The notes under the pieces were generated by a model, which did no database searches, was not told where the DNA came from, and worked only from the letters and a program-made list of their open reading frames with translations. From IMG/VR virus record IMGVR_UViG_3300048016_000310: 13,294 nt of DNA, one strand, 5' to 3'. A program made the position numbers and the translations under genes. Positions within the stretch are counted from its first letter, which is position 1, and every line of letters starts with the position of its first letter. This DNA comes from a virus (taxonomy: Duplodnaviria > Heunggongvirae > Uroviricota > Caudoviricetes). Positions 1-13,294 of the stretch are shown here, one piece after another.

Positions 1-1
1 G

Positions 2-349
2 ATACTAAATAAAGAGGGTCACAAACTACCCTTCAATATGGGTTACATAATGATTCAAAAGTTATTTAAGCCTAATGGTATCTTTGCAGCGTATAAAGGA
101 AAGTTAAAAGAATACAATTTTCATTCAATGGGATTTGTTTATCTTATAAACTTTTTCAAGAATCAATCTAAGGTTTTAAAATATTCTGATACTTACAAAA
201 AGGTAGGAGGAAAAGCTGGAACAAATCCAAATGTAGATTTGGACTTATTTAAGTTTACAGCTCATAGAAAGAATATTAGAAGACCTTTATCAAAAATAAT
301 AAAAAACCACAAAAGAGATTACCCAAATGCAAAAGATAATAGCAATTGA
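2..349 (+). CDS. 5'-partial basic protein, probably the IHF/HU-like protein of the crAss-like tail module
   Basis: The frame is open from the window edge (ILNKEGHKLPFNMGYIMIQK...), so the ORF-track start at 38 is probably internal. The protein is Lys/Arg-rich and ends KFTAHRKNIRRPLSKIIK...DY. Its position before the ring and stabilization genes matches the crAss-like IHF-Ttub-Tstab order. Confidence 0.55.
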   Translation: MLNKEGHKLPFNMGYIMIQKLFKPNGIFAAYKGKLKEYNFHSMGFVYLINFFKNQSKVLKYSDTYKKVGGKAGTNPNVDLDLFKFTAHRKNIRRPLSKIIKNHKRDYPNAKDNSN

Positions 350-1214
350 TGGAGTTTTAGCAAATGTAAAAAGCCTTTTAAGGTCTTTTGATGAAGCTGG
401 TTTACTTAATGAAAGTGATATGCTTTTAGGAGTAGAATGGGTAATTAACAGACTAGGTATAGGTGTTATGGGAGAAGAATCATTAATTCTAGAAGTAGAA
501 GATTCTAAAGCAGAAGTTCCAGAACATTTTAAACATTTAGACTTCATATATAAATGTGATAGTAAAAACACAACAGCTACAAATACTGTAAGATATTTTT
601 ATGGACACCCTACTAAGTTTACTGTGAGAGATTACACTAAACATGTGTGTGTTAATAAATGTGATATTGTAGAAGAATTTGATGAGATAAAAAGAGAAAT
701 TTACATAGAAGAGAAACAAAAAGTAGATTTCTACAACAATAAGCAGTTATTAGAATTTTCTAAAGCTGTACCAAAAGATAAAATATCAGAACACTGTCCT
801 AACTTATTTTGTCATTCTCCCCACAAGTTTAACTTTGATGCAGAGAATTTTTACTTTAATTTTGAAAGTGGTCATGTGTATTTAAAATACAAAAAAGCTT
901 TAGTAGATGATGAAGGTTACCCTATGGTAATAGATGACCCTTACATTTTGAAAGCTATTCAAGATTATGTTGCATATCAAGCTCTACTACAAATCTACTA
1001 TAATTCCGAAGCAGATGTAGTACAAAGGTTAGGAAAAGCAGAACAAGAACATCGCTTATCTTTATCTGAAGCTTTATATAACGATAAACTCCCTGACTAT
1101 CAAAGATTTGTAAAATTTGGTAAACTAAGAGGAGCAAATTTAGAAATATTTAATTTAAAATCACAAGCAGATGCAGTACAGTACAAACATAAAAGGTCTA
1201 CAACAAGATATTAA
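327..1214 (+). CDS. Tail tubular / ring (head-tail adaptor) protein, crAss-like Ttub
   Basis: 295-aa ORF with HVYLKYKKALVDDEGYPMVIDDPYILKAIQDYV, resembling the 'Y...D..GYP.IPD....A...Y' pattern of crAss-like ring proteins; gene order agrees. Confidence 0.7.
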   Translation: MQKIIAIDGVLANVKSLLRSFDEAGLLNESDMLLGVEWVINRLGIGVMGEESLILEVEDSKAEVPEHFKHLDFIYKCDSKNTTATNTVRYFYGHPTKFTVRDYTKHVCVNKCDIVEEFDEIKREIYIEEKQKVDFYNNKQLLEFSKAVPKDKISEHCPNLFCHSPHKFNFDAENFYFNFESGHVYLKYKKALVDDEGYPMVIDDPYILKAIQDYVAYQALLQIYYNSEADVVQRLGKAEQEHRLSLSEALYNDKLPDYQRFVKFGKLRGANLEIFNLKSQADAVQYKHKRSTTRY

Positions 1215-4200
1215 TTCTTCAAAAAAAACAGAAGATACATATTCCTTTGTTCTTAATGGTACTGTTGAAAACTTTTCTGAGCAGCAACCTTTTCCTTTTA
1301 TTTCTAACACCCCTTCTAATAAGAAATGTGTAGAGTTTAAAGAGCATGAAATAGTTATAGGAACTCTTGATGTTCCAGAATTAAACTTTAGCTTACTGGC
1401 CGTCCTAAACGAAAATACTCAGGTTAAGTCTTTCTTAAAACTTACATATAGAAAAAAGAATTTAGGTTTAAACAGAAGTTTTGATAAAACTGATTGTGGT
1501 TGTGCATTTACAGTAGAAGTTGAAGATTCTTCAGCAGATTGTAATATTCAAGAACTTTTAGTAACTAGTTGTTTTAATTGGTCAAAAAATGCACCTGTAA
1601 GGTTAAAGTATAAAATAACAGATTCTACTTTTAATTTATATTTTGTAAATGGTCTAGACCAAGATAGATTTGTATATTTTAACCTAGATGATTTCTCTAT
1701 TGAAAAAACATTTCTGCAAACTCAAAACACAGGGGAATGTGACGAGATTACTACCTTAAATCTTGCTTGTGATAAGACTTTATGGTTTCCAGAAGTATCT
1801 TACCCTAATTTAAAATTAGAAGCCATTACAGGGGGAAATAAGTCTGTAGGAAAGTACAATTACCTTCTAGCATATAGTACAAACAAAGGAGTTGCTTTAA
1901 GTCCTTATATTGGTTTGTCACAAGGAATAAATATCTTTGACAAGAGAAAAGAAACTGTAGATAAGTCTGTAAAGGTTACTATACAAAATTTAGATAAAAA
2001 CTCAAGATATAAATATTACACTCTTGTAAGAATTGAAACTGTAAAAGGTCTAACTCTCTATAAAATAGTAGGAACTTATCCAGTTATACAAACAGAAGTC
2101 ATAGATTCAGATAATCAAGGAGAAGCTATAAGTGCCGAGGAGCTACTTTCTCTTTACCCTATTTACAAGAACTCTAAACTTTTAACAGTAGGAAATGATA
2201 CTTTGTTTAAAGGAAATCTTAAAGAATTTGAGAAATTTAATCTACAACCTGTTATAAACAATGTGGAGGTTAAATGGATAACTCAAGTTTTAAAAGAAGG
2301 AGATTATGCAGACCCTGAAAAAGCTTTAAAATACACCTCTTTTCTAAGAGACGAAGTTTATGCTTTAAGTATAGAGCCTATATTAAGTAATCTAGAGAAA
2401 GCTCCTACATTTTTGCTATCGTCGAAAGCACCTTACAATGCTTTGTGGCAGACTCAAAACACTGCTACAAAAACCTTTACAAATACTGATACTCTTATGG
2501 ACTTGGAGGTTTCAAAAGAAATTTACCAAGAAGGACAGTTTGCTTATTGGGAATCTACAGAAAGGTATCCTAATAGTCCAGAGATTTGGGGAGATTTATG
2601 TGGAGAAACAATAAAACATTTTAAGTTTCCTGACCATCAATTAACAGTTCATCATAGTTCTAATGCGTATGATGTACAGAATTACATTTTCCCAATAGGA
2701 GTAAAGATTACATCAGACATGAACGTAATCTTTGATTCTGCTGTTACTCAAGGTTTAATAACGCAAGAACAGAGAGATAGAATTGTAGGTTGGAAACTTT
2801 TAAGAAGTAATAGGCTTGGCAACAAATCAGTTATCGCCAAGGGATTACTATACCATATGTTAAAGTATGAAAGGTCTAACATAGACAAAAACTTTGACCA
2901 AGATTGTAATGAAAACTCTTCTACGTATTATTTTCCTAATTATCCTTATGATGATTTAAATGCAGACCCCTTCTTGGCATCAAGTGCAGCTCACTATGAT
3001 GTAGATGCTCCTAATACAGCAGCAGTAACAAAACTTGAGTTTACCAACGAAAAGCGTTACACCTTTCATTCTCCTGATACTCACTTCACAGAACCAGATT
3101 TAGGCTCTACTTTAAAAGTGGAGGCTGAGGTTTCAGGTAAAGCTAGAGGCTTTTTTAATATAGCTGAAGGACAAGCTGAATACAAACTTCTTTCTAGTAA
3201 ACATTACAATCTTGCTTTATCTTTAGGTAAATGGATTGCAAATACTCAAAAAAGTCCTACTGAAGAAAGCACTAAACAGTTATTTGCTAATATAGGTGGA
3301 GAAGCTTTTGGAACTGGAGGAGCTACAGGAAAAGCATTAGGAAGTCTTCTAGGCTCATTTGTAGGTAAAGGAATCTTTAAAAATAATGTTGTTTTGCAAT
3401 TTACAGATTCTCTTTTCAAGTCTAGTATAACACAATTTGAAGCAGAGAAACTTACTTCTTTGATTAAAGGGTTGATGAACTATAAAAAGTACTTCTACCA
3501 ACATCAATCAGTAGGAAAATATAATACAATAACTCCTGTAGTTCATACAAGAGAGATTGAAGACTCTTCTTACTTAGACAAAGGAAAGCATGTAGTAAAT
3601 CAAACATTTATTAACAACTTTGATAGAGAGTCTAGCGTTTATCTAAAACTTGACACAGCCTTGCCTGACTGGAAGAACACATCAAAAGATAATTCCAAAA
3701 TTTTAATAAGTGATTCTAGCTTAGCTACAGTTACAGAAGAAGTTGTACAAGAAGTTGTAACATGTAAAAAGTTTGGTTATTCAGTTGTTGGTACAGGAAC
3801 TTTTTCTTTATGGGCAAAATATTGTCAACCTATATTAATAACTAATCCTGTAGGACAATCTTTTCCTCAAGGTTCTTATAGCTATATAAAAGATTCGTCT
3901 TTAGCTTCTTTCAATACTTTTAATCAAAGACATAATAGAAGAGTATATCATGACTACGATGATAACTATTATTATACAGAAGAAGTTTTATTCTACTATA
4001 ATTCAGATGCAATATTTGGAACAGTAAATAACGTACCTACCCCAGTAGAAAGTACTCTATCATGTTATCAAGAATTAATAATAAAAGGATTTGATAGAAA
4101 AATTTCAGAAGGATATGATGACTCTTCTATGATTAGAGACATAGAGAACCTTACTATAGAAGAAGTAGATGTTTGTGAAAACGTAACTATAGAGCGTACT

Positions 4201-6357
4201 TATTCGATTAAAAGAGGTTGTGAGTGTAACACTCCTACTGAGAGAAATATCAACTCTTACTATGGTTCTATTAAAACTTCTAATGTAAATCAATATGGAA
4301 CAGTTTATGATATAAATTGGCTACCAACAGGAAGTGAACTTAATACTCACAATACAGCTATCTTTGGAGGAGACACTTACATTTCAAGATTCTCCCTAAA
4401 AAGAAAGCACTCATTCTTTTCACAATCTACATTTGGTTTACCTTTAGATTTTGATATAAACTTTAGTTTAGTAGGCAATGCTGCATATCCTATATACTTT
4501 TTAGATATGTTGCCAAAACCTAAGTATAGATATATTCAAGCTGTGAATGGTATAAACTTTCCAATTTCTAGTTTGACTCAAAGTGTAATATCAGGATTAT
4601 TTCCTATTTGGAATAACTTTTTGTTTAATGCAGACAATTATCTAAACAAACCAAAATATAGATTAGATTGTAGTTTAGAAAGACTAGATATAGGAAACCC
4701 AGCTAAAGAGAAGTCCAACGAACTTTCATTTACTTCTGTAGAAGGTTTAATGTATTTATACAACTATGGTATTCCATATTTCTTAGTAGAGACTGAAATT
4801 AATTTAGATTTAAGACAAGCAGGTAAAGAACTTTTTGAAGACTTCTACCCAAATCAATCAAATCTAGAATTGTGGTTACAAGAAAAAAATGTAGCACCTT
4901 CAATAGACAACGTGTACATATATGACAAAGGCTTCTCTAAACAACCAATAGAATCTTTTCATTACTTAAATGATTTGAATTTCAGAAAAGATAAAGATGA
5001 AAAACCTACTAGAACTATACATTCTCCAAGAGGTTTATCAGTAGATGATTCTGATTATGCAGATATTTTTATTCAAAATAGAGCTATAGACTATCATGAT
5101 TTTTCAAAAGTAAATGGAGCTTTAACTTCTATTGATGCAATTGAAGGAGACAGAGTTTTAGTTAGACAAGAAAACAACTCTTCTATATTTAACTCATATG
5201 TTGAAATAAACACAGATGCTGCAACAGCTATAATTTCTACTGGCTCTTTGTTCAAATCAAAACCTGTAGAATTTTCTAAAGCTACTTTAGGTTACTTTGG
5301 CTCACAACACTCAGCAATCTTACATACTCCATATGGACATGTATCAGTAGATGCTAAAAGAGGAAGTATCTTTTTACTTGGCAACAATGCTAAAGGTTTA
5401 GAAGAACTTTCAAATCAAGGAATGAAAAATTGGTTTAAAGAAAATTTACCATTCTTGATTACAAGCTACTTTCCAGAGGTAGATGTAGATAATGCATTTG
5501 CAGGAATAGGCTTAATTTTAGGATATGATTCTAGATTTAATAGTTTCTACTTGACTAAGTTAGACTACAAACCTTTAGATTCAGGAATAATTTATAACCC
5601 TGAAACTAAGCAATTCTTGTTCAATGACACAGAGATATTCGTAGAAAATAAAGAGTACTTCTGTAATAAATCTTGGACTGTAAGTTATAACTTCTACACT
5701 AAACAGTGGCAGAGTTTCCATAGCTTTACTCCTAATTATTACATAGACCATGTAGACCATTTTGATACAGGAATAAAAGGTTCTCTTTGGAAACATAATG
5801 TAACTAACAAAGACTTTCAACGCTACTATGGAAAACTATATCCTTTTATTGTGGAGACTCAATCTAAGGTGGATATGTTAAATCATATAGTAAAAAATGT
5901 ATCTTTCTTAGTAGATGTTGTAGAATATTTCAATGACTACGATTACATCGTAAATAAAGAAAAAAGCTTTTCAAAAGCAATAGTGTACAATGATTATCAA
6001 AATACTGGACTACTAGAATTGGATTATGTTGTAAATAATTTGTTTTTGAAATCAAAATACCCTATCTTAGCACCTGATAGAAGAAGAGTACTTTTAGAAA
6101 TAAAAGAAGATTTACATTCTTTCAACCAATTTAAAGACATTATACATAATACTAATGTACCAGTTTGGAAATTAGATTGTACAAATGTTTTTAGAAATTT
6201 AAATAATTCTGTTCTAGATTATAATTCAAGAAGATTGAGCAGCAACCCTTTAAGGAGTACTCAAAACAAAGTAAGACTTATTCAAGACAGAGATTATCAA
6301 TATCAATTTATATTTAAAGGTTTATTTTTAAATGATGGAGAATCCAGAAGATTTTGA
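1171..6357 (+). CDS. Tail stabilization / muzzle-hub protein, crAss-like Tstab (P22 gp10-like)
   Basis: 1728-aa ORF. It starts KGLQQD...YSFVLNG and contains FLRDEVYALSI, FAYWESTERYP...WGDLCG..IKHFKFPD, IFGGDTYISRF, YFGSQH and SWTVSYNFYTKQWQSFHSFTPNYY, which I recognise as typical of this family. It follows the ring protein gene. Confidence 0.75.
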   Translation: MQYSTNIKGLQQDINSSKKTEDTYSFVLNGTVENFSEQQPFPFISNTPSNKKCVEFKEHEIVIGTLDVPELNFSLLAVLNENTQVKSFLKLTYRKKNLGLNRSFDKTDCGCAFTVEVEDSSADCNIQELLVTSCFNWSKNAPVRLKYKITDSTFNLYFVNGLDQDRFVYFNLDDFSIEKTFLQTQNTGECDEITTLNLACDKTLWFPEVSYPNLKLEAITGGNKSVGKYNYLLAYSTNKGVALSPYIGLSQGINIFDKRKETVDKSVKVTIQNLDKNSRYKYYTLVRIETVKGLTLYKIVGTYPVIQTEVIDSDNQGEAISAEELLSLYPIYKNSKLLTVGNDTLFKGNLKEFEKFNLQPVINNVEVKWITQVLKEGDYADPEKALKYTSFLRDEVYALSIEPILSNLEKAPTFLLSSKAPYNALWQTQNTATKTFTNTDTLMDLEVSKEIYQEGQFAYWESTERYPNSPEIWGDLCGETIKHFKFPDHQLTVHHSSNAYDVQNYIFPIGVKITSDMNVIFDSAVTQGLITQEQRDRIVGWKLLRSNRLGNKSVIAKGLLYHMLKYERSNIDKNFDQDCNENSSTYYFPNYPYDDLNADPFLASSAAHYDVDAPNTAAVTKLEFTNEKRYTFHSPDTHFTEPDLGSTLKVEAEVSGKARGFFNIAEGQAEYKLLSSKHYNLALSLGKWIANTQKSPTEESTKQLFANIGGEAFGTGGATGKALGSLLGSFVGKGIFKNNVVLQFTDSLFKSSITQFEAEKLTSLIKGLMNYKKYFYQHQSVGKYNTITPVVHTREIEDSSYLDKGKHVVNQTFINNFDRESSVYLKLDTALPDWKNTSKDNSKILISDSSLATVTEEVVQEVVTCKKFGYSVVGTGTFSLWAKYCQPILITNPVGQSFPQGSYSYIKDSSLASFNTFNQRHNRRVYHDYDDNYYYTEEVLFYYNSDAIFGTVNNVPTPVESTLSCYQELIIKGFDRKISEGYDDSSMIRDIENLTIEEVDVCENVTIERTYSIKRGCECNTPTERNINSYYGSIKTSNVNQYGTVYDINWLPTGSELNTHNTAIFGGDTYISRFSLKRKHSFFSQSTFGLPLDFDINFSLVGNAAYPIYFLDMLPKPKYRYIQAVNGINFPISSLTQSVISGLFPIWNNFLFNADNYLNKPKYRLDCSLERLDIGNPAKEKSNELSFTSVEGLMYLYNYGIPYFLVETEINLDLRQAGKELFEDFYPNQSNLELWLQEKNVAPSIDNVYIYDKGFSKQPIESFHYLNDLNFRKDKDEKPTRTIHSPRGLSVDDSDYADIFIQNRAIDYHDFSKVNGALTSIDAIEGDRVLVRQENNSSIFNSYVEINTDAATAIISTGSLFKSKPVEFSKATLGYFGSQHSAILHTPYGHVSVDAKRGSIFLLGNNAKGLEELSNQGMKNWFKENLPFLITSYFPEVDVDNAFAGIGLILGYDSRFNSFYLTKLDYKPLDSGIIYNPETKQFLFNDTEIFVENKEYFCNKSWTVSYNFYTKQWQSFHSFTPNYYIDHVDHFDTGIKGSLWKHNVTNKDFQRYYGKLYPFIVETQSKVDMLNHIVKNVSFLVDVVEYFNDYDYIVNKEKSFSKAIVYNDYQNTGLLELDYVVNNLFLKSKYPILAPDRRRVLLEIKEDLHSFNQFKDIIHNTNVPVWKLDCTNVFRNLNNSVLDYNSRRLSSNPLRSTQNKVRLIQDRDYQYQFIFKGLFLNDGESRRF

Positions 6358-7441
6358 AAGTACAGGAGATGAAACTCTTGATGCGTATATACAAATGAAT
6401 GAGGAGCAGCCAGAAGAGGTTGCTCCAACCAATGCTCTAGAAATAGAAGAGCCAGACTATAGTTTCCTTGATGATTTTGAAGATGATGAGGATGAGTCTA
6501 CTATTAGACAATACTATGGGAATGATGGAGTACAAGCTTACAGAGCTGCACCACTAAAACAAATGGATAAAGATGTAGCTCAAAAGGGCTACGACTATCT
6601 TACTAAAGTCTTAGGACAAGGAAAAGTTTTGGCAGCAGCTTTAGTAGGACAAATGATGAAAGAATCAGGAGGAAATCCTAAAGCAGTACATGATAATGGT
6701 ACTGGATATGGTCTATTTGGACATAGAGACCCTACTCCAAATAGAGGTAGAAAAACTAAATTGTTTAGCCATTTAGGAAGGTCAAATAAACCTGAATTCT
6801 TTGGACAACTTGATTATGCAGTAAAAGAACTAGCAACAGACTATCCATCTACTTATCAAAAAGTAAATAATACTGATAACATAGACTATGCTACAGAAAC
6901 TCTAATGACTGAGTGGGAAAGTCCTCATCCTAAATATGCAGATGCAAAAACTAGGAAAATGTGGGCTCGTAGTGTGTATCATCAGTATGGTGGAATAGTT
7001 TCTAACATTTCTCAAAGTCCTTGGCTACAACAAAATAAGCTTACATCTAGTTTAAATAATGGAATACCTTATTCAAACTTTAATCCACCTGTCTTAAACA
7101 GAGCAGAGTTTAATCAAACAACTCATGAAGCTTTCTTAGAAGAAGGGGCTCCTATAGATAATGATTTAACTTCGGGTTTATCTACTAGTCAATATGAAGC
7201 TATAGACCAACAGTTAGCCTCTAATATAGATAGGTTTTCTAAAGGACTTGAAGTTGCAGATCAATTTGAAGGTACTATGGGTCAAACTATTTCAGCAGGA
7301 ATAGCTGGAGCAGAATCGATGGTAAATAATAGAAATAACTTCCTAAATGCCTACAAAGAAAGACAAAGATTACTGCAAGAACAAAAAGAAGATTATAATG
7401 CTATGGATGGGCAGAATAAACAAAAAGAGATATGGACATAA
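6332..7441 (+). CDS. Virion protein with phage tail lysozyme (Phage_lysozyme2-like) domain and acidic N-terminus
   Basis: AAALVGQMMKESGGNP...GYGLF...QLDYAVKEL...ATETLMTEWESP matches the lysozyme-fold pattern, with the putative catalytic Glu in KES. The first ~60 aa are very rich in D/E. Confidence 0.75.
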   Translation: MMENPEDFESTGDETLDAYIQMNEEQPEEVAPTNALEIEEPDYSFLDDFEDDEDESTIRQYYGNDGVQAYRAAPLKQMDKDVAQKGYDYLTKVLGQGKVLAAALVGQMMKESGGNPKAVHDNGTGYGLFGHRDPTPNRGRKTKLFSHLGRSNKPEFFGQLDYAVKELATDYPSTYQKVNNTDNIDYATETLMTEWESPHPKYADAKTRKMWARSVYHQYGGIVSNISQSPWLQQNKLTSSLNNGIPYSNFNPPVLNRAEFNQTTHEAFLEEGAPIDNDLTSGLSTSQYEAIDQQLASNIDRFSKGLEVADQFEGTMGQTISAGIAGAESMVNNRNNFLNAYKERQRLLQEQKEDYNAMDGQNKQKEIWT

Positions 7442-7827
7442 AATTTAAAAAAAAGGAGTCATTTGTAGAAGTCATAAGCCAGCTAAAGCATGCTGGAACA
7501 CAAATGCACATCTTTCATTTACAAACACAGAGCTATGCTGAACACATGGCTTTAGGAGGATTTTATGATGGTCTTCCAGGACTCATAGATGGTTTAGTAG
7601 AAACAGTTCAAGGGAAAGAACAGTCTTTAGTAAAAGGCTACAAAGCTTTTCCATTTGCGGATTACACGAGTTCTGCTGCTACTTTACAATATTTACAAAA
7701 TTTATTATTGAAAATAGAATCTTATAGATTATCTTTACCAAAAAGTTGGGCTAACATTGATAATCAATTACAAGTAGTGATAGACCTAACTGAATCTACA
7801 ATGTATAAATTAAAATTTTTAAAATGA
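7432..7827 (+). CDS. Ferritin/Dps-like four-helix protein (DUF5856-like)
   Basis: HIFHLQTQSYAEHMALGGFYDGLPGLIDGLVETVQGK and a C-terminal YKLKFLK are characteristic of this phage ferritin-like family. Confidence 0.7.
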   Translation: MDIKFKKKESFVEVISQLKHAGTQMHIFHLQTQSYAEHMALGGFYDGLPGLIDGLVETVQGKEQSLVKGYKAFPFADYTSSAATLQYLQNLLLKIESYRLSLPKSWANIDNQLQVVIDLTESTMYKLKFLK

Positions 7828-8000
7828 ATCAATATGAAGAATGGGAATTAGACGAAATTTCGTCTCCAATAAACATGTTTTCTTCTAAGAAAGATATAGA
7901 AGAATTTATTAAAGTGTCTACTACAGAAGAGGTTGAAGCTATGGCTAAGATTCTAGAAGAAGAAGGGCATAAATTTGCAAAACTATTAAAAATAAAATGA
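7824..8000 (+). CDS. 58-aa hypothetical acidic protein, absent from the ORF track
   Basis: MNQYEEWELDEISSPINMFSSKKDIEEFIKVSTTEEVEAMAKILEEEGHKFAKLLKIK*. It has ATGA overlaps with both neighbours (7824-7827 and 7997-8000) and exactly fills the gap. Confidence 0.8.
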   Translation: MNQYEEWELDEISSPINMFSSKKDIEEFIKVSTTEEVEAMAKILEEEGHKFAKLLKIK

Positions 8001-8305
8001 TGGCAGAAACACAGGAAGATTTAAATCCAAAACCAGTAATGTTCTCTTTAGACAGTTTAATGCCTCAAGGTTCATATAATACTATTTCTAGAAAAGAAAA
8101 AATCAACATTGTAAAAGATTCTATTCATCTTTTAACTTCTGTTAAAAATGCAGGAGTCATGGAAGGAGAAGGAATGACACATGCCTACAAAAGTTTATTC
8201 CTTAATGAGATGTATGTCTATCAACTAGAAGATCAAATTATGGATTTATCAAAATTATTAGTACAAGAAACTAAAGCATTATTTAAAAATGGGAAAACTA
8301 AATAA
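7997..8305 (+). CDS. Hypothetical protein (102 aa)
   Basis: The ORF overlaps both flanking genes in the operon; no family recognised. Confidence 0.75.
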   Translation: MMAETQEDLNPKPVMFSLDSLMPQGSYNTISRKEKINIVKDSIHLLTSVKNAGVMEGEGMTHAYKSLFLNEMYVYQLEDQIMDLSKLLVQETKALFKNGKTK

Positions 8306-10730
8306 GTACCTAAAACCAAAAGTAGTAGTAGAAAAAGGAGAGTATGTAAGAAACAATGCAGGACAAGTCATGCAGGTATCTCAGAATATGCCTACACACG
8401 ACGATACACACAAGGTTACCTCTACAGGTACAGAGAAAGTAAAAAAAGGTCAAGGAGGAGTAGAACTAGAGGGAATTGAATCTGTTGTATCTGCCACACA
8501 AGAAAATAGAAATCAGAAAGATTCTACCTATACGGTAGTAGATGATTCAATAAAGCTAAGACCTCAAGATGCTCAAGATTGGGCTATGTCTAAGTTTGGC
8601 ATCAAAATTGCAAAACCAAAAAGCTCTTTATCTTTTTCTAAAGCAATCACTTTAGTTAAAGACCAAGTAGATATAAAGGTTAAGAAGTATGAACAAGCTT
8701 TTCCTGAAGCATCAGACAAACTAGTACTTAATGCTGCAAAAGCAAACAAAGAAGTTCTAGAAACCCTACCAAGTCTTGAGGACATATATGAACAAGCATT
8801 GCAAGACCAAGAAGCTTTAAAGATTCCTGTACCACAACAGAACGCTCAAGTAGGTACTATGCAAGACTATGGTTTTAAATCTCCACAAACAGATAGGTAT
8901 AATTTTAAAAAAAAAGTACCAACAAAAGAAGAACTTTTATCTGACCAAAAGCAAGTATTAGCAAGAAACAAAGAAATTGTAGCAGCTAGATATAGAAATG
9001 TAGCATCTTCTCAGTTAGCAAGAGAAGCTCCTAATCAATTTTCTCCAGACATGATAGCTCAAAAAACTCAAGCTATTGGAGATAAATTTAGAATCTTTCC
9101 TAATGACCCTCATTCTTTTATTGATGATTACTTAAATCCAGGAGTAATGATAGGAGATTTAGCTTCTGGTGTAGGACAAATTCCTAAAAATGTGCAAGAT
9201 AAAGAATATGGTAAAGCCGCTTTAAATCTGGCAGCTCCAGTTGCTATAGGAGCTTTAGCTAGTTTTGGAGCAAAGGGAAATGGTCAATTTGTTAACAACT
9301 TAATAAATCCAGTAGCAGATGCAATTCCTTTTAGAATTACACCTAATAGTGCAGAAATCAATCAATTTAAAGATTTGTTTAAACCTAAAGAAGCTTTTGT
9401 TGGATTGAATGAAACTGAAAGACAGACTATAAGAGCAGTAAGAAACACAGGTTCTCAATTGGCAAGAGGTGTTTTAGATACCCCTGAAAAAGGATTAACT
9501 TTTTTAAACAAATTAAAAACAAGAGCTGATATTTTATCTGACTCTGAATTTCAAAATCTTACAGGATTTAATAAATCCAGTATAGATGAAAAAATAGATG
9601 ATTTAAAAAATGCTTCTAAGAAAAAAGAAGAAGAAGTTTTAGGTCTAGAAGACCAAGATGATGCTTTGTATGATGTACAATATACTCCTGAACCATCACT
9701 TGATAACTATGATGGTCCTATAAGAAGCTCAGAAGAAACCAGAGATTTCTACTTAAACACGCCCTCTGATGTTTATGAAAATATTGGAAGAGCTGCAGAT
9801 TCAAGTTTTTTAAGAAGATATAGAGGGTTAGTTGATGAGCAAAGACTTAATGATAATCAATTAGCACCTCCTCCAGAAATACTAAATTTTACTATTGACC
9901 CAATCTTCAATTCTAGAGCAGAGAGCTTTAGACAAGCATTATTTGAACATAAACAAAGAGATAAACCTTTTTTATTTAAAAAAGCACTAGATAAAGTTAG
10001 TGGAAATTTAACTCCTAGTAATAAAGAAATAGAACACTCTTTACTCCCTTCTTTATTTGCTAAAGGAGATTTTGACACAGGAAAAGAAATAAATAATGCT
10101 TTTAATATATTTAAAAATCTAGAAAAGGGAAAAACTGTAAATGCAGCTAATTCTTTATCTTCTGATAGTAAGTTATTAGAGTTACAAATGTATCAAAAAG
10201 CTGTAAACGAAGGTCTTGCAAAAGTAAACTATCATGGAGAAAATTATTTAAATGGGTTAGGTTTTGGAGAAAAGGCAAAATTAAATCCTACTTTGATTAA
10301 AAAAGAAATAGATACTTATATTGATAACTTAAATAAAACTGCAAAAACAAAAATACCTTATTCTAAAATAGAAGGAGAACATATATCATATCCTAATTTG
10401 TCTGTAACAAGAAAACAAGTAGGAGGAGAATTAGAGAAAAGAATTGAGAAAGGTAAAAAATGGTTTAAGAAAAAAGACTCAGAAGGAAAGTATCCTAAAA
10501 CTAAAGAAGTTTTTACTGCACAGGCTGGTACAAAAACAAAATTAAAACCATACCCCTACATGAAAGGTTCAAGACCTGCATTAGGAACTACATCAGGAAA
10601 GTCAATTGAATCTTTAGATGGAAGGTCTATTTCTATGGACCAAATCTATGATGCAGATTCAGTAGAAGTTCAAGGAGACAAAGCTAAAACTTTCTACAAG
10701 TCTAAGCTTCAAAAATATTTAAAAAAATAA
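8289..10730 (+). CDS. Large virion cargo/ejection-type protein (813 aa), function uncertain
   Basis: Long ORF closing the structural operon. It has N-terminal VEKGE...PTHDD and recurring Q-x-G-[GT] motifs, reminiscent of Bacteroidota-phage virion proteins. The function is inferred from context. Confidence 0.5.
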   Translation: MGKLNKYLKPKVVVEKGEYVRNNAGQVMQVSQNMPTHDDTHKVTSTGTEKVKKGQGGVELEGIESVVSATQENRNQKDSTYTVVDDSIKLRPQDAQDWAMSKFGIKIAKPKSSLSFSKAITLVKDQVDIKVKKYEQAFPEASDKLVLNAAKANKEVLETLPSLEDIYEQALQDQEALKIPVPQQNAQVGTMQDYGFKSPQTDRYNFKKKVPTKEELLSDQKQVLARNKEIVAARYRNVASSQLAREAPNQFSPDMIAQKTQAIGDKFRIFPNDPHSFIDDYLNPGVMIGDLASGVGQIPKNVQDKEYGKAALNLAAPVAIGALASFGAKGNGQFVNNLINPVADAIPFRITPNSAEINQFKDLFKPKEAFVGLNETERQTIRAVRNTGSQLARGVLDTPEKGLTFLNKLKTRADILSDSEFQNLTGFNKSSIDEKIDDLKNASKKKEEEVLGLEDQDDALYDVQYTPEPSLDNYDGPIRSSEETRDFYLNTPSDVYENIGRAADSSFLRRYRGLVDEQRLNDNQLAPPPEILNFTIDPIFNSRAESFRQALFEHKQRDKPFLFKKALDKVSGNLTPSNKEIEHSLLPSLFAKGDFDTGKEINNAFNIFKNLEKGKTVNAANSLSSDSKLLELQMYQKAVNEGLAKVNYHGENYLNGLGFGEKAKLNPTLIKKEIDTYIDNLNKTAKTKIPYSKIEGEHISYPNLSVTRKQVGGELEKRIEKGKKWFKKKDSEGKYPKTKEVFTAQAGTKTKLKPYPYMKGSRPALGTTSGKSIESLDGRSISMDQIYDADSVEVQGDKAKTFYKSKLQKYLKK

Positions 10731-10753
10731 GGCTACTTTCTGGTAGCCTTATT
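10721..10753. terminator. Bidirectional intrinsic terminator between convergent genes
   Basis: Perfect 11-bp inverted repeat AATAAGGCTAC (10726-36) / GTAGCCTTATT (10743-53) with a 6-nt loop. On the - strand it is followed by a long U tract. It overlaps both stop codons (TAA 10728-30, TAG 10733-35). Confidence 0.8.
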
Positions 10754-10954
10754 GTAATTTTTCTCATGTTTTTCTATCATAAAGACATAGTCGCATATGT
10801 CATAATCATTTATAATAGTTCGTGCTTGTGGAAGTTCCAGGTCTGGATTTAGTTTGAGTTGTCTTACTACATTATTAGTTCTGTTCCTAATTTGTTTGTA
10901 GTATTTGGAGGGTTTCTTATCTTTCAAAAAAGGCTCTTTAAAACTTCTTGACAT
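10733..10954 (-). CDS. 73-aa basic hypothetical protein (MSRSFK...DICDY type)
   Basis: The start was moved to the ATG at 10954, because the longer ORF-track start runs through the promoter into tRNA-Gln. The pattern MSRS.K...KD...K...NR..R...LP...DICDY resembles a recurrent small phage protein family. Confidence 0.7.
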   Translation of the reverse strand: MSRSFKEPFLKDKKPSKYYKQIRNRTNNVVRQLKLNPDLELPQARTIINDYDICDYVFMIEKHEKNYNKATRK

Positions 10955-10974
10955 ATAAAAAAAATTTAGTTTAA

Positions 10975-11005
10975 CAAATGTACTACTATTTTTTGAACTC
11001 ACAAT
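10975..11005 (-). promoter_or_regulatory. Bacteroidota sigma-A-type promoter
   Basis: On the - strand: ATTG (11005-02), a 19-nt spacer, then TACATTTG (10982-75), 20 nt before the ATG at 10954. The consensus is TTTG-N19-21-TAnnTTTG. Confidence 0.6.
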
Positions 11006-11012
11006 AAAAAAG

Positions 11013-11085
11013 TTGAGATATTTGGATTCGAACCAAAACAACAGCTGTCAAAGAGCTGTATGCTAAACCATTACATCATATCTCA
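11013..11085 (-). tRNA. trnQ: tRNA-Gln(UUG)
   Basis: TGAGATA/TATCTCA acceptor stem; CAGCT-CT TTG AC-AGCTG anticodon arm; TTCGAAT T loop. Confidence 0.95.
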
Positions 11086-11091
11086 ATAAAG

Positions 11092-11162
11092 CACAAAGAC
11101 TAGGAATCGAACCCAGGACAATGGTTTTGGAGACCTTTGTGATACCACTTCACCATCAATGT
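11092..11162 (-). tRNA. trnW: tRNA-Trp(CCA), weakly paired
   Basis: Loop CT CCA AA, G73 and a canonical T arm. The acceptor ACATTGA/TCTTTGT has two U-U mismatches and the anticodon stem has an A-A mismatch. Confidence 0.8.
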
Positions 11163-11168
11163 ATGTTG

Positions 11169-11242
11169 GGTATGTAAGCAGATTCGAACTGCCACCTCTT
11201 TGACTCACAATCAAAGCCTCTGACCATTAAGTTATACACACC
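11169..11242 (-). tRNA. trnH: tRNA-His(GUG) with encoded G-1
   Basis: G-1:C73 pair; GTGTGTA/TACATAC acceptor; TTTGA-TT GTG AG-TCAAA anticodon arm. Confidence 0.93.
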
Positions 11243-11248
11243 ATGTTG

Positions 11249-11322
11249 TAGGGATGACAGGATTTGAACCTGCGAACCTATGCTCCCAAAGCATAGTCAT
11301 ATTGCCTCTGTAAAACATCCCT
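11249..11322 (-). tRNA. trnP: tRNA-Pro(UGG)
   Basis: AGGGATG/CATCCCT acceptor; TATGC-TT TGG GA-GCATA anticodon arm; weak D stem. Confidence 0.92.
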
Positions 11323-11330
11323 AGATAAAG

Positions 11331-11401
11331 AGCTGAAACTCAGATTCGAACTGAGGATGGAGCTTTTGCAGAGCTCTGCCTTACCACTTGGCCATTTCAG
11401 C
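11331..11401 (-). tRNA. trnC: tRNA-Cys(GCA)
   Basis: GCTGAAA/TTTCAGC acceptor; U73; GAGCT-CT GCA AA-AGCTC anticodon arm. Confidence 0.95.
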
Positions 11402-11403
11402 AT

Positions 11404-11437
11404 AAAATAAAAAATCCTCAACCATAAGGAAGAGGAT
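11404..11437 (-). terminator. Intrinsic terminator (attenuator 3:4 hairpin) directly upstream of tRNA-Cys
   Basis: ATCCTCTTCC-TTAT-GGTTGAGGAT (8 bp, 2 U-U mismatches) followed by TTTTTATTTT; the tract ends 2 nt before the tRNA-Cys 5' end. Confidence 0.8.
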
Positions 11438-11462
11438 GCAAAAAGACTTTTAATGTCTTAGT

Positions 11463-11528
11463 TTAGAACATACCTCTCCCAGCCTTGTAACAAGGACACC
11501 ATTGGGGAGTATGTTGTAAATTTTTCAT
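11463..11528 (-). CDS. 21-aa attenuator leader peptide MKNLQHTPQWCPCYKAGRGMF
   Basis: ATG AAA AAT TTA CAA CAT ACT CCC CAA TGG TGT CCT TGT TAC AAG GCT GGG AGA GGT ATG TTC TAA. The ATG is 4 nt after the -7 box, so the mRNA is probably leaderless. Confidence 0.75.
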   Translation of the reverse strand: MKNLQHTPQWCPCYKAGRGMF

Positions 11529-11532
11529 GGTA

Positions 11533-11563
11533 CAAAAGTAATACATTAATTTGTTATTTCAAA
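11533..11563 (-). promoter_or_regulatory. Bacteroidota sigma-A promoter, consensus match
   Basis: TTTG (11563-60), a 19-nt spacer, then TACTTTTG (11540-33). Confidence 0.8.
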
Positions 11564-11661
11564 GGGATATTTCCCAATTCTACGAAAAGTGCAATAAAAG
11601 GACTTGCACAAAGACCTATGATAAGTAAAATATTATACCATTTTTTCAGATTAACTCTCAT
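11554..11661 (-). CDS. 35-aa single-pass membrane peptide
   Basis: MRVNLKKWYNILLIIGLCASPFIALFVELGNIPLK*. It has a basic N-terminus and a hydrophobic stretch, an A-rich 5' region (CAACTAAAAAC-ATG) and an upstream -7 box. Confidence 0.6.
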   Translation of the reverse strand: MRVNLKKWYNILLIIGLCASPFIALFVELGNIPLK

Positions 11662-11685
11662 GTTTTTAGTTGTTTAATTATACCA

Positions 11686-11693
11686 CAAATGTA
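11686..11693 (-). promoter_or_regulatory. Putative Bacteroidota -7 promoter element
   Basis: TACATTTG, identical to the element at 10982-75, lies 24 nt before the ATG at 11661. There is no -33 TTTG at canonical spacing. Confidence 0.45.
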
Positions 11694-11763
11694 GGAATTA
11701 AATAAATACCAATCACTAGAAAATACAAAAGTTCTTTAAAAAATACAATAGATTCTTTAAAAG

Positions 11764-11840
11764 TGGAAGCTATGGGCATCGAACCCATCTGATAATCCTC
11801 TGTGCAAGAGAGGTAAACACTCCAAGCATTTCCAGCCCCC
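11764..11840 (-). tRNA. trnA: tRNA-Ala(UGC), atypical core
   Basis: GGGGGCT/AGCTTCC acceptor with G3:U70; CCTCT-CT TGC AC-AGAGG anticodon arm; G8, G14 and an 8-nt variable region. Confidence 0.88.
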
Positions 11841-11845
11841 GAATG

Positions 11846-11916
11846 TGGAATAGGGAGGAATCGAACCTCCGCTGGCAACTCTTCAGGCTGCTGCTCTACC
11901 CCTGAGCTACTATTCC
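11846..11916 (-). tRNA. trnF: tRNA-Phe(GAA)
   Basis: GGAATAG/CTATTCC acceptor; GCAGC-CT GAA GA-GTTGC anticodon arm. Confidence 0.95.
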
Positions 11917-11924
11917 ATTTGTTG

Positions 11925-11998
11925 AGGGAGGTGTTGGATTCGAACCAACAACCTGAGAGTTAACAGCTCCCTGCTCTGGCCATTATAGCTAACCTCCC
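11925..11998 (-). tRNA. trnN: tRNA-Asn(GUU)
   Basis: GGGAGGT/ACCTCCC acceptor; GGGAG-CT GTT AA-CTCTC anticodon arm; U73. Confidence 0.93.
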
Positions 11999-12003
11999 AA
12001 TTG

Positions 12004-12074
12004 TAGGAATAACAAGATTTGAACTTGTAAGACATCCTTATCAGGATGCATGATAACCATTTCATTATACTCCT
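12004..12074 (-). tRNA. trnI: tRNA-Ile(GAU) with a 6-nt anticodon loop (one nucleotide short)
   Basis: AGGAGTA/TATTCCT acceptor and intact D and T arms. The anticodon arm CATCC-TGATAA-GGATG is 16 nt instead of 17. Confidence 0.75.
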
Positions 12075-12223
12075 TTTTCTAATTTTAATCTTTTTTCATA
12101 TTTTCCTATAAGCTTAGTAATCTGACCATATGAAACATATGAACCTTGTTTAATCTGCCCTAACTCTCCAGTATAAGCTGTAGAATACTGGAGAGCTCTT
12201 AAGTCTGCTAAAAATTCTTCCAT
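12065..12223 (-). CDS. 52-aa hypothetical protein overlapping the tRNA-Ile(GAU) 5' end
   Basis: MEEFLADLRALQYSTAYTGELGQIKQGSYVSYGQITKLIGKYEKRLKLEKGV*. It fills the gap between tRNAs and has an A-rich 5' context (AAAATAA-ATG). Confidence 0.6.
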   Translation of the reverse strand: MEEFLADLRALQYSTAYTGELGQIKQGSYVSYGQITKLIGKYEKRLKLEKGV

Positions 12224-12239
12224 TTATTTTAATGTTTTG

Positions 12240-12316
12240 TGCAGTAGGTGGGTGTCGAACCCACTATATTCCTTCTGTTTGGAAGACAGACATGCAACCA
12301 CTTACACCTCTACTGC
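12240..12316 (-). tRNA. trnG: tRNA-Gly(UCC), atypical core
   Basis: GCAGTAG/CTACTGC acceptor; TCTGT-CT TCC AA-ACAGA anticodon arm; A8, A73 and a 9-nt variable region. Confidence 0.87.
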
Positions 12317-12367
12317 AAATTGAGTAGTCCCATTTCTGGATTATGCCTTCTGCTACTCACAGGCTTG

Positions 12368-12438
12368 AGCTCCTTAACAGATTCGAACTGTTATACCTGG
12401 GTTACAACGCCAGTATTCTACCATTGAACTAAAGAAGC
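12368..12438 (-). tRNA. trnT: tRNA-Thr(UGU)
   Basis: GCTTCTT/AAGGAGC acceptor with C2:G71; CTGGC-GT TGT AA-CCCAG anticodon arm with a C31-C39 mismatch and G32. Confidence 0.85.
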
Positions 12439-12444
12439 TTAAAG

Positions 12445-12532
12445 CAGTTGTGACGGGATTTGAACCCGCATGTCCTATACAGAACTCCAGAGTGACAGTC
12501 TGGGAGGGATAACCTGATTCCCCAACACAACT
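12445..12532 (-). tRNA. trnD: tRNA-Asp(GUC) with a 17-nt variable arm
   Basis: AGTTGTG/CACAACT acceptor; G73; CCAGA-CT GTC AC-TCTGG anticodon arm; V arm A-GTTCT-GTAT-AGGAC-AT. Confidence 0.88.
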
Positions 12533-12546
12533 ATATTTTATTTTTG

Positions 12547-12620
12547 TTCTCCCACAGGGACTTGAACCCTGAACCCCAGCATTAAAAGTGCCGTACTCTA
12601 GCCAATTGAGCTATAGGAGA
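12547..12620 (-). tRNA. trnK: tRNA-Lys(UUU)
   Basis: TCTCCTA/TGGGAGA acceptor; CGGCA-CT TTT AA-TGCTG anticodon arm. Confidence 0.95.
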
Positions 12621-12648
12621 TTATTACTCTCCTATTGGAAGGAGAGTG

Positions 12649-12681
12649 TTACTGTTTATATACTGTTTTAAATTTGTTCAT
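12649..12681 (-). CDS. 10-aa mini-ORF MNKFKTVYKQ, possibly regulatory
   Basis: The ATG overlaps the upstream stop (TAATG). It contains three AAA codons, and its stop is 1 nt before a hairpin abutting tRNA-Lys. Confidence 0.35.
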   Translation of the reverse strand: MNKFKTVYKQ

Positions 12682-12899
12682 TATAATTGTTTTGTTAATA
12701 ATCCAGCTACTCTATGTATTGCTTTTTCTCCTAATCCTTGGAGTTCTACACCTGTAACTAAATACTGTTTGTTTTCTATAGTAATTTCTTTACCAATTAA
12801 GTTCAAGTCTTTTCTTAATGTAGGTAAGTTATTTTTCTCTAAATCTATAACAAAGACTTTTCCTCTTCCTATAATATTAAAGTATGTTTCTACTATCAT
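12681..12899 (-). CDS. 72-aa stand-alone EF-Tu domain II-like beta-barrel protein
   Basis: VETYFNIIGRGKV...IGKEITI...VTGVE...AGLL aligns by eye to EF-Tu IEDVFSISGRGTV...VGEEVEI...CTGVE...VGVLL. Confidence 0.6.
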   Translation of the reverse strand: MIVETYFNIIGRGKVFVIDLEKNNLPTLRKDLNLIGKEITIENKQYLVTGVELQGLGEKAIHRVAGLLTKQL

Positions 12900-12915
12900 A
12901 ATTTTTAATGTTTAG

Positions 12916-12987
12916 TAGGTTGTTGGTGACTCGAACACCAATTGCAAAGATATAAGCTTTGTATCCTTACCTTTAGATGAACAACCT
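12916..12987 (-). tRNA. trnI: tRNA-Ile(UAU)
   Basis: AGGTTGT/ACAACCT acceptor; A73; CAAAG-CT TAT AT-CTTTG anticodon arm. Confidence 0.87.
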
Positions 12988-12995
12988 ATGTTTAG

Positions 12996-13066
12996 TAGAC
13001 CTTATAGGAATCGAACCTATGTATCTGGTATGTAACACCAGTGCTAATCCCCTCAGCTAAAAGTCT
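12996..13066 (-). tRNA. trnV: tRNA-Val(UAC)
   Basis: AGACTTT/AAGGTCT acceptor; CTGGT-GT TAC AT-ACCAG anticodon arm (G32, U38). Confidence 0.9.
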
Positions 13067-13071
13067 ATATG

Positions 13072-13170
13072 CTGTGAAAGAAAGATTCGAACTTTCATTT
13101 CTAGGTATTCAATATATTTCCTAGCTTCCACGAGACAGGTGGTTGGGTGTGCCAATTTCCCTACTTCACA
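13072..13170 (-). tRNA. trnD: tRNA-Asp(GUC)-like, 99 nt, with U37 and a 30-nt variable arm
   Basis: TGTGAAG/TTTCACA acceptor; G73; CCAC-CT GTC TC-GTGG anticodon arm; V arm closed by CTAGG/CCTAG; canonical T arm. Confidence 0.7.
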
Positions 13171-13174
13171 ATTT

Positions 13175-13249
13175 TGGAGGGTTTACTAGGAATCCAACCT
13201 AGATTCAAGAGTTAGAAGCTCCTTGTACTGTGCATTGTACTATAAACCC
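13175..13249 (-). tRNA. trnR: tRNA-Arg(UCU) with encoded CCA and C19:G56
   Basis: GGGTTTA/TAAACCC acceptor; AGGAG-CT TCT AA-CTCTT anticodon arm; D loop AATGCACA; T loop TTGGATT. Confidence 0.88.
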
Positions 13250-13254
13250 TTATA

Positions 13255-13284
13255 ACAAAAAATCCCCCAATTGCTTGGAGGATT
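13255..13284 (-). terminator. Intrinsic terminator directly upstream of tRNA-Arg (probable second attenuator)
   Basis: AATCCTCCAA-GCAA-TTGGGGGATT (10 bp including one G-U, GNRA loop) followed by TTTTGTT, ending a few nt before tRNA-Arg. Confidence 0.8.
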
Positions 13285-13294
13285 CTCTTTATAT

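Follow-up and report, generated by a model that had tools for sequence, protein, structure and literature searches.

Organization of the tRNA locus

The window (the whole stretch of DNA that was analysed, 13,294 nucleotides) comes from a crAss-like freshwater phage in which five tRNA genes are preceded by a 21-codon open reading frame (ORF) and a switchable terminator. The features of this unit, and of a second one at the window edge, are the following:

11533-11563, - strand: Bacteroidota sigma-A-type promoter, read from the sequence
11528, - strand: predicted site of transcription initiation (A of the leader ATG), placed from the position of the -7 box
11463-11528, - strand: leader ORF of 21 codons plus TAA, MKNLQHTPQWCPCYKAGRGMF, read from the sequence, with its frame kept in relatives
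11490-11516, - strand: regulatory core, codons 5-13, CAA CAT ACT CCC CAA TGG TGT CCT TGT (Q H T P Q W C P C)
11505-11515, - strand: region 1, AACATACTCCC, pairing with region 2 in the minimum-energy fold
11467-11480, - strand: region 2, GGGAGAGGTATGTT, the last ORF codons, pairing with region 1 or region 3 on folding
11443-11459, - strand: small spacer hairpin AAGAC/GTCTT, present in the folds
11404-11438, - strand: intrinsic terminator found by folding, made of region 3 (11438-11428), region 4 (11423-11414) and the U tract TTTTTATTTT (11413-11404)
11330-11401, - strand: tRNA-Cys (GCA), by ARAGORN and Infernal
11248-11322, - strand: tRNA-Pro (UGG), by ARAGORN and Infernal
11168-11241, - strand: tRNA-His (GUG), by ARAGORN and Infernal
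11091-11162, - strand: tRNA-Trp (CCA), by ARAGORN and Infernal
11012-11085, - strand: tRNA-Gln (UUG), by ARAGORN and Infernal
13257-13284, - strand: terminator of a second, paralogous attenuator ahead of a 12-tRNA block that starts with tRNA-Arg, from the comparison with the relative L011

The promoter, the ORF, regions 1 to 4, the U tract and the five tRNAs (Cys, Pro, His, Trp and Gln) had all been named in a first-pass annotation of this DNA, and we found each of them where it had been placed on the - strand, the identity of the tRNAs being confirmed by both ARAGORN and Infernal. The leader ORF of the second unit lies just beyond the window edge. In L011, the same second-unit terminator is preceded by the leader MSLVKINNGIFRTADKDFI, of which 16/18 residues are among the ten amino acids served by the 12-tRNA block, and the TGGAGGA found immediately 3′ of its stop is the complement of the terminator arm TCCTCCA. 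Other small ORFs are present in the tRNA array: a 35-aa membrane peptide is encoded just upstream, together with ORFs of 52 and 72 aa.

The promoter consists of a -33 element TTTG (11563-11560), a 19-nt spacer and the -7 box TACTTTTG (11540-11533). It is conserved in the relatives L010, L011 and L014, and the same motif precedes most leaders in relatives. Only 4 nt (tacc) separate the -7 box from the ATG (11528-11526), and this spacing is exactly 4 nt in 12/22 leaders. In Flavobacterium psychrophilum, the TAnnTTTG box lies at -12 to -5 (PMC9723704); since the box in the window ends 4 nt 5′ of the ATG, transcription is predicted to start at the ATG itself. If so, the leader mRNA is probably leaderless.

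The leader is spelled in the amino acids of the downstream tRNAs

Eight of the nine core codons specify an amino acid carried by one of the five downstream tRNAs (Gln, His, Pro, Trp or Cys); our recount thus agrees with the first count, and the last regulatory codon, Cys13, does lie at 11492-11490. The exception is Thr7 (ACT), for which the downstream block holds no matching tRNA. In addition, tRNA-Pro(UGG) has no Watson-Crick match to the Pro codons CCC and CCT, whose reading would require four-way U34 wobble. Within the best 10 leader residues, 8 belong to the set, for a background frequency of the set of 0.118. The corresponding binomial tail is about 1e-6 per window of residues, and we rejected a chance origin of the match. 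When the leader was compared with 43 tRNA sets, an equal score was obtained only from the identical Cys-Pro-His-Trp-Gln sets of two relatives.

The start, stop and frame of the leader are all kept in L010, L011 and L014, which are three distinct relatives. Indeed, the L010 leader carries two 3-nt insertions, and the indels among the three are only multiples of three. In all of them, the -7 box is 4 nt from the ATG, and the 3′ end of region 2 carries the stop. The in-frame indels and the conserved start and stop lend indirect support to translation of the leader. The cores found in the window and its relatives read QHTPQWCPC, QHTPCQWHPF and QHTPCQWQPQ, so that the variable positions swap among C, H and Q, all of which are in the tRNA set, plus one F. 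At the nucleotide level, CAACATACTCC of region 1 is invariant in four relatives and the terminator sequence is invariant in L010, L011 and L014.

Elsewhere, the contigs of P0008 and P0012 have no tRNA array at this position, and the P0006 locus (L228) has one tRNA only. Searching the phage collection with the DNA of the tRNA region returned tRNA-level matches only. In IMG/VR, there was no match to a protein pattern of the 813-aa neighbour, and neither a degenerate leader pattern nor a terminator pattern gave any match; a short region-1 pattern gave 117, which were set aside as too unspecific. The terminator pattern had 91 matches in metagenome contigs, nearly all in a conserved high-GC bacterial gene or in rRNA, and no phage homologue was among them. 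A search of sequencing runs for the sequence of the window turned up no RNA run. Finally, contigs of four freshwater runs over the leader show no variant letters and are uninformative on microdiversity.

Alternative RNA pairings

The free RNA folds into the 1:2 pairing, the small hairpin and the terminator (-32.5 kcal/mol, z = -2.67 versus shuffles). The terminator hairpin (11438-11414) accounts for -11.2 kcal/mol and the terminator ends 2 nt before tRNA-Cys. The first-pass annotation had described mutually exclusive 1:2, 2:3 and 3:4 pairings and had called for folding with region 1 free or blocked. Folding bears out these alternatives: with region 1 free the terminator forms, while blocking region 1 makes the 2:3 antiterminator the minimum-energy fold, and a ribosome placed at the stop restores the terminator. 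The duplex between region 2 and the 5′ arm of the terminator reaches -12.6 kcal/mol, which places it first of the 22 ORF tails that were tried on that arm.

In a partition-function footprint model, the probability of the terminator is 0.96 for the free RNA, falls to 0.0-0.6 with the A site at codons 3-14, and is at least 0.9 from codon 15 onward (0.96 at the stop). In silico, the antiterminator is thus available during a stall in the core and blocked by a ribosome that has reached the stop. L010 and L014 show a weaker equilibrium switch, with minimum terminator probabilities of 0.20 and 0.47, respectively. Across units, this simple model yields a switch in 12/22 and none in 10/22, and for the latter a kinetic, co-transcriptional argument is needed.

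The same layout across the crAss-like clade

The layout described above is found ahead of tRNA blocks across the crAss-like clade, including the cultured Cellulophaga phage phi17:2 and the Leptolyngbya phage Lbo-JY46. In Lbo-JY46, the homologous leader MKITRQHTQFWFPTGTGLGML stands ahead of a Pro-Thr-Phe-Gln-His-Arg(ACG)-Trp block and its core TRQHTQFWFPT, 11 residues long, falls entirely within its own tRNA set. This is equally the case in phi17:2, where the core QRLHLQELEQP (11/11 in set) precedes Pro-Glu-Gln-His-Leu-Leu-Arg. In the phi17:2 genome (NC_021798), leaders begin near 87518, before tRNA-Pro at 87649, and near 90037, before tRNA-Tyr. The leaders of further relatives match blocks for Leu/Ser/Tyr, for Arg/Gly/Glu/Met/Ile/Val/Lys and for Pro/Asp/Asn/Thr/Phe/Gln/His/Trp. 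Moreover, two additional leaders of this kind are present in a near-identical relative, bringing the total to three, which together cover 19 amino acids. The match extends to isoacceptors: leaders before Arg(UCU) and Arg(ACG) contain both AGA and CGC, and those before Gln(UUG) and Gln(CUG) contain both CAA and CAG.

We measured the correspondence between leaders and tRNA sets on 24 units from 12 loci, defined by architecture alone. The match is far above chance when all units are permuted (z = 8.6, p<5e-5), when sets are permuted within genomes (z = 4.3, p<5e-5) and among six divergent genomes (z = 6.2, p<5e-5), although related genomes share leaders by descent and these p-values overstate independence, a problem that the within-genome and six-genome tests lessen but do not remove.

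A terminator of -10 to -21 kcal/mol with a U tract is present in 22/22 leaders examined. The U tract starts 6-12 nt before the first tRNA called by ARAGORN in 18/22; the larger distances range from 86 to 103 nt, and among them is that of L014, in which an insert-bearing tRNA-Cys escaped ARAGORN. The 3′ end of the ORF pairs with its own terminator arm at a mean of -12.0 kcal/mol, versus -7.7 for non-cognate pairs (p<5e-5).

Two signs of attenuation had been proposed for relatives, namely that leader codons follow the identity of the downstream tRNAs and that the 2:3 stem shows compensatory changes. Both were observed. The former is seen in Lbo-JY46 and in the clade-wide permutation (p<5e-5), and the latter in Lbo-JY46, in which the 2:3 pairing is CTGGGC:GCCCAG versus GGGAGAGG:CCTCTTCC in the window. 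Region 1 also keeps CAACATAC in this phage.

Discussion

Altogether, these results lead us to propose that positions 11013-11563 (- strand) hold a putative ribosome-mediated leader-peptide transcription attenuator through which an operon of five phage tRNA genes would be gated, a reading to which we give a probability of about 0.78. As the leader is spelled in the amino acids of the downstream tRNAs, the five tRNAs are probably produced only while ribosomes decode the leader codons slowly.

The mechanism could operate as follows. First, a host-type RNA polymerase would initiate on the A of the leader AUG or beside it, so that the mRNA would be leaderless, and a ribosome would translate the 21 codons while the polymerase advances. 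A shortage of charged Gln, His, Pro, Trp or Cys tRNA would make the ribosome dwell on codons 5-13 and cover region 1; region 2, left free, would pair with region 3, and this antiterminator would allow read-through into tRNA-Cys-Pro-His-Trp-Gln. Conversely, under fast decoding the ribosome would reach the last codons or the stop and cover region 2, and the 3:4 terminator would then form 2 nt short of tRNA-Cys. Transcription would also end in the absence of a ribosome, owing to the 1:2 and 3:4 pairings. Since the products of the operon would relieve the stall, such a circuit would exert negative feedback matching phage tRNA supply to decoding demand. It should be kept in mind that crAss-like phages encode their own RNA polymerases; if a phage enzyme transcribes the locus, intrinsic termination and coupling to the ribosome are not assured.

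A related question is what purpose the attenuator was selected for. The first-pass annotation combined a trp-type attenuator with an inducible counter-defence, in which the operon would replace tRNAs cut by host anticodon nucleases. Its attenuator part is supported, having passed all the computational tests proposed with it. The counter-defence part has some logic: phage tRNAs can offset tRNA-targeting defences, a sensor of decoding speed would respond to tRNA cleavage, and extra tRNA remedies cleavage and not amino-acid starvation. Indeed, starvation would also induce read-through under our reading, and extra tRNA would then be of no help. We nonetheless consider this putative purpose unlikely, because the leaders of this lineage and its relatives cover essentially every amino acid (19 in the near-identical relative) and not just those of the few tRNAs known as nuclease targets. 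A sensor spanning every tRNA looks like general supply-and-demand control rather than a response to a single nuclease, and the coverage of 19 amino acids thus points to a general homeostasis of tRNA supply.

Far less probable is that the ORF is a free-standing micro-protein gene that has its own promoter and terminator and is lodged by chance inside the array, while other promoters or unregulated read-through provide the tRNAs. The array does contain small ORFs, as mentioned above. However, the peptide is poorly conserved except for a composition that tracks the tRNA set, its match to that set is far above chance, ORF tails are complementary to their own terminators, and the terminator adjoins the first tRNA in nearly all units. 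An RNA-only element with an incidental open frame (a T-box-like tRNA-binding riboswitch, a processing signal or a small RNA) is slightly less credible still: it would account for the nucleotide-level conservation of region 1 and the terminator and for a fold stabler than shuffles, but no Rfam family besides tRNA matches (E up to 1), the start, stop and frame survive 3-nt indels, and the 9-16 codons naming up to nine different tRNAs are unlike a single specifier codon.

Returning to leader-peptide attenuation, the comparison of genomes indicates that the putative attenuator of the window is a single instance of a general design in the related phage clade. We consider it likely, on these sequence grounds, that crAss-like and related Bacteroidota phages place their whole tRNA repertoire under a few, mostly leaderless attenuators that partition the amino acids, each block being transcribed only when its own codons decode slowly. 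If true, this would constitute a simple sensor-actuator loop, with the pace of ribosomes on selected codons determining how much of the matching tRNAs is supplied. It would also account for the division of phage tRNA arrays into blocks, for the small ORFs and terminators found between these blocks, and for the choice of tRNAs that travel together. The leaders could then be used to annotate bioinformatically which tRNAs a phage treats as limiting, and could serve as compact, codon-specific and probably leaderless regulatory parts for Bacteroidota, for which genetic tools are scarce. As the same design is present in a cultured phage-host pair (Cellulophaga baltica and phi17:2), the question is directly testable.

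Comparison with known systems

To our knowledge, the control that phages exert over their own tRNA genes is largely undescribed, and for tRNA genes in general we know of growth-rate and stringent control but not of attenuation. In agreement with the first-pass annotation, which knew of no phage tRNA operon regulated in this way, our full-text searches of the literature yielded no publication in which tRNA genes, of phages or otherwise, are controlled by a leader peptide.

The closest parallels are the enterobacterial trpL, hisL, pheL, leuL, thrL and ilv leaders. Like them, the window element combines a short ORF rich in regulatory codons, pairings that alternate between 1:2, 2:3 and 3:4, an intrinsic terminator immediately upstream of the regulated genes, and a stop at a position where a ribosome completing the leader would mask region 2; as in the thrL and ilv leaders, several amino acids would be sensed together. 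At the sequence level, apart from tRNA, a cmscan of 10700-13294 (E up to 1) gave just three unrelated matches below threshold, and thus neither the Rfam leader families (Trp_leader, His_leader, Thr_leader, Leu_leader and others) nor the T-box riboswitch (RF00230). T-box riboswitches also sense tRNA status and choose between terminator and antiterminator, but they are untranslated and bind uncharged tRNA through a specifier codon and the T-box sequence, whereas the frame of the window leader is conserved.

The pheST attenuator, in which a leader peptide controls a chromosomal aminoacyl-tRNA synthetase operon and one amino acid is sensed, is similar in that leader-peptide attenuation acts on the translation apparatus and not on amino-acid biosynthesis. 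The window element differs from it in being phage-borne, in its predicted gating of tRNA genes instead of a synthetase and in the several amino acids that it would sense. It also departs from the enterobacterial leaders by its phage-encoded, Bacteroidota-type setting, without Shine-Dalgarno sequence and with a probably leaderless mRNA, and the phage design would allow up to ten amino acids to be sensed by one leader. Above all, the classical scope of these leaders is amino-acid biosynthesis and transport, while the regulated genes here are five tRNA genes, so that the product would relieve the stall directly. Leader-peptide attenuation is itself already known; what would be new, if our reading is correct, is the direct product-feedback control of tRNA genes.

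The tRNA-Cys leader unit and its transcript start

Comparative and folding evidence strongly supports the view that the leader unit, a short ORF preceding a terminator and a tRNA block, would act as a leader-peptide attenuator gating these tRNAs. The first-pass annotation had described such an attenuator, matched to the Cys, Pro, His, Trp and Gln tRNAs, and all the elements that it named were found in place when 10300-11800 was read on the − strand.

Elements of the leader unit in the window (all on the − strand; from the sequence unless a program is named)
11563-11560: promoter −33 element, TTTG, then a 19-nt spacer
11540-11533: promoter −7 box, TACTTTTG
11528-11526: leader ATG, 4 nt from the −7 box
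11528-11463: leader ORF of 21 codons plus TAA, encoding MKNLQHTPQWCPCYKAGRGMF
Codons 5-13: leader core (regulatory codons), Q-H-T-P-Q-W-C-P-C
11515-11505: region 1
11480-11467: region 2
11459-11443: small hairpin
11438-11428 and 11423-11414: terminator arms
Ending at 11404: U tract
From 11401: tRNA-Cys, then Pro, His, Trp and Gln (ARAGORN and Infernal)

The pairing segments of this RNA can associate as 1:2, 2:3 (antiterminator) or 3:4 (terminator), and the free leader RNA folds into 1:2, the small hairpin and the terminator (−32.5 kcal/mol, z = −2.67 against shuffles). Directly upstream of the leader lies a conserved 35-aa hydrophobic mini-protein, MRVNLKKWYNILLIIGLCASPFIALFVELGNIPLK (window 11554-11661, −), also found in the relatives L010, L011 and L014; the −33 element sits within its last codons.

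In Flavobacterium psychrophilum the TAnnTTTG box spans −12 to −5 (PMC9723704). As the spacer from box to ATG is 4 nt, transcription is predicted to start (+1) at the A of the leader AUG, and this exact spacing recurs in 12/22 leaders. We infer that the leader mRNAs are leaderless, a class that accounts for only ~5% of F. psychrophilum mRNAs (PMC9723704); in Bacteroides thetaiotaomicron ~4% of 5′ UTRs are <10 nt (PMC7366714). Ribosomes would then load once the 5′ end emerges.

Conservation in close relatives

With the 813-aa protein neighbouring the tRNA region as query, we found close relatives, L011 being near-identical, that share the layout Ala, gap, then Cys-Pro-His-Trp-Gln. The leader-bearing gap aligns at 88% mean identity, and the relatives preserve both the 4-nt distance from −7 box to ATG and the position of the stop, at the 3′ end of region 2. 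The leader peptides are MKNLQHTPQWCPCYKAGRGML (L011), MNTTSQHTPCQWHPFYKAGSGML (L010) and MNILVQHTPCQWQPQVLGEDM (L014). After a conserved QHTP..QW, their variable residues read C-P-C, H-P-F and Q-P-Q, radical changes that nevertheless stay within the Cys/Pro/His/Trp/Gln set except for one F. The L010 leader carries two separate 3-nt insertions relative to the window; such frame-preserving indels argue against an untranslated spacer, which one would not expect to change only by threes. Region 1 and the terminator sequence are unchanged; region 2 differs (GGGAGAGG, GGAAGTGG, GGGGAGGA) and is still rich in purines and able to pair with either partner.

Inserts of 12-30 nt occur in the variable region of several phage tRNAs (Cys, Pro and Trp of L014, Asp of the window; L014 7415-7640 and 7254-7336, window 12444-12532 and 13072-13170, all −), and ARAGORN and Infernal overlook some of these tRNAs. 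In L014, tRNA-Cys and tRNA-Pro, with inserts of 16-27 nt, were missed by both programs and seen by eye. The tRNA-Pro anticodon is AGG in L010 (7390-7464, −) and UGG in the window; the AGG form would directly read CCC and CCT, present in both leaders. Ile-type tRNAs lie at 12003-12074 (−) and 12915-12987 (−) of the window: for one, which aligns with the relatives' tRNA-Ile(GAU), the ARAGORN call has the anticodon gata, of four bases, and there is in addition a distinct tRNA-Ile(UAU).

The termination switch

Each of the 22 leaders examined has a terminator of −10 to −21 kcal/mol, with a U tract starting 6-12 nt ahead of the first ARAGORN-called tRNA in 18/22. The last 33 nt of the ORF pair with their own terminator 5′ arm at a mean of −12.0 kcal/mol, against −7.7 for non-cognate pairs (p<5e-5); the cognate tail ranked first of 22 in eight cases, the window among them. 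In a partition-function model where the ribosome footprint extends through 10 nt past the A-site codon, the window's predicted terminator probability is 0.96 without a ribosome, 0.0-0.6 with the A site at codons 3-14, at least 0.9 from codon 15 on and 0.96 at the stop. Twelve of the 22 units switch likewise, with the trough over the regulatory codons; the equilibrium switch is weaker in L010 (minimum 0.20) and L014 (minimum 0.47), and the 10/22 units showing no switching in this simple model would need a kinetic argument.

Sister units

A strong terminator at the window edge (13284-13257, −) faces tRNA-Arg, the first gene of a 12-tRNA block, and belongs to a second predicted attenuator, the rest of which falls outside the window. 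L011 has an identical terminator behind the leader MSLVKINNGIFRTADKDFI (L011 15309-15368, −), in which 16/18 post-start residues fall in the ten-amino-acid set of the 12-tRNA block and all ten are present. AGA, matching Arg(UCU), is among its codons, as are ATA and ATT/ATC, matching the two Ile tRNAs. Right after the stop, TGGAGGA complements the terminator arm TCCTCCA. This leader is not leaderless: its start codon and the stop of an 80-aa gene overlap as ATGA. A third L011 leader, MKNFTSYSLYLESENKILRR, precedes Glu-Tyr-Leu-Leu and Ser-Ser tRNAs; between them, the three leaders specify 19 amino acids, none of them shared.

Also in the window, a TAATG-coupled mini-ORF with three AAA codons, MNKFKTVYKQ (12626-12681, −), is followed by a hairpin lacking a U tract, directly ahead of tRNA-Lys(UUU). 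Its conserved counterparts are MKKVGKKYKQ (L011), MTVELDKKYKQ (L014) and MKNIKVFCKQN (Cellulophaga phage phi17:2), and it may be a switch of another type that targets the precursor of tRNA-Lys.

Leaders in distant relatives

We scanned the tRNA-array gaps of five IMG/VR genomes found via a 1728-aa protein, a sixth IMG/VR genome, phi17:2 and Leptolyngbya phage Lbo-JY46. Short ORFs written in the amino acids of the downstream tRNAs recur throughout.

Leaders in distant relatives (genome; leader or core; tRNAs behind)
phi17:2; core QRLHLQELEQP; Pro-Glu-Gln-His-Leu-Leu-Arg
phi17:2; NYCTYNNSNWSFSY; Tyr, Ser-Asn-Trp-Phe
L223; NNWHNTFNNFTPDQQD; Pro-Asp-Asn-Asp-Thr-Phe-Gln-His-Trp
Several genomes; SYLLSLSYLS-type; Leu-Leu-Ser-Ser-Tyr
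Several genomes; IIIVGRGAER-type; Arg-Arg-Gly-Glu-Met-Ile-Val
Lbo-JY46; MKITRQHTQFWFPTGTGLGML; Pro-Thr-Phe-Gln-His-Arg(ACG)-Trp (Arg by ARAGORN at relaxed settings, Trp read by eye)

The Lbo-JY46 leader is homologous to that of the window, CAACATAC and GGTATGTT-TAA being common to both. All 11 residues of its core, TRQHTQFWFPT, fall in its own downstream set, and Phe, Thr and Arg codons occupy the positions of the window Cys codons; leader codons and tRNA identity co-vary here, a check that the first-pass annotation had called for. The 2:3 stem shows a compensatory change as well, both sides being altered (CTGGGC:GCCCAG in Lbo-JY46, GGGAGAGG:CCTCTTCC in the window).

For statistics, units were picked by architecture without regard to composition, so that leaders were not chosen by residue content: an ATG ORF of 15-45 codons in a gap before a tRNA, with its stop 10-50 nt ahead of a hairpin that has a U tract and an energy of −9 kcal/mol or lower (n=24 in 12 loci). 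Each unit was scored by the 10-residue stretch with the strongest binomial enrichment for the downstream tRNA set, and the scores were summed over units. The observed 93.5 compares with 31.1 +/- 7.2 on permuting all units (p<5e-5) and 47.9 +/- 10.6 on permuting sets only within genomes (z=4.3, p<5e-5), and six divergent genomes alone give z=6.2 (p<5e-5), these significance values being upper bounds because homologous leaders are not independent. An earlier gap-based test had the same outcome.

Source phage and host

Relatives of the + strand genes of the window are annotated as virion structural proteins of Cellulophaga phages, Flavobacterium phages and one gut crAss-like phage; CrAss_Ring Pfam families are present on homologous contigs, and the sequencing runs containing the window DNA are freshwater metagenomes. 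Judging from these affinities, the window is part of a crAss-like phage genome with a probable Bacteroidota host, consistent with the promoter type of the leader. Lbo-JY46 (PP438436, 118200-123800), whose reported host is a cyanobacterium, shares its TTTG / TAnnTTTG promoters, of Bacteroidota type, and its putative leader attenuators with the Bacteroidota phages; either these promoters would be phage-specific or its host assignment is worth re-examining.

Function and comparison with known attenuators

The leader would sense decoding speed at chosen codons, and the released tRNAs would feed back on it. Since essentially every amino acid is represented among the leaders, general control of tRNA supply and demand is the more economical reading, plausibly in an AT-rich phage whose codon usage is its own and which relies on a declining host tRNA pool. 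Inducible counter-defence against anticodon nucleases, the purpose first proposed, is compatible with the design but found no specific support in this analysis. A scan of window 10700-13294 at E up to 1 matched no Rfam leader family or T-box, and a full-text literature search found no published description of leader control of tRNA genes. The phage leader is proposed to work as the trp, his, thr and ilv attenuators do; it differs from them in its target, tRNA genes with direct product feedback, in its phage and Bacteroidota setting and in its probably leaderless start.

Follow-up and report, generated by a model that had tools for sequence, protein, structure and literature searches.

The tRNA genes of phages tend to be regarded as cargo that is expressed passively. 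In the crAss-like phage studied here, a terminator precedes each of the three tRNA blocks, and two of the blocks have leader mini-genes that are written in the amino acids of the tRNAs they appear to gate. The third and largest block has a terminator as well, hairpin B, together with a strongly conserved leader of a different design. Is hairpin B a conditional gate, and what would open it? If hairpin B is conditional, a single phage would manage its tRNA supply with two sensing logics; a constitutive hairpin would show how a phage sets the ratio of an mRNA to a tRNA array.

Sequences compared

The window, i.e. the whole stretch of 13,294 nucleotides that was analysed, carries crAss-like structural genes on its + strand (copies of them on near-identical contigs carry the Pfam families CrAss_Ring_1 and CrAss_Ring_2) and 16 tRNA genes called by ARAGORN on its - strand, from 13249 down to 11012. 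It ends 10 nt upstream of the stem of hairpin B, so that other DNA was needed for testing the hypothesis. Near-identical freshwater metagenome contigs (L001-L007) were retrieved by exact-protein look-up. Freshwater samples with this phage include JGI 3300046319 and 3300046320. The fullest of them, L004, is part of a 52-kb JGI contig, and the tRNA strand is the + strand there. The 420 nt upstream of hairpin B show no difference among the near-identical contigs that reach that far. The diverged relatives L009, L010 and L011/L012 were reached via homologues of the small gene orf70, with L008 as the fourth, and the more distant phages L013 and L014 through a neighbouring 826-residue protein (64% and 26% identity, respectively). 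The leader of hairpin B was compared in five distinct versions, those of L004, L008, L009, L010 and L011. No match was obtained in exact-pattern scans of IMG/VR for hairpin B, in protein-anchored scans of IMG/VR and the JGI metagenomes, in a search of metagenome contigs for the leader pattern, or in megablast and blastn searches of the INPHARED phages.

The block behind hairpin B belongs to unit B; the Glu-Tyr-Leu-Leu-Ser-Ser and Cys-Pro-His-Trp-Gln blocks, with their leaders and terminators, are units A and C. Features are listed in Table 1.

Table 1. Positions of promoter, leader, terminator and tRNA features. Numbers refer to the window unless L004 is named.
Feature	Position	Strand	Remark
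Middle-type tripartite promoter, A-tract + TTGACA-N18-TATCTTTG	L004 6997-7028	+ in L004	
orf70, 70 codons	L004 7072-7284	+ in L004	
Variable spacer after the orf70 stop, 14 nt	before the conserved stretch	+ in L004	
Conserved non-coding leader B, about 90 nt	L004 from 7296 to the hairpin at 7383-7406	+ in L004	
f1, candidate sensor ORF	ATG L004 7303	+ in L004	18 nt after the orf70 stop, conserved A/T-rich context
f2, candidate sensor ORF	ATG L004 7340	+ in L004	ATG inside TGGAGGA
A-rich last 10 nt of the conserved leader	13285..13294	-	identical in L004, L008, L009 and L011; 2 nt shorter in L010
Hairpin B 5' arm (region 3), AATCCTCCAA	13284-13275	-	TCCTCCA core complementary to TGGAGGA (L004 7341-7347), which begins 44 nt upstream
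Hairpin B GCAA tetraloop (GNRA-type)	13274-13271	-	
Hairpin B 3' arm (region 4), TTGGGGGATT	13270-13261	-	
T run and 7-nt tail GTTATAA to the tRNA	13250..13262	-	T run 13262-13257, first two T within the stem
tRNA-Arg(UCU), first gene behind hairpin B	13249-13175	-	begins 11 nt after the stem, 7 nt after the T run
99-nt Asp(GUC)-like tRNA-like element	13072-13170	-	called by neither ARAGORN nor Rfam
Rest of block B: Val, Ile(UAU), orf72, Lys, Asp, Thr, Gly, orf52, Ile(GAU), Asn, Phe, Ala	11763..13066	-	
Unit A leader ORF (20 codons, core SYSLYLESE) and terminator	L004 6299-6416	+ in L004	between tRNA-Met and tRNA-Glu
Unit C leader ORF, 21 codons, core QHTPQWCPC	11463..11528	-	
Terminator hairpin C	11414..11437	-	13 nt before tRNA-Cys

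Hairpin B and the tRNA block behind it

The preliminary description had placed a strong terminator directly in front of tRNA-Arg, and this is borne out: a 10-bp stem (nine Watson-Crick pairs and one G-U), a GCAA loop and a T run occupy 13284-13257 of the - strand. With its G+C-rich stem-loop, six T and then GTT, the element has the sequence of an intrinsic (Rho-independent) terminator. The stem-loop alone is predicted at -12.7 kcal/mol, and AGAG at 13288-13285 could lengthen the stem by pairing with the U tract. Placed in a 136-nt context taken from L004, the fold has a z value of -4.7, and 0 of 200 shuffled sequences fold as well. Compact hairpin-plus-T-run terminators are rare on the tRNA strand: only four occur in 22 kb of near-identical contig. 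Three of them precede a tRNA block by 11-13 nt, and the fourth marks the close of the tRNA region. The placement of hairpin B before a tRNA block is not chance. The hexamer ATCCTC is, as described earlier, common to the 5' arms of hairpin B and of the hairpin of the Cys block (11437-11432). Read on the + strand, 13255-13294 again gives hairpin B followed by a T-rich run, CTCTTTATATTTTTG, and could act as a two-way terminator.

Of the 12 tRNA genes formerly assigned to this block, 11 are called by ARAGORN; the second, the Asp-like element at 13072-13170, is called neither by this program nor by Rfam, and tRNA-Ala is also missing from the Rfam calls. Two small ORFs of 72 and 52 codons interrupt the block. 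There are two Asp(GUC) elements with long variable arms on the - strand, one at 13072-13170 and one at 12445-12532.

Promoter and upstream gene

TAnnTTTG-type motifs are middle promoters of the host RNA polymerase in the crAss-like phage phi14:2, and the motif occurs at least once upstream of a tRNA gene in 12 of 14 crAss-like genomes (bioRxiv 10.1101/2020.03.07.982082). A promoter of this kind had been predicted just beyond the window. A host-type promoter is indeed present, but it lies about 350 nt upstream and first drives a real gene of 70 codons, orf70. Only two tripartite promoters were found in 18.6 kb, this one (L004 6997-7028, before orf70 and unit B) and one at L004 6158-6188 before tRNA-Met and unit A. 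Units A and B share the promoter type, which is also found at unit C of L010.

Hairpin B stands between the promoter and block B. On the - strand, from hairpin B to 11693, which is past the end of the block, there is no TAnnTTTG motif except one inside tRNA-Ile, and none lies within the T tract or tail of the hairpin. Since a TAnnTTTG promoter is lacking behind hairpin B, transcription of the whole block seems, by this motif criterion, to depend on read-through of the hairpin.

Judged from its sequence, orf70 is a real gene. Its homologues are 66-80% identical, with an invariant N-terminal half in which the nucleotide changes are mostly synonymous. The 5' UTR (L004 7029-7071, around CAATTGACCAAGTAGGCATTG) is identical at 36-42 of 43 positions across the relatives, matching the conservation of the coding N-terminus. 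The protein is a rare one: only four clusters of homologues were found among 5.8 billion proteins (only two for the 72-residue protein of block B), comparison with Pfam gave no family match even at E = 1, and the AlphaFold2 model is unreliable (mean pLDDT 51.8). Because the promoter first drives orf70, hairpin B also ends the orf70 mRNA, as the first terminator after the gene. About 100 nt separate the orf70 stop from the hairpin; by contrast, at the close of the tRNA region the terminator overlaps the last gene's stop codon.

The idea that orf70 itself serves as a long test gene was dropped, with 45 of its 70 residues in the amino acid set of the block against a background of 59%, i.e. no enrichment. 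Extension of orf70 by stop-codon reassignment was dropped as well: a TAG stands two codons after the TGA, and the array has no suppressor tRNA.

A conserved leader with a predicted alternative fold

Conservation of leader B starts abruptly at ATAAATAATGGG. Compared with L004, the leader core is identical at 56-59 of 59 positions in L008, L009, L010 and L011 (95-100%), and hairpin B with its T run at 32 of 32. The flanks have diverged. On one side, the spacer after the orf70 stop keeps only 5-11 of 14 positions in these relatives and the C-terminal part of orf70 42-43 of 66 in three of the four; on the other, tRNA-Arg is only 61-72% identical in L008 and L011. Leader and hairpin B together, 97-100% identical in the five phages, form a conservation island between diverged flanks, which may reflect constraint or, alternatively, gene conversion.

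Within this island lies the upstream segment resembling GGAGG that had been predicted to pair with the 5' arm of the hairpin. TGGAGGA (L004 7341-7347) is a perfect complement of TCCTCCA in the 5' arm and is invariant in the five versions; a perfect 7-nt complement to the arm arises in 1.1-2.2% of shuffled upstream sequences. When the transcript is cut after the terminator loop, a helix between region 2 (TGGAGGA) and region 3 (the 5' arm) is predicted in all five relatives at -20 to -25 kcal/mol. In each of them this cut transcript folds into a small hairpin (L004 7321-7339) followed by the helix of TGGAGGA with the 5' arm, which encloses an inner hairpin. Three CUC:GAG pairs lengthen the helix (in L010 CUU, with one G-U). 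The inner hairpin of L011 has another sequence and still forms a hairpin inside the 2:3 helix. In the full-length transcript, the predicted minimum free energy structure (-33 to -34.5 kcal/mol) consists of the terminator plus a 1:2 pairing, in which the stretch around AUGGGAUUUUU pairs with GGAAACUCAU. In these models the layout is that of a classical attenuator, with 1:2 and 3:4 in the terminator state and 2:3 in the competing state.

The folds of leader B are predictions only. The energy gained by 2:3 pairing, -9.2 kcal/mol, is marginal: 37 of 500 dinucleotide-shuffled sequences gain as much. There are no compensatory pairs in 1:2, 2:3 or 3:4 among the five sequences, because almost nothing varies; the positions are invariant or changed one-sidedly. 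No Rfam family reaches its gathering threshold on leader B in a search of L004 6100-10400. The one overlapping match is to Phe_leader in the terminator region (L004 7343-7413) and stays below threshold (28.9 bits against 55, E 0.07). A T-box riboswitch was rejected, since the T-box covariance model matched nothing in the same 6100-10400 interval at E up to 1.

Candidate sensor reading frames

A short ORF enriched in codons for the tRNAs of the block had also been predicted, and none was found. The two candidates in leader B, f1 and f2, are not enriched: the fraction of in-set amino acids is 0.43-0.64 compared with 0.59 in the large proteins of the phage (P 0.4-0.9; a set of ten amino acids gives this test little power), and the subset Arg/Asp/Val/Ile is not enriched either. 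Nor are the frames conserved. Indels shift both: one nucleotide is deleted in L011, two are inserted in L008 and two are deleted in L010. As a result, the stop of f1 lies 20 nt ahead of the extended stem in L011 and adjoins the stem in L008; in L004, L009 and L010 the frame runs through the terminator and stops only inside or beyond tRNA-Arg. The stop of f2 precedes hairpin B in four of the five relatives. Substitutions are mostly non-synonymous in both frames (four of five in f1). With codons unenriched and frames shifted, the codon-sensing part of the prediction fails.

The first 10 codons of f1 are almost invariant. In a footprint model, region 2 is free with a ribosome on codons 1-8 of f1 and masked with one on codons 9-20. 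The codons of the permissive window (Gly, Phe, Leu, Glu, Gln, Arg-CGG and Ile) correspond to a mixture of tRNAs from all three blocks, and the phage has no tRNA that reads CGG. A reverse-strand ORF across leader B was dropped, being frameshifted in L011.

Codon-matched leaders at the two other tRNA blocks

The preliminary description had proposed to repeat the test at any Leu/Ser/Tyr/Met/Glu tRNA block elsewhere in the genome. Such a block exists in unit A, outside the window, about 970 nt past its end and downstream of a promoter and tRNA-Met. All nine residues of the leader core SYSLYLESE belong to the Glu/Tyr/Leu/Ser set of the tRNAs behind it, compared with a background of 28%, and the terminator, hairpin A, stands 11 nt before tRNA-Glu. 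L008, L009 and L010 retain the core through synonymous changes (in three Ser codons, and with the two Leu codons swapped), and hairpin A varies by compensating substitutions. A shorter core, YSLYLE, is kept in L013. Even in the distant L014, whose 826-residue protein is 26% identical, a leader with the core LSSYSYLLEE precedes an unrelated hairpin and tRNA-Glu. In the footprint model the competing helix of unit A can form only while the ribosome stands on codons 4-13, and these are precisely the matched codons. This out-of-sample confirmation of a codon-matched leader at the Glu/Tyr/Leu/Ser block is new here. A match of Rfam PyrR to hairpin A is far below threshold (32.8 against 54 bits).

The leader of unit C in L010 and L013 uses the same five amino acids in a different order. 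The ribosome-masking model gives permissive windows of codons 1-12 in L004 and 3-14 in L010, coinciding with the matched codons. The leader ORFs of units A and C have 20-24 codons and in most phages an MKN start, their cores are matched at nine of nine and eight of nine residues and change synonymously, and the enrichment has P values from 0.02 down to 2e-6. Judged from these sequences and models, hairpins A and C are clearly conditional, and the general idea of codon-matched gates on phage tRNA blocks is well supported. We found no published account of codon-matched leader control of tRNA genes in the literature.

Unit B resembles units A and C in several respects. All three have, on the same strand, a compact hairpin with T run 11-13 nt before the first tRNA, and in each a purine-rich region 2 is the complement of a 5' arm rich in pyrimidines. 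Hairpins A and B are similar in sequence, their local alignment being reached by 14 of 1000 shuffles, whereas the similarity of leaders A and B upstream of the hairpin is at chance level (415 of 1000 shuffles). Unit B is also without the codon-matched leader ORF that units A and C have.

Interpretation of hairpin B

We tentatively read hairpin B as the conditional terminator of a third promoter-leader-terminator-tRNA unit that is wired differently from A and C, a reading to which we give slightly less than even weight. In this scheme the host RNA polymerase would start at the promoter at L004 6997-7028, transcribe the 5' UTR, orf70 and the leader of about 90 nt, and then meet hairpin B; the 12 tRNAs and the two small ORFs would be made only by polymerases that read through it. 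Read-through would be conditional, with region 2 (TGGAGGA plus CUC) pairing with region 3 around the small inner hairpin. This pairing would precede the synthesis of region 4 and compete with the terminator, while in the full-length RNA region 1, which contains AUGGGAUUUUU, would pair with region 2 and let the terminator form. Candidate inputs are the general translation of short upstream ORFs, coupling to the translation of orf70, or a factor acting in trans such as the orf70 product. From the sequences compared, a leader peptide with codons matched to its block, such as units A and C have, is not the input.

This reading is favoured because hairpin B has the same place and geometry as gates A and C, has no recognised promoter behind it and follows a conserved leader with a predicted complement. 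Hairpins A and C are tied to codon-matched leaders whose permissive windows fall on the matched codons, so this hairpin position is evidently used for gating in this phage. The reading is weakened because hairpin B also ends a real gene and shows neither a consistent sensor ORF nor covariation. Of the earlier proposal, a conditional terminator with a codon-sensing leader, the complement and the lack of a block promoter behind the hairpin thus stand, and the codon-matched sensor ORF does not. A more far-reaching version is possible, though we think it rather unlikely: hairpin B may be the output of a new kind of tRNA gate, an RNA switch without a codon-matched test gene that is flipped by something general. 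Candidate triggers would be the orf70 product or the binding of a ribosome or 30S subunit to the Shine-Dalgarno-like GGAGGA of region 2, a motif that to our knowledge is otherwise avoided in Bacteroidota. The largest tRNA block would then be under a logic different from that of the two codon-sensing blocks.

The plainest alternative is a constitutive, partly leaky terminator that ends and stabilises the orf70 mRNA and holds transcription into the tRNA block at a fixed, lower level. RNase P cutting at tRNA-Arg would separate the two RNAs, and the leader would be an element of 3' UTR stability or processing instead of a switch. A hairpin following a real gene is most simply the terminator of that gene, and hairpin B is the first one past orf70; the alternative fold is without covariation, its energy test is marginal, and no sensor ORF is conserved in frame. 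We consider a leaky terminator a serious rival, though a less likely one, since it leaves unexplained why 60 nt upstream of the hairpin are conserved to 95-100% while both flanks diverge, and why this stretch contains an invariant 7-nt complement of the 5' arm. A strong stop before 12 tRNA genes, with no promoter behind it, would also waste most of these genes, and the sister hairpins A and C are clearly conditional. A reading that stays closer to the original prediction takes f1, which has about 26-28 codons before the hairpin, as a multivalent leader peptide whose Gly, Phe, Arg, Ile, Lys, Asp and Asn codons would report on the tRNAs of the block. Its start context, its almost invariant first 10 codons and its modelled ribosome positions (region 2 free on codons 1-8, masked on 9-20) agree with such a role, and the enrichment test is weak with ten amino acids in the set (background 59%). 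It is nonetheless improbable: f1 taken by itself has in-set fractions of 0.47-0.64 against 0.59 (P 0.4-0.9) and of 0.16-0.25 against 0.21 for Arg/Asp/Val/Ile, its permissive codons draw on tRNAs of three blocks and include CGG, indels in L011, L008 and L010 alter frame and stop, the ORF enters the tRNA in L004, L009 and L010, and four of its five substitutions are non-synonymous.

The conservation island could further be a by-product of recombination, i.e. of co-conversion or modular exchange at neighbouring homing-endonuclease insertions, with the hairpin as an ordinary terminator. Genes of HNH type do lie directly behind tRNA-Arg in L001-L006 and inside it in L010, and the tRNA-Arg allele behind the same hairpin is completely different in L008 and L011. 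Such an origin would nevertheless be surprising: the island has divergent sequence at either end, the tRNA with the insertion site among it; a conversion tract would be expected to cover the cleavage site; and within the island of L011 the inner-hairpin segment has diverged and the pairing parts have not. A conserved 3' UTR with a strong terminal terminator is the usual signature of small RNAs derived from 3' UTRs. Leader and hairpin B fit this signature and might be such an RNA, about 110 nt long, that is either cut out of the orf70 transcript or has a promoter of its own, with the hairpin as its terminator; the abrupt start of conservation at ATAAATAATGGG would agree with this. We regard it as the most improbable of these explanations, with no recognisable Bacteroidota-type promoter in front, no match to an Rfam family, and the transcription of the tRNA block left unexplained.

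Comparison with known attenuators

If hairpin B is a conditional terminator, close formal models are the enterobacterial leader-peptide attenuators (trpL, hisL, pheL, leuL, thrL and the ilv leaders), in which the terminator likewise lies upstream of the regulated genes and 1:2 plus 3:4 compete with 2:3, as predicted for leader B. Unlike these, unit B is without a frame-conserved short ORF with regulatory codons, has a full 70-codon gene between promoter and leader, and has tRNA genes as its cargo where the enterobacterial systems have biosynthetic enzymes. In E. coli pyrE (rph-pyrE) and pyrBI the terminator is intercistronic after a translated upstream ORF, as in unit B, and the pyrBI leader ORF runs through the terminator like f1 in L004, L009 and L010. 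These systems, however, sense UTP by polymerase pausing and ribosome coupling, and nothing in unit B points to nucleotide sensing; the upstream stop codon of pyrE is close to the hairpin, that of unit B about 100 nt away.

Protein-dependent attenuators of the PyrR, TRAP and LicT/SacY types share with unit B a conserved structured leader, alternative pairing (predicted for unit B) and the lack of a sensor ORF. A small gene just upstream on the unit B transcript adds to the likeness, but orf70 has no Pfam match. The T-box (RF00230) is, like the proposed gate of unit B, a terminator/antiterminator leader tied to tRNA biology, and base-pairing of UGGA in region 2 with UCCA at the 3' end of tRNA-Arg is conceivable in principle. 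Leader B has half the usual T-box length and no Stem I or specifier-loop architecture, and T-boxes control genes for aminoacyl-tRNA synthetases, amino-acid biosynthesis and transporters, whereas the cargo of unit B is tRNA genes.

Insertions and rearrangements in the tRNA region

Behind tRNA-Arg, L001-L006 carry a 185-codon ORF with weak HNH_2 and HTH matches between this gene and the Asp-like element (13170-13175 in the window, compared with L004 7493-8233); L004 retains a diverged copy of the first Asp(GUC) element after the inserted ORF (about 8117-8233). The window and L008 are without this insert, and L007 has two short ORFs in its place. At 6375-7176 of L010, immediately after hairpin B, tRNA-Arg is interrupted after 14 nt by an inserted ORF of 216 codons that has a CPNCH motif and a TAnnTTTG promoter of its own; a fresh tRNA-Arg comes after it. 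Three unrelated tRNA-Arg(UCU) sequences stand behind the invariant hairpin B (window 13175-13249, L008 1718-1790, L011 1073-1145), which points to a cassette-like replacement of this gene.

Rearrangements are also seen at the other blocks. In L010, leader A and its terminator are intact and are followed (about 5095-5170) by a chimera, uncalled by ARAGORN, in which the 5' part of a tRNA-Glu is joined to the 3' end of a tRNA-Ser; recombination between T arms seems to have removed the Glu-to-Ser block, with the gate kept. L013 (1999-2360, - strand) is without orf70, leader B and most of block B, and all that remains behind its leader A (core YSLYLE) is tRNA-Glu, a Tyr-like remnant and tRNA-Ala. 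Between tRNA-Ala and the leader of the Cys block, a hydrophobic ORF of 35 codons with its own TACATTTG promoter box (11553-11660, - strand) is conserved in L009 and L013.
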